From: Methanotrichaceae archaeon
GTDB taxonomy: Archaea > Halobacteriota > Methanosarcinia > Methanotrichales > Methanotrichaceae
Length of the DNA: 64,000 nt
Direction of reading: 5' to 3'
Assembly (NCBI GenBank): GCA_963813075.1
Contig: CAWEXU010000031.1
Coordinates: forward strand, 202,582-266,581
In this document: piece after piece, positions 1 through 64,000 of the stretch
Position numbering within the stretch: position 1 is the stretch's first letter
Layout: each line of letters begins with the position of its first letter
Translations under genes and position numbers: made by a program
Notes under the pieces: generated by a model
Database searches by the model: none
The model's input: only the letters and a program-made list of their open reading frames with translations
What the model was told of the DNA's origin: nothing

Positions 1-1
1 C

Positions 2-388
2 GAGGGCAACCAAAGCCTCTGGAGCTGGGGAAAAGCACCCAAGGGCAGCCTGATCGTGGATGGAAATATAGTCGGCGATCCCAGGTATACTTTGAAGAAC
101 CTGAGCGTTATACGCGATTGGCTGGGCGATTCGTTTGTAGATCCATATAGTGATACCCCGGCATATTCTTATATCGACCCGACCACAGGGGAGAAGGTCA
201 AAACCTATGTAGATCCAATAACCGGGCAACACTACTATACATATACAGATGCCAGTACCGGAAAGCTGGTTTACGTCTACTTCAATCCGGAGACTGGCGA
301 GCCGATATACGCCAGCTTCACCCCCGTCTCCGGACAGTATATCGAAGAAGAGCAGTACACATTGCCACCAATCTTAAGATCAAATTGA
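2..388 (+). CDS. Hypothetical (probably secreted) protein, 5'-truncated by window edge; paralog of next gene
   Basis: Frame open from nt 2 (EGNQSLWSWGKAPKGSLIVDG); repeated YxDPxTG motifs; C-terminal YTLPPILR. Confidence 0.7.
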   Translation, partial: EGNQSLWSWGKAPKGSLIVDGNIVGDPRYTLKNLSVIRDWLGDSFVDPYSDTPAYSYIDPTTGEKVKTYVDPITGQHYYTYTDASTGKLVYVYFNPETGEPIYASFTPVSGQYIEEEQYTLPPILRSN

Positions 389-447
389 ACAATGATCTGC
401 GAAAGCCTTTTATTGTCCGGAATCAATCCCGGCTTGGTGGGTTCAGT

Positions 448-939
448 ATGAAGACTGCATTAGCAGTAATGGTCATAGCATTAGCTTGTCTTTTGCTATG
501 GGATTGCTCAGCTCAGAGCATGAGCAGCTATCAGGGTTTGAGCGGAGATTCCGGCAGAGCTATACTGGCAAGCCTGAAGGCCAATGACACCCAATCTAAC
601 GAAAGGGACAATAATACAAATACCAGCGAGAATGACACCCTGTGGAGCTGGGGAAGCAAACCCAAGGGAAGCGTTATTGTCGATGGACAGCTACTGACAG
701 ATCCGTTTAACAGCTGGAAGGATTTCAATGTGACAGAGAGCGGGATAGCTCCGATTGGAGTCGACCCATTCATGGGTTATCCGATCTATGCCTACGAGAT
801 CCCAGGCACAGGGGAGACAAAGTACTTCTACCTGGATCCTTTAACCCGTGAGCCATTCTATCTGGACGGATATGCAGGGGTTGTTGCCCCAGTTGCAGTG
901 GAAAGCAGCAGCTACGTATTGCCACCGGTGTTAAGATAG
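448..939 (+). CDS. Secreted hypothetical protein, paralog of upstream gene
   Basis: Signal peptide MKTALAVMVIALACLLLW; LWSWGSKPKGSVIVDG and YVLPPVLR shared with 2..388. Confidence 0.75.
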   Translation: MKTALAVMVIALACLLLWDCSAQSMSSYQGLSGDSGRAILASLKANDTQSNERDNNTNTSENDTLWSWGSKPKGSVIVDGQLLTDPFNSWKDFNVTESGIAPIGVDPFMGYPIYAYEIPGTGETKYFYLDPLTREPFYLDGYAGVVAPVAVESSSYVLPPVLR

Positions 940-1016
940 GTGCTTTTCAGATTGGATATTATTGGCAGGCAAAGGCTGCCATTAATGAGTGTAATCAAAT
1001 AGAGGAGTGATTAAAT

Positions 1017-1496
1017 ATGAAGAATAAAATGATGTATATTGCAGTATTTCTGTGTCTGGCAGGCCTCGCAGTGGCCGCAGAATATAACGATTGGCAAAAT
1101 GGAGCCATTGATGGCTTCAAAAAGGGCTTTGAGATGGGTCAGGCATACCAGCTGGCTCTGGATGGAAAGGATATCTCCGGCTTCAATGCCAAGGTTGACG
1201 AATACAACACCTGGGTGAGAGCTAACTTCGGAGAAGACCCGCAGATGCTGATGCAGAAGATGACCGCTCCAATTGACCTGAGCAAACCAGTTATTGTTAC
1301 CAACAACACCACCGCCTCAAAGGGCATAGTCCATGAGATAGATGGAGCAACTGGCGAGAAGGCAATTAAAACCAATGACATGAACCTGCTCTCTGATGCG
1401 GATATCGCTAAATTGAACGAGCAATCCGAAAGTGGAAGGGACGCCGGCGATTATCTGGGTGGAAGGGCCGTCGGTGAATATCTGGGCGGGATCTGA
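1017..1496 (+). CDS. Secreted hypothetical protein
   Basis: RBS gaggagtga, N-terminal signal peptide, 159 aa ORF. Confidence 0.7.
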   Translation: MKNKMMYIAVFLCLAGLAVAAEYNDWQNGAIDGFKKGFEMGQAYQLALDGKDISGFNAKVDEYNTWVRANFGEDPQMLMQKMTAPIDLSKPVIVTNNTTASKGIVHEIDGATGEKAIKTNDMNLLSDADIAKLNEQSESGRDAGDYLGGRAVGEYLGGI

Positions 1497-1623
1497 AGCT
1501 TCCGCCATTATACCTTTTTCTATTCTCTTTTGCAGCCACTCGCTAAGAAAGGCCCCAAGCGATACGGATATATTTTTTAATGCGTAGTACTTAATGAACA
1601 TAAATTGAAATATCTGGTAGCTG

Positions 1624-2229
1624 ATGAATATGGATAAAAACATTAAAAACGTTTTTCTGGATTTGAAGGCAGTTCATGATGATCTGCAGATGATCTCTAC
1701 GGATATCATAGTGATAGCTGATTGGGTGCCATTGAAGTGCAGATACGGCTGCAGCAACTATGGAAAACACCTGAGCTGCCCGCCCTTTTCCCCAACCCCC
1801 GAGGAAATGAGGAGGGTCCTATCTGAATACAGGCATGCAGCACTTGCCCGCTTTGAGGCCAGGCCGGATCAGAAGCTCTCTGTGAAAGCGGCCAGACAGG
1901 CCCTTGGCAATACCATAACCAAGATTCAAAAGACCATATTCGATCTGGAGAGATCAGCATTCCTCGGTGGTTGCTACAAGGCCTTTGGGCTGAATGCTAT
2001 GCCCTGCGCTCTTTGTGATAGCTGCATCATTGAGGAGATGCAGAAGAAAGATCTGCCGATTTACGACCTTGACCGGGTACGGTGCAAAAATAAGGAGATC
2101 ATGCGCCCCTCAATGGAGGCCTGCGGTATTGATGTCTTCAAGACTCTGCAGAATGCCGGCCATGATCCCAGGGTGCTCAGAGGAAGCACTGAAAAGATAG
2201 AGCTGTTCGGCCTGATACTGCTGGATTAG
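1624..2229 (+). CDS. DUF2284 family Cys-rich metal-binding protein
   Basis: CRYGCSNYGKHLSCPP, CALC..C, RPSMEACGIDVFKT motifs. Confidence 0.85.
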   Translation: MNMDKNIKNVFLDLKAVHDDLQMISTDIIVIADWVPLKCRYGCSNYGKHLSCPPFSPTPEEMRRVLSEYRHAALARFEARPDQKLSVKAARQALGNTITKIQKTIFDLERSAFLGGCYKAFGLNAMPCALCDSCIIEEMQKKDLPIYDLDRVRCKNKEIMRPSMEACGIDVFKTLQNAGHDPRVLRGSTEKIELFGLILLD

Positions 2230-2296
2230 GAGAATGGATTAGGAGAATGGATTAGGAGAATGGATTAGGAGAATGGATTAGGAGAATGGATTAGGA
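2222..2296. repeat. 13-bp tandem repeat (TGGATTAGGAGAA) x5 plus partial
   Basis: Directly visible; begins at the DUF2284 3' end; no spacers. Confidence 0.95.
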
Positions 2297-2364
2297 AGAT
2301 GGCATCTTGAGACGGGATTAAAAGACTGCAATCCTCATATACTTGCAGCTCTAACAGCAGGCAG

Positions 2365-2637
2365 ATGCAATGGGAACTGGTTGGCTGGTGTGCGGCTCTG
2401 TTGACGATGTTCGGATTCGTCCCCCAGATCCTCAAAATCTATCGCACTGAATCGGTCTCAGATGTCAGCCTGGTCATGCTGCTGCAGTTCTCGCTGGGCA
2501 TGTTTCTCTGGCTGCTCTATGGCCTTTATATCCAGGACCGCATACTGATCGTCTCCAATACCATCTCCTTTCTCACATTGACCGTGGCCACCGGGATGTA
2601 TATGAAGTACAGGAAAAATGGCGCCAGCCCTCTGTAG
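2365..2637 (+). CDS. SemiSWEET / PQ-loop transporter
   Basis: 90 aa, 3 TM helices, FVPQILK motif, DVSL. Confidence 0.85.
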   Translation: MQWELVGWCAALLTMFGFVPQILKIYRTESVSDVSLVMLLQFSLGMFLWLLYGLYIQDRILIVSNTISFLTLTVATGMYMKYRKNGASPL

Positions 2638-2693
2638 TACCCACAGGATACAGGCAGGTTGACTGATATTACCCACCGATCACTATTGTCCTG

Positions 2694-2996
2694 TCAGTCT
2701 TTATCCAGCTCAATTATCTTATTTTTGATCCTCTCTTGCAGCCTTTCCAGAGATGCTTTCGTGCTCAGGCGATTGTCGCAGGGAGATGTATCCTTGGGGT
2801 TGCAGCCAGCCATTAGATCCATTACTCTGTCAGCCAGATCAAAGGCCTCCAGCTCCTCCAGATGCTGCAATAAATTACTGGTGCTGGAGTTGAAATCACG
2901 GCATTTTCCCGTCTGTGAGATAGCAGCCTCATGCAACTTATAGAGCAGAGAGAGCTCCTTTTGGATCTGCAACCAGTCATCCCTGTTCATCGCCAT
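2694..2996 (-). CDS. Hypothetical protein
   Basis: 100 aa ORF with ATG, helical/charged composition. Confidence 0.55.
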   Translation of the reverse strand: MAMNRDDWLQIQKELSLLYKLHEAAISQTGKCRDFNSSTSNLLQHLEELEAFDLADRVMDLMAGCNPKDTSPCDNRLSTKASLERLQERIKNKIIELDKD

Positions 2997-3257
2997 CTGG
3001 GAAAGCTATCCATCATTCAGAAATATTAAGGCGATGCTCTCAGAACAGAGGTTATGGGCTAATGGCCTGGATCCAGGATATGACCAGAGCCTGGCGTCAC
3101 AGTAAGCGATTTCATTGATCTGGTAGGGTGGCCCTTACTGGCCAATCAACTTCGCCTCTGAGATTGCTCTTACATAATAGATACAAAATTTTCACACATA
3201 ATATGCGAATCCGATATCTTCTTATAACTAAAGGATAATTGACCCAAAGGTGGTTCT

Positions 3258-3977
3258 ATGCACATTCCTGATGGCTATCTGGGGCCTTATACATACGGTG
3301 CATTATGGATAATAATGATCCCCATATGGATCTACGCCGGAAGGCGGCTGAGCAATGAGCTAAGATCAAGGCAGGTTCCCCTGCTTGCTCTCTCCGCTGC
3401 TTTTTCCTTTGTGATCATGATGTTCAATGTTCCCATACCCGGTGGCAGCACCGGACACGCAGTGGGTGCAGCGATAATAGGAATAGTCCTTGGACCCTGG
3501 GCAGCGGTAATATCAGTGACGGTGGCCCTGGTTTTGCAGGCTTTGATATTCGGAGATGGGGGAATCACCGCCATTGCAGCCAACTGCTTCAACATGGCGG
3601 TAGTGATGCCCTTTGCCGCTTATTATATCTACCGGATAGTGAGCGGAAACACTGATATCACATCCTCAAGGAGGGTCATTGCCGCAGCAATAGCGGGATA
3701 TGTTTCCCTCACCCTGGCGGCAGCTCTGACAGGCATAATGTTTGGAATTCAGCCCCTCCTCCATCAAACGGCAGAAGGAGTTCCCATTTACATGCCTTAT
3801 TCCCTGAATTTCACCCTGCCTGCTATGCTGATCGAGCATGCTCTCGGATTTTCCATTCTTGAGGCTCTGGTCACGGGATTAATATTTGCTTATATTCAAA
3901 AGACCGATGCCACCCTGCTTTATGGAGAGGTGTCAGCCAGAGAGAGAATAAAAATGGGAAGAGCAGGAACCGTATGA
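3258..3977 (+). CDS. cbiM: ECF Co/Ni transporter S component CbiM/NikM
   Basis: N-terminal MHIPDG, GGSTGH, QALIFGDGG. Confidence 0.95.
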   Translation: MHIPDGYLGPYTYGALWIIMIPIWIYAGRRLSNELRSRQVPLLALSAAFSFVIMMFNVPIPGGSTGHAVGAAIIGIVLGPWAAVISVTVALVLQALIFGDGGITAIAANCFNMAVVMPFAAYYIYRIVSGNTDITSSRRVIAAAIAGYVSLTLAAALTGIMFGIQPLLHQTAEGVPIYMPYSLNFTLPAMLIEHALGFSILEALVTGLIFAYIQKTDATLLYGEVSARERIKMGRAGTV

Positions 3978-4030
3978 GAAGGGAGCTTGGACATCATAAG
4001 GAAAAAGCAGGATCAGAGTGAGGAAAGAGC

Positions 4031-4345
4031 ATGGACAAGACTACAAGAAATCTGGCAATCGGCCTGATAGCGCTCATCATTCTCGCGCCGCTCGGCCTAC
4101 TGGCAGTGGGTGAGACCTTTGGCGAATGGAGTAATGAGGAGCTGGAGGAGAAGATAGGCTTTGTTCCACCGGGCCTTGAAGAGCTCTCCTCAATCTGGAG
4201 CGCGCCAATGCCAGACTATGCCCTGCCCGGTATTGGAGACTCAATGACAGCAGCGTCTATTGCCTACATTCTCTCCGCGATAGTCGGAGTTATCATTGGA
4301 GGCGGCCTGCTGTACCTTCTGGGAAAGAGGATCGCAAAGGATTAG
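4031..4345 (+). CDS. ECF Ni/Co transporter accessory subunit (NikN/PDGLE-like)
   Basis: Two TM helices, GEW..EEL and APMPDY motifs, operon position. Confidence 0.85.
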   Translation: MDKTTRNLAIGLIALIILAPLGLLAVGETFGEWSNEELEEKIGFVPPGLEELSSIWSAPMPDYALPGIGDSMTAASIAYILSAIVGVIIGGGLLYLLGKRIAKD

Positions 4346-4349
4346 TGAT

Positions 4350-5288
4350 ATGATACCGGAGTGGATGAGAGAGGTAGATACTGGCCCCCACCAGTTTCCA
4401 GAAACAGCCCAGGGCAAAAAGGGGTTTGTGGGAAAGACGATAGACGGGATATTCAGTTTCATGGAGGAGGCATTCGTCTCTGAGGCCAGCTCCCGCCTGC
4501 CCGGCGTCCTGCAGAGCCTGGACCCAAGGGCGAAGTTGATCTCGATTCTGGTCATAGTATTCGCAACCAGCCTGATTGGAGATCTTAGGGTCCTGGTATT
4601 CATCTATCTCCTCACCCTGGTCTTCGCATATCTGAGCAAAATAGATGTAGTCTTTTTCATCAAGAGGGTGTGGCTGTTCATACCCGTTTTCGCCGGGATA
4701 ATTGCTCTACCCATGATCTTCAATATCTTCATTCCTGGAGATCCTCTCATTCACCTGGCATACCTTGGGCCGGGAGCTCACCTGGGGCCGTTCTCCCTTC
4801 CTGATGCGATCTATATAACCCGCCAGGGAACTATTGCCGCGGTGATATTCACCATGAGGGTGGCAGCATGCGTCTCGGCAGTGGTATTGCTATTCGTCAC
4901 CACCCCCAAGCAGGTCCTGTTCAAGTCCTTAAGATCGGTGGGCGTGCCAAAGCTGTATGTCCTCACCCTGGAGATGGCCTATCGCTACATCTTTCTCCTG
5001 ATGGAGCTGGTGCGAGAGATGTACATCGCCAAAAAGGCGAGGACCATCCGGGCCGGGGGCCTTTTTGACGAGCAGAAGTGGGTGGGGGGGAGGATGGGAT
5101 ATACCCTGATCCGGTCACTGGACATGAGCGAGAAGGTCCATATGGCCATGACCTCCCGCGGTTTTAACGGCGAGGTTCATATCATGCAGGAGTTCAAATT
5201 CAGGAGTCGGGACTATCTCGCCGGGGCAACAGCTATATCTCTTAGCATTCTGCTCCTTTTAGTCTCTCAGAATATCATCCGGATATAG
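4350..5288 (+). CDS. cbiQ: ECF transporter T component CbiQ/NikQ
   Basis: LDPRAKL, YRYIFLL, AMTSRGF. Confidence 0.9.
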   Translation: MIPEWMREVDTGPHQFPETAQGKKGFVGKTIDGIFSFMEEAFVSEASSRLPGVLQSLDPRAKLISILVIVFATSLIGDLRVLVFIYLLTLVFAYLSKIDVVFFIKRVWLFIPVFAGIIALPMIFNIFIPGDPLIHLAYLGPGAHLGPFSLPDAIYITRQGTIAAVIFTMRVAACVSAVVLLFVTTPKQVLFKSLRSVGVPKLYVLTLEMAYRYIFLLMELVREMYIAKKARTIRAGGLFDEQKWVGGRMGYTLIRSLDMSEKVHMAMTSRGFNGEVHIMQEFKFRSRDYLAGATAISLSILLLLVSQNIIRI

Positions 5289-5292
5289 GAGC

Positions 5293-6138
5293 ATGGAAGA
5301 GAAGATGGATACCATATTCGACCTCAGGAATGTATCTTACTCCTACCTGGGAAAGATCGAAGCCCTGAGAGATATCACGATCAATATCAATAGGGGAGAG
5401 CAGGTCACAATCATAGGCTCAAACGGCAGCGGCAAGTCGACGCTTCTTGCCGTCTTGAACGGCCTGGTGTACCCCTCATCCGGCGACTTTTTTGCCTTCG
5501 GCCATCCGGTAACCGAGGAGGTCTTTGACTCCATAAAGGAGAATGAGTTCAGGAGCTACTTCCGGACGAAGGTTGGTTTTGTCTTCCAGAACTCCGACAT
5601 CCAGCTCTTCTCCTCTACGGTCTTCGAGGAGATTGCCTTCGGCCCGTTGCAGCTTAATTTACCCATAGAGGAGGTCAAAGCCAGGGTTGAGGATATCATG
5701 GAGATGATGCAGATCGCAAAGCTCCGGGACAGAGCCCCTCATACCCTGAGCGGAGGGGAGAAGAAGAAGGTCTGCATTGCCACCGTCCTGGTGAACAATC
5801 CCGATGTGCTGCTATTGGACGAGCCATCCGCGGGCCTTGACCCCAGGACCCAGCTCTGGCTGGTGGAGCTGCTTCATGAGCTATCTCATGCCGGAAAGAC
5901 CATTATCACTGCTACTCACGACCTGGAGATCATGGAATTGATCAGCAAGAGGTCCATTGTGATGGGCGAGGACCACAGGGTCAAGCTGGATGACACTCCA
6001 AAGAAAGTTCTATCCAATTTCGAGCTTCTCATGGAATCCAATCTGGTGCATGAGCACATGCATATCCACGGCAAGCTGGTGCACGAGCACCTGCACGATC
6101 ATGAGACGGGGCATACGCATGTTCATCTTAAGAGCTAA
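5293..6138 (+). CDS. cbiO: ECF transporter ATPase CbiO/NikO with His-rich tail
   Basis: GSNGSGKST, LSGGEKK, LLLDEP; HEHMHIH...HEHLHDH tail. Confidence 0.92.
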   Translation: MEEKMDTIFDLRNVSYSYLGKIEALRDITININRGEQVTIIGSNGSGKSTLLAVLNGLVYPSSGDFFAFGHPVTEEVFDSIKENEFRSYFRTKVGFVFQNSDIQLFSSTVFEEIAFGPLQLNLPIEEVKARVEDIMEMMQIAKLRDRAPHTLSGGEKKKVCIATVLVNNPDVLLLDEPSAGLDPRTQLWLVELLHELSHAGKTIITATHDLEIMELISKRSIVMGEDHRVKLDDTPKKVLSNFELLMESNLVHEHMHIHGKLVHEHLHDHETGHTHVHLKS

Positions 6139-6216
6139 ATGCACTTTTATAAAAATTATTTCAATCCCAAAGCCTAGCGATCAAGATTTAAATAGGAAGA
6201 GATAAGGAGTATATTC

Positions 6217-6390
6217 ATGTGCGAGGTTTTGGAGCGGAAAGACCAGAAGCATGCACTTGACTACAACCGGGAGGAGCCCGAGGACATAACCAAATCGCTC
6301 ATGATCCTCTCAGAGAGATCTCTGCATGATTTCTTAGCGAGCGAACCTGATATCTATACAGTTGATGATTTAAAAGTCCGATATAGATGA
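6217..6390 (+). CDS. Small putative antitoxin (57 aa)
   Basis: MCEVLERKD...SERSLHDFLASEPDIYTVDDLKVRYR; ATGA overlap with toxin start. Confidence 0.6.
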   Translation: MCEVLERKDQKHALDYNREEPEDITKSLMILSERSLHDFLASEPDIYTVDDLKVRYR

Positions 6391-6637
6391 AAGGAGATAT
6401 AGTACTCGTTCCTTTTCCAAATTCCGACCTGACTCCAGGAAAGCTGCGGCCAGCTTTGGTCCTCTACGAAGATGATATCGAGAATGAGACCACGATTGCC
6501 TAAACTCAGTCATAAAGCTGAATAAAATAGCCACCATAAAAGACTATTATATTTCAGGCCTGCTCGGGTCTGCAAACGAAGCCCTGCAGGCCGAAGTAGA
6601 TAAGGCCATTGACGCCTGCATGAAATTCAGGCGATAA
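6387..6637 (+). pseudogene. PemK/MazF toxin with internal deletion
   Basis: MKGDIVLVPFPNSDLTPGKLRPALVL, stop at 6503, then SVIKLNKIATI...KFRR* in another frame. Confidence 0.75.
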
Positions 6638-6701
6638 ACATAGAGCAATTGCGCAACAAAAAATAAGCAAGAATAAGCAGGCAGGGATACTGTCTCAAAT
6701 G

Positions 6702-7130
6702 CTATGAAAAACGAGTTTTGGTAGCGTGCCATAATTGCTGTAAATCAAGAGCTTCGCTGGCCATGCGAAGAATTTTGTGCTTTCTGAGACCAGAGGTGCC
6801 TTCTTTGGTTAGGATATCCATATCGTTTCGATCATGAACCGTTAGATGGACTGGGACAGATTTTATCTGCGAGAGTCTTTTTCCAGGAGGCTCGGAGGCG
6901 GATGCTGCATGGAAAGTGATCTGACCTTCATGAAGCTTCTCACCGAAAGTCTCATTGAGAAAATCCCAGATCAGATTCACCAGAGATCGACATGTAGCCC
7001 TCGGAAAATCATAGTCGGTTTCAAGTGTTTGGAACAACCTTTGTTGAGCGCTTCTGACCCAGGGGCCTTTGTAAACCAGATCTGTCTCATCTACTTGCAC
7101 CATCTGTCCCACCAATGCTTGAATTTGTAG
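6702..7130 (-). pseudogene. DUF1670-like protein fragment
   Basis: GQITFHAASASEPPGKRLSQIKSVPVHLTV...LRKHKILRMASEALD resembles DUF1670; truncated. Confidence 0.45.
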
Positions 7131-7294
7131 GCAAAGATACTTTAATGTAGGGGACATTTGGACGAATAGTAAATACCGAGTGCATACTATGTGGCTGCTG
7201 CGTTGATGCCTGTCCGAGCCAGGCAATTAGTTTTTCATTTTAAAGCAGGATGATAAGCCCTGGAACATCCAAAAATTATAATTAAAAACAATTG

Positions 7295-7480
7295 CTACCT
7301 TATACGAAGAATGGAGATGAGAATCGTATTGGTGATCATGCAAATTAGCCCTGCAGTTAGGCCTACGCCAATTGGTGAATGGCCAAAGAAAAAAAAGTAT
7401 TTTGAAAGAATCAAACCAGCGGCCATGGCTGCTACAAACACAAAGGCCTTTCGAAATGTCATATTGTCCATATCATGCAA
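7295..7480 (-). CDS. Small two-TM membrane protein
   Basis: 61 aa hydrophobic ORF downstream of NosD-like gene. Confidence 0.5.
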   Translation of the reverse strand: MHDMDNMTFRKAFVFVAAMAAGLILSKYFFFFGHSPIGVGLTAGLICMITNTILISILRIR

Positions 7481-7503
7481 AATGCATCATCCCATTTAAG
7501 CTT

Positions 7504-8562
7504 TTATCTTCCATTGACAAAAATAAGAGGATATTCATCCTGTCCACCATCAAATGTATATGGTTCATCTCCAATGCCATCGCCGTTCAGGTCCTTTCCT
7601 TTATAGTCAGACCAGTAATTGCCGACATAGCCTTTTATGGTTTTATTGCCTTCTTTAAATGTTATTGATTCTGCAGAGCGCCATAGATTGAAAGACCCCT
7701 GAGTGCGGGCATCCTTGGATTGCGCATTTTTGCTGTTTTTGAACTTGTTAAGGTAGATGGTGTTATTGCTGGAATCCTGCAGGTATATGCCGATATCGCC
7801 GCTCTCCTCAACGGTATTGCCCTTGATTGTGCTGCCATTGCTGAACTTCAGAAGACCGATTCCCTGAGTGCTAACCTTTTGAACTGTATTGTCCACTATG
7901 TCATTTCCTACGGCGGAGAGAAGTCCAATGCCGTTTGTGCTGCCCTTAACTCGATTTCCCTCCACTAAATTGCCGCTAGATGTATCCAGAAATATGCCAA
8001 TAAATCCATTCTCTATAGCATTGTCTCTGATGGTATTGTTATAGCATTGAATTAATTGTATGCCATCTCCTCCACCCTGTGAGAATGATCCACTCAAGAG
8101 GCCGGATAAGCCGTCACATGCCACCAGAATACTATTATTTTGGATCAGATTGCCATGAGCCTTATTTAGAATGATGCCTGCCATACATCCTTGCACATCA
8201 TTATTAGATACAACGCTGAAATTTGAATTAACAGATATTGCAAACAAGTCGCCACTGCGGATCTTGAACCCGCTTAATTCAGAGCGATCTGCAAGCAAAC
8301 TGGCCATTTCAATCGATGGCAGCCCTTTTCCAGTGTCCAGGCCGGTGATCACGAGGGGTTTATTGATCTCTATGTATTCTTCGTAGTCTCCGCTTTCAAC
8401 CTCAATAATGTCGCCGGAGCTTGCTTGATCGATTGCTTCTTGAATGCTCTCACCTTCTTCTACGGTGATTTTCGCATTCAGTGCATTTACTGGAATTATA
8501 AGGCAGATAAAGCAAACAAAAATTATAATAAGTAATAATTTCATCAAGGAGCAGTTGGGCAT
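7504..8562 (-). CDS. Secreted NosD/CASH beta-helix (pectin-lyase fold) protein
   Basis: Signal peptide, SIQEAID, GIxL..S.N repeats, GNYWSDY..D.NGDGIGD.PY. Confidence 0.85.
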   Translation of the reverse strand: MPNCSLMKLLLIIIFVCFICLIIPVNALNAKITVEEGESIQEAIDQASSGDIIEVESGDYEEYIEINKPLVITGLDTGKGLPSIEMASLLADRSELSGFKIRSGDLFAISVNSNFSVVSNNDVQGCMAGIILNKAHGNLIQNNSILVACDGLSGLLSGSFSQGGGDGIQLIQCYNNTIRDNAIENGFIGIFLDTSSGNLVEGNRVKGSTNGIGLLSAVGNDIVDNTVQKVSTQGIGLLKFSNGSTIKGNTVEESGDIGIYLQDSSNNTIYLNKFKNSKNAQSKDARTQGSFNLWRSAESITFKEGNKTIKGYVGNYWSDYKGKDLNGDGIGDEPYTFDGGQDEYPLIFVNGR

Positions 8563-8651
8563 AATCTCACCAATAAGCTACTCTATAATTAAAAGTATAA
8601 AAGTGTTGGCTAATTTTTTTAGGTGAGGATAAAATCAAAGAAAAAAGAAAA

Positions 8652-10148
8652 TTACTGAGGCAGCAGTACTGTTGCTGCCTGCAGTGCCCAGTTGATGAAC
8701 TGATCCGGGAAGACACCGATATAGAAGACTGCGAGCATGGTCAAGACCAGTGCCGCCATATATCCCTTCGACTCGGCGATCTTCGGCCCGGCGGGCTCCT
8801 TCAGATACATGTAGCTGATGATCCTCAGGTAGTACACCAGGGACAGAGCGCTGTTCAGGATGGCGAGAACTGCCAGCCAGATCAGGCCGGAGTATATGGC
8901 CGAGCTGAAGAGCACGAACTTGCCGATATATCCTGCCGTGGGCGGAATCCCCGCCAGGGCGAACATGAAGACCAGCATGCAAAACGCTGTTACCGGCGCT
9001 CTGCTTGCCAGGCCCGCATAGTTGGATATATCATCCGGGTCCTCTGCATCGCTTTTTGAGACCATCGAGGCCACCTGAGCTGAGCCGATGAAAGCTCCGG
9101 TCTTCATCAGAGCATGACCGAGGATTAAGAGCAGTGCTCCTGCGATTCCCAGCTGGTCAGCGGGGATCATTCCCAGGTTCAAGACATTGACCGGGGCATC
9201 ACCGTAGGCAGCACCGACCACCACAAATGCGATGGCGATGTATCCCGCCTGAGCGATTGAGGAGTATGCCAGTATACGCCGGACGTTGTTCTGCCAGCAG
9301 GCGGCCAGGTTTCCAAGAGTCATGGTTACGGCTGCCAGTATGGCGAAAGCCAGATACCACTCCATCCTCATGGCCACCATGGCGATCAGGAGAACCCTGA
9401 AAGCAGCGGCAAATCCCATCTTCTTGGAGCCGGCAGCAAGCAGTGCCGAGACCAGGGGCGGTGCTCCCTCGTAGGTATCAGGAGCCCACATATGGAATGG
9501 CACCAGCGCCATCTTGAAGGCAAACCCGGCAATGACGAATAGCAGGGCCACCAACGTCGCTGCACCGAAGGATTCTATAGATGCTGCAGCCACGTCCGCC
9601 AGCTTGGTCGATCCGGTCATGCCATAGAGCAATGAGAAGCCGAAGAGCATGAACGCCGAGGAGACAGAGCCATAGATGAAATACTTCATGGCCGCCTCCA
9701 GGTTCTTCTTCGTCTTGTCAAACGCCGCCATGGCGTAGGTGGACAGGCTTGCCAGCTCGAAGCCCACAAACAGAGTCACCAGATCTACGGAGCTTGAGAC
9801 TATCATCATGCCCACAGTGGCAAAGAGCAGCAGAGCGAAAAACTCGTCTGAGCCCTTTCCGGTGTACTTGGATAGCGATGCTATCACTACCAGCAAGGAC
9901 ACTATCAGGAAGACCGCCTTGAAGAACTGGGACAGGGCGTCTACCGATATGGTATCAAAGAAGAACAGGGTGGGGGCAATAAAGAGATTGCTTGCCACCA
10001 GCCCCAGGGCTGCAACCAGCCCGGCCAGGCTCAGATAGCCCGGGAGCTTTCCACTGTTCTTCATCAGGGACCCCAGCAGCAGAATGAGCACCGCCAGTGC
10101 CGTCAATAACGCCTCTCCCCAGAGGGGTGCGTAGTGAGAAAAGTCCAC
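8652..10148 (-). CDS. fpoN: Fpo complex subunit N
   Basis: NuoN motifs EAAMKYF, PFHMWAPDTYEGAP. Confidence 0.95.
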   Translation of the reverse strand: MDFSHYAPLWGEALLTALAVLILLLGSLMKNSGKLPGYLSLAGLVAALGLVASNLFIAPTLFFFDTISVDALSQFFKAVFLIVSLLVVIASLSKYTGKGSDEFFALLLFATVGMMIVSSSVDLVTLFVGFELASLSTYAMAAFDKTKKNLEAAMKYFIYGSVSSAFMLFGFSLLYGMTGSTKLADVAAASIESFGAATLVALLFVIAGFAFKMALVPFHMWAPDTYEGAPPLVSALLAAGSKKMGFAAAFRVLLIAMVAMRMEWYLAFAILAAVTMTLGNLAACWQNNVRRILAYSSIAQAGYIAIAFVVVGAAYGDAPVNVLNLGMIPADQLGIAGALLLILGHALMKTGAFIGSAQVASMVSKSDAEDPDDISNYAGLASRAPVTAFCMLVFMFALAGIPPTAGYIGKFVLFSSAIYSGLIWLAVLAILNSALSLVYYLRIISYMYLKEPAGPKIAESKGYMAALVLTMLAVFYIGVFPDQFINWALQAATVLLPQ

Positions 10149-10149
10149 T

Positions 10150-11652
10150 TCAAATCACCCCCATTTCAGATAAGGTTACAACCGGCTGCAATAGCTGGTT
10201 TGCTGCTGTGCCCATCATGTCGGTCATAAGACCGGGCTGCAGGCCGAAGAGCAGAGTGAGCAGAATGATCATGCTCATAGCGAACAGCTCATAGGCATGC
10301 GGATCATGTACATCCATATACTTCCTCAGAATCGGTCCGAACATGGCCTTCTGCATGGCCCAGAGATGATAGGCCGCAGTGATCACTATGCTCAGGAAGA
10401 CCACTATCATGGTGTAGGTGGGAAGAGTGGCATAAGCTCCGGTGAGTGTCATGAACTCAGCCACAAATCCGCTCATGCCCGGCAGGCCCAAGGAGGCCAT
10501 AAAGCCGGCCATCATGATAACGGCAAACTTGGGCATCCGATCAGCCAGTCCACCCAGGTCTGCAATGATTCTGGTGCCGACAACGTGCTGAATGGTACCG
10601 GCGGACATGAAGAGGACGCACGTGATTATGCCGTGGGAGAACTGCTGGAACATGGCTCCCTGGATGGATAATGGCACCAGGGCCACTGCTCCTAAAGTTA
10701 CGAATCCCATGTGGCTGACTGAGGAGTAGGCCACCAGCTTCTTGATGTCCTTTTGCGCCAGGGCCAGGAATGCTCCGTAGACGATGGAGATCACCGCAAT
10801 GATGGCGATGATGGTCACGAAGATCTTGTCAACGCTGGGCAGCATGGGCACTATGATCCTGAAAAGACCGTACCCGCCCATCTTCAGCAGCAGTGCAGCA
10901 AGCACCACCGACCCTGCGGTCGGAGCCTCGACGTGGGCATCCGGCAGCCAGGTATGGAAGGGGAAGGCGGGCATCTTAACCAGGAACCCGAGCAGCAGTC
11001 CTGCGAAGATGATGTTCAGCAGGGCTGGCGGGAATATATCCGGGTTCTGGGTGGCCTTCAGGAGGGTCAGCATATCAAAGGTCCTCGATCCATCCGGCAG
11101 CTGGTAGGTGAAGTACAGAGCGAATATCGCCAGGAGCATCACCAGGCTGGCCACGTGGGTGTAGATGAAGAACTTGATTGCTGCATAGTCCTTTCTCGGT
11201 CCGCCCCATGATCCGATCAGGAAGAACATGGGTATGAGCACTATCTCCCAGAAGATGTAGAACAGGAAGAAGTCCAGTGCGGTAAACACTCCCAGCACTC
11301 CCACTTCATTTAAGAGAAGAAGGGCGAAGTACTGATTGGGCTTCTTTGTCTCTCCCCAGGAGTATATTATCACCAGTACGGTGACAATGGTGGAGAGGAG
11401 GACCAACGGGAATCCTATGCCATCGACGCCTAAAGTATACTTGACTCCGATGGAGGGAACCCAGTCGTAGCTCTCCACGAACTGCATCATAGTTGAGCTC
11501 TTATCGAACTCCATGTACATCTGCAGGGATAACACCAGAGGTGCAAGGGAGGCGATCAGAGCCACGAATTTGGCCTTGGTGCCCACAAAGAAGGATACTA
11601 TCGCTCCCAGCAAGGGAAGGAGTATCATCAACGAGAGCGCGTTTGAGATCAT
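10150..11652 (-). CDS. fpoM: Fpo complex subunit M
   Basis: PFHTWLPDAHVEAPT, LLKMGGYG. Confidence 0.95.
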   Translation of the reverse strand: MISNALSLMILLPLLGAIVSFFVGTKAKFVALIASLAPLVLSLQMYMEFDKSSTMMQFVESYDWVPSIGVKYTLGVDGIGFPLVLLSTIVTVLVIIYSWGETKKPNQYFALLLLNEVGVLGVFTALDFFLFYIFWEIVLIPMFFLIGSWGGPRKDYAAIKFFIYTHVASLVMLLAIFALYFTYQLPDGSRTFDMLTLLKATQNPDIFPPALLNIIFAGLLLGFLVKMPAFPFHTWLPDAHVEAPTAGSVVLAALLLKMGGYGLFRIIVPMLPSVDKIFVTIIAIIAVISIVYGAFLALAQKDIKKLVAYSSVSHMGFVTLGAVALVPLSIQGAMFQQFSHGIITCVLFMSAGTIQHVVGTRIIADLGGLADRMPKFAVIMMAGFMASLGLPGMSGFVAEFMTLTGAYATLPTYTMIVVFLSIVITAAYHLWAMQKAMFGPILRKYMDVHDPHAYELFAMSMIILLTLLFGLQPGLMTDMMGTAANQLLQPVVTLSEMGVI

Positions 11653-13721
11653 ATCAGGCCCACCTCCATTAATAGCCTGATAGCAGCAATTGCAATCACC
11701 AGCACCACTATCCCTAGCATTAAAGCTGTGACGTAGTTTTGCACCACGCCCGTCTGAACCTTTCTCACGTGACCTGCAAAGCCCATGACCCAGGCGCTAA
11801 GCCAGTTAAGCCAGCCGTCAACGATCTTGATGTCGATCGTATTGCTGATCAGAGCCGTGCCGTAGACTATGCCTTCAGATATCCAGCCGGTCATGATCTC
11901 ATGCTGGTAGTAGCCTTTGAGCAGCATCTTTCTGATTGGATCTTTGTCGCCTGTCACCTGGCTGGGGTCAAACTTCTTGACGCGGTCCCAGTAGAACAGG
12001 GCTGCAATCAGAATGCCGCCTATGGCTATGAAGATCGGCAATATCTGAATGTACCAGGGCTCTCCGTGAGCTTCTTCGCCACCAGCTTCTCCTTCGCCAG
12101 CAGCACCGTGGCCTTCTTCAGCCTCGGCAGACGCATGCTCGCCTTCGGCAGGAGCACCGTGCTCTCCCAAAACCTCATGGCCTCCAATAAGGGCCAATTC
12201 GGCGAAGTTTACATCGACACCAAACTTCTCCTCGTATTGCCCGAAATTGTCCCCAACATAATTATAGAAGCCTTCTTGGGCGACAAAGCCGAATGCCAGG
12301 GCAAATACCGCCAGAATCACCAGCGGCCCGAGCATGACCCAGGGCGACTCGTGCTTTCCGTAGTTGGACCTCTCTTTGCCCGTGAATACAGAGAACCACA
12401 TTCTAAAGGTGTATATGGCGGTGAGAACTGCTGCCAGCACCAGGAAGATGTAAGGCAGGAAGTTGATCGCCACACCGTACTCATAAGCGATCACTATGAT
12501 CTCATCCTTGGAGAAGAATCCCGTGAATAAGGGGAATCCGGCCAGGGATAGTGAGCCTATGAGCATGGTGTACATGGTCCACCTCATATACTTCCCGACG
12601 CCTCCCATCTCACGCATATCGTTGGTATTGACGGCGTGAATCACAGAGCCGGCACAGAGGAAGAGCAGGGCCTTGAAGAATGAGTGGCCTATGAGGTGGA
12701 ATATAGAAACTCCCACTGAAAAAGCTCCTACTGCTGCGCCTACTCCAAGACCGGCCATCATGAATCCGAGCTGAGAGACGGTCGAGAATGCCAGCACTCT
12801 CTTGATATCAAATGCAGTCAGTCCCATGGTTGCTGCAAATAATGCAGTGAATGCTCCGACAGCCGCTACCGCGGTAAGGCCGTGGGGGGCAGCATAGAAT
12901 AATGGGAACATTCGGGCTACGAGATAGACGCCGGCGGTAACCATCGTCGCCGCATGGATCATGGCGGAGACGGTAGTTGGACCCTCCATGGCATCAGGAA
13001 GCCAGACATGCAGGGGGAACTGACCTGACTTGCCCACTGCACCTCCCAAAAAGCCAAGGGCAATGAGGGTCAACTGATCAGGTGGTATCAGGGCGAGATT
13101 GGCATAAATCACCGGGAACTGCAGGAGATATTCTCCCGGGTTGAGGGTGAGGTTCAGGCTGGCCAGATTATTGTAAAGCAGGATTATGGCCGCCAGGAAC
13201 ATGACGTCGCCCACACGGGTGGTAAGGAATGCCTTCTTGGCTGCAGCTGCGGCAGAAGGCTTGCGGTACCAGAATCCTATCAGGAGATAGGAGCACAGAC
13301 CCACCAGCTCCCAGAATATGAAGAGCTGAAGGATATTATCGGCATAAATCAGGCCCAGCATGGAAGCAGTGAAGAGGGCAGCTTCAGCAAAGTACCTGTT
13401 AGCACCCGGATCACCGTTCATGTATCCATTGGCATAGGTGTGGATCAGCATAACCACAAATGTGACCATGAGAAGCATCACCAGAGCCAGAGGATCTATC
13501 AGTATGCCCACATTGAAATCGCCAAACCAGCGCATCGACTGATGGACAATTCCAAGGGGATAGATCTCCTGAAATATTCCCAGAGATATAACCAGGCCGC
13601 CTAAAGTTGCCAAAACGGTGAGGAACCCGCCCCCTCTGGGCAGGCGCGACCCTATGAATAGGCACAGCACAAATGCCAGTACAGGCAGCCCAACAATCAG
13701 GTAAGCTAAATCGGAATACAA
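11649..13721 (-). CDS. fpoL: Fpo complex subunit L
   Basis: GKSGQFPLHVWLPDAMEGPT, HAATMVTAGVY. Confidence 0.95.
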   Translation of the reverse strand: MYSDLAYLIVGLPVLAFVLCLFIGSRLPRGGGFLTVLATLGGLVISLGIFQEIYPLGIVHQSMRWFGDFNVGILIDPLALVMLLMVTFVVMLIHTYANGYMNGDPGANRYFAEAALFTASMLGLIYADNILQLFIFWELVGLCSYLLIGFWYRKPSAAAAAKKAFLTTRVGDVMFLAAIILLYNNLASLNLTLNPGEYLLQFPVIYANLALIPPDQLTLIALGFLGGAVGKSGQFPLHVWLPDAMEGPTTVSAMIHAATMVTAGVYLVARMFPLFYAAPHGLTAVAAVGAFTALFAATMGLTAFDIKRVLAFSTVSQLGFMMAGLGVGAAVGAFSVGVSIFHLIGHSFFKALLFLCAGSVIHAVNTNDMREMGGVGKYMRWTMYTMLIGSLSLAGFPLFTGFFSKDEIIVIAYEYGVAINFLPYIFLVLAAVLTAIYTFRMWFSVFTGKERSNYGKHESPWVMLGPLVILAVFALAFGFVAQEGFYNYVGDNFGQYEEKFGVDVNFAELALIGGHEVLGEHGAPAEGEHASAEAEEGHGAAGEGEAGGEEAHGEPWYIQILPIFIAIGGILIAALFYWDRVKKFDPSQVTGDKDPIRKMLLKGYYQHEIMTGWISEGIVYGTALISNTIDIKIVDGWLNWLSAWVMGFAGHVRKVQTGVVQNYVTALMLGIVVLVIAIAAIRLLMEVGLI

Positions 13722-13724
13722 AGA

Positions 13725-14027
13725 CTACCACCTCATGGTGTTGATGTTGTCCAGGTCAATGGTTCCGTATAGCCTGTATAGTGCGATCAATATAGCAAAT
13801 CCAACGCCTGCTTCAGCCGCTGCCAGCGCTATGGAGAACAGGGCGAATACCTGCCCGTTCATATTAGGCTGGTAGGCTGAGAAGGCAACAAGATTGATGT
13901 TGGCGCTATTGAGCAGCAACTCGATGCACATCATCAGCTTGACTCCGTTCTTTTGTGTGACGAGGCCGTACAAGCCGATGGTGAACATGATGGATGCCAG
14001 CAATATGTAAAGCTCCAACGGTATCAT
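13725..14027 (-). CDS. fpoK: Fpo complex subunit K
   Basis: [19 protein letters not shown]. Confidence 0.95.
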
Positions 14028-14065
14028 CGGTAAATTTCCCTCCTTGTCATTCTCTGTCGCCCTCC

Positions 14066-14329
14066 CTAGGCGTCCTCCTTTCTTGCCACCCAGATCGCTC
14101 CGACCAGGGCTGCGGTCAGGACCAAAGCCAGAATCTCAAAGGAGAAGACATAGATGGTGAAGATCTCAAATCCTATGTCTCCAATGCCGCTCTCAGGCAG
14201 ATTCTTTCCTTCTGCAGGAACATAGCTGAGCGGGTGGTCTGTGGCCGGTCCCCAATCGGTAACTGAAAGCGAGGCCACCAGGGCAGCAAGGAAGGCCAGG
14301 GTCAGTATAATAAGCTTAAATTTCGCCAT
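14066..14329 (-). CDS. fpoJ: Fpo complex subunit J, C-terminal part (J2)
   Basis: IG..IF..Y...[16 protein letters not shown]. Confidence 0.85.
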
Positions 14330-14744
14330 GGGACTCCTCCATAATCGTCCTCCTGGTGAGCATCACAGCGAAGAGTATCAGAACTCCCACTGCACCAATG
14401 TAAACCAGGATCTGAGCCACACCCACGAATGGGGCATTCATGAATATGTAAAGCGCTGCCACACCGGCAAAGGTTCCGAGCAAGTAAAGAGCGCTATGCA
14501 CAATATTCTTGGCCAGGACGGTCAGCGCCGACAAAAGGACTATGATTGCGGCTATGGCAAAGAATGCCAAAAGCTCTATGGCAAAGCGGATATCGTAGTC
14601 CAGCAGCCTGTCCAGTATCGTCTTGGACCAGGGGGACAGAAATACTATCACCGCCAGTCCGCCGAAGATGACTCCGAGGCCAAGCAAAAGCACCAGCAGC
14701 TCGAATATGCTGCGAATTACATTTGTTTTGAGCTTTTCCGCCAT
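14316..14744 (-). CDS. fpoJ: Fpo complex subunit J, N-terminal part (J1)
   Basis: NIVHSALYL, QILVYIGAVGVLILFAVML. Confidence 0.9.
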   Translation of the reverse strand: MAEKLKTNVIRSIFELLVLLLGLGVIFGGLAVIVFLSPWSKTILDRLLDYDIRFAIELLAFFAIAAIIVLLSALTVLAKNIVHSALYLLGTFAGVAALYIFMNAPFVGVAQILVYIGAVGVLILFAVMLTRRTIMEESHGEI

Positions 14745-15328
14745 CAGGAAGCACCTCCTTCCTCAGGCTTTGCCTCTGCCTTCTTTTTCTTTTCTGCACC
14801 TGCTCCCTCTTTGGCCGGCTTCTTCTCGCCTGCGGCTGCACCCTCTTTTGCCGCAGCCTTCTTGGCAGCGGCCTTCTCAGCCGCTATCCTCTTAGCCTCG
14901 GCCTCCAGGTCTGCCACCTCTTTAGGTGTGAACCTCTTGGTCGCCAGGAAATCAGGACTCTTCACGATGTCCTTTCTTTCCCAGCCAGCCATAACGACCT
15001 TCTTTCCCATCTTCAGGCATTCGACCGGGCACTCGTCCACGCAAAGTCCGCAGAACATGCATCTTCCGAAATCAATTTGCGGAAACTGCATCTTCTTGTT
15101 CTTGAGGGGACTTCCGAACTTGAAGTGCACCATCTCAATGCAGCTGTTGGGACAGACTCTGGCGCATGTGCCGCAGCCAATGCATATGGTGGCATCCAGC
15201 TCATGAATCCCTCTCTCTGCATCAGGCAGCTCCATCATGAACTCGGGATAGAGTCTGGTGACTTCTATCTCCCGCGAGGCGGTCTTCAAAGGCCAGGTGA
15301 AGTTCTTTATCATCTTTCTCTTCAACAT
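14744..15328 (-). CDS. fpoI: Fpo complex subunit I (2x[4Fe-4S]) with Lys/Ala-rich tail
   Basis: CIGCGTCARVCP, CMFCGLCVDECP. Confidence 0.95.
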   Translation of the reverse strand: MLKRKMIKNFTWPLKTASREIEVTRLYPEFMMELPDAERGIHELDATICIGCGTCARVCPNSCIEMVHFKFGSPLKNKKMQFPQIDFGRCMFCGLCVDECPVECLKMGKKVVMAGWERKDIVKSPDFLATKRFTPKEVADLEAEAKRIAAEKAAAKKAAAKEGAAAGEKKPAKEGAGAEKKKKAEAKPEEGGAS

Positions 15329-15340
15329 CTCACAGCCACC

Positions 15341-16393
15341 TCATGCAAAGTATGTGCCCACTATTACTGCCCATGCCAGATTCACTATGGATAAAGGCAG
15401 CATCCATTTCCAGCCCAGGTCAGTCACCTGATCTATTCTCAAACGGAAGAGAGCAGCTCTTATCAATATTATGAACCAGATAACGATAATAACCTTCATG
15501 AGCAGCCAGATCAAAGGCGATACCATGTCCAGAAGGGGTATGGGTATAATCGGTCCATGCCATCCGCCCAGGAACAGGAGCGAGACCAGAATGGATCCCA
15601 AGAGGAAGTTGTTGTACTCCTGGAAGTATATCAGACCCCATCTGATACCGCTGTACTCGGTGCTGTAGCCGCAGATGATCTCCTCTTCTGCCTCGCTCTG
15701 GTCGAATGGGACTCTTCCCAGGTCGGTTACCAGGGCGATCATGAAGATGACAAATCCCAGAGGCTGGGCAAATGCATACCAGACGGTCTGGCTCTCCACG
15801 ATCTCCACCAGGTTGAGGCTATGGGCCATGATAGCCACCGATATGACGCAAACGCCCATCGGAACCTCATAGGCAATCATCCTGGCAATGCCTCGGAAAG
15901 CTCCGAGGATGGAGTACTTATTGTTCGAGCTGTACCCGGCCATGAAAACGGCGATGGACATGATGCTAAGAGCTGCTTCCACATAAAAAGCGCTGATATC
16001 CATATTGGCGACTACCAGGGGGTAGTTTTTGCCGCCTATATGCAGTGCTCCAAATGGTATGGCTGCAGCCACCAGCATGGTGCCGGCAGAAGCAATGATA
16101 GGAGCCCAGACATAGACCCCCTTATCGACTCCTGCTGGTATGACATCCTCTTTGGTGAACAGCTTTATGGCATCAGCACCCAGCTGAAGTATACCCCATC
16201 TGCCACCCACCCGGTTGGGGCCAAACCGGTTGCAGAAATCGCTCATTACCTTTCTGTCTGCCCAGATTACCAGCATGGCGCCCACATTGATCACGGCAGA
16301 AAGCACCGCTGCGCCGATTATGCCTATGATCAGGGCGAATATCGCCGGCTCCTGGGCGGCAAATTGAGTGATGGTATCTATTATTCCGTCCAA
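15341..16393 (-). CDS. fpoH: Fpo complex subunit H
   Basis: GPNRVG, DAIKLFTKED, PFDQSEAEEE. Confidence 0.95.
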   Translation of the reverse strand: MDGIIDTITQFAAQEPAIFALIIGIIGAAVLSAVINVGAMLVIWADRKVMSDFCNRFGPNRVGGRWGILQLGADAIKLFTKEDVIPAGVDKGVYVWAPIIASAGTMLVAAAIPFGALHIGGKNYPLVVANMDISAFYVEAALSIMSIAVFMAGYSSNNKYSILGAFRGIARMIAYEVPMGVCVISVAIMAHSLNLVEIVESQTVWYAFAQPLGFVIFMIALVTDLGRVPFDQSEAEEEIICGYSTEYSGIRWGLIYFQEYNNFLLGSILVSLLFLGGWHGPIIPIPLLDMVSPLIWLLMKVIIVIWFIILIRAALFRLRIDQVTDLGWKWMLPLSIVNLAWAVIVGTYFA

Positions 16394-16405
16394 ATCCTCT
16401 CCCTC

Positions 16406-18119
16406 CTACCTGTCAGATTCAGATGGGCAGCCGTCCATGCTTCCGGCAATTGCCACCGCATCCGCTATGTATACTCCCTCAAGAAGCGGAGTCAAAGTCT
16501 GGAATGTAGCATAGAAAGGCCCTCTTACCTTCACCCGGTATGGCTTGTCGCCCCCATCGCTGATGACATACATTCCCATCTCGCCACGTGGGTCCTCGAC
16601 CCGATAGTAGGCCTCGCCTGCGGGAACCTTCTTGGGAATCTTGGCTTCGGTCTTTATCGGTCCGGAGGGAATTTTATCCAGACATTGCTCTATGATGTGA
16701 ATGCTCTCCAGCATCTCTCTTAGAGTGCAATCGATTCTGTCTGCCGAATCACCACGGGTTCCTGTGACCACCTTGAAGTCAAGCTCCGGATAGACCAGGA
16801 TGGGATCCTCCACTCTCATGTCATAAGAAACACCCGCAGCCCTCAGCACCCTTCCTGCGCAGCCAATGCGCCTGGCAGTCTCGGGCGATATGGAGCCGAT
16901 GTTCTCCATCCTGGCATGGTAGATGGGATCCTGAGCGAAGAGCTCAATGAACTCCTCGATCCTGGATTTCATGTAGGGCAGGACCTTTCGGCACTGCTCG
17001 TCAAAGCCTTCGGGAAGGTCGTTTCTTACCCCTCCAAAGCGGACGAATGTGTGAGTCAGCCTGGCTCCGGTGACGCTCTCGATCAAAGAGATGATCTTCT
17101 CTCTGTCCATGATCATGTACTGCCAGGGAGCAAAGCCTACGCCAGCGATCAGAGTGAGGAACTCGCCGGTGCCTATCAGGTGGCTCTGGATTCTGGAGAG
17201 CTCCTCCAAGATGACCCGGATGTATTGCGCCCTCAGGGGAACCTCAAGGCCCAAAATCCTTTCCACCGCTCCACAGTAGCACTCGTTGTTGCTCAGGGAG
17301 GCGACGTAGCACATCCTGTCGGTATAGGTTATCCCCTGGAGCCAGGTTCTGTTCTCCATGATCTTTTCGATGCCCTTGTGGATATAGCCGATATCGAGGA
17401 AGGCCTTCTTTACCCTCTCTCCTTCAACCAGTATATCGAGCAGAAAAGGACCGGGAACCATGGCATGCTGGGGACCCAAGATGCATGATCATCTCCGAAT
17501 CGGATTTGATATGGGCCTCCTCTCTCTCCCGGAATGTGGGATATTTGGGCCTCTCGGTTACCACTGTCCCCGCCTCGATCTCGGCAGGAGTGGGCGGGAA
17601 GTAGTATTCGGTATAGCCCTCCGGAGTGGTGATCTGCACCGCCCTCTCTCCAGTGGTCAGGTCAGGATAGCCCTTGAAATCCTTTCTCCAGGGCCAGGAC
17701 CCAACTAATGGATCGGACAGGAGAAGTGGATACAGCTCTGGGTGGCCTTCGAAGTTGATGCCAAGCATCTCCCAGATCTCTCTCTCGTACCAGTTGGCAT
17801 TCCAGTACATGTTGACCAGGGAAGGAACGGATGGATTGTCACGTGGCGTTTTGACCTTCAGCATGGCCACCACTTTATGGGCTCCATAGCTGGCCATGAT
17901 CTCGACGACTTCCATCTCATTTCTGGCGATCCAGTCGACTCCTGCTGAACCTGCATAGTGGTCGAAACCGAGCTTATCGGTCATGTACTTGCATACATCC
18001 AGGATCTTCTTGGAGTCGATTGTGGCCCATAGCCTGCTGTCCGACTCCACTCTGCCGTCTGAGACCGCTCCAGGAAAGGCGGACTGGATCGAGCTTAAGA
18101 CCTCGCTTGCATTTGTCAA
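16406..18119 (-). CDS. fpoCD: Fused Fpo subunit C/D, split by one extra G near 17475
   Basis: NuoC motif NWYEREIWEMLGINFEGHP; junction EMIMHL-GPQH restored by removing one G; NuoD motifs GYIHKGIEK, PRGEMG. Confidence 0.85.
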
Positions 18120-18133
18120 GAAAAGATCCCTCC

Positions 18134-18706
18134 TTAATAGTCTCGCAGGTCCTTGCGCTGCTTGATCTTTTCCTGGAGATTCATGAGCCCCTCAAGGAAC
18201 TGCTCAGGGCGTGGCGGACATCCGGGGATGTAGACATCAATGGGGAAATGGTCACCTGTGTTCTGCACGATGTTGTAGGAATCGTAGAACGGCCCACCGG
18301 ATATGGCACACTCGCCTATGGCTATGCACCATTTGGGCTCAGGCATATTCTCCCACAGGTTCTTGAATACCGGCAGGTACTTCCGGGTCAAGTAACCGGA
18401 GATGATCATCACGTCCGTTTGGCGAGGGGTGTTTCTGGGGATGCATCCAAATCGGTCGCTGTCATAGGGTGCAGCTCCGAAGACGAACATCTCCACACCA
18501 CAGCAGCCCATGGGCTGCATTAAAAAGTATACCGAGTTCTTTCTGCCCCAGTTGAAGATATTCTTGATGGGCCCCATCTGGATGATCTCATGGATCTTCT
18601 CAGTGGTGGTGAACCAGACCTCAGTTACAGGCTGGCCGAATATGGTCCACTTCTCAATCTCCTCATCGATACATACAGGCACGGGTATGACATCGCTTAT
18701 ACCCAA
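18134..18706 (-). CDS. fpoB: Fpo complex subunit B
   Basis: GCCGVEM, GECAISGG, IPGCPPRPE. Confidence 0.95.
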   Translation of the reverse strand: MGISDVIPVPVCIDEEIEKWTIFGQPVTEVWFTTTEKIHEIIQMGPIKNIFNWGRKNSVYFLMQPMGCCGVEMFVFGAAPYDSDRFGCIPRNTPRQTDVMIISGYLTRKYLPVFKNLWENMPEPKWCIAIGECAISGGPFYDSYNIVQNTGDHFPIDVYIPGCPPRPEQFLEGLMNLQEKIKQRKDLRDY

Positions 18707-19101
18707 CGCAAAGCCTCCTTCTTGATTGCATAAATCAGTCCAACCAGCAATACAATGATGAATAGGAGCATCTCGAAGACGGCAATATTCATAGATCCGA
18801 AGACCATGAACTTTTGCATGGCTTCGTTCGCGTAGACATAGATCCAGGGGTATAAGAATAAAACCTCAACATCGAATATCACAAAAACGATAGCGAAAAG
18901 GTAATATTGAACACTATACTGGATCTTGGCGTCGCGGATTGGTTTTAGCCCTCCTTCGTATATCGATAGCTTTTGACGGCTAGGTCTATTCGGCGCTATG
19001 ATTTTTATAGCTGCCAGAGCCGCAATGGGCACTATGGCTCCCATTATCAAAAATATAATAAGTGGTATATAATAAACCACTGCCATCGGTTCGCCGGCCA
19101 T
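18697..19101 (-). CDS. fpoA: Fpo complex subunit A
   Basis: YEGG, YYLFAIVFVIFDVE. Confidence 0.95.
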   Translation of the reverse strand: MAGEPMAVVYYIPLIIFLIMGAIVPIAALAAIKIIAPNRPSRQKLSIYEGGLKPIRDAKIQYSVQYYLFAIVFVIFDVEVLFLYPWIYVYANEAMQKFMVFGSMNIAVFEMLLFIIVLLVGLIYAIKKEALRWV

Positions 19102-19234
19102 TGTTTATCCTCCGTAAAAGCTAAACATAAGGCCTGGTATAAAAGGTTTATGAGAAAAAATTTCGCGTTGCATAAGTTCAATCACAATTTTCCTGGACTA
19201 TTTGACAGATATTATCATAATTAAGGTGAATAAA

Positions 19235-20170
19235 ATGGACACGGTACATCAGCTGGAGATCAAGCCGGGGATGAGCATAGATCTTCTGGTCAGGGGATGG
19301 AGTCAATGCGGCTTTGGGGCGAGAAGGCTGTCCCAGGCAGCGGACATATACGAAAGGATGCTTTCTGGAGATTTTACAAAATTTCTCACTCTTTCCGGAG
19401 CGATGGTCCCGGCGGGGATGAGGCATGTGGTCTCAGATCTGATTCGGGGCGGCCACGTGGATGTGCTGGTGACAACCGGAGCAAACCTGGTGCATGATAT
19501 AATAGAGTCCTTCAGCTGCCACTCCCTCGGATGTGCCGAATCGGATGACTCCTCACTCCGAGCTTTGGGGGTGAGCCGGATCTATGATGTATTCATCAGG
19601 GACGAGGATTTCGTGGCCTTCGAGGAGCTGATGCAGAGCATTCTCCCGGAAAGCGCTGAAGCTATCTCCGGCAGAGAGCTATTGAAGATCCTGGGCAGCC
19701 GGATAAGTGATGAGCGGTCCATATTGCGCTCGGCATACGACATGAATGTGCCCGTATTCTGTCCCGCTCTGCCCGACTCCATGATCGGCCTGCAGGCCTG
19801 GATGTTCAGCCAGACGAAAAAGCTCTCTGTGGACGCTTTGCCGATATCAGAGGAGATCGTCGACATCTGCTACAACAGCCAGAGGTCGGGGATAGTGATC
19901 GTGGGAGGAGGGGTCCCCAAAAATTTCACCCTGCAGTCCATGCTCGTCACTCCCAATACCTTTGATCTCGCGATTCAGCTGACCACGGATACCCCGGAGA
20001 ACGGAGGCCTGTCCGGAGCAACGCTGTCCGAGGCCATCTCCTGGGGCAAGATATCGGAGAGTGCGAGCTATGTGACGGTTTACGGGGACGCGACCATTAC
20101 CCTGCCTTTGATGGTGGGGGCGGCGCTGGAGAGGCTGAAAAATAAGGAGAATGCGGGAATTGAGCAATGA
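19235..20170 (+). CDS. dys: Deoxyhypusine synthase
   Basis: SGAMVPAG, TTGANLVHD, GGGVPKN, GGLSGATLSEAISWGK. Confidence 0.93.
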   Translation: MDTVHQLEIKPGMSIDLLVRGWSQCGFGARRLSQAADIYERMLSGDFTKFLTLSGAMVPAGMRHVVSDLIRGGHVDVLVTTGANLVHDIIESFSCHSLGCAESDDSSLRALGVSRIYDVFIRDEDFVAFEELMQSILPESAEAISGRELLKILGSRISDERSILRSAYDMNVPVFCPALPDSMIGLQAWMFSQTKKLSVDALPISEEIVDICYNSQRSGIVIVGGGVPKNFTLQSMLVTPNTFDLAIQLTTDTPENGGLSGATLSEAISWGKISESASYVTVYGDATITLPLMVGAALERLKNKENAGIEQ

Positions 20171-20920
20171 TCTGATCGATCCGAGCAATCTGCTCTTAAC
20201 GGAGCTGGAGGCCCTGCAGATCGATGCCCTGAAGGAGGCGCAAAGCAGGGGGATGAAGATCCTGTACATCAGCTGCGTCGGCTCCCACATGTGGGGGATG
20301 GAAAACGAGGAGAGCGATATAGACCTGGTGATGATCTACGTCGTCCCCACCAGGAGAATCCTGCGAGGGGAGAAGTTCCCGGCCACCATCCGCCAGGAGA
20401 TGGCCGCGAGAGAGGGAGGGATCTATGATACCCTGGGCTGGGAGATCGGCCACCTCATCGACCTGCTGATCAAAGGAAACGTCAATGCCATCTGGTATGC
20501 CACCAGCCCCCTGGTCAGTTTTGCCCTCTCCCGTTCAGGAGGAGCTATCGGCTCTCGTGCAGGCCAACCTCTGCCGGGAGAGCTATCATTCCATAAAAGG
20601 GATGGCGGAAAGCCAGATCAAATCCGAGACCGGGCAGCTTAAAATGACTGGTGCCGGGTTGGTCAAAAGGCCGGGCAAAGGATACCGCACCGCTCTGAGG
20701 ACCATCAACTTCGGAATCAAGGCTCCTGAGAGAGGCCCGGATTAGCTTTGAGCCGGTAATGCATGATCCACTTTCTGAAGAGGTAAAAGAGGGGATGGAT
20801 CAGCTGGATGAGGCATACAGGCAAAGCATGCTGCCCGATCTGCCCGACGAGGATCAATTCCGCGATTTTCTCCTGCGGCGGCGGTTGGAAGAGATGAATG
20901 AAGATGCCGGAAAGGAATGA
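20151..20920 (+). CDS. Pol-beta-superfamily nucleotidyltransferase (RlaP/YcgL-like); two frameshifts
   Basis: GSHMWGMENEESDID motif, LLIKGNVN; reading continues across frames to FLLRRRLEEMNEDAGKE* with ATGA overlap into next gene. Confidence 0.75.
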
Positions 20921-21402
20921 AGATGCAGGATAGGATTGAAGAGATAAGGGAGTTCTTCTCCCAGTATGAAGCCAACTTCAATGATGCTCTGAGGGGGGAT
21001 CAGGAGGGAGAGGACAAAGTTGTCGATCCGGGACAGCTGGCGAAGAGAACCGCGAAATTTTTCAGCGACTGCTTCATCGGCGCCAATCCCAGAGGGGTGG
21101 CCTGCGCAAAGAATGACGACGAGTTCATCTCGCAGATTCAGCGAGGATATGATTTTTACCGGAGCCTTGGCACTCTGAGCATGAAAATCTCCGGCCTGAA
21201 GATAGTTTTGCTGGATGATTATCATGCCCAGGCAATTGTTGCCTGGCGTTCGACCTACTCAAAAAAGGACGAAGAGGGAAATGGTGTGGTGATCGATTTT
21301 GAGGTGATATATCTGCTCCAGACCATCGCCAATGGGCCGAAGATCTTTGCCTATATAACAGGAGATGAACAAAGTGCTCTGCGACAGAGAGGTCTGCTGT
21401 AA
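20917..21402 (+). CDS. NTF2/SnoaL-like hypothetical protein
   Basis: IREFFSQYE, VIYLL...GPKIFAYITGDEQ. Confidence 0.65.
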   Translation: MKMQDRIEEIREFFSQYEANFNDALRGDQEGEDKVVDPGQLAKRTAKFFSDCFIGANPRGVACAKNDDEFISQIQRGYDFYRSLGTLSMKISGLKIVLLDDYHAQAIVAWRSTYSKKDEEGNGVVIDFEVIYLLQTIANGPKIFAYITGDEQSALRQRGLL

Positions 21403-21484
21403 ACAGCGATCTGGTCAAATGCCCGTGAATATGTCAAGCGCAGAGATATAATTATATATTTTAAAATATGATAGGGGAACTGAT

Positions 21485-22042
21485 ATGGAGATCGTTGTAG
21501 GAATCAGCGGGGCATCGGGAGTGCAGTATGGAATCCGCCTTCTGGAAGCCTTAAAGGAGAAAGGGTGCGTCACCCATTTGATAATCACCGATTCGGCCCG
21601 AAAGATCATAGAGATAGAGACCAACAAGCGGCCTGAAGAGGTAGAGAGGCTGGCGGACCATGTTTATGCCCCCAAAGACTTCTCCGCCCCGGTGGCCAGC
21701 GGATCGCATCTGTTCGACGCCCTGGTGGTCATCCCCTGCAGCATGGGGACCCTCTCCGGTATTGCCTGCGGCTCCTCGGATACTCTCATCACCCGCTGCG
21801 CTGACGTATGCCTGAAGGAGAAAAGGAGGCTAATTCTGGTCCCCAGGGAGACTCCCCTGAGCCTGATTCAGCTCCGCAATATGGTCAATGCCGGCGAGGC
21901 GGGAGCGGTGATATTGCCTGCCTGCCCTGCCTTCTACTCCAGGCCCCGGAATCTGGCGGATCTGGTGGATGTGCTGGTGGGAAGGGTGCTGGATCTGCTG
22001 GGCTTGGAGAATGATCTTTATAATAGATGGGAAGGGATATGA
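21485..22042 (+). CDS. ubiX: Flavin prenyltransferase UbiX
   Basis: GISGASG, ASGS, PCSMGTL, LVPRETPL. Confidence 0.95.
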   Translation: MEIVVGISGASGVQYGIRLLEALKEKGCVTHLIITDSARKIIEIETNKRPEEVERLADHVYAPKDFSAPVASGSHLFDALVVIPCSMGTLSGIACGSSDTLITRCADVCLKEKRRLILVPRETPLSLIQLRNMVNAGEAGAVILPACPAFYSRPRNLADLVDVLVGRVLDLLGLENDLYNRWEGI

Positions 22043-22092
22043 AGGAAATGCTTATAACCGTGCGAATCAGTGCGAGTAAAAGGTGAAATTAG

Positions 22093-22312
22093 ATGAAGTG
22101 CGCCCTCTGTCTTGTTGACAAGGAGACGGTTCCTGTCAAGCTCAACTTAGCCACCATTCACGGCCCCAAGGATGAGATTGTTCAATATCTGCAAAGAATG
22201 CCTGGACCTGGCCCATCAGGCCTATCTGGATAAGGACTTCCTGATCGTAAAAGGCGGGACAAATGCAGCGCCCCATGGCGCACATGCAGATGCGCACGGC
22301 GCGCATCATTAG
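22093..22312 (+). CDS. Small CxxC...CxxC protein with His-rich tail, FpoO-like half domain; one extra base near 22180
   Basis: RBS aggtga; MKCALC...EIV-NICKECLDLAHQAY...HGAHADAHGAHH*; length 220 = 73 codons + 1. Confidence 0.7.
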
Positions 22313-22321
22313 CTAATTTTT

Positions 22322-23629
22322 TTATAACCCTTTTCTCTCCTGGTCAGAGCTGATATAGCGCATGCTGAGCAGTGCCGCTGCGGCTCCCAGGCCCCCCAGG
22401 CCAAGGCCGATGGCCATAACTCGGGTCTCCAGCTGGGCCAGCATGAGAAAATTGAATAATATCCCCAGGACCGGAAGGACGGCCAGCTTCCCTAGGGATA
22501 TCGGCACCCGGAAGGGGCGAGCGATCTGGGGCTTTTTGTATCGCAGGGAGATCAGCCCGGCATTGATCACAATAAAGGTCACAAAGACGGTGAAGTTGCT
22601 GACATTGGCCACCAATGCGATATCCCCAAGGAAGACAAAAGAGATGGCGATGATCATGGAGAGTATTGTGGCCATCCAGGGGGTATGGGTCCGGGAATGG
22701 ACCGAGGCCAGGATTGAAGGAAGGGATCCGGAACTGGCCATGCCGTAGATGATCCGGGATGAGGCTAAGAGCATGAGCAGAACGGTGTTGGTGGTGGCGA
22801 AGAGAGCCATGACCGATATGGCTGCAGAGGCATTAGGCCCCAGAGCATAACGGGCGATGTCCGAGAAGGGGGCAGAGGAGCGGCTCAGCTCCTCCCAGCC
22901 CAGGACGCTCACCGAGGAGATGGCCACCAGTATATAGAGCACAATGCTCACGGATATTGCCAGCATCAGCCCACGAGGTATATTTATCTCCGGATCATGT
23001 GCCTCCTCGGATAGCTTCACTATCTCCTCAAAGCCGATGAAGGCAAAGAATATCAGGGCGGAGGCCTGCAGTATGCCTGAGCTGCCCAGCGGGCTCAGCT
23101 CCAGCAGGTCCACTCTTCCCAGGTAGGGAATGCCCATCACTATCACCAATACCAGTCCCAGAGCCTCTAATGCCGTCAGGACCACGGCCAGCCGGGTGGA
23201 ATGGGTGATGCCGAAGAATAAGACTAGAGAGAGAGCTGCCAGGAGGGTTATGGCGGAAGGCAGGATGGGTGCGCCGGTTAGTGCCTGGAAGTAGCCGGCA
23301 AATCCCAGAGATACTGTGGCCGCTCCCACCACCCCGCTGAAGATGATCATCCAGCCCACGAGGAAAGCCAAAAACCGTCCAAAGGCCTGTGAGGTGTATT
23401 CGTATTCAGCGGCAGCTTTGGGAAACATGCTGGACAGCTCGGCATAAGATAAGCCGGTCAATAGAGCGATCAATGCCGATAGAGCAAAGGATATCCAGAC
23501 CGCATTGCCCGCCAGGCCCGCTGCCTCGCCGATCAGAGCATAGATTCCCGCCCCCAAAATTATGCCAACCCCGGATACCGTGACCTCAAACAGGCCCAGG
23601 GTGCGCTTCAAGCCAATCTTCTTTGCCAC
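22322..23629 (-). CDS. APC family amino acid permease
   Basis: GIILGAGIY, YAELSSMFP, FFAFIGFE. Confidence 0.9.
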   Translation of the reverse strand: MAKKIGLKRTLGLFEVTVSGVGIILGAGIYALIGEAAGLAGNAVWISFALSALIALLTGLSYAELSSMFPKAAAEYEYTSQAFGRFLAFLVGWMIIFSGVVGAATVSLGFAGYFQALTGAPILPSAITLLAALSLVLFFGITHSTRLAVVLTALEALGLVLVIVMGIPYLGRVDLLELSPLGSSGILQASALIFFAFIGFEEIVKLSEEAHDPEINIPRGLMLAISVSIVLYILVAISSVSVLGWEELSRSSAPFSDIARYALGPNASAAISVMALFATTNTVLLMLLASSRIIYGMASSGSLPSILASVHSRTHTPWMATILSMIIAISFVFLGDIALVANVSNFTVFVTFIVINAGLISLRYKKPQIARPFRVPISLGKLAVLPVLGILFNFLMLAQLETRVMAIGLGLGGLGAAAALLSMRYISSDQERKGL

Positions 23630-23713
23630 AGACTCAAGTTGTAAAATAGTCTATTTATGGCTTTTTGGCGACCGCCAAAGGCTATAAACTGGAAAAAAGA
23701 AGAATCTACAGAG

Positions 23714-24745
23714 ATGAGCATGAAACCTAGCGCCTCAACTTTGAATAAGAGAATGAAAGAGGATTTATTGAGGCGATTTGATCATGCCGACAGGCACAGC
23801 CGCGGAGCCCTGCGACTCCTGGCCGCCACATTCAAACGGATGTCTGAGACGGAAAGCTGGGATGCAGCAGCAGCTATCGCCTACTATTCTCTTTTCTCCC
23901 TCTTTCCAATCCTTATATTGCTGGTGATTTTAGGGAGCGTATTTCTGGAGACCGAAGAGAACTACAGTCAGCTTATAGATTTTATAGGTGAAATCCTCCC
24001 CCCGGCAGAGAGCCTGGCAAGAGAGAACATTCAGGTGATCCAGGAGCTGGGTGACAGGCTGAATATGCACCTGCCGCTCAATGAACTCTTGCGCGAGAAC
24101 TTGAAGCAGATCATCCATCTGAGGCTGCCGGTGGGGCTGGCGGCAGCAGCAGGGCTTATATGGTCGGCGACAGGCGTCTTTGTGATTCTGTCCAAGAACA
24201 TTGATCGCGCATGGAGCAACTCAGAAGGGCGAAACCCCCTGGAATGGCGGCTGGTGGGAATTGCCATGGTCGGGAGCCTGCTGATCGGCCTGGTCATCCT
24301 TTCCATGGTGGCGGTATCCCTGTTCGGGCTGCTGGACTATGGCCTGGGGCTGTTGCTGGGCGAAGGCAGTGCTTATCATACCCCATTGGAGTCAAAGCTC
24401 CTTTACAGACTGTTTCCCGATGTGGTGATCTTCATCACTTTTACCATTCTTTACTGGTGGTCCCCTAATGTTAAAGTCAGATGGTCTGACGCTGCTCTTG
24501 GGGCATCGGTGGCTGCTTTATGCTGGGAGCTCTCCAAGATGGGCTTCGCCTGGTATCTGGAAAGCGGCCTATCCAATCATATGCTGGTCTACGGCTCTTT
24601 GGGCACTATAGTCATTTTGATGCTATGGATCTATCTGAGCGGGCTGATCTGCCTCTTTGGAGCGAACCTCGTCGCCCAGATGGTGGGACGGAGGCAGACG
24701 GCCGCCCGTCGGGGGCAGACGACAGCAGCACTGAAAGATAGCTAA
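23714..24745 (+). CDS. YihY/BrkB family membrane protein
   Basis: AAAIAYYSLFSLFP, VYGSLG..V.LMLWIY. Confidence 0.9.
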   Translation: MSMKPSASTLNKRMKEDLLRRFDHADRHSRGALRLLAATFKRMSETESWDAAAAIAYYSLFSLFPILILLVILGSVFLETEENYSQLIDFIGEILPPAESLARENIQVIQELGDRLNMHLPLNELLRENLKQIIHLRLPVGLAAAAGLIWSATGVFVILSKNIDRAWSNSEGRNPLEWRLVGIAMVGSLLIGLVILSMVAVSLFGLLDYGLGLLLGEGSAYHTPLESKLLYRLFPDVVIFITFTILYWWSPNVKVRWSDAALGASVAALCWELSKMGFAWYLESGLSNHMLVYGSLGTIVILMLWIYLSGLICLFGANLVAQMVGRRQTAARRGQTTAALKDS

Positions 24746-24839
24746 TTCTAGAGTTAAGGCTGCAAGAGCCTAAAGATGCCCGGTCAATAATGCCCGGTCA
24801 ATAAATTATATATTTTAGAAAAACCATAGGATTGCTTAC

Positions 24840-26066
24840 ATGTCGGGGTCAAAGAGATTCAACTTATTGGCATCCGCTGTACTTCTCATCGTCTTTGCCG
24901 CCACAGTGTATGTCACAAAAGCATTCATTGCTCCTCTTCTTCTGAGCTTTTTCATCGCCTTTGTCCTGTTTCCCGTATACTCCCGCATTCACTGCTTCAC
25001 CGGGAGGAAGAATTTATCAGCCTTCCTCTCTTTGCTCCTGGTCGTCCTGTTTTTCATGGTCTTTCTTTTAAGTGCCTTCAATGCCATTGCCACAGAGGCA
25101 TCAGGCCTGTTTTCCTCTCAGGAGGATATCGTTCAGTCCCTTGACGTCTATATCACCCAGAAGACCGAGGAGTCCATTGACACATTGCATGTCGTCTTGA
25201 ATAAATTCGTCTCTGAATCAACCGCAAATGAGACGATAGAACGATTGAGGGATTTGGTGAGGCCTTTCATCGAAGCCCCCAGGGACAGGATCGTCTCCAA
25301 TGTCCTCCCTCAGATTGCATCTGCAGCAACCTATGTAGCCGCCAGCTTCTTCACCGAGCTGCCTGTGCTCATGTCCCAGTTCTTTGTGGCCATAATGATC
25401 ACCTATTATCTCCTTATCGGAGGGTCCAGTGCGGTAAAGGAATTCTTGCTCGTCCTTCCGGAGAGGGATATAATGAACTATTTTGTGGGCGAGCTGAATC
25501 GAATTTATAATAATCTTTTTAATGTTTACCTTCTGACCTCCCTGATAACCGGAGCGTTCGCTGCAATTGGATTTGCCCTGTTTGGGGTCTCATATCCATT
25601 CCTGTGGGGCCTGGCGACGGCCATATTTGCCCTCCTGCCCATGATCGGACCGCCGATCGTCTTTGTGCCCATATGCATCTATTTCCTCATGATCGGGAAC
25701 TACTTAGCGGGCATTGGCCTGTTCATCTATAGCCTGATCTTCATCAACACCATTCCGGAAAACGTAATCCGTCCGAAGCTGGCCAGCCAGGGGGCAAAGA
25801 TCCATCCCTCCATCACCCTCCTCGCTTTCGCCGCGCCCATCTTCGTGGTGGGATTTCTTGGATTCATAATAGGGCCGCTTCTTTACGGATTTCTTCTGGC
25901 GGCATTCAGGACCAGAGTCTATATGCTAAAGGAGGAGGGGGCAATAGACGAAAAGGAGCTTGCAGAGCTCTCAGAGGGAGCAAATCTGCCCCCTGGACCC
26001 AGATTTTGCGATCTGGGCTCGAAGGCCAGATCGGCTATGCTGTGGCTGAAGCGCCACCATCCTTGA
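24840..26066 (+). CDS. AI-2E family transporter
   Basis: LPMIGP, ENVIRPKL, IHP, GFIIGP. Confidence 0.9.
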   Translation: MSGSKRFNLLASAVLLIVFAATVYVTKAFIAPLLLSFFIAFVLFPVYSRIHCFTGRKNLSAFLSLLLVVLFFMVFLLSAFNAIATEASGLFSSQEDIVQSLDVYITQKTEESIDTLHVVLNKFVSESTANETIERLRDLVRPFIEAPRDRIVSNVLPQIASAATYVAASFFTELPVLMSQFFVAIMITYYLLIGGSSAVKEFLLVLPERDIMNYFVGELNRIYNNLFNVYLLTSLITGAFAAIGFALFGVSYPFLWGLATAIFALLPMIGPPIVFVPICIYFLMIGNYLAGIGLFIYSLIFINTIPENVIRPKLASQGAKIHPSITLLAFAAPIFVVGFLGFIIGPLLYGFLLAAFRTRVYMLKEEGAIDEKELAELSEGANLPPGPRFCDLGSKARSAMLWLKRHHP

Positions 26067-26075
26067 GGCAACTGA

Positions 26076-27145
26076 ATGGAGAATGATCGTCATATCTGCG
26101 GAGCCATAGAAATTGGCTCTTCGCCGTAACAATACTTCTTGTATTCCTCTCCTCATACTTTCTCTGGCCGCTCTTAGACGGCATTGTCCTGGGGATAGTC
26201 TTCACCTATCTGGGCCGCCCGGTGAGAGATCTGTTCGGAAAGAATAGACAGATAGGCTCTCTGGCAGCGATCGTCTGCATCATCGTCCCATTATGCATTA
26301 TATTCGCTGCCGGTGTCCTGGAGGCGGCAAACCAGCTTGCATGGCTAGAGAGCCATCGGGCAGCAATCTTGGCCACCGGCCAGGAGTTCATATCCAGCAT
26401 TTATATTCCTCAATTCATCTTCGATGAGCTATCCCGAGGCGTGGACAATCTGATGGGAATAGGACTCTCTATGCTCACCAGCCTGCCGGTATTCGATCTG
26501 GGATCGACGCTGACCATGGGATTTCTGAACCTATTGATCGCTTTTTGTGTATGCTACTACCTGCTGGTGGATGGCGATAAACTCCTTGGGGCAGCGACTG
26601 ACTTCATGAGGCAGAAGAAGGGGGATTTTGAGATTCGTTGCCTGGGCAGAATTGATGGCATCTTAAGCGGCATCTACACGGGCAGCATCACCACCGCCAT
26701 GGTCTATGGGATCGCCTCCATTCCCATATTCTATCTCTTCGAAATTCCCAGGCCCCTGGCCATGGCCAGCATAATCCTCCTGGCAGGGGTGGTCCCATTT
26801 TTAACCTGGCTCATCTTCCTCTTGACTGCCATATCCCGATATATTGAGATGGGACCGATGGAGGCGATCGTCTTCTTCATCGCCGCCTCCATCCTGGTGT
26901 TAGCAGTGGAGCTATTTGTGCGGCCCTATATCGTCTACGCCAGGTCGTCAATCCATCCCATGCTGGTCTTGCTAGCATTTTTGGGCGGAGGGCTTGTGGG
27001 CGGAGTCTTCGGATTCTTCCTCGCACCCACCATGCTGGGAGCGATCTCGGGAATCTATCAGATGCTTAAAGCAGAGCTTTTCGGGATGAAGAAAAAGCAG
27101 CAGGTACAGAAAACGGATGCTATAGTAGCCATTCAATCTAATTAA
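26076..27145 (+). CDS. AI-2E family transporter, second copy; N-terminal frameshift
   Basis: RPYIV...IHPMLVLLAFLGG. Confidence 0.8.
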
Positions 27146-27492
27146 TAAATTTTTAAATGCTTCATGCTAATATTATTATTTTTAATAATTTTACTCTCGT
27201 TATATATACCTCTATACATTTCTGCCTCGTTAATGGACGAATACCGAAAACTATATATTCGTTAATCGCAGTATAGTGTATTGGCAAAAGTCAAATTCTA
27301 TTTTTCCCTCCTACATCACGACTTTTGCCTCCCTCCTAATTACCCCGGTCACTATCCCGAAGATTACCACATTGGCTCCCAAAAGTCCTCCCCGGTCATC
27401 CGGCAAGCCGCAATCATCATCCATCATTTTTTGGTCACATGAACGCCAGGACAGCAATCCGTATATACCTTGCCGTTTTCAACTTAGTCTGA

Positions 27493-28509
27493 ATGTTGAG
27501 CGACCTGCGACTCTCCATTGTGGCAGAGCTGATAAAAGATCACGTCGCCCTGGACGGGATCGATAGATATTGCCAGGAGACGGGAGTGCAATGCTTTGAT
27601 TTTATCCCCATCGAGCCGGAGAACTTCCGGGGGATGATACTGGCCATAGACGGGTCGAACGTCTCCGTCTGCGGCTGGTCTGTGGCCAGCATCAATCTGA
27701 TCCGTTCCGGCTATGTGGTCTATCAGGGAAGAGAGTGGAAAAGGACGGTCATCACCTTTAATGATATCTTCTTTGCCGATCCGGCAATTTCCGCCGACCA
27801 GTTCGAGCCCTACCTGAAGCGGCTGGGCCAAAAGGAGATCCGCCTCACAGAAGAAGATCTGGAAAGGCTCTCCACCTACTTCCGGGAGCTTCAGGAGTAC
27901 GTATCCCTCGACGACGCCATAGCCGAGGCGAATCCCGGCGACATAATCCTCTATGACGGCAGCTTCGACGTCTTCGAGCCCCTGCGAGCAGCTCTTTCCA
28001 GTGTCATCCAGCGCGCGGAGGAGAAAGGGGTCGCCCTCCTGGCAGTGGCCAAGTCCAGTTCACTCTATTGGGGCGAGGGCATATCGCTTCCTTTTATGCA
28101 CCACACAAACCAGGCAGGAAGCATGATCCTGCCCAACTCTCCCTGGTACCTGAACCTGAAGGACAAGAAAGTGAATCAGGGACCGGGCAAATGGGGTGGA
28201 GAGAGCTACATCGTCCGGTTCACCGGTCGGAGCGATCATGCCTTCCGGGTGGATGTCCCCGCATACCTGGCCGGCAGGATTGAGCCGATACTGGCAGGGA
28301 TATCATCCTGTTCGACCTCCGCAGAGTGCCCGGGCTACCCTCATGCCCTCTTCCGGGCCCACCGGGACATAAAAATCACAGAGAATGAGGGAAGATCTTT
28401 TAAGATGAAGCTGATGGAGAAGCTCTGCCTGGAGGGCATGAGCCCAAAGCAGGTGAAAATGCTCATGCAGGACTATCATGATATCCTGGAGATGCGGCAG
28501 GGAATCTAG
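27493..28509 (+). CDS. nurA: NurA 5'-3' nuclease
   Basis: LAIDGS, ILYDGS, AVAKSS, GYPHALFRAH. Confidence 0.9.
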   Translation: MLSDLRLSIVAELIKDHVALDGIDRYCQETGVQCFDFIPIEPENFRGMILAIDGSNVSVCGWSVASINLIRSGYVVYQGREWKRTVITFNDIFFADPAISADQFEPYLKRLGQKEIRLTEEDLERLSTYFRELQEYVSLDDAIAEANPGDIILYDGSFDVFEPLRAALSSVIQRAEEKGVALLAVAKSSSLYWGEGISLPFMHHTNQAGSMILPNSPWYLNLKDKKVNQGPGKWGGESYIVRFTGRSDHAFRVDVPAYLAGRIEPILAGISSCSTSAECPGYPHALFRAHRDIKITENEGRSFKMKLMEKLCLEGMSPKQVKMLMQDYHDILEMRQGI

Positions 28510-28565
28510 GGAGCGTCGTATTGCTGGAATAGAGTAGAAAATAAAAAGTATGAAAAAGGAGAAAG

Positions 28566-30167
28566 ATGGTGACGCCGAAGCTAGATATCGATAATATCCG
28601 AGGGGAGGCAGAGAAGCGAGATTCAGATCGATTGGTTATAGAGGACGAGAGTACCACCTACCGCATTCTCTCCAAGAGCGTCAGAGAGTATCATTTCATC
28701 GTCCCCTACGACTCAAACCTGGATCGGGTGGAGGTAGGTCAGATATTCTCCATCAAAGATCACGACCTCACCTTCCTGGCACGGGTTCTGAACATCGAGC
28801 ACAGCTCCAACTATGACGGCCACTGGGACACCACCATGAGGGGCACCCAGTTCTATGACGACGACCAGATATTCAACCGGGTGATCGCTGAACCCCTGGG
28901 CTGTGTATCCTCAGAGGGGGCATTCAGAAAGGCCAGAACCCTGCCCACCAAGTTCTCGCCGGTAGAAAGGGCCGAGAAAGAGGAGTTCGGCTTTCTCAAG
29001 GCGGTGATGGGAGACATAGAGGTAGGATACCTGAGAAACGGCTCGGTGCTGGTCGAAGATATACCAGTCTCTTTGCACAGCCTGGCCATGGACCATCATA
29101 TGGGGGTGTTCGCCACCACCGGCATGGGCAAATCCAATTTTATGAAGGTCTTTGCCGCCTCATGCATGCGGCTGGCTGCTCGGGGCGAGTCGAAGTTCGG
29201 CCTGTTGATCGTTGATCCTCATGGAGAGTATCTGAAGGGAAAGGACCTGAACAAGGGACTGGTCCACCTCAAAAGATACCGAGAGGGCCTGGCCTGCTAC
29301 TCCACAGATCAGAAGAAATGCCTCTGATCCGGATGTAGAGGAGCTGGCGATAGCCGAGAGCGACATCCGTCCAGAGGATATAGCACTGCTGTACGATTGG
29401 TCGCCGCCCCAGAGGGATGCCCTGGATGCCATATCCCGAATACTGGACTCGGGCAACTGGCTGGAGGAGATTCAGCGTCCAGAGGGCCTGGCCAGGATGG
29501 TGCAGGAAGGCTTCAAGGATACCACCATCATGGTTCTCGATCCGCAGGATCAAAAATGAGCTGGAGAGAAATAAATACATCAAGAAGAGGTCGAGCCTGG
29601 ACAATATCCTCGCCCGGCTGCAAAAGGGCGAAGTCGTCCTGGTGGACATACCAAGGATGAGCGATCGCTCAGAGCTCTTCTTGCTCTCGGTTCTCTCCCG
29701 ACATATCCTGGAGGAGTATAAGAAAGACCCGGCAGGGGAGAGAAAGAACTGCCTGATCACCATCGAGGAGGCGCAAAGGGTTCTTGGGCGCAGGAAGCAA
29801 TATCTCCCGCTTCGAGAGCATTGCCAGAGAGGGCAGGAAGTTCGGGGTGGGTCTATGCGCCATCACCCAGCAGCCAAAGCTGATAGACAGGCAGCTTCTC
29901 TCTCAGTTCAATACCCTGGTGGTGATGGGCCTGGGAGACAGAAACGATCGCCAGCAATTGGAGGAGTCGGCCAAGCAGGACCTATCCTCCATGGACATAG
30001 AGATCCAGACCCTGGAGAAGGGCGAGGCGGTGGTCTCCACATTGAGCATCCCCTTCCCCGTCCCCGCCAGGATCCACCGCTTTGAGGATTACCTGCGCCG
30101 CTTGAACCAGGAGGAGAAAGAGGAAGGCCTCATAAAGAGAGGAGGCTTTAAGCCCTTCCTGGAATAA
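28566..30167 (+). CDS. herA: HerA helicase/translocase; about three frameshifts
   Basis: HMGVFATTGMGKS, VDPHGEY, IEEAQR, REGRKFGVGL..ITQQP. Confidence 0.9.
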
Positions 30168-30222
30168 TGAGGAGCGGATGAGGGAGCAATTAAGATGTGT
30201 TAGATAACGAGGAGCAAGACCG

Positions 30223-31367
30223 ATGAAGATAATCCACCTCGCCGATTCTCATCTGGGATTCTCCAGCTACAGCCGCATGGACGAGCACGGCCAGAACAGG
30301 ATAGAGGAGATGGTCTACTCCGGATTTGAAAAGGCAATCGAACTGATCATCAAGGCTCATCCCGATGCCGTGGTCCATGCAGGAGATGTCTTCCATCACG
30401 TCCGGCCCAAGATCAAGCCCTTGTTCATCTTCCAGAGGGGCCTGCAGCGACTGGTGGAGGCAGCGATTCCGGTGATCATAATCAGCGGCAACCACGATGC
30501 TCCCAAGAGCTTCAACCAGACCAGCCCCTTCCGTCTATTCGAGGGCATCAGGGATGTGCATATCGCCCAGCGCTACCGGTATGAGCGCTTCGAGGTGGGC
30601 GACCACTCTTTCCATTGCATTCCCTTCTGCCTTGAGCCCCAGGACTATCTGACCGAATTTGGGGAAATCAGGCGCTCGGGCAGGGACGTCCTGGTAATGC
30701 ACGGCATGGTCGAGTCTCTGAAAAACCAGAAGATGAGAAGCGTAGGCGAGCACGAGCTGAATGACAGCCTGCTGAAAAGCGACTTCGACTATATCGCTCT
30801 GGGCCACTACCACGGCCAGGCCCAGATTGCCGCCAACGCCTACTACAGCGGCTCGGTGGAGTATTTCAACTTCGGAGAGGCCAGGGATGTGAAGGGCATG
30901 CTCTCGGTCGACCTGGAGACCAGGGAAAGCATCCCCAGTAACCGTAAAGCCCAATTACATGATAGACCACCCGCCGATAGACTGCAGACGGCATGCGATC
31001 CGATGAGATAGCAGAGGTCATCATGGAGCTGTGCCATGAGGAGGAGATTCTAGACCGGATGGTTCGCATTAATCTGAAAAACGTCAACCGGGTGGCCTAC
31101 CGGAGCATAGATCAGGGGAGGCTCAATCGGCTGGGAGCATCGGCCATATACTTCAAGATCCGGCCGGATTTTTCCGATGAAGAGGACCGAATCGAGCGGC
31201 CGGTGGACCGGAGGATGCTCCACTTGGAGTTTGCCGGGTTCATGGAGGAGAGGCGTTCGGCAAATCTGATACCGGAAGCGATCAAGGACGAGGTCGTAAG
31301 CTACGGGACAGAGATCATGAAAAAGGCGGTACTGGCCAGGCAAAAAGAGACTACAGATGCATCTTAA
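30223..31367 (+). CDS. mre11: Mre11 nuclease; frameshifted
   Basis: HLADSHLG, AGDVFH, SGNHD, LGHYH. Confidence 0.92.
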
Positions 31368-34300
31368 CAAGCTTTTCATGCTTAACTTCAAGAAGTTCCG
31401 CCGGGCGGAGGTGGAGTTTCAGGATGGAGTCACCGGCATCTTGGGGAGCAACGGCGCTGGCAAGAGCACCATCGTTGAGGCCATAGCCTGGTCGCTTTAT
31501 GGAAGCCGGGCTTCGAGCATAAAGAGGGACTTCATCAGGAACTCCCGCGCCGGCGAGGCTGACTCGGTGGAGGTCAAGCTCTCCATGTCTCTTGGAAAGC
31601 GGGAGCTAGACATCTACCGCTCCATGAAAGGGAAGAATATGACTCCCGAGGCTTTTCTCTTCCTGGATGGGCAGAGGATCGCCGCCGGCACAAAGGAGGT
31701 CGACCAGAGACTGGAGGATATCCTGAAGATCAGCTATCAGGATTTCATGAAGACCTTCTACGCCCGGCAAAAGGACCTGGACAATCTGCTCAAAGAGGGG
31801 GGAATGGGCAAGAGGGAGTATCTGCTCAAGCTCCTGGGTCTGGAGGACATAAAGGAGAGCGCCCTGGAGGAGATCAAATCCGATCGATCGAATCTTGAAG
31901 AGCAGAGGAGCAGGCTGGCTGGAGCCCTGGCGGAGATCGGAGAGGTCCAGGCGCGGCTGGAGGAGGCATCGCGGGAGATATCTTTTGCCAGAGAGGGGCT
32001 GGGGGAGGCGGAAAGATGTGAAGCCCAATTGCTGGGGGCGAGGGAGTTGCGATTCCTAGAGACTGGATGTTCTCAACCAGAAGATGAACTCTTATGGCAT
32101 TCTGGCGGAGAGGGCCTCCCGGCTGCAGGAGGAGTACAGGAGCCTCGAGATCCTCATAGCCCGGGATGAGGGGCGACTGAAGGAGATCGAGGCATCAAAG
32201 AGGCGATTGGCTGAGATCGGCCCGGCTCTGGACAGGCTGGCCGGGGTCATCGCCAGGCTGGAGCTGCTTGAGCCCAGGAGGACTCTGTTCGAGGAGATCT
32301 CCAGGAAAATAGCAGTGGCAAAGGCACGCCTGGAGGGAGAGAGAGCTGCTCTGGAGAAGGATGAGAAAAGGCTGGTGCAGCTTGAAGGGGATAGGGCTCG
32401 GCTGGGCGAGCTTGAGCCCTGTGAAGAGGAATATAAAGAAGTTCAAATTCTCCTGGCCAGGCTGGAAGAGCTGCGAGAGAGGTATGCCAAAATCAGCCTG
32501 AGCCAGAAAGAGGATGCCATCCGGCTGGAGGGAGCAAGGTCAAACCTGGTCCGAGCAGACAAATCCATCGAGGATCTGCAAAAAGCAGCTGCCAGGTACG
32601 AAGAGCTTCAGCCGGCAATAGAAGAAGAGAAGAGGCTGAGAGTTGAGCAGGCAAAGCTATCCGGAGAGAAGGAACGGCAAAAGGAGCTGGACCTTCTGGA
32701 GAGCCAGAAAAAGGCCCTGGAAGACAGGATAGCAGCCCTGCAGGATGGCGGCAGCAAAAATCCAGGAGGATCTTGTGGGCCTGGGAGACCTGGAAGAGAG
32801 AGAGGAAGAGCTGCGCCAGCAGGACAGGGACCTTGACTCTCTCGGATCCGAATTGAACAATGCCCTGGCCGACCTCAGGGGGAGCCTGAAGGTTCAGGAG
32901 AATGCGTTTCTGGAAAATGAGAGGGCACTGAAAAAGGTCAGATCACTGGGAAGTGAGGGGCTCTGTCCCACCTGCGAGAGGCCAATAGAAGGCCAGAGGG
33001 ATCTGCTCCTGGGAAAGTACCAGTCCGCCCTGGCCCAGGCGAAAGAGGAGAGGGAGAAGCTGAAGGGAATGACGGCCTCCCTTACTGAGAAGATCGAGGG
33101 GGTGGCAGGCTCTCGCAGCCGGCTTGCCGGGGCCTTTGAGGATCTGAATGGCAAAAAAAGCCGGCGATCTGCTCTGCAGGCCGATATGAAAAATGCCAAT
33201 TTGCAGATCAGAGAGACGAATAAGGAAATTGAAGGGATTGAAAATCAGCTCCTCTCTTTTGCCGGTCTTGCTTTTGACGCCGCAAGACTCTCAGAGGTCG
33301 AGGCCGCTCTGGCAGATCTGGCTCCGCGGGTTTTAGAGTGGCAGAGCCTGGCCGGACGCAAGGAGGAACTGCCCAGAAGGATCACGGAAAGGGAGGCTCT
33401 GGTAAAGGAGATAGAGACCCTGGAGGAGAGAGGGCAGCATCTGGCAGAGCAGATTCGAGAGCTGGGCTACTCAGAGTCTCAATATATAGAGGCTAAGAGA
33501 AGGTGGGAGAGCACAAAGCCGCAGCATGAGCAGTTCATCACCCTCATGGAGAGGACCAAGGAGATTCCGGCTCTGGAGGAGAAGACCGCTTTCCAGAGAG
33601 GGGAGATAGAAAAAGCCTGCTGCTCTTTAGAGGAGCTGGAGAGATCGGGCAAGGACCTGGGCTTTGATCCAAAAGAGTACAGCACTTTACTGGCGGAGAG
33701 AAAGCATCTCGCCCAGGCGGAGGAAGAGGCCAACAAAATAAAAATCCGGCTGGCACTTGAGCCGGAGGTGAAAGGAAAGCTGGCCGAGTCTAGAGATGCC
33801 CTGGAAGCCAGGCAAGTGGATATCGCTCAAATAAAGGCGGAGACGGAGTCATCTGGCCTACAGCCAGAAGGCCCATGAGAATGCAAAGCTCGACCTGGCC
33901 GAGGCGGAGAGGAATCTGGCCGCATCGCAAAAGACCCTCTCAGATTTGAGGGTTCGCCTTGGCGTCCTGGAGGCGGGACTGGCAAGGCTGAGAGAAGAGG
34001 AGAAGAGAAAGACTGAGCACGAAAAGAGGCTGGAAGAGACCTCAAGGAAGCTGGAGGTGGTGGAGATGACCCGAGGTCTGGTCAACGACTTCATGGATCA
34101 GGTTCTGATCCGGGTGAAAAACGACATCGCCAAAGCGGCCAGCGAAATCTTAGAGGAGGTCTCGGGCAAGTACAGCCTGCTGAAGATCGACGACGACTTC
34201 AATATTCAGGTGGAGGACGGCGGCAACTTCTACCCCATCTCCCGCTACTCCGGCGGGGAGATCGATATGATCGCCGTATCGGTGCGGGTGGCCATAAGCG

Positions 34301-34539
34301 AGTACCTGATGCGCTTTGGCCCGGATGGTGAGAGCTACTCCTTCCTGATCCTGGACGAGGTCTTCGGCAGCCAGGATATCGAGCACCGGGAGAAGATGAT
34401 CCAGATGCTCAGAAGCCTGGAAGAGCGTTTTCCCCAGATCATCACCATCAGCCACATCAGCGACGTGCAGGGGCAGTTTGACAATACACTGCTGGTGGTG
34501 GAGGACGAGCTGGGCAACAGCCGGGTGGAGGCAATTTGA
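31357..34539 (+). CDS. rad50: Rad50 SMC-like ATPase; split into four ORFs by frameshifts
   Basis: GSNGAGKST, coiled coil, Zn hook CPTC, YSGGE, ILDEVFGSQD. Confidence 0.92.
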
Positions 34540-34658
34540 TTTGATCTATCAACGATCACCATCCAGCCGAAAGTACAGCGGTTCCTTAAGAAGAAAGCCG
34601 AATGCAGCGTCAGAATGAGTAATGGATATATTTGAGCTAAGATGTGAGTTTATAAAAG

Positions 34659-34832
34659 ATGGCTTCGTCAGTTGAAATCATAAAGAACAAGAGTTCCCGA
34701 AAGCTTGATGCCTTCATAGACTCCTTGACCGACAAAGAGATTGATGAGTTGAACGCCGATGAAGGCGGTGATGAAGAGCCTATGCCTTTTGAGGAGTTTT
34801 GCAGGAAAGCAGGCATTAAACTTCAAAAATAA
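34659..34832 (+). CDS. Small acidic protein, possible antitoxin (57 aa), preceded by a RelE-like remnant at ~34540-34634
   Basis: MASSVEII...EEPMPFEEFCRKAGI; upstream TITIQPKVQRFLKK fragment. Confidence 0.4.
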   Translation: MASSVEIIKNKSSRKLDAFIDSLTDKEIDELNADEGGDEEPMPFEEFCRKAGIKLQK

Positions 34833-34917
34833 TTAAGATAGCCCTATAATCGCCCTTCGCTAAATCATGTGGCTAACGTACTGTAGAAAATTTTCCTTTG
34901 TGCCTTTGCGCTTTGTG

Positions 34918-36502
34918 CCTAAACTCCGCCCTTTTTAATAACCATATTCGCCTCAACAGGCACGCTAATTTCCATCTTTTCCAAAATCGTCCTCTGTTTT
35001 TTAGAGACCTCTGTAAGCCTCCACTTTCCGCCGACTTTAACTGCTCGCAACTTTGACAATTCCATCAGAATCTCCTCGATAGAACTCTTATCGAGCAGCT
35101 TAGCCTCCCTTGCCCTCCGGAGCAAAATTGCTCTCAGTATCAGCGATATGAAGAAGATGAACAGCAAGCCTTGTAGCGTTTCGACCTTCTGTACTCTCAG
35201 AGGCATAACTTCAAGTTCATTCTTCAGATCATCGAACTTCTTCTCGACTTCGTCTCTCTCCCGATAGAGAGAAAGGACCTCATCCCAGCTTCGTTTTGAT
35301 GAAGAAAGTAGAATTGTCTTTCCAAATCGATTTACAGCCTGCGATATGGCGTTCACTCGTCTGCTAAGATGAATCGTCTTGCCTTCCAGAGTGTACTCAA
35401 AATATCTTTCAAAATTTCCTGCTGTCCTCTTGAATTGGTCGATTGGATTTCGGAACTCTTTTCCGTCAATGGTGCATTCGATATCGATTAATCGATTGTA
35501 GAACGAATTTGTTTCTAATCCTTCTCGCTTCTTGTTAAACAGGACATATCCATAGGCATCGACGTCCCCAATTTGAATCTCACTTTCCAGGACATAGAAG
35601 ATATCACCGCCAAATCTTTTAGCATTAGCCGGGCTCTCAATTTCTCTATTCGTCTCACTGATCAAGCCCTTGCCGACATTGACGCTAAACGGAAGAGGAA
35701 TGATAAAATCGATGTTCGCGTCGTTCATTTCTTTTATATTATTCTCACTGTAGAATCCGCGATCCAAGATGAATAGACTCTTCGATATGCCAAGCGCTTT
35801 GACCTCAGCCACAAGGTTTTTCAGAGTCACAACATCGCTGATGCTGCCTGGAAACAGTTTGAAATATAAAGGTAGATGCCTATGCAATGAAAGAACCAGG
35901 CCGAGGTTCACTTGAGGCAGGTCAAGACCATCGCGATTATATCCCCACTCCAGCCAATCGATATTTCTGGAAGCAGATGAGAGCGATGTGATATCGAATA
36001 TCAGCGTCTCATCCTCGCCGGCGATCAAAGAATTATAGAACGAATTCATGGACTTTTCTTTTGTGGCCAATCGTTCCAGGAAATTTGAAAGCCATTGGGA
36101 GCTGAATGATTCTTTGAGCGAGTACATCTCTGGCAGGAAAGAATCATCAAGAACGTTGTTTAAATTCTTAAGAGAGGTTTGATGAAGCAGCTTGCTCATT
36201 GCCATAGCTAAAATTATATCGCCATCTTCGGCAAATGATTCTGAAAGCTTCTTTCTGAGCTGGATCTCACTGCTTACGGAATCCAGAAGATATGCCGGGC
36301 CTAATGATTTCGTTGTCTTGACATCTCGTTCTGCTGTTTTCGGGATGATCTGGCCTGTTGCCTCATCCCAAACGCCAAGGTATCGCCGTTTCTGCCGGGA
36401 TTGTTTCTTTTCAGGATCCCAATAATTTTCGGCTTCGTAAGCATATGTCCGCCCGCGGATCTTCTGCTTAACCAGATATGTCATAGCTAAGAGTAATAAC
36501 CA
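34918..36502 (-). mobile_element. IS1634-family element; DDE transposase CDS 34919..36484
   Basis: YAYEAENYWDPEKKQSRQK, FDITS, GYNRDG..LPQVNLGL, DRGFYS, YRERDEVEKKF. Confidence 0.9.
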
Positions 36503-36632
36503 TTGCGCCTTTGTGGTGAGGCCTAAGAATCCCGATTTCACCAGAGAGACAAAATGGAGAAATAGTGGCCCCAGTTATGCCCATAGAACACAGCCTAGAA
36601 CCGTTTGCCTGGATTTCTCCACCCAGCATACT

Positions 36633-37818
36633 TCAGCCTAAAGCATAGCGGAGCAGCCCGGCCAGCTTCAAGCCATCCCAGTCCAAATGAAGGAGCATCT
36701 TCATCATCAGACTGCTGGGCCGGTCGATATCCCCATGCTCTTCTATGGTCTTGATAAGCGCGGGCTTTCCGGCCAGGTAATTCACCAGCTCGTCGCATTC
36801 TTTGCCGCTCATTCGATTCAGCATCCGGTTTGCCCTCATGCCGATCTCCAGCTCCCGGCCCAATTTGGCCCGCCAGATCCGGTCGTACTCCTGCAGCCGC
36901 AAAACAGAGCCGTCGCCTTCCATTGCAGCTGCTGCCGCCACCCCGCCCGCGATTTTGGCCGCCACCAGTCCGGGATAGATCCCTCCTCCCGAGGTGGGCT
37001 TGACCTGGCCGGCAGCATCCCCCACCACTAAAAGGCCCTGGGCGACGGTCGTCGCGGGCGGCCCAAGCGGCAGGCCGCCCACGTTTATCGCTGTTGCCGA
37101 TCCCGAGGATCCTCTTTCTAATTCTTTCCTGCCCGAGGAATCTCTTCAAATGCTCGCATCCCCTCTCCCTGGCGCACAGGCCTATGCGAGCACTCTCTTC
37201 GCCCGTGGGTATCACCCAGGCGAAAAGGCCCGGCGCGGCTCCCAGGTGCACCTCCACCGATTCGGGGTCCTCTACTGCAAAGGGAACCTCCACCTGCGCT
37301 CCGGACAAAACCACCTCCGGAGGCATGATCCCCGCCTGTCGGGCCAGCCTGCCTCTGACTCCTTCGGCAGAGATGACAATCGATGCCCGGATCGCTTCGC
37401 CTCCCCCAAGGGAGAGAATGCTCTCTTCCCCCTCTCGTCTTATTCTTCTGACCGGCGAGCAGAGCCTCATCTCCGCCCCCTCTCGCAGGGCCTCGCAGGC
37501 TAGCGCCCGGTCAAAAAGCCTCCTGTCCACGACATAGGCCCTTGGAGCCTGGGCTTTGAAGTCCAATCGATTGCCGGCCGGGGAATAGATCGCCGCCCCT
37601 TTCATCCTTCCCAGGACAAATGAGCCTTCTTTTAGCTCCGACTCCGCCATCGCCCCTAAACCGAGCAGGCCGGCGCACTCCACCGGCCAGCCCACCATTG
37701 GATGCTCCTCCAGGAGGATCGTTTCTGCTCCCGATTTAGCGGCATATTTGGCGGCCATGGAGCCCGCCGGGCCGGCGCCGATGACGGCTACGTCAAAATG
37801 ATCTTTCAGGGAATGCAT
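36633..37818 (-). CDS. Geranylgeranyl reductase family (DGGGPL reductase); frameshift near 37095
   Basis: GAGPAGS, FAWVIP, VGDAAGQVKPTSGGGI. Confidence 0.88.
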
Positions 37819-38294
37819 CTTTCCAGGTATTCTGCCAGACCTTCTATCGTCTCGATCTTTTCATCAATCTGGGTGCCCTCAGAGATGCGGTCGTACACCA
37901 GATCCCAGCAGGAATAGTCCCTCAGCCTGAGGACGGGCTCTCCTTTTGGCGTCCAGGCCATTTCTATCTCATAGCGCACCCACTGGCCGTTCTCCTTTAT
38001 GACCTCAAAGTTCTGGCAGGCTCCGACAGCGCCGCCAGAGATGACCGGTTTTCCGCCATCCACCTGTTCATCGACCTGTACATTGATGAACAGCCTTATC
38101 CAGCTTTTGTATTTCGAGTAACGGCAGGCCCAGTCAGATAGACATACAGGACCCTCCCAGCCGGGGATCTCTCTCATGTTCTCCAGATTCCATTCCTCCA
38201 AATCGACCTCGTTCTGATTCATCTTGAGCTGATTCACCTCATCCGAGTTCACCTCATTCACATTGTCTGACCGGCATATGCCTCTTGCGGGCAA
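37806..38294 (-). CDS. Hypothetical protein, start uncertain
   Basis: Trp-rich 162 aa ORF overlapping GGR start. Confidence 0.55.
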   Translation of the reverse strand: MPARGICRSDNVNEVNSDEVNQLKMNQNEVDLEEWNLENMREIPGWEGPVCLSDWACRYSKYKSWIRLFINVQVDEQVDGGKPVISGGAVGACQNFEVIKENGQWVRYEIEMAWTPKGEPVLRLRDYSCWDLVYDRISEGTQIDEKIETIEGLAEYLERCIP

Positions 38295-38351
38295 GTCGAA
38301 GTAGGTGCCAGGTGCAAAAGCATTTGTACAATCCTGACATAATAATACTCT

Positions 38352-39200
38352 ATGGCCGAGGTAGTGGAGCTGATTGAGGAGACAGCAGGAAAGAAGGAAG
38401 ATGGGGCAGAGGAGGAGGATTCAACCCCTTCTGCACCTCCCAGGACCATATGGTCAGGCAGCCTGAGAATAGGTCTGGTCAACATTCCGGTCAAAGCCTT
38501 CTCCATGATCAGGAACACCCGCATCAGCTTTCGCATGCTTCACAAAGCTTGCAAGACCCCCATCTCCTTCAAGCGCTACTGCCAGGAGGGAGAGGAGGTA
38601 GCCCTCGCGGACATAGTCTACGGTTATCCTCTGGGAAAGGATAAGTATGTAGTTCTGGAGAAAAAGGAGATCGATAAGGCGAAGCCCGAATCCAGGAACA
38701 CCATAGCCCTCGACCGCTTCATCAGCTTCTTTGAGGTCGATCCACATTACTTTGAGAAGACATATCTGCTGCTGCCCGACCGCTCCGAGGAGGCCTACTC
38801 CCTTTTAAGAGCAGTGATGGAGAAAACGGGCAAAGCGGCCATCGGCAGGATCACCATGCACTCCCGGGAGAGGCCGGTCATAGTCCACTACTACCGGCAG
38901 GCAATCGCTGCCACCACCATGAGGTACCCTGATGAGATCACAGATCCGGCGGGATATAGCGTACTGAAAGAGCTTCCCGAGCCGTCGGAAAAGGAGATGG
39001 AGCTTGCTATTGAGATCGTTCGCGGCCTGACTGGCGAGCTGGATTATGGCGCTTATGAGGATGAGTACAAGAAGAGAATCGAGGCCCTGGTCAGGTCCAA
39101 GGTGGAGGGCGTGGTGATTGTACCGGAGAAGAAGAGGGAGAAGCCCCCGGCCAGGAGTCTGATGGAGGCCCTGCGGGCGACGGCCGATTCGCTGAAATGA
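38352..39200 (+). CDS. ku: Ku protein (NHEJ end-binding)
   Basis: IWSGSLRIGLVNIPVK, YFEKTYLL, AYSLL..ME...KAAIG, MRYPDEI, LMEALRA. Confidence 0.95.
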   Translation: MAEVVELIEETAGKKEDGAEEEDSTPSAPPRTIWSGSLRIGLVNIPVKAFSMIRNTRISFRMLHKACKTPISFKRYCQEGEEVALADIVYGYPLGKDKYVVLEKKEIDKAKPESRNTIALDRFISFFEVDPHYFEKTYLLLPDRSEEAYSLLRAVMEKTGKAAIGRITMHSRERPVIVHYYRQAIAATTMRYPDEITDPAGYSVLKELPEPSEKEMELAIEIVRGLTGELDYGAYEDEYKKRIEALVRSKVEGVVIVPEKKREKPPARSLMEALRATADSLK

Positions 39201-40157
39201 ATCCGATCAAGCCGATGCTGGCTGTATCCGGCCAGCCCTTCAGCAGAGAGGGCTGGATCTTCGAGCCGAAGATCGACGGGACCCGCTGCATAGCCTCGGC
39301 CCAGAAAAGGGTCGTGCTCTCCAACCGCAGGCTAGCGGATATCAGCTATCGCTACCCTGAGCTGGTAAGTGCGCTGAGCAGCCTGAAGGAGGAGTGCGTC
39401 CTGGACGGCGAGATCACCGTCTTCAAGAAGGGCATTCCCAATTTTCGTTCTTTAGCGGAGCGAGACCATCAGAACGATAAGATCAAGATAGACTACCTCT
39501 CCCGTGCCATGCCGGCCAGCTATGTCATATTCGATATCCTCCATCTAAATGGGGAGAGCCTGATGCATCTTCCCCTCAAAGAGAGAAAGAGGATTTTGTT
39601 CGAGCAGTTGGAGGCGGATCTGGAGGATAGCGAGACCGTGACCCTCATCGACTCCTTTCCTGAGAAGGGGGAGGATTATTTTCAGGCCGCTCTCAAAATG
39701 GGGAATTGAGGGAGTGGTCGGCAAGAGGCTGGAGTCGCTCTATCTGCCCGGCATCAGGAGCCAGGACTGGGTGAAGATCAAAAAGAGCCTCAAGCTGGAT
39801 TTAGTTGTAGGCGGCTACATTCCGGGAAAAGGGGATCGATTGCCTTTCTTTGGCGGACTTCTCCTCGGCGCCTACAGCCAGGGCAAACTGGTGTACATCA
39901 GCAGGGTTGGATCCGGCTTTACCGAAGAGGAGCTGCAGGATATCACCAGCCGCTTTTCGCCCACTGAAGAGTCCCCGTTCTCCGATCCGCCGGCAACGCC
40001 AGGAGTAGTATGGATCGAGCCGAAGATGGTGGTCCAGGTCACCGCTCTGGAGACAACACATGATGGCGGCCTGCGGGCCCCGGTATTCCTGCGCCTGAGG
40101 GATGACAAGGAGCCGGAGGAGTGCACATTGGATCAGATGGGAGCGGAATTAAAATAA
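39197..40157 (+). CDS. ATP-dependent DNA ligase (LigD ligase domain only); extra G near 39701
   Basis: EPKIDG, LDGEI, FDIL, EGVVGK, Y.PG.RS.DWVKIK, VGSGF, LRAPVFLRLRDDK. Confidence 0.92.
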
Positions 40158-40180
40158 CTTGTGAAGAAGATCCGAAGAAG

Positions 40181-40592
40181 ACGCGCCTCTAAAGAGAAGC
40201 ATAAAATCGAGTTCCGGGCGGGTTCAGCACCGATCCACAGCGCCCTTTTAGAAGGAGCCAATCACATTGTGATGGCCTGTCCGCGCCCCGAGCCCGACTC
40301 AAAGCCGGGCAATATAGCAATTACCACACTGGACTTAACGCAGCGTCCCTTTTACGAGAACCCTAAAGCACCGCTTGATGCCGGGTTGATCAATTGCACT
40401 GCCACTGGCTTTGTGCCGCGCCCATTGAGCCAGGCGAGATTTCCAGATAAGCTGAATTAAGGCATACTACGCCAATTAAGGCGTGTATCTCTTTGACCCA
40501 CTGGTCATCAGCTTTTCTGGTGCTTTTCGGATGCTGCCCCAATAACAGCACCGATAAGCTTTTTTCTCGTTCTTGCGGCTTTAGACGCGGCA
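40181..40592 (-). ncRNA. Candidate ~410-nt structured non-coding RNA, family unknown
   Basis: 5'/3' ends complementary; at least eight nested stems with G-U pairs favouring the minus strand; upstream BRE/TATA-like ccgaaaactacaaata; no convincing ORF. Confidence 0.6.
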
Positions 40593-40711
40593 ATCTATCT
40601 ATATAATCGTTATAGTTATTTGTAGTTTTCGGTTGAAATCGAATAAATTAAGTGGCCAGACGCAAAGCATGGAGCCAGTAAATATACGGCGAAATTATGC
40701 GGTGAAATACT

Positions 40712-41473
40712 GTGAAGATAGTCTACAGCAGAGAAATGCAGGAGAGGTATCCTGCAAACCCGGTGGAGAATCCGGATAGAATCTCTCTCTCGGCCTCAGT
40801 TCTGCAGGAATTCGAATTCATTGAGCCCATTCCGGCAAGCCTTGAGGACATCGCCAGAGTGCATGGACCGGAGCATATCGAACGGGTGAAGAGCAATGGA
40901 CTGTACGATGCCGCCGCCCTTGCCGCGGGCAGTGCCATAGCGGCTGCCGAGCTGGCCCTTGCAGGAGAGCCAGCTTTTGCCCTCGCCCGCCCTCCAGGCC
41001 ACCACGCATCAGCCAACCGGGCCTGGGGAATGTGCTTTTTCAATAACATGGCCATAGCGGTGCAGAAAGTCCGGCCGAAAGCGAAGCGCGTCCTGATAAT
41101 CGACATCGATCTTCATTTTGGCGATGGCACAGTGAGCATCTTTCGGGGAGACAGCAATGTCCGGATCGTCAACCCCTGGTCGGTGGACGAGAACTTCGAG
41201 TACCTGAACATGGACCAGAGCCGCTATTTGGGGCAGATCAATGAGGCCTTCCAGGGTTTCGATTGCGATATCGTCGGGGTGTCGGCGGGCTTTGATACCT
41301 ATATCGAGGATTGGGGCGGCCTCTTGAAGATCGAGGACTACAGAATGATCGGCAGGGCCATCCGGGAAGGATCAGAGGAGAAATGCGACGGGAAGAGGTT
41401 CGCCCTGCTGGAGGGCGGATACCACCCGGGTCTTAAGTGGTGCATAAAGAGCTTCATCGAGGGATTCGGGTGA
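40712..41473 (+). CDS. Histone deacetylase/AcuC family protein
   Basis: RPPGHHA, GMCFFNN, DIDLHFGDG, SAGFD, LEGGY. Confidence 0.92.
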   Translation: MKIVYSREMQERYPANPVENPDRISLSASVLQEFEFIEPIPASLEDIARVHGPEHIERVKSNGLYDAAALAAGSAIAAAELALAGEPAFALARPPGHHASANRAWGMCFFNNMAIAVQKVRPKAKRVLIIDIDLHFGDGTVSIFRGDSNVRIVNPWSVDENFEYLNMDQSRYLGQINEAFQGFDCDIVGVSAGFDTYIEDWGGLLKIEDYRMIGRAIREGSEEKCDGKRFALLEGGYHPGLKWCIKSFIEGFG

Positions 41474-41505
41474 GCTGGCTGCAGCTAGCCAAAGAGAGCA
41501 TCCGG

Positions 41506-42104
41506 CTAGATCACGGATATTCCCACGGGAAATCCGCGCTCTTCCAGCTCCCTTCCCGCCATTACCCTCCTGTTGCCCTGCTGGTCAACGATGGTCAGGC
41601 TCTCCAGATGCCATTCGCCGGTCTGATTGGCTGGCAGGATAATGCTGGCATTATACCAGCCATCCTTAGCCGATCCCGCGGTGATGTTCGCCGCTGGTAA
41701 AAGGGCCACTGCCTCCACGCTGTCGGGCCCGGTGACTGAACCTGGCTTCGGCTCCATAAAATGCCTGGTCGTCTATGGCATGCAATGTGATATTGACCGG
41801 CTGGGAGGAGTTGGCCGGGATCGATTGCGGCTCAATGGCAAATCCCGCCAGGCTGGGGGCCTGGTCGTCCGCCATCGGCCCGGAGAGACTGCGAGGCGGG
41901 CTCAGAGGATCAGGGGATCGCCTAGGCGAGAAAGTCCTGGCTGTTGCCACCGATCTGGATGGTCTTCTCGATCGAGAAGACGCCTATCAGGTCCTCCATG
42001 CTTCGGCCGTACTCAGTGGCTGCGCCAAGAGCGGGGATCGTTGGAACTATAGCGAGCAGTACGAATACGGAAATGAGTATGGGGAAGAGGGAAATTCTGT
42101 TCAC
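41506..42104 (-). CDS. Secreted hypothetical protein; frameshifted
   Basis: Signal peptide then beta-rich segments across three ORFs. Confidence 0.5.
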
Positions 42105-42159
42105 GACTCGAATAATGCCACCAGGAGAGAAATAGCTTTTCCCTGCAAAAGAGCACGTC

Positions 42160-42669
42160 TTATGCCTCACTCTCCACCACTTCTTCAACCATGACCTCGC
42201 CCTCCTCATTCACATAGATCCGGGCATACCTCTCCAAAGCCCTCTTCTTGAAGAGCCCTGGAGCCTTACGCCGCAACTGCACCACTACATCCAGAGATGT
42301 GACAGGCAATCGTATCCCACACTTATCAGCAGCAGCAAAGATCATCTTTGGCAGAAGGAATACGTCCGTCCCCGCCGCAGCCTCGAGAGTGATCGGGGCG
42401 CGAATCATCATCCACTGCTGAACAGTCCTCTCCGCCCGGTCGATGTTCTGGTGAGCCCTCTTCTCCAGGATGCTGATATTGGAACGGGTGGTCCCCAGCC
42501 GATCGGCCACATCCTGCTGAGAGAGGCCCTGATGGCGCATCTGCAGCACCTCAAGCTGCCTTTTGGTCAGAAATGAATGGGAGGGGTATTCAGCTTCATC
42601 TTCCGTCACTGCCCTTTCGGAATCATCCATTTTTCCCGCCCCTTCATCTCCTTCTTCTTCAAAAATCAT
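42160..42669 (-). CDS. tfx: Tfx family DNA-binding protein
   Basis: SFLTKRQLEVL.MR.QGLSQQDVA..LGTTRSNISILEKRA..NI. Confidence 0.88.
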   Translation of the reverse strand: MIFEEEGDEGAGKMDDSERAVTEDEAEYPSHSFLTKRQLEVLQMRHQGLSQQDVADRLGTTRSNISILEKRAHQNIDRAERTVQQWMMIRAPITLEAAAGTDVFLLPKMIFAAADKCGIRLPVTSLDVVVQLRRKAPGLFKKRALERYARIYVNEEGEVMVEEVVESEA

Positions 42670-42743
42670 CTTATCATCTCATAAAGAGAAGCTTAAAGAA
42701 GATAAAATCATTCTTTTATCCTTCTCATCGATCTTCAAATCAT

Positions 42744-43485
42744 CTACCAGGGGGCTGAAATCGCCCGACCAATCTCCCCCATCACCTTCTGCGATCCGAA
42801 TACTTCATCGGTCCGGCCCACGGAGGTGAGCCTGCCCTCCTCTAGCACCGCCACCCTGTCTGCCAGCATCAGTGCCTCCTGCATATTGTGGGTTGCCAGG
42901 ACAACTGTGGTCTTCTGTCCAGCCAGGCCCTGCAGTAGGCGGTCGATAGCCTCGACGCTCTTTGGGTCCAGGTTTGCGGTGGGCTCGTCCAATAGCAGCA
43001 GCTCCGGCTCCAGGATCAGAGCCCTGGGCCAGGGCGATCCTCTGCATCTCCCCTCCTGAGAGGGTGTTGGCATCCCTCTTCTCATAGCCGGAGAGTCCGA
43101 CCGACGATAGTGCTTCCTGAACCATTCTCTTGTCCTTCTTCCCCCTCATCTTCAGGCCAAAGGAGACATTATGCTCCACATCCGCCCTGAACATCACCGG
43201 CTTTTGGAAGACCATAGCCATGCGGCGGCGCACAGGAAGCTTTTCACTATCCGGGAGACTTGAGACCTCACGGCCTTCGATTGAAATTCGACCGGAGGTT
43301 GGGCCTTCCAGGAGGTTGATCAGCCGAAGGAGAGTGGTCTTTCCCGAGCCCGTGGGGCCGATGAGGGCCAGGACCTCGCCCTTCATCACCCTCAGGTTGA
43401 TATCCTTCAGGATCTCTGCCTGGCCGTAGCTCTTGGCAAGATCCTCTATCTCCAGGAATGCGCCTTCTCGGGCAATCTCGCTCAA
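42744..43485 (-). CDS. tupC: Tungstate ABC transporter ATPase; frameshift near 43020
   Basis: GPTGSGKTT, LSGGEMQR, LLLDEPTANLDP. Confidence 0.85.
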
Positions 43486-43547
43486 TATATCACCTTAAAT
43501 CCGTCACTTATCAACATCTCCCATCCAATCCGTCACCATCGAATCCA

Positions 43548-44231
43548 TCACCCTCTGATCCTTGTCAGGACGAGATTGATCACCAGGGAGATGGAGATGA
43601 GAATGATTCCCAGGGCTATGGACAGCTCCAGGTTTCCCATTGAGGTCTCTAAAGCTATGGAGGTGGTCAGCACCCGGGTATAGCCGCGGATGTTCCCGCC
43701 AATCATCATCGCCACTCCCACCTCGGATAGCGCCCGGCCAAAGCCCAGGAGCACAGCAGCCATGACCGCAGCCCGGGCCTCCCTGATCACAGTGGCTATG
43801 ATCTGCATCTGGTTTGCTCCCAGCGATCGGGCAGTGTCCTTGATCAGGGGATTTACCTCGGCCAGAGCGGTGATGGTCAGGCCGATCATGATCGGGCAGA
43901 CCAGAATTGACTGGCCCAGGATTATGCCATAAGGGGTGAACAGAAGCCCCAGGCCACCAAGGGGACCGGATCGGGAGATGAGGAGGAAGACGAGCAGGCC
44001 CACTGTCACCGTGGGCAGGCTGTAGAGGGTCTGAATCAGATTTATGAGCGCTCCCTTCCCCCAGAACTGGCGGAACTCGATCAGTCCTCCCAAAGGTATG
44101 CAGATGATCGAAGCCAGAAAGGCCGAGGATAAAGAGATGAAAAAAGATCTGGATGTGATCTCCACCACCTGGGGGTCAAGGGTGGCTATCAGCTCAATGG
44201 CCCTGAACAGGCCGTTCCAGATCTCTTCCAA
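43548..44231 (-). CDS. tupB: Tungstate ABC transporter permease
   Basis: LPTVTVGL, SRSGPLG, GRALSEVG..MMIGGNI. Confidence 0.9.
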   Translation of the reverse strand: MEEIWNGLFRAIELIATLDPQVVEITSRSFFISLSSAFLASIICIPLGGLIEFRQFWGKGALINLIQTLYSLPTVTVGLLVFLLISRSGPLGGLGLLFTPYGIILGQSILVCPIMIGLTITALAEVNPLIKDTARSLGANQMQIIATVIREARAAVMAAVLLGFGRALSEVGVAMMIGGNIRGYTRVLTTSIALETSMGNLELSIALGIILISISLVINLVLTRIRG

Positions 44232-44333
44232 GTGCGAACACCGCTCGGCTTCTTCTTTTCTGCGATTGTTCTATTCGTCTTCTTTGCTATTTTCTGCTAA
44301 TTTCTCTTCACTCAATACTCAATATCCATCCTG

Positions 44334-45284
44334 CTATGCTGCAGCAGCGCAGGCGGCAGCTGTGGGCACAGCGCACTCCTCTTCCGAGCAGCCAATCACA
44401 TCGCAGTTGCCCCTGGCCGGGAAGAAGAGAGGCTTTCCGAACTTCTCAGTGCCGAAGCTGGCGATAAGATCCTGGCCCTCTTCAGAGACCAGATAGTCGA
44501 TGAACTCATTGGCCAGAGCGCAATTGACCCCTGGATGCTCTTCCGGATTCACCACCATGCCCACGTAAACATTCAGGAGCTCGTCTCCTCCCTCAATCAG
44601 GCTGATCAGACTCAAGTTGCCCTGATAGGACATGAACGTGGACATATCGGTCAATGTGTAAGCCTGCAGTTCACTGGCCATGTTCAAGGTGGCCCCCATC
44701 CCCTGGCCGGCATCAATGTACCAGGATTTGGTGCTGTTGGCCTCGCTATTATTATAGACATCACTGTAGTTGTAGCCGGCATTCTTCCACAGGAGCTTCT
44801 CCCGGGCATGAGTGCCTGAGTCATCCCCTCTGGAGACGAACTTCACCGAATCCGGGTCCACCATACCCCTGGCCATGATGGTCGCCAGGGCTCAAGATGC
44901 GTTCATGCCCCGGACCCCTGCCGGATCGTTCTCGGGTCCGACCAGATAGAAGTAGTTGTAGGCAATGCACCTTCTCTCCAGGCCATGCCCATCCTCGATG
45001 AACTTGAGCTCTCTTACCTTATCATGGACCAGGAGAACATCCACGTCTCCCCTCTCACCGTACTGGATGGCGATTCCCGTTCCCCCGGAGACCACGTCCA
45101 GGGATACATTATGAGATTGGTCGAACTCGTCCTTGATCAGGTCAAGAAGGCCCGTATCCTGCAGGCTGGTGGTGGTCGCCAACTTCAGCCTTTCCCCTTC
45201 TGCGGCAAGAGCGCTGCTGCAAAGGGCTGCTGCTAGCAGGAGCAGCAGAGATATTCTGAGAATATTTCCGGTCATGCTTATCAC
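44334..45284 (-). CDS. tupA: Tungstate-binding protein; frameshift near 44890
   Basis: LATTTSLQDTGLL, FVSRGDDSGTH, GQGMGATL. Confidence 0.9.
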
Positions 45285-45503
45285 AGCAGTTAAGCAGAAG
45301 GGCTAACCATAAATAGGTTATGTTAGCAAAATTCAACAGGAATGAGGTCATTAATGAAAGGCAAAGGTTTAGTTGATATATTATGGAATATACGTATATA
45401 TGATAAGGATATTTATGTGATATAGGCAAGGATAATTCGCAGAAAGAGTATCTACTGCCTAACTGGACCGAGAAGCGGGGCTTAAGATATTGCAGGTGTT
45501 AAT

Positions 45504-46113
45504 ATGATATATAGCAAAAATAGCAAAATATTGCTTTGCGTGATGACGCTATTTTTCCTTGCGTTTCAGGCATACGCTGAATTGGAAAGCACAAACGATA
45601 AAAATTTAAATATGTCAAATGAATCCAGCGGAGGCGAATTCGCTGAGGCATATGTGATCGAATTGAAGAAAAAACGGAGAATAATTCGCAATATTGAATG
45701 ACAAAAACTCTGGAGTCAGGTGTAAGTTATTGCCTTGGCGAAGTATTGGTACACAGGACTCTACAGTCGGCTTGTAGTAATGTCTATAGCCCCAGGCGAG
45801 GATATTGGAAAGGACGACTCACTTGGCTGTAGATCAATTCATCAGAGTCGAGTCAGGTACTGGAAAGGCTATCTTGAATAGCACAGAGTACGACATTGCG
45901 TAGATGGATCTGCGTCTGATTCCTGCAGGTATGATACATAATATCATCAATCCCTCTGATTCAGAGCCCTTGAAGCTTTATACCATCTACTCGCCACCAA
46001 ATCATCCGCCAGGCACAATCAACGTGGACAAAGCCGCGGCATTGGCCCATGAAAATTATGAAGTAGATGATGAAGTAGATGAAGAGGTAGATGAAGAGGC
46101 AAATGAAGATTAA
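45504..46113 (+). pseudogene. Cupin (RmlC-like) protein, multiply disrupted
   Basis: VVMSI.PGEDIG, DQFIRVESGTG, IPAG..HNIIN...EPLKLYTIYSPPNHP in several frames. Confidence 0.65.
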
Positions 46114-46267
46114 CATTAGAGCGTATTGAAGTATCGTTTCCTGACCGGCATAATCGGTCAGAATAATTTTTTGCATATGGCTCGGGTTGAACGAGATTAG
46201 TATCAATTTCAAGCCCCTGATAACCGAAAAGTTCCACAATCTTGATTAACTTGAAGAGACTAGCCCT

Positions 46268-47227
46268 GTGATGATGCTAAAGAACAGATCCATCCTCGTC
46301 ACCGGAGGTGCAGGCTTCATAGGCAGCCACCTGGTGGGAAGGCTGCTATTGGATAATGAGGTGACAGTGCTGGACAACTTCAGTTCAGGAAGAATGGAGT
46401 TCCTCGCGCCTTATCAGGATATTCCGGGTTTTCACCTCCTGACTGGCGACCTCAAAAATTCCGAATTGCTGGATAAGGCGGTATCAGGAAAGGACTTCAT
46501 CTTTCATTTGGCCGCCAATCCGGATGTGAAACTTGGAGCGGAGGACACCCATGTTCACCTGGAGCAGAATGTTCTGGCCACCTATAATCTCCTGGAGGCG
46601 ATGAGAAAGAATGGCGTCCGCAAGATGGCATTCACCTCCACCTCCACCGTCTACGGCGAGGCGGCGCTGGTTCCCACTCCCGAGAACTACGGGCCGCTTT
46701 TGCCCATATCTCTTTATGGGGCCTCCAAGCTCTGCTGCGAGGCGCTGATCTCTTCTTACTGCCATACCTTCGAGATGCAGTCCTGGATCTACCGCTTTGC
46801 CAATATCGTGGGCGAGCGGGGGACACATGGAGTCCTGGTGGACTTCATCAGAAAGCTGCGGGAAAATCCCGGGAAGCTGGAGATCTTGGGCTCAGGAAAG
46901 CAGCGCAAGTCCTACCTGGAGGTGAAAGATTGCGTCCGGGCCATGATTCATGCCGTGGAGCACTCCACGGACGAGGTCAATGTCTTCAACATAGGATCTG
47001 AGGACTCGATTGATGTCACCGGGATTGCAGATATCGTGGCCAGACAGATGGGCCTCTACGGGGTCGAGTACAACTACACCGGCGGAGTCGATGGCCGGGG
47101 GTGGAAGGGAGACGTAAAGCTGATGCTCCTTTCCATTGAGAAGATCAAGAGGCTGGGCTGGAGCCCGGAATTGGGATCGGCCAGGGCCCTGGAAGTGGCA
47201 GTGAAGGCGCTTCTTGAGGATTCTTAA
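46268..47227 (+). CDS. NAD-dependent epimerase/dehydratase (GalE-like)
   Basis: VTGGAGFIGSH, STSTVYG, YGASK. Confidence 0.92.
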   Translation: MMMLKNRSILVTGGAGFIGSHLVGRLLLDNEVTVLDNFSSGRMEFLAPYQDIPGFHLLTGDLKNSELLDKAVSGKDFIFHLAANPDVKLGAEDTHVHLEQNVLATYNLLEAMRKNGVRKMAFTSTSTVYGEAALVPTPENYGPLLPISLYGASKLCCEALISSYCHTFEMQSWIYRFANIVGERGTHGVLVDFIRKLRENPGKLEILGSGKQRKSYLEVKDCVRAMIHAVEHSTDEVNVFNIGSEDSIDVTGIADIVARQMGLYGVEYNYTGGVDGRGWKGDVKLMLLSIEKIKRLGWSPELGSARALEVAVKALLEDS

Positions 47228-47349
47228 AGATTCTAAAGATACCAATAATAAAGACACATAAAATAAAGATACATAAAAAGTAACGAAAGAAAGATCAAAA
47301 GGAAAAAATTGGGCATCTTTCTTTTGCCCACTCATTTTTTGCCCCGGCC

Positions 47350-48409
47350 TTATGTCACATTGCTGACTGCCCAACTGGTTTCCTTCCACCAGTCGCCCTC
47401 CAGCAGGGTGGCATTGTAGCCCATAAGCCGGAGGCTGAAAAAGAGGCTGTAGGCCTCTGGCGTTCCATAGACAATGGCAGTCCCGGACTCATCCAGCCGG
47501 CGGCCAAAGAGGTCCTCCAGGGTACCGGCATCTTTAATCTTTGAATCCTTGTAGATCTTATCCAGGCTCAGGGGTATGGCCTCATTGGTGATCCTGTCCT
47601 TGCCGTATTCAGAAAAGTCCCGCGCATCCAGAATGCTGACATCGGCCATCTGGAGCATGCCATCAAGGCTCTCTGGGGTCACCAGGAGCCCTGGCACTAT
47701 ATGGCTGGTGTAGTTGGCGGGTTCAGGAGAGGGCGCGTTTGCGCTCAGGGACAATCCTGCGCTCAGGGCGGCATCAATTCCTCCGTCCAACAGGCTTACG
47801 TCCTCATGCCCGAGGTAGGAGAGGGCCCAGAAGACAAAAGGCGCACCATGATCGCTGGAATCGCCATAGATGAGGAGCCGGTCGCTGGCAGTTATGCCCG
47901 CCCGGCCTAAAGCGTCCTGGGCCAGGCTCGGATCCAGGACTCCATCCCTTTGCAGGTCTTTCCAGTAGAGGTTGCGAGCGTCCGGGATATGCCCCTCCTG
48001 ATAATCTTGAGCAGAGCGCACATCCAGAACAACTCGATCGCTTTCGATCGAATTCGCCTGGGTGAGGATGGAAGCGACAGGATAGTTCGCCGGCTCTTCA
48101 GCGGGCGTTGATATGGCGTTGGTCGGTGAATTTCCCGTGTTCTTGCTGGACGGGAGGGCTTGGGCTTTGCATGCCATTCTCATAGGACTCCTTCTGGGCA
48201 TACCAGCCGTCCAGGTTCGTCCAGTCCGGGCAGGTGGGACAGAACTCCCCGGTCTCCGTGCCTGCCAGTGCAGTGCTAAATAACGTAATTATAGAAATGG
48301 CCGCCAGCAGGGATATGAAAAAAGCAGATCCTGCAGTCTTTCCTGGCTGCCTTTGACCAGATAAACTAAACCCCATCGAAATCACTCCCTGGGTACGGAG
48401 TTTTTCCAC
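47350..48409 (-). CDS. Secreted tandem rhodanese/sulfurtransferase; frameshifted
   Basis: LDVRS..DY.EGHIPDA, LLDGG; N-terminal signal and CPTCPDW. Confidence 0.8.
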
Positions 48410-48548
48410 TATTTCAGGCTTACCTTACCTGAACGTTAACTTTAAATACACAATGTTGCTCATCATAGCTAAATAATATACTACAATGCACTAACTTGTA
48501 CATTAAAAGAACGATATCAAGAAATCAGGATAAGTCATAATTCAGGAG

Positions 48549-49364
48549 TTGCCGAGAGTGAGAGGGACATCGATTCGCATGGAGAGGATATTCAACCGCA
48601 GTACCGGAAACGCAGTCATAATACCCATGGACCACGGGGTGACCGTTGGACCGATCAAGGGCATCAAGAGCGTCAAGAACATCGCCGATGCCGTAGCTCG
48701 GGGAGGAGCGGATGCCGCGGTGGTGCACAAGGGAGCGGCCACCTTCGGCCATCGAGGCTACGGCCGGGATCTCGGCCTGATCATTCACCTTTCCGCCTCC
48801 ACCGCCCTGGGACCGGATCCGAACAACAAGGTCCTGGTGGCCACGGTCGAAGAGGCCCTGAAGATCGGAGCGGATGCGGTGAGCATTCACGTCAATGTGG
48901 GGGCAGAGGATGAGAGCCGCATGCTCTCGACCTTAGGCGAGATATCCCGCCACTGCCAGGAATGGGGCATGCCTCTCCTGGCCATGATGTACCCCCGGGG
49001 GAAGAAGATCAAGGACGAGTACTCTGCAGAGAGCATCGCCCATGCCGCCCGGGTGGGGGCGGAGCTGGGGGCGGATATCGTCAAGACCAACTACTCCGGA
49101 GACCCGGAGAGCTTTGTCGAGGTGGTTGAGAGCTGCCCGGTTCCGGTGGTGATTGCAGGCGGTCCCAAGGTGGAGACGGAGCTGGACCTACTCCGCATGG
49201 TGGAGGGGGCGATCAATTCCGGAGCGCGGGGAGTGGCCATTGGCAGAAACGTCTTCCAGCATCAGGATCCTGAGCTGATCACGAGAAGGATCTGCGGAGT
49301 GGTGCACAAAGGGCTCAAGGCGGAAGAGGCGGCAGCTTTAGAAGGGCCTGCGAGGGGCTCTTAG
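48549..49364 (+). CDS. 2-amino-3,7-dideoxy-D-threo-hept-6-ulosonate synthase (class I aldolase, AroA')
   Basis: PMDHG, HLSAST, AMMYPRG, GADIVKT, VIAGGP, GRNVFQ. Confidence 0.88.
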
Positions 49365-49592
49365 ATCTGATCGATTGGGGGGGCAGAAAGGGAAAAATTA
49401 TCGCTCCCCTGAATTGTGTTGGCTGCAGGATAATTAGTGCTCTGTGGGTGACCGCGTGCTCCTCCGCCCGCAGGGCTGATAGGCCTGAAAGGCTAGAGCC
49501 TGCTGGGTCCGTCCATGGCAAAAGAGCTGATGACCTCAAGATTGAGATTCTAAGATAGAGTTATATCTCCCGACGTTGCATGAACTTCTAAT

Positions 49593-49835
49593 ATGTTCTG
49601 CGAATACATCCAGGCTGCCATCTCTAAGGCGGTCTATGAAGTCATAGATGATGAAGAGCCTTATTACGGCGAAGTGCCAGAATTGAAAGGTGTTTGGGCA
49701 ACCGGCAAAACCGAGGAAGATTGCCAGGAAAATTTGAGGATGGCCATAGAAGACTGGATTGCGTTTAGTCTGCGATTCAATTTGCCTATCCCGGTTATTG
49801 AAGGCCAGACCATAAGAGCACCAGTCGAGGCATGA
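49593..49835 (+). CDS. hicB: HicB antitoxin
   Basis: YYGEVPELKGVWATGKT.E.C.ENL. Confidence 0.85.
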   Translation: MFCEYIQAAISKAVYEVIDDEEPYYGEVPELKGVWATGKTEEDCQENLRMAIEDWIAFSLRFNLPIPVIEGQTIRAPVEA

Positions 49836-50059
49836 GCACGTCAAGGTTATGTCCGGTTTCGTGGAATGAACTCATAAGAAAGTTGCATGCTCTCGGATTC
49901 GAAGGCCCTTATACCGGCAAAGGACCGCATCCCATAATGCGGAAAGGAATTATTAGAGTTATGGTCCCAAATCCACATCGAGCTGATGTTAGCGTCGACC
50001 TTATAAAGAAAATCCTCAGGCAAGGCGAGATCAGCAGAGAAGAATGGCTTTCTGCTTAG
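49832..50059 (+). CDS. hicA: HicA toxin
   Basis: LHALGF.....G.H..M......VPNPH......LIKKILRQ. Confidence 0.85.
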   Translation: MSTSRLCPVSWNELIRKLHALGFEGPYTGKGPHPIMRKGIIRVMVPNPHRADVSVDLIKKILRQGEISREEWLSA

Positions 50060-50242
50060 CAAAAAGCGCAGGCTGCTGGCTCCGGCTCATACTATTCACA
50101 TTTGCAGCTCGTCGATGTTTTGGCGAAAGCATATTGATAGCATGATGCCAAAGGTCCTTTAAGATCAGTTATGATTATCTGCTTCTTCCTCATTGAGCTT
50201 GCCCAACACAATTCTATGTCGGTGTCTCGTTCTGTAAAGCCG

Positions 50243-50440
50243 TCAAATATTCCGACGTTCAGCTTCCAATTGCAGTAAAATGTCGTCTTCCACAGGCTCA
50301 AGGTACAATTCAATCGCCTCTCGAATGTTCTTTATCGCCTCTTCTCGCGTGCTGCCCTCACTGATGCATCCGGGGAGGTCTGGCACGAGCACTGTGAATC
50401 CGGCTTCTTCGCTTGGTTCAAGGATCACTGCAAGTTTCAT
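50243..50440 (-). CDS. Orphan HicB-like antitoxin
   Basis: VPDLPGCISEGSTREEAIKNIREAIELYLE. Confidence 0.85.
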   Translation of the reverse strand: MKLAVILEPSEEAGFTVLVPDLPGCISEGSTREEAIKNIREAIELYLEPVEDDILLQLEAERRNI

Positions 50441-50572
50441 GGTGTCTCTCCAATCTATTCTTTGTCCTGATAGATCTAATAGATTTCCTATGAGCGTCTC
50501 TATGAACTCTGTGTCTCTTTGGAGTGAATTTGCAGGTAGGCGCAGAAATCCAGAATTTTTTTATAAACTAGA

Positions 50573-51724
50573 TCACCTTCCGAAATAGGCTGCCACCTTT
50601 TTGAGCTCTTCTCGGATCTGGATTCCCTGGGGACACTTCTGCTCGCATTCTCCGCACTCCTCACACTGGGACGCCACTCCGGGGCTTCCTCCGAAAAAGC
50701 CTCCCAATGATATATTATAGTTGATGCCGGCCACGTCTGGTGCATCGAACATGCACCCTTGATTGTACATCTCAAAGCATTCCGGGATGCTGACGCCTGA
50801 AGGACAGGGCATGCAGTATCTGCAACCGGTACAGGGAACCTTGATGCGCTTCTTGTACTCGATCTCTGCCTCTTTAAACAGATCCAGCTCCTCCCTGGAT
50901 AAAGAGTCTGATAGACCGTTTTCGGCATAAGCCACATTCTGCCGAACCTGCTCCGGGCTGGACATGCCGGATAGAACCACTGTCACCTCAGGATGATTCC
51001 ACACCCACCTCAGCGCCCACTCTGTAGGGCTCCTCTGAACTTCAGCCTTCTTCCAGATGCTGTTTATGGATGGAATATCCTTGGTGAGCATGCCCCCTCG
51101 CAAGGGCTCCATGATCACAATGCCAAGATTTCGGTCAGCTGCATATCTGAGCCCTTCAGTCCCTGCCTGATATTGCTCATCCATGAAGTTGTACTGGATC
51201 TGGCAGAATGTCCAGTCATAATCGTCCACGATCTGCTTGAACAGGGGCAGTTCATCATGGAAGGAAAAGCCGGCATATTTGATTCTCCCATCGGCCAGGG
51301 CATCGTCCAGAAAGTCGGTTATGCCCAATTCCAGCAGCTTTTCCCAGAAGGGATTCATCAATCCATGCACCAGGTAAAAATCGATGTGATCGGTCTGGAG
51401 CCGCTTGAGCTGCTCGTTCAGATAGCGATCCATATCGGCCCGTGATTGGACCATCCAGATGGGGAGTTTGGTGGCGAGCTGAATCCTCTCCCGGTAGCCT
51501 CCCTGCAGAGCCCGGCCAAGGAAAGGCTCGCTCTCTCCGTTGTGGTAGGGATATGCGGTGTCGATGTAGTTCACGCCCTGATCGATGGCATATCTGAGCA
51601 TTTCAGCCGCCTGGCTCTCGTCTATTTTGCCATCCGCGGTTACGGGCAGGCGCATGCATCCGAAGCCGAGTATGGAGAGATCGAGCCTGGCTTTCTTCAT
51701 TCTTCTGTAGAGCATAGTTCCCAC
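50573..51724 (-). CDS. Aldo/keto reductase with C-terminal Fe-S domain
   Basis: LGFGCMRLP, DTAYPYH, CTGCRYCMPCP, CEECGECEQKCPQ. Confidence 0.92.
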   Translation of the reverse strand: MGTMLYRRMKKARLDLSILGFGCMRLPVTADGKIDESQAAEMLRYAIDQGVNYIDTAYPYHNGESEPFLGRALQGGYRERIQLATKLPIWMVQSRADMDRYLNEQLKRLQTDHIDFYLVHGLMNPFWEKLLELGITDFLDDALADGRIKYAGFSFHDELPLFKQIVDDYDWTFCQIQYNFMDEQYQAGTEGLRYAADRNLGIVIMEPLRGGMLTKDIPSINSIWKKAEVQRSPTEWALRWVWNHPEVTVVLSGMSSPEQVRQNVAYAENGLSDSLSREELDLFKEAEIEYKKRIKVPCTGCRYCMPCPSGVSIPECFEMYNQGCMFDAPDVAGINYNISLGGFFGGSPGVASQCEECGECEQKCPQGIQIREELKKVAAYFGR

Positions 51725-51842
51725 TTCTTTCTGCTTGATCTAATATATTTCTCATTGGGTGGGGTAGTTCGTCCCCTCTCATGTCATCCAGTCATCCACT
51801 GGCCAGAAAAGTTAAAAAGATGCAAGACCTTCCATTGGACTT

Positions 51843-52979
51843 ATGAGAAAGCGGCCGGGATCTGCCTTTGAAGCTACTGTTTTCGCAATATTTGCCCTTG
51901 CCCTTATATTCTTCGCCCTGCTACCCATTTTCCCGGCCGCTGCCGCCTTGAATTCTGGAGAGGGTGAGACGGGTGTTGCTCCGGCTATCGAGATCTCATC
52001 TATCCAGGGCCGGCTGGATCTAGAAGAGCCCTTCCACAGTCGCCGTTGTCCTATTCAACAACGCCTCGGATCAGGGGGAGGTCTATGAGACGGACCTTGA
52101 CCCGGCCAGCGGCCAGGAGCATTACAGCGGAGCTTGTAAGCGACGACGGCAGGATCCAGGTATTATCCGGGCCCCAGATGGCCGGCTCCCTCGGTCCGAA
52201 GGAGAACACCACGGTGGAGTTCATGGCCCTGGCGGAGGGGGCAGAGGTGGGCATTTATCCCGCCCGGCTGCGGCTGAACTACTCACACCTGGAAAGGGTT
52301 TCGACCTCCAGCCAGGATATAGCGCCTGATATCATTTTCGTCTATGAAGAGGGATCTCAGTGAGCTGCCCCTGCCGGTCAAAGTGGTCCTCGGGCCGAAG
52401 ATAAGGATCCTGGAGGTCAGGGGAAAGGCAAGGCCTGGGGAGGCGTCCGGCCTGGAGGTGGTGGTGGCCAACGAGGGAGACGAGACCGCCTTTGACCTCC
52501 GGCTGGAGGCAAGAGCCATTCCCCCATTCCTCCGGGCAGGAGATGAATTAGGAGGATTAGGAGGATTAGGAGGATTAGGAGAATTAGGAGATGAATCGGG
52601 TGAAGGACCAAACCAGAAGGACCTCAAGAATATCGAGGCGGGATCTGAAGCATCCTTTGACCTCGTGCTCCTCACCGAGGCCAATGCCACACCCGGATAC
52701 GCTCCCCTCCCCTGCAGCATATCTTATCGGATCTTTTCTCCGGGGGAGGACAGGGACCTAATGAGCGGGGGAAGCGAGAGGAAGGAGGATATCGCCCTGC
52801 TGGTGATGATAGGAGAGGACTCTTATCTTGAGGACTGGATGATCTTTTTTGCCGGTCTAGTCATCCTTCTCATCCTGGCGGCTGCATACATATATTTCAA
52901 GCATTTCAAGCGAAATGGACCCGGCAGCCGCAGCATCTTCGGCAGAAAGAAAAAGCCCCCCAAGAGCCTGTTGGGCTGA
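51843..52979 (+). CDS. Surface protein with Ig-like domains (COG1361-like) and C-terminal TM anchor; frameshifted
   Basis: Signal peptide, GSLGP..., VANEGDETA, TM helix plus basic tail. Confidence 0.6.
52545..52590. repeat. In-frame 9-bp tandem repeat (GGAGGATTA) encoding GGL repeats
   Basis: Directly visible. Confidence 0.9.
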
Positions 52980-53007
52980 AATACGGTGCAGTAATAAGGG
53001 AATAAAA

Positions 53008-53033
53008 CGCAGAGGCGCAGAGCGCGCAGAGGA
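53008..53033. repeat. Dispersed intergenic repeat CGCAGAGGCGCAGAGCGC(G/A)CAGAGGA; second copy at 55251..55276
   Basis: 25/26 identity, both copies preceded by GGAATAAAA. Confidence 0.85.
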
Positions 53034-53104
53034 CGACAGCCCCAGGGGCTTTTCGAGGTTGAATGGAAAGGAGAAAAGAAGATGAGCGTCTCTGTGGATA
53101 AAGT

Positions 53105-54350
53105 CTAATCCGCAGATGTCAGTCGCATGAACCTCTCCTGCGCCTTTTCCAGGATCTCCTCCTCTCCCAGGGATGATGCCGTTTTGCATCAGCACCCTTC
53201 CATTGACGATGGTGGTGTCCACCCCTCCGGCCATGCTGTAGACCAGGTGGGATAGGATGCTCGACTGGGGGATAAACCAGGGCTTTTTCAGGTCGATCAG
53301 GGCCAGGTCGGCATTGGCACCGGCGAATATTCCGTTGTTCATTCCGAATGCCCGGTAGGCGTTCTTCGTGGCGAACTGCCAGATCTGCTCAGCCGAGAAG
53401 GCGGCAGGAGTGTGGTAGGCATTCTTCTGCACAATGGCCGTCGTCTTCATCTCCTCGAAGAGGCTGAGGTTATTGTTGCTGGATGCGCTGTCCGTTCCCA
53501 GGCACACGTTCACCCCGGCCTTCATCAGGGTGTTCAGGGGAGCAATGCCCGAGGCCAGCTTCAGGTTGCTCACTGTGCAGGCCACCACATTGGCCTTTCT
53601 CTTCTCCAGGAGATAGCAGTCCTCTTCAGAGAGCCAGACGCAGTGGATGGCGGCAAGGCGGCTATTTAAGAGGCCCAGCGAGTCCAGATACTCCACCGGG
53701 CTTTTGCCCCGGCTCAGCAGGAATCCGTCCACCTCCTTGCGGGTCTCGGAGAGGTGCATATGGACCATGACCTGGTGCCTGTCCGCGATCTCTTTCGCCC
53801 GGAGGAGGGTCTCCTCCGAGCAGGTGTAGGCGGCGTGAGGGCCCACGGCCGGCCTTATCAGCTCGTCGTTCTTCCACCTCTGGATGAAGGGCTCCACCTG
53901 GGATAAGAGCTCGGGCTTCATGTCGAATACGACGCCCGAAATAAAAGCCCGCAGGCCCATCTCCTTTGTAGCCTGGGCGGTCACATCCGGGAAGTAGTAC
54001 ATATCACTATAGCAGGTGATGCCGAATCTGATCAATTCCAGGCAGCCGAGCTTCACTCCCCAGTAGATATCCTCCTCCGTCAGCCTGGCCTCCAGGGGCC
54101 AGATCTTCTCCTCCAGCCACGGCATCAGCTCCATGTCGTCGGCATAGCCCCGCAGGAGGCTCATGGCCAGGTGGGTGTGGCAGTTGACCAGGCCCGGGAT
54201 GGCCAGCTTTCCCCGGCCCTCTATCACCTCATCAATGCCACTTTTGGGCAGATCGGGGCCTACTCTTGCGATCCTGCCCTCTTCGATCAGTATATCCTGC
54301 CCCGGCACCAGACGCCCGGACTGGAGGATGGAGACATTCTTTATGAGCAT
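53105..54350 (-). CDS. Amidohydrolase, MTA/SAH (5'-deoxyadenosine) deaminase-like; frameshift near 3' end
   Basis: PGLVNCHTH, PHAAY, HMHLSET, LGTDSASSNN; true C-terminus EEILEKAQERFMRLTSAD*. Confidence 0.88.
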
Positions 54351-54480
54351 CGGAGAAAAATGGGCACTGGAGATAAAAAAGATTGTCGATTTGGGTGAGC
54401 AGGTGCAGGGCTTTTGGGCTTGCTTTCAAGGGGGGGGTATCGTCAGGCTTAAGATCTATCGATTCCAAGCATGTGGGCGG

Positions 54481-54598
54481 GCTGAGGTAGCCAAGCGGCC
54501 TACGGCGCTGGTCTTGAGCTGCCGTCTTCTTACGGGAGGACGGGACGGGCAAACCAGTGGTGCATCGCACCTCGTGAGTTCAAATCTCACCCTCAGCG
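54481..54598 (+). tRNA. tRNA-Ser(TGA) with 33-nt intron (54519..54551) at position 37/38
   Basis: Acceptor GCTGAGG/CCTCAGC with G discriminator, anticodon stem CTGGT/ACCAG, long variable arm GGTGC/GCACC, TTCAAAT T-loop, BHB helix CTTG/CGGG. Confidence 0.93.
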
Positions 54599-54748
54599 CT
54601 ATTTTAATAAGGTTGAAATTGGGAAGAGACCCACAGGAAAAGTAATAAATGCTTGCAACGCGAAAGGGTATCGAAAAATGTCTGAGGATCTCTCAGGGAA
54701 AGGGTAATAGATGAGCATGTCTAAAAGACGGCCAATAGGAGAACTCGT

Positions 54749-54931
54749 ATGACAATGAAAGTAGAAATCAAGGATAACAAGCTCTTTATAGAAATTGACC
54801 TGGAAGAACCAACCCCATCGTCATCCGGCAAAACCCTTGTTGTTGCAAGTACACATGGGAATATCGTTACTGCCGCTAAAGTTAATGATAAGCCGATCAC
54901 CATCGGATTGAATGCTTATATTAAGCCTTGA
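54749..54931 (+). CDS. Small beta-rich hypothetical protein (60 aa)
   Basis: RBS aggaga; KLFIEIDL...PSSSGKTLVVASTHGN...IGLNAY. Confidence 0.7.
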   Translation: MTMKVEIKDNKLFIEIDLEEPTPSSSGKTLVVASTHGNIVTAAKVNDKPITIGLNAYIKP

Positions 54932-55341
54932 GCAACCGCAAAAGCTGCTCTATACCATGTGGCTGGCTCAGGTCGAGATGAAGGTAGGGGTGGGTTAAGT
55001 TTCTCGACCATTGAATCGAAATTTTCAGTTCTCGCCTTGGTTGCAGATCACGCCCAGGTTCTAATTGAGCGGCTTGAAGAATGGAATCATCAGGAATGCC
55101 GGGAAGGGCTGTAGCCTGCAACATTCTCCTTTTGAGAAAGAAGACCAGATTTATGGCCAGAAGCCTCGCAGATCTGGGCAAAAAACAGGCTCTTCGCTGT
55201 ATCGTAGTGGGTCGCGGGATAATTAACCCTGGTGGAATACGGAATAAAATCGCAGAGGCGCAGAGCGCACAGAGGATCATGAAAAAATGTCGAATTCCTG
55301 TGACTAGCGCCCGAACCCGCACCAAATAGCGAGGAGCCAAA

Positions 55342-55533
55342 TTTATGGGCAGGAGGCTCGCAGAGCTGGCCAAAAAAGCACTCCTGCGAGGCCTTCTACC
55401 CCTTGATGATCCCCTGGAGGCAGCGGTCTTCTCGGTGTTGGTGAAGTTGATGGAGATCTCGACAAGACGAACGAGAATGAGCAAAGCGCAGCTCTGCCTT
55501 GAAAACCTATATCAGCTCTCCCTTCGTTTATGA
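55342..55533 (+). pseudogene. Truncated paralog of the PolB2-associated small helical protein (60420..60728)
   Basis: GRRLAELAKK...LDDPLEAAVFSVLV shared at DNA and protein level. Confidence 0.75.
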
Positions 55534-55539
55534 CTGCAA

Positions 55540-56427
55540 ATGGCAATCCTTGTGGGAACTAGCGGCTGGTCTTACGATGATTGGGTTGGAGGATTCTACC
55601 CAATGAATCTGGCCAAGAAGAAGGACGAGTGGTTCTCCTACTATGCAAACTACTTTCAGACCGTGGAGATCAACAGCACCTTCTACCGCCCACCTGGAGA
55701 GCTTCAGGTCCAGTCCTGGATAAAAAAAGCCAGGGATCGGAAGGATTTCGAATACTCAGTCAAAGTGCCCCAGCTCGTCACCCATAAGGCGCTGGTAGAG
55801 AAGGATCTGGCGAAGGCCATATTCTGGGCTACCTCTTTCGAGAAGACCTGCGTGAAGCCCCTGGCGAATTCTGACCTCCTGGGAGGGGTGCTATTTCAGC
55901 TCTCACCCTATTTCAGGAATGCAGGCTCGGCCCTGGCCAGCCTGAAAGGCGTCCTGGATGCGGTCTCCTGTGAAAAGTATGACTACGCCGTGGAGTTCAG
56001 GCATCCCAGTTGGCTGGGAGAGGAAAAGAGAGAGATCGACCCCGCGACCCTGGAGGCGCTGAGTGAGAGGAATGTAGCCAATGTCCTGATCGACGGACCC
56101 GGTCTTCACATCGCCGCTGGGCCGACGGTCAATCATGCTTATCTCCGTTTTCATGGCCGGAATTATGATATCTGGTACAAAGGCGAGAAAGAGGATGACC
56201 ACAGGCTGGATAGATACGATTTTCTATACCATGCGGATCAGCTCGCGCCCTGGGTGCCTCTAATAAAGGATGCCGAGCTGAAGGCGGCCAAGGTGAGGAT
56301 CTATTTCAATAACCACGCCAGGGCTAAATCAGTGAGGAACGCCTTTCTGCTGATGGATATGCTCCATATAGAGCACAAGTCCAAGGAGATTCATCTGCAA
56401 GATCAGTTCACACTTGGGGAGTTCTGA
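55540..56427 (+). CDS. DUF72 (YecE) family protein
   Basis: GTSGWSYDDW.G.FYP, VEINSTFYRPP, EFRHPSW, YLRFHGRN, YFNNH. Confidence 0.93.
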   Translation: MAILVGTSGWSYDDWVGGFYPMNLAKKKDEWFSYYANYFQTVEINSTFYRPPGELQVQSWIKKARDRKDFEYSVKVPQLVTHKALVEKDLAKAIFWATSFEKTCVKPLANSDLLGGVLFQLSPYFRNAGSALASLKGVLDAVSCEKYDYAVEFRHPSWLGEEKREIDPATLEALSERNVANVLIDGPGLHIAAGPTVNHAYLRFHGRNYDIWYKGEKEDDHRLDRYDFLYHADQLAPWVPLIKDAELKAAKVRIYFNNHARAKSVRNAFLLMDMLHIEHKSKEIHLQDQFTLGEF

Positions 56428-56472
56428 CTTTTATACCTAAAAGAAGTGGCTGCAAAAGCAGTCTCGGACAAC

Positions 56473-57312
56473 TTATCGCACCGGATCCATTCCATGAGGT
56501 TGCCGTTTTCGGCCATACCTGAACCGGGCTAACGTCTCGGGCCCCCATAAGAACACCACGATTATGGCCGTGATGGTAATGAGCCCATAGGCAACAGCTG
56601 CATCGCCCAGCTCCAATGCGGAACGGCCGCCGGGAAACAGGCTCCTCCCCGTATTGGTCACGGCATGAAAGAGTATGGCCGCAAACACGCTACTTCCAGT
56701 GTTGTTATAGAGCCAGACGGTCAGGATCCGGAAACTAACGGTCAGTATGCTGCCCCATACAAACAACCCCGGTGCCATGCCCATTGAAATCATCGACGGC
56801 CAATGCCATACCGCATGAATCGACCCTATGATTATGCTGGCAGTCAGTGCGCTGTACAGGGCTTGCATGGGATCGGTGACGTACCCCGAATAGCCGATCT
56901 CTTCTAAAGCCGCAGCGAAGAAGAAAATCCCAAAGATAACCGGCGTCACGAGGGGCGGATTCCAAACGGCCGGGACCGGCAGCCCGACCAGACGCATCAC
57001 CCAGTAGGTCAGCACGTAGATGAGCGGCATCAAAAAAATGATGGGAACATACCAGATCTTCTGCCTGATCCTCTTATAATCGAAGGTTCTCTTCAACATC
57101 TTCCGTACCCCAAAAAGTCTCTCTTCCCTGTACACCAGGATCAGGGCCGCTACTGTCGGGGCAAAAGTGGCTGCAATGTCTGTAGCGGGAAGGTTATCCA
57201 CTGGAAGCTTAATCGGAAAGAGGATATTGAGTACCCAAAATGGGATGGAAAGAGCATATACCAATGCAAAGAAGAGAAAAGGTGACCTTTTTGACGATCC
57301 GCCAGCCTTCAT
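56473..57312 (-). CDS. CPBP/CAAX (Abi) intramembrane protease
   Basis: EEIGYSGY, WHWP, WLYNNTG.SV..AILFH. Confidence 0.9.
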   Translation of the reverse strand: MKAGGSSKRSPFLFFALVYALSIPFWVLNILFPIKLPVDNLPATDIAATFAPTVAALILVYREERLFGVRKMLKRTFDYKRIRQKIWYVPIIFLMPLIYVLTYWVMRLVGLPVPAVWNPPLVTPVIFGIFFFAAALEEIGYSGYVTDPMQALYSALTASIIIGSIHAVWHWPSMISMGMAPGLFVWGSILTVSFRILTVWLYNNTGSSVFAAILFHAVTNTGRSLFPGGRSALELGDAAVAYGLITITAIIVVFLWGPETLARFRYGRKRQPHGMDPVR

Positions 57313-57676
57313 GGCTTATATTCTCCTTCATATTAATTGGCTTTGATGGTATAAGAAAGTTCCTTTTATAGCGCGTGATCTTCCCATGAAGCCTTCACAT
57401 ACGGGCCAACCATCTGCTCTGCTTGAACCGGTTCGAATCCCCTCTGTCGCACATATGCAGCTTCCAGGATCCAAAGATGACCGGTGTCAGGAGGGGCGGA
57501 TTCCAGACGGTCGGGACCGGCAGCCCGACCAGACGCATCACCCAGTGGGCAGCACGTATATGAGCGGCATCGGAAAAATGATGGGAACGGCGCGAAAATG
57601 CCCCGCAGCTTGCATCGGGATGATCTGCCGCCGTTTGACATCAGCCCAGATGTACTGGACGCCTTATGATACCCCT

Positions 57677-58576
57677 TCAGAGCCATCCGATAGTAGCTAT
57701 GCCTCCTATTGTGAAGTGTTGAGTGACAATGAACTCACCATCAATAAACGCATCTACCTGCCAATTCCCCGGCATATTCTCAGGATGATGTCCCTCGATA
57801 TAAAGGAAAGAATATATATTATACCAAGCATACATATCTTCAGGGGAAGGGATTTCTCTATTCTCAATATGGAATAGGTTGCCATCAGGCGAGTACCATC
57901 TCCATTCAATTGCATGTCCCTCTTTGATATTTTCGAATTTAAGCCAGCAATAGACTCTGGCATCGGTCGAAGAGAATGAATTGGTTCTGGTTATTACATC
58001 GCTGCTTTCTTCATCGACCTCATTTGCTATCGCATAATCTACGGGGCGAATTGAACTTTGAGGCGAGGATTGACCCGGCGTCCGGCTCTTTTCTGACTCT
58101 GCTGTGTTTATCATAGCTTCTGGCACAATGCAATAGGCATAGGCTTTCTCATCCACGTAATCGACGTTCTCTACCTGGAGCCAGGCTGCGGTACCTTCAA
58201 CATAATAAGGAAGAGGACCTTCGGTAATGCCCACTATGTCTCCCGGTCCAAATTTGAGAATATGGTTCCTACCTGCCTTGAATTCATATGGACCCCACAC
58301 TTGCCAGACTCCAGCGGCCTGAGTCCACCAGGGTTTGCTTTCTTTGTCGATGACCGAGTAGACAACATAGATATCCCCCGGATTCTGAGCGCCGTCATTA
58401 AGCGGTTCAGGGTACGGGGTATACTCAAGCGGCCCATTGAATCCAATGCCATAAGAACTGCATGGTTCACAGATGGGGTTGTTTCCCTGCGGATTGTCCA
58501 CCCCAGCAGCCAAACCTATGCAGACAATAAACACAGTTATTAGTAACCTGATATATCTGATTTGCAATCTTATCAC
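57677..58576 (-). CDS. Secreted hypothetical protein
   Basis: Signal peptide; C-terminal EWRWYSPDG...PGNWQVDAFIDG Ig-like domain. Confidence 0.7.
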   Translation of the reverse strand: MIRLQIRYIRLLITVFIVCIGLAAGVDNPQGNNPICEPCSSYGIGFNGPLEYTPYPEPLNDGAQNPGDIYVVYSVIDKESKPWWTQAAGVWQVWGPYEFKAGRNHILKFGPGDIVGITEGPLPYYVEGTAAWLQVENVDYVDEKAYAYCIVPEAMINTAESEKSRTPGQSSPQSSIRPVDYAIANEVDEESSDVITRTNSFSSTDARVYCWLKFENIKEGHAIEWRWYSPDGNLFHIENREIPSPEDMYAWYNIYSFLYIEGHHPENMPGNWQVDAFIDGEFIVTQHFTIGGIATIGWL

Positions 58577-58736
58577 ACCTATTTCCAGTTAATACAGGAC
58601 TATTCTATTGGTGTCTCCATAGATATAGTCTTTGGATATTTTTTTAGATATAATTATGTGCGGCCACTCCGCTCTTTTAGGTGGATACTCCGAGCTTAAC
58701 GCCCGACGTTCTTGAATTCAGAATTCATCGAGTCTT

Positions 58737-59210
58737 CCGGTTCAAAACATCTCTGTCGCACATATGCAGCTTCCTCACCCAGTCTCATGTAGGTGTGGGC
58801 AAAAAACTGGTATGAGCGATTTGAGCAAAAGTAAATCATCCAGCCGGAAAGGCGGCCTGCGGGTTCTCTTCCACTATCACCCGCAGTAAATCCCGGTTTG
58901 CTTTCCCACCCGGCAGGACCAGAATAACATCGTTTTCAGTGCTCCGATCATAAGATGGAGCTGGACGACCATTCCTGAGCTGCTCAAAAAAGATTGTATC
59001 TATGCCTCTGGCGTGCGCTCAACGATTCCCACCCTCTTCAAAGCATTCGCAATAGAAGGATTGCGCGGCCTGCGTAGTGTGACCCGCAGGTTATCGAGCC
59101 GGACGCCTTCCGGAAAGCCGCCAGGATTCGATATCTCGATCTGGTCCTCATTGGCCAGCCCTTCCCGGAAAGCCTGCTCAGAGTAATCGGAGATTACGAT
59201 GCGAAGCCAG
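58737..59210 (-). pseudogene. Fragment of AlbA/HATPase_c_4 (RecG-C-like) ATP-binding protein; C-terminal piece displaced to 57366..57465
   Basis: FREGLAN, IEISNPGGFPEGV, PRNP.IA.ALKRVG.VER..RGID, EAAYVRQR.FEP. Confidence 0.75.
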
Positions 59211-59488
59211 ATAAGTTCAGAGTGTAAATCTCTTAACTACTACTACTGCAAGCCCCGGTGCTGCCATCAATAGATATAGCAGAGCCGTGGTTACTGCAAT
59301 CTTGACCTTCAAGCTCATATTTCGCTCACCTCCCTACTGAGTTATTAAAGTATATATTCTTCATGTTTGACTATTTTAAATTATCGGCATTACCAAATGC
59401 GAGGATTCTTGAAGGTTATACGCACCTACGAAATAGTTGGCATTGCTTCACTCATTGTCCACTCGGAGGGGTTCACTCCAATCCCATT

Positions 59489-59719
59489 TCACCCCTCCAG
59501 GCAAAACTCCCGTGGCCACAGCCCTCCTTCCTCCTCCTGAGGATGGACCTCCTCAAAACGATTCCGGATCATATCATCAACCTCCGAGATCCCGATCCTG
59601 AAGACCTCGGCCAGGATCTCCTTGGCCGCCTCCAGCTCCAGGACCTTAATGGGGATGAAATCAACCGACAAGATAGGTTGATTCTGAGACCGTCTCATGC
59701 GCTTCAGGACTCCTGCCAT
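59489..59719 (-). CDS. Small hypothetical protein divergent from the PolB2 cassette
   Basis: 76 aa ORF with ATG. Confidence 0.5.
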   Translation of the reverse strand: MAGVLKRMRRSQNQPILSVDFIPIKVLELEAAKEILAEVFRIGISEVDDMIRNRFEEVHPQEEEGGLWPREFCLEG

Positions 59720-59904
59720 GCTGGCAAATAGGCGGGATGGAATAAGTACTTTGGGCAGAAATCAATATCAAGCGACTATTTTTACCGCCGAGGGAATGGA
59801 CGACTAAGATAAAAACAAAGGATACAGATATGAAGTTGAATACATTTCACTAACACTTTCACCCCCCGCCCGGCTCGACATTTAATCTCAAGAGCAGCAC
59901 ATTC

Positions 59905-60423
59905 TTGAATATGATAATCGAACTCCTCCCAACGGTCTCCCTGATCCCCGAGACATTCAATGTCCTGCTGGCCCCAGCGGAGATGGTAGCCGGAGTGCTG
60001 AACAGCAACCTGAAACTGCAACGCTACAAGATCCTCTTCATCTGTGGCAACTACTCTCGCATCCTCAGCCGCCTCGATCGCAAATTCACCGAGCTGGATG
60101 TCCGCCGGGCTTTCACATCCTTCCAGCTTATGACCATCCTGGAAGAGAACCAGCACAGCTTCCTGATAATCGAGCACGACCCCCTCCTCTATGAAGATGC
60201 CACTGATATGGTGGAGTACGTGGCACAGGGCCTGAAACAGACCTCCAGGGAAGCTACGATCCTGCTGATTGCTCCGGCTCTAGACCCTCACCTCGAGAAG
60301 ATGACCGAGCTGGCAGACCGGGTGTTCTGCTTCTATGAAATGCCGAAAGCGCAGTCAAAAGCGCGGGCAAAGATCGATCTGAAGATGCCAGGAGCCCAGT
60401 CCACCCTGGAGGCGTACTCATGA
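59905..60423 (+). CDS. Inactivated RecA/RadA-like protein (PolB2-associated)
   Basis: No Walker A; VRRAFTSFQL and LIIEHD motifs; first gene of the polB2 cassette. Confidence 0.65.
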   Translation: MNMIIELLPTVSLIPETFNVLLAPAEMVAGVLNSNLKLQRYKILFICGNYSRILSRLDRKFTELDVRRAFTSFQLMTILEENQHSFLIIEHDPLLYEDATDMVEYVAQGLKQTSREATILLIAPALDPHLEKMTELADRVFCFYEMPKAQSKARAKIDLKMPGAQSTLEAYS

Positions 60424-60728
60424 TGGGCCGGAGCTTCGAGAGCGTGAGGATGAGCGTAAAGGACATCTCCGCCAGGTGGCTGAAGGCCAGCAGGGCTCTG
60501 AAGAAGGAAGACCAGGTTTATGGGCATAGGCTGGCGGAGATGGCCAGGAAGCATTCAAGCGAGGCCTTCTATGCGCTCGATGATCCGCTGGAGGCAGCGG
60601 TGTTCTCTGTGCTGGTGGAGCTATTGAAGGAGCTGGACTGCAGCGGCAGTAGCAACCGCAGCGACTGCAGCGACAGTAGCCACAGTAGCCACAGTAGCCA
60701 CAGTAGTGACAGCAGCCAGGAAGAATAG
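60420..60728 (+). CDS. Small helical PolB2-associated protein (arCOG07300-like) with Ser-rich repeat tail
   Basis: MGRSF.SVR...RALKKEDQ....L.EMA.KH; ATGA overlap; CAGTAGCCA tandem repeat. Confidence 0.75.
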   Translation: MMGRSFESVRMSVKDISARWLKASRALKKEDQVYGHRLAEMARKHSSEAFYALDDPLEAAVFSVLVELLKELDCSGSSNRSDCSDSSHSSHSSHSSDSSQEE

Positions 60729-60734
60729 AAATTT

Positions 60735-62717
60735 ATGTGGATCTTTGACTCATACTACAAGGGCTGCGTGGAGCTTTGGGGCAGAGAGAGAGGACTCAGC
60801 AGAGATAGCATCTCCTATCCGCCTTCGTTTTATATGCACCTTAAAGACCCTCCATCTCACCGGGAGATGATAGAAGCCCTGGAGAGCCGCTTTAAAACTG
60901 AGGAATGCAGCTTCAGGACTATCTTTGGGGCATTGCAGGGTTTCAGGATCTATGCCAATCGCAAAGTAGCTGAGAAGATCGAGATACAAACCCGCTACGA
61001 AGTCGAGCTTTACAACGTCGACATCCGCCAGGATCAGAGGTTCATGGCGGAACATGACATCTTTCCATGTGGATATCGGGACGAATCGAGGTTCTCTGCT
61101 GATTTTGAGGCCCCACTGACCGGATTGGAGATAAAGGTTGCTGGAGACCCTTCGACTCCCAGGGAGATCTCATGTGTGCAATGTGCGCAGATACTGGATG
61201 GCAGAAATGAAAATAGGAGAAATGGCAGAACGAGAATACTGAATGGACGGGAGAGGACGATCATCTCCGACTTCCAGGAGCTTATTAAATCCCATGACCC
61301 TGACCTGATCCTGCTCCCCTATGCAGACATATGGATTCCGCGGATCGTTCACAAGGCCAGCAGATACGGCCTGGAGCTGACCATAAGCCGTACTGGCTGG
61401 TTTAATCAGATGGCTTCCCGGTCTTACTGGAGCTATGGCAGGGCTGTCCATAAGGACGGAGCTATGATTCCTGAGGGCAGATTGCTGATCGACACTGCCA
61501 GGAGCTTTGTCTATTCACAGAGCGGTCTGAAAGGAGTTCTCATGGCCTCCAGGCTCTCCGGTCTGTCCCCAAACCTGACCTCCAGGTTCACTCCCGGCAC
61601 ACTCATATCAAGTTACGAAGTTTTTGAAGCACTGCGAAGAGGGGTGGCAGTCCCATTCAGGAAACGAGATACGGAAGGGGTAAGGAACATCTCGGAGCTG
61701 AGGGCCTGTGACAAAGGAGGCATGATATTCCAGCCAGAGCCTGGGGTATACGAGAAGGTGCATCAGATCGATTTCACATCGCTTTACCCCTCGATCATCG
61801 TCAAGTACAACCTCTCCCCGGAAACCATCGGACACCCGGATCAGGCAGGTTTTTTGAGCACAGTTATCTCCTCGCTGCTAAACCTGCGCATCAAGACCAA
61901 GAGGCTCAAGAAGACCGATCCGGATTACGCGGGCATAGACTCGATTCTTAAATGGATGCTCGTAACCTGTTTCGGCTATACTGGATACCGGAACGCCAAG
62001 TTCGGCCAGATCCAGGTCCATGAAAGAATCACCGCCATCTCCAGAGAGCTCTTGATGCAGATCAAGGAGCTTGCAGAAGATATGAACTTTGAGGTCCTGC
62101 ATGGCATTGTGGACTGCCTCTGGGTGATTGGCGAGCCGATATCTGACTTTAAGCAGGCGGTGGAAAAGAGTACCGGCATCCTTACTGAGGTGGACTCCTA
62201 TAATTGGATCGCCTTCCTGCCAATGGCCGATGGTTCAGGAGCCTACAACCGCTATTTCGGCAGACTGGATACTGGAAAGATGAAGATCAGGGGGGTGATG
62301 GCAAGGAAAGGAGACACACCCGATTATGTACGCCAAATGCAAATGGAGCTGTTCGAGGTTCTGGCTCAGGCTAGAAGTCAGGATGAGATTCTGAGGGTGA
62401 GACCAATGGCCTGTGATGTCCGGGAAAAGTACATGCAAGGGCTTGATGACGTGGATATAAGAGCGCTTGCCATTCACCGCCGATTGGGCAGAATTAGCTA
62501 TTCGAGAAGATGTGCTGAGGCATCGGCATTGAAAGCATATCAAAAAAGGGGAGTCCAATTAGCTCCCGGGATGGAAATTGGATATGTGGTGGGCGATTCT
62601 GCCAGCTGGGATGTGGATACTGAAATGGATGCATCCCGGTTTGATTCCAGGTACTACAGAAAGCTGCTGGAAAAGGCATGGGATGAAGTGGCATTCGTGA
62701 TGACGAAATCCAATTGA
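60735..62717 (+). CDS. polB2: Family B DNA polymerase, PolB2 group
   Basis: DFTSLYPSII, KWMLVTCFGYTG, degenerate motif C HGIVDC, degenerate exonuclease domain. Confidence 0.9.
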   Translation: MWIFDSYYKGCVELWGRERGLSRDSISYPPSFYMHLKDPPSHREMIEALESRFKTEECSFRTIFGALQGFRIYANRKVAEKIEIQTRYEVELYNVDIRQDQRFMAEHDIFPCGYRDESRFSADFEAPLTGLEIKVAGDPSTPREISCVQCAQILDGRNENRRNGRTRILNGRERTIISDFQELIKSHDPDLILLPYADIWIPRIVHKASRYGLELTISRTGWFNQMASRSYWSYGRAVHKDGAMIPEGRLLIDTARSFVYSQSGLKGVLMASRLSGLSPNLTSRFTPGTLISSYEVFEALRRGVAVPFRKRDTEGVRNISELRACDKGGMIFQPEPGVYEKVHQIDFTSLYPSIIVKYNLSPETIGHPDQAGFLSTVISSLLNLRIKTKRLKKTDPDYAGIDSILKWMLVTCFGYTGYRNAKFGQIQVHERITAISRELLMQIKELAEDMNFEVLHGIVDCLWVIGEPISDFKQAVEKSTGILTEVDSYNWIAFLPMADGSGAYNRYFGRLDTGKMKIRGVMARKGDTPDYVRQMQMELFEVLAQARSQDEILRVRPMACDVREKYMQGLDDVDIRALAIHRRLGRISYSRRCAEASALKAYQKRGVQLAPGMEIGYVVGDSASWDVDTEMDASRFDSRYYRKLLEKAWDEVAFVMTKSN

Positions 62718-62793
62718 AGCTATGCTATGTGAAGCTATGCCGTGAGCCTATTCAAACTTTTATAAAGGGAAAGCTTGAAGAGCATCTGAAAGG

Positions 62794-63492
62794 ATGAGCG
62801 AGCCCATGAGACTAAGATCTGCCATCTGTATCCTCTCCATTCTGCTCCTGATAGCCCTGGCCCTGGGGGCCCCAAATGAAGTCACAGGGCGAGTGGTTCT
62901 GGTTACCGATGGCGATACCTTTGATGTAAAGGTTCTGGAGCATGATGGCCGCATCTCGGAGGATACGATAAGAGTCAGGCTGGCAGATCTTGACGCTCCA
63001 GAGCTATATGGCGAGCGGGCCTGCGAAGAAGGCGAATGGGCGAGGGAGTACACCCATTCATGGCTGATGGGCAATATTGTGTCCCTTGATATCGACGACT
63101 TGAACGGCCAGGATGAATATGGTCGATGGATAGCTGTCTGCTACCTGGAAGATGGCAAAAACTTCAATAATATGCTGGTAGAATCAGGAAATGCAGCCAG
63201 GAAGGATTTCAGGAGCAATGAGTTCGATCCCTTTAGCTGGAGGGACATTGAGGTTAAGGGCGAGGCAGAAACAGAGAGTTCCAATGATATTGAATTTGAC
63301 CCTTCCCCGAGACTGGATCGAATAAGGCATCGAAAGACTGCACCCAGGGTCGACCGAGATGCCCTTCCGGAAGCTGGCCCCAAGATGGATGAGGAGGATT
63401 CAAGCCCCGGCGCGGACTATGGCCTTTGGGGGGTGCTGGCAGAGCTGATCAAAATGATTCTCCAGCTCATCAGTGGGCACCATAGCCTATAA
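62794..63492 (+). CDS. Secreted thermonuclease (SNase-like)
   Basis: VTDGDTF, VRLADLDAPE, DEYGR.IA, N.MLVESG.A. Confidence 0.9.
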   Translation: MSEPMRLRSAICILSILLLIALALGAPNEVTGRVVLVTDGDTFDVKVLEHDGRISEDTIRVRLADLDAPELYGERACEEGEWAREYTHSWLMGNIVSLDIDDLNGQDEYGRWIAVCYLEDGKNFNNMLVESGNAARKDFRSNEFDPFSWRDIEVKGEAETESSNDIEFDPSPRLDRIRHRKTAPRVDRDALPEAGPKMDEEDSSPGADYGLWGVLAELIKMILQLISGHHSL

Positions 63493-63507
63493 TGAAAGGT
63501 GAGTGTA

Positions 63508-63841
63508 ATGAAAAAACTCAACAGAAAGGATATTCATATATTGAAAAAGCTGGTCAAGCCGCACATAGAAGACCTGGAAAAGGGAGAACCGGGAGCTTGT
63601 GACATCGATCTCCAGATACTATATATCGGATAAAGAAGACTTCCAGGCAAGGCTGGAGAAGCTGCCTGATAAGGACCTCAAGTATCTGGCCGAGCGAGCC
63701 ATGGACGGCTCGGAATGCCTGCTGTGCATCGCACCGCAGTGTGCGGAGGTCTTTTTGGATGCAGCTGAAAGAAGGCTCTCGCCTGAGATTGCGGGCCGAT
63801 TAAGGGAGTCGAGAACGTCACCACCGGCTACAGGGATGTGA
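63508..63841 (+). CDS. Hypothetical protein; probable frameshift near 63597
   Basis: RBS aggtga, ATG 63508, continues into ORF 63599..63841 (ECLLC). Confidence 0.5.
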
Positions 63842-63966
63842 CCTGATCGGGTTCTGCTCAATGTATGTGATTGCCCTCAGGCTTCCAGAAGAAGAACCGG
63901 CCAAATACTTCTTGTCGGAGATGTCACGCCAACTGCTTAGAACTGCCTGCACACTCGACAGAATTA

Positions 63967-64000
63967 GTGAATCTCGACCGCGTCCTGAAGGGCGCGGCTT
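63967..64000 (-). mobile_element. Right end of an IS200/IS605-type element (remainder outside window)
   Basis: Minus strand AAGCCGCGCCCTTCAGGACGCGGTCGAGATTCAC: subterminal hairpin followed by TCAC terminus. Confidence 0.6.

Follow-up and report, generated by a model that had tools for sequence, protein, structure and literature searches.

The window, a stretch of 64,000 nucleotides from the genome of a Methanotrichaceae archaeon, carries on its minus strand a member of a large archaeal non-coding RNA family that is uncatalogued and known, among the families searched, only from Methanotrichaceae. We have hardly any doubt that this is a real non-coding RNA gene. Behind a promoter-like block of its own, the gene combines a 5' domain that varies with a conserved 3' half built of two four-way junctions. 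Across the family, copies are associated with a DUF1699 gene, a gene encoding a protein of 57 amino acids (aa), a small RNA (sRNA), and the integrase of proviruses or integrative elements. A preliminary description of this DNA had proposed an independently promoted large RNA of an uncatalogued class on this strand, and our analysis supports this proposal. By analogy, our best reading is that the family may be an archaeal counterpart of the mobile-element RNAs of the GOLLD/ROOL type. We found no description of it in the literature, where the supplements of large non-coding RNA surveys could list it; two articles that we considered (PMC4405575 and PMC11259601) are, as far as their accessible text goes, unrelated to it.

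Anatomy and folding of the copy in the window

The gene is of type A and spans 40205..40591 (minus strand, ~387 nt), with boundaries taken from alignments of the copies. The extent first given was 40181-40592: the core, from 40591 to 40205, is the conserved unit, and the tail (40181-40203) lies outside of it. A BRE-like element (40626..40632, minus strand), kept before copies of types A, B, and C, and a TATA-like box (40617..40625, minus strand), 25 nt 5' of the conserved 5' end in the copy alignments, make up the block that had been noticed upstream on the minus strand; we find it at 40632-40617 and again before most copies, and it is the predicted promoter of the RNA gene. The most reduced member of the family (locus L172) also has a canonical-looking TATA box at its start. 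Between the TATA box and the start of the gene lies an imperfect 7-7-7 palindrome (40597..40616, minus strand), which is kept across copies and is a possible regulator site; three of its six near-perfect matches in the source genome sit at RNA copies.

The variable 5' domain (40414..40592, minus strand) is closed by a helix between 40582-92 and 40414-24 (pair probability 0.97) and includes a hairpin with a bulged A (40464..40488, minus strand), of which visual inspection shows a similar version in each of the types A, B, and C. The 3' half, which scores 159.6 bits with the covariance model of this part of the family, consists of two modules. Module I (40300..40413, minus strand) is a long stem leading to a four-way junction with a variable arm (40387-40359), a short A-rich arm (40358-40347), and a T-loop arm (40345-40327). 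Module II (40205..40299, minus strand) repeats this plan in another four-way junction, which the 3' end closes and whose arms lie at 40277-40256, 40256-40243, and 40242-40228. This is the shortest promoter-bearing type-A copy measured: its 5' domain lacks ~80 nt near 40560 that the alignment reveals in orthologues, and the third loop of its module I has 6 nt, as opposed to the 7-nt T-loop of the family. With this deletion and this loop, the copy is somewhat worn.

Folding of the minus strand reaches -179.3 kcal/mol (z -6.85), which none of 100 shuffles equalled, in line with the expectation that it would fold better than shuffled controls; the plus strand folds more weakly (z -3.74), and one-sided G-C/G-U changes across the family also favour the minus strand. 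Most of the local helices initially described are present in the ensemble with pair probabilities of 0.87-1.0, i.e., the hairpin at 40527-54, the stem 40443-55/40508-20 with its sub-hairpins (40494-507 and 40464-88), the multibranch closed by GCAATT/AATTGC, and the hairpins at 40257-76 and 40243-55, whereas the stem at 40401-35 and the hairpin at 40292-310 are missing from the minimum-energy fold. The two ends that were proposed to pair (40579-89 with 40182-94 and 40566-76 with 40199-211) are complementary in sequence, yet this pairing has a probability of 0.0; forcing it costs 9.3 kcal/mol, and it is not conserved. The 5' end pairs instead with 40414-24, in a helix preserved across type-A copies. 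The repeated decamer of the preliminary description does occur at two sites (40225 and 40546) but is not duplicated in orthologous copies, and it sits at the junction of the ~80-nt deletion, which is private to the copy in the window.

A conserved 3' half behind a changeable 5' domain

Most full copies start with the same ~45-nt block of BRE, TATA box, and palindrome and finish with a helix that closes on their last bases; the block went unrecognised in 26 of 132 contexts, some of which are truncated or at locus edges. Members of the family range from 200 to 510 nt. At least three forms of the 5' domain exist, giving total lengths of ~390-500, 410-510, and 280-325 nt, and one genus has a minimal form of ~200 nt that amounts to the two modules of the 3' half behind a TATA-like box (locus L172). 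When the 5' types, whose labels are heuristic, are mapped onto a tree built from 66 3' halves, eight changes are required against a minimum of two. This suggests that 5' domains have been swapped between copies.

The two look-alike four-way junctions of the 3' half follow one plan: a closing stem and three hairpins, namely a variable one, one of 3 bp whose loop is A-rich, and one with CGCUG. The covariation check on this half was positive, with two-sided change in 23 of the 60 pairs among 49 copies, which none of 500 shuffles attained. In the same alignment, from which the structure itself was drawn, 93.1% of the cells are paired, compared with 34-43% in slid controls. In an alignment fitted to the model, with 72 rows that include more divergent copies, 51 of the 60 pairs show two-sided change. 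Compensatory changes span 11 genera, and here as in the other counts related genomes are not independent. The type-A 5' domain is more weakly supported: in 15 copies 94.3% of cells appear paired and 9 of 42 pairs show two-sided change, a number attained in 14 of 500 shuffles, and further pair types do no better than shuffles in this domain (139/500). Folding z-scores are uneven, being below -4 in three of the 12 copies sampled (12 shuffles each), and a search for pseudoknots or loop-loop covariation by mutual information, which has low power, gave nothing above noise.

The loop on the third arm of module I has 7 nt in 46 of 69 rows, with an A at position 5 in 45 rows, a U at position 7 in 43, and a U at position 1 in 32 (U1 and A5 together in 31), and it is closed by a G-C pair. 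In those 46 rows the arm bears a T-loop signature, by the consensus of tRNA and riboswitches. The equivalent loop of module II usually has only 5 nt, and one type of copy carries the T-loop sequence of tRNA itself. Exposed loops are conserved across the family. The gene does not encode a protein: relative to the copy in the window, 21 type-A rows contain 7-20 frame-breaking indels apiece, and most indels have lengths that three does not divide. Conservation of a reading frame is absent, and the longest stop-free run (median 98.5 codons) resembles that of shuffles (90 codons).

Distribution and copy number

The homologue search suggested in the preliminary description found matches, at the level of DNA, in all 36 genomes of the same genus and in none of 24 genomes of other families. 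We then have a covariance model, built on the 3' half of 49 of the 58 non-redundant copies, which matches 83 of 105 Methanotrichaceae genomes (46 of the 64 of high quality, and 11 of 16 genera) with 1-12 copies each; the genomic count that had been called for gives five copies in the source genome. The model has no match in 76 genomes of other families of the class, in 150 genomes drawn from the phylum, or in 22 of the 105 family genomes, among which are all seven of one genus. Searches for distant homologues retrieved none in five family genomes at E<=1 and none in phage or plasmid collections. An exact pattern searched over all GTDB species occurs at 62 loci, 58 of which are labelled Methanothrix, Methanosaeta, Methanotrichaceae, or uncultured Methanosarcinales. 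Three bacterial matches are not copies, their agreement being confined to the short pattern; a fourth, in a bacterial bin, includes a real module II with the sRNA and is probably a mis-binned contig.

Copies are intergenic, mostly with a promoter-like block of their own, and the family also includes truncated and degenerate ones. They lie mostly away from tRNA genes (one of the five in the source genome is within 1 kb of one). An island that ends at tRNA-Phe/Val (locus L036, 1-17058) contains two RNA copies spaced by 3 kb together with restriction-like genes (identified by eye), a ParE-like toxin, and a TPR gene, and a similar arrangement is found in locus L040.

Presence in RNA libraries

Part of the RNA stretch is present in 18 RNA runs of ten studies. 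In the four runs whose contigs were aligned to it, contigs pile up between 40223 and 40577, with a summed depth of 21 to 1.0 million per bin, and in three of the four, contigs with 0-3 differences and depths of 100-1,700 cover the stretch. These values are contig depths, devoid of strand and ends, that sum paralogues and relatives in runs chosen because they contain the stretch, and flanking genes with little or no depth are not thereby shown to be silent. The transcript check thus returns near-identical sequence in RNA libraries; the sequence is present there, and the depths suggest high abundance. Methanothrix is the source of much of the acetate-derived methane in digesters, sediments, and paddies. 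A multi-copy RNA that is found on very deep metatranscriptome contigs and is absent from Rfam ends up being read as unassigned sequence.

Association with a cassette of proviruses and integrative elements

We analysed 132 non-redundant contexts, a set biased to high-scoring type-B copies and with flanks often under 2.5 kb. Within 2.5 kb, 27 have DUF1699, 25 the 57-aa gene, and five a tyrosine integrase, and 80 lack all seven marker proteins that were sought, with flanks that are often short. A PemK-like gene is near six contexts only. In five near-complete genomes, a hand count places nine of 30 model matches (three of them weak and partial) at <=~1 kb from one of 41 DUF1699 genes, for ~0.2 expected. 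The RNA and DUF1699 follow each other in tandem in one genus, and in a second genus they are divergent (an example of DUF1699 is L020 2059-2493, minus strand). DUF1699 is nevertheless found in 197 of 201 genomes of the class, with 1-21 genes per genome, and 26 loci from RNA-less genomes have no RNA beside DUF1699 even with filters off, which makes it at most a facultative partner. No solved structure is related to it below E 0.1, and its atlas hits are only from its own family.

The 57-aa gene is restricted to 42 of the 201 class genomes, all RNA-positive, with 69 matches, of which at least 28 are within 2 kb of a listed RNA copy or promoter (hand count). Its protein belongs to no known family, occurs only in Methanotrichaceae among the genomes searched (e.g., L002 1654-1827, plus strand), and has only atlas leads below 0.9; the gene is frequently oriented divergently to the RNA promoter or to DUF1699. 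The sRNA, a hairpin of ~65 nt behind its own TATA-like box, follows the RNA in 68 of the 132 contexts and represents a second uncatalogued family. It exposes CCCUCCU twice, in the loop and in the tail; these anti-Shine-Dalgarno-like tracts resemble the end of the 16S rRNA, which reads CACCUCCU. Six copies are present in the source genome (C4:70101, C16:7070, C30:15542, 89743, and 442860, and C31:229901), another is at L002 941-880 (minus strand), and the sRNA also occurs without the large RNA. Pairing of its loop with the large RNA is no better than in shuffles in most of the 45 cases shown of 57.

The integrase occurs in 12 of the 105 family genomes; six of 12 integrase loci carry the RNA, and four of 12 the whole cassette. 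Of the eight pattern matches in viral contigs, three are real copies of the RNA, most copies being chromosomal, and two of four viral pattern scans were empty. Two of the three contigs have terminase and portal genes and hold the RNA beside an integrase: on one, which also carries terminase, portal, and major capsid genes, parA and the integrase flank the RNA; on the other, the neighbourhood of the RNA includes the integrase, DUF1699, the 57-aa gene, and two sRNAs, and a terminase gene is 10 kb away. In the third, the RNA is at the contig end, which may be host flank. Two viral contigs (L346-L347 and L350-L351) correspond to one tailed virus, whose genes include those for terminase, portal, and major capsid as well as parA and a partner gene rich in repeats, and one of them carries an anti-restriction gene. 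The copy in the window has no cassette gene alongside.

Neighbours of the copy in the window

The RNA gene is flanked by genes outside its unit. The ku gene (38352..39200, plus strand; Pfam Ku, E 2e-39) is followed by an ATP-dependent DNA ligase (39197..40157, plus strand; Pfam PF01068 and PF04679) convergent with the RNA, and on the other side a gene of the histone deacetylase family (40712..41473, plus strand; Pfam PF00850), common to four orthologous copies, is divergent from it. Judging from the spacing in relatives, the reading frame of the ligase is shifted by one base near 39704 in this assembly, and RNA contigs of two runs lack one base at this point. Two further genes near the RNA look split (36595-37818/36633-37082 and 42744-43485). 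Together with the frame break, this suggests indel errors of the assembly. A 540-aa transposase-like gene is encoded at 34919-36541 (minus strand) of the window, and a similar gene is found beside other RNA copies.

Function and alternative explanations

The spread of the RNA by integrase-bearing elements is, in our opinion, probable. Such elements, when decaying, would leave RNA copies in the chromosome, and the copy in the window would be one such orphan. Each junction may dock its A-rich loop on the T-loop, producing a surface akin to the elbow of tRNA, and this surface could bind and sequester a protein, the best candidates being DUF1699 or a tRNA-binding factor of the host. The sRNA could mask ribosome-binding sites and, with the large RNA, might damp translation under stress. 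That the RNA acts as an abundant tRNA-like structural decoy or scaffold is a tentative reading of its predicted structure, to which we give somewhat less than even chances. Its extension to a four-part system spread by proviruses of acetoclastic methanogens, where a very abundant tRNA-mimicking RNA, DUF1699, the 57-aa protein, and an anti-Shine-Dalgarno sRNA would bring the host into translational dormancy, is speculative and rather unlikely to hold in full.

Several other explanations must be weighed against the decoy, and the two suggested in the preliminary description fare worst. It had proposed a partnership with the adjacent Ku or ligase, to which one can add that two more genomes have a copy close to ku (at 1.3 and 2.8 kb, among 18 wider ku regions with partly the same genes), that 51 of 54 ku-positive genomes have the RNA, a count confounded by kinship, and that DUF1699 paralogues often follow ku-lig. 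Yet the RNA is within 1.5 kb at one of 30 ku loci, the window's own, and 32 of the 83 RNA-positive genomes lack a ku match, including some 98-99% complete with 3-10 copies. It is beside the deacetylase gene at five of 30 such loci, in the window and its four closest relatives only, and these four orthologous copies have other downstream genes than ku-lig, so that the RNA would have been gained at the deacetylase site first and ku-lig would have become its neighbour later. The adjacency is thus most likely accidental, and a partnership very improbable. Since ku-positive and RNA-positive genomes overlap and DUF1699 paralogues adjoin ku-lig as well as the RNA, a shared programme that links them indirectly is conceivable; by eye, no promoter motif is common to the RNA and the genes for ku, DUF1699, tRNA, RNase P, or SRP. 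Immediately 5' of their start codons, the ku genes have a non-canonical promoter-like motif in common (window 38300-38352; L198-L226), and one DUF1699 paralogue is often convergent just 3' of ku-lig. The other suggestion, an omegaRNA (reRNA) scaffold or a non-autonomous IS200/IS605 derivative, agrees with the multiple copies and with one of the five in the source genome being head-to-head with tnpB, and we regard it as the least probable of all. The RNA is on the 5' side of that tnpB, not at its 3' end, and two 97% identical copies of the gene have no adjoining RNA; the 3' end of the RNA is base-paired and not a free guide; the HEARO model matches neither the locus nor eight other copies, with a Methanosarcinaceae locus as positive control; and the CTAAAG/CTTTAG ends are not conserved across copies. 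The longest matches between the flanks of 106 copies are at the level of shuffles (direct 5.53 vs 5.47, inverted 5.02 vs 5.05), which also gives no sign of a MITE-like transposon. In a Methanosarcinaceae-like genome, a HEARO RNA above the gathering score (L310 35-253, plus strand) has a DUF1699 gene at a distance of ~1.2 kb. Known classes were rejected as well: RNase P and SRP RNA have one gene copy each elsewhere in the source genome, group I and II introns have no model match and the copies are intergenic with their own promoter, and, with no consistent downstream gene, the RNA is not a riboswitch. Models of ribozymes, tRNA, T-box, and FMN and cobalamin riboswitches do not match the RNA, and Rfam, as anticipated, has no match at the gathering score over the window; at E<=10 the locus retrieves only two chance fragments, and eight other copies have no match at E<=1.

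The remaining alternatives keep the link with mobile elements or copy number and differ in what the RNA does. It could be a protein-independent multimer, a cage or filament like GOLLD/ROOL that kissing loops and A-minor bridges would hold together, with the neighbouring genes as fellow cargo. The conserved exposed loops and the plan shared with GOLLD, as far as the available text of the source describes it (conserved 3', variable 5', link to proviruses), favour this explanation, which we consider unlikely given that the RNA is shorter than GOLLD and has a ~200-nt form, that the low-powered mutual-information scan gave no clear loop-loop covariation, and that copies are mostly not at tRNA genes. 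Less likely still is an RNA antitoxin of an addiction module of the type III kind, whose repeated modules would neutralise the 57-aa protein or DUF1699: the mobile context and the presence of the RNA in every genome with the 57-aa gene, and often near it, would fit, but neither protein matches a toxin family, the 57-aa gene is divergent from the RNA instead of co-transcribed, about half of the RNA-positive genomes have no match to it, and throughout the class DUF1699 is found where the RNA is missing. The RNA could also be a passenger, selfish or neutral: a non-autonomous repeat, perhaps a ribozyme relic, that persists through duplication and a strong promoter and plays no role in the host. 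This would explain the variable number of copies, the truncated and degenerate ones, the fact that a single subclade gained the RNA at the deacetylase locus, and the family genomes without the RNA. Compensatory changes across genera, the persistence of orthologous copies across species, the lack of target-site or terminal repeats beyond shuffles, and the lack of a ribozyme or intron match render it improbable, slightly more so than the antitoxin.

Comparison with known systems

Type III toxin-antitoxin RNAs, such as ToxI, consist of repeated structured units beside small protein genes on mobile DNA. The Methanotrichaceae RNA resembles them in these respects and differs by having no toxin family match, no tandem short repeats, and no co-transcribed downstream partner. 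T-loop modules are found in tRNA and in FMN and cobalamin riboswitches, and the family shares with such systems the 7-nt loop closed by G-C, with U1, A5, and U7, and a two-fold repeated architecture; it lacks an anticodon arm and a CCA end. Stem I of the T-box, according to the accessible part of its description, contains a double T-loop (PMC10482949). For the companion sRNA, the comparison is with sRNA41 of Methanosarcina mazei, a small archaeal RNA proposed, in the text available, to mask ribosome-binding sites (PMC5867862). The ~65-nt hairpin with two CCCUCCU tracts is likened to what that text reports by its proposed role and not by sequence.

The closest parallel is with GOLLD and ROOL, presented in the available text on them as large, ornate, non-coding, prophage-borne RNAs of unknown function, with the conserved 3' and variable 5' regions of GOLLD forming separate domains (10.1101/2024.12.08.627333). 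As far as that text allows the comparison, the Methanotrichaceae RNA is also large and ornate, is found on viral contigs, and is conserved in 3' and variable in 5' like GOLLD. It is not a member of either: it is archaeal, occurs in one family only with several chromosomal copies, has no Rfam match, and the GOLLD, ROOL, and OLE covariance models fail to match the window at the gathering score, the locus at E<=10, or eight other copies at E<=1. Its 200-510 nt compare with >800 nt for many GOLLD, and it is built of twin four-way junctions. Its genomic links are with DUF1699, the 57-aa gene, and the sRNA, and not with tRNA islands. If the four-part system were true, an archaeal GOLLD/ROOL-like RNA would have candidate partners encoded alongside, and DUF1699 would gain a function. 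GOLLD and ROOL have structures and no function; the Methanotrichaceae RNA adds named candidate partners, three 5' variants, and a minimal two-module form, which together make the function of such an RNA directly testable.
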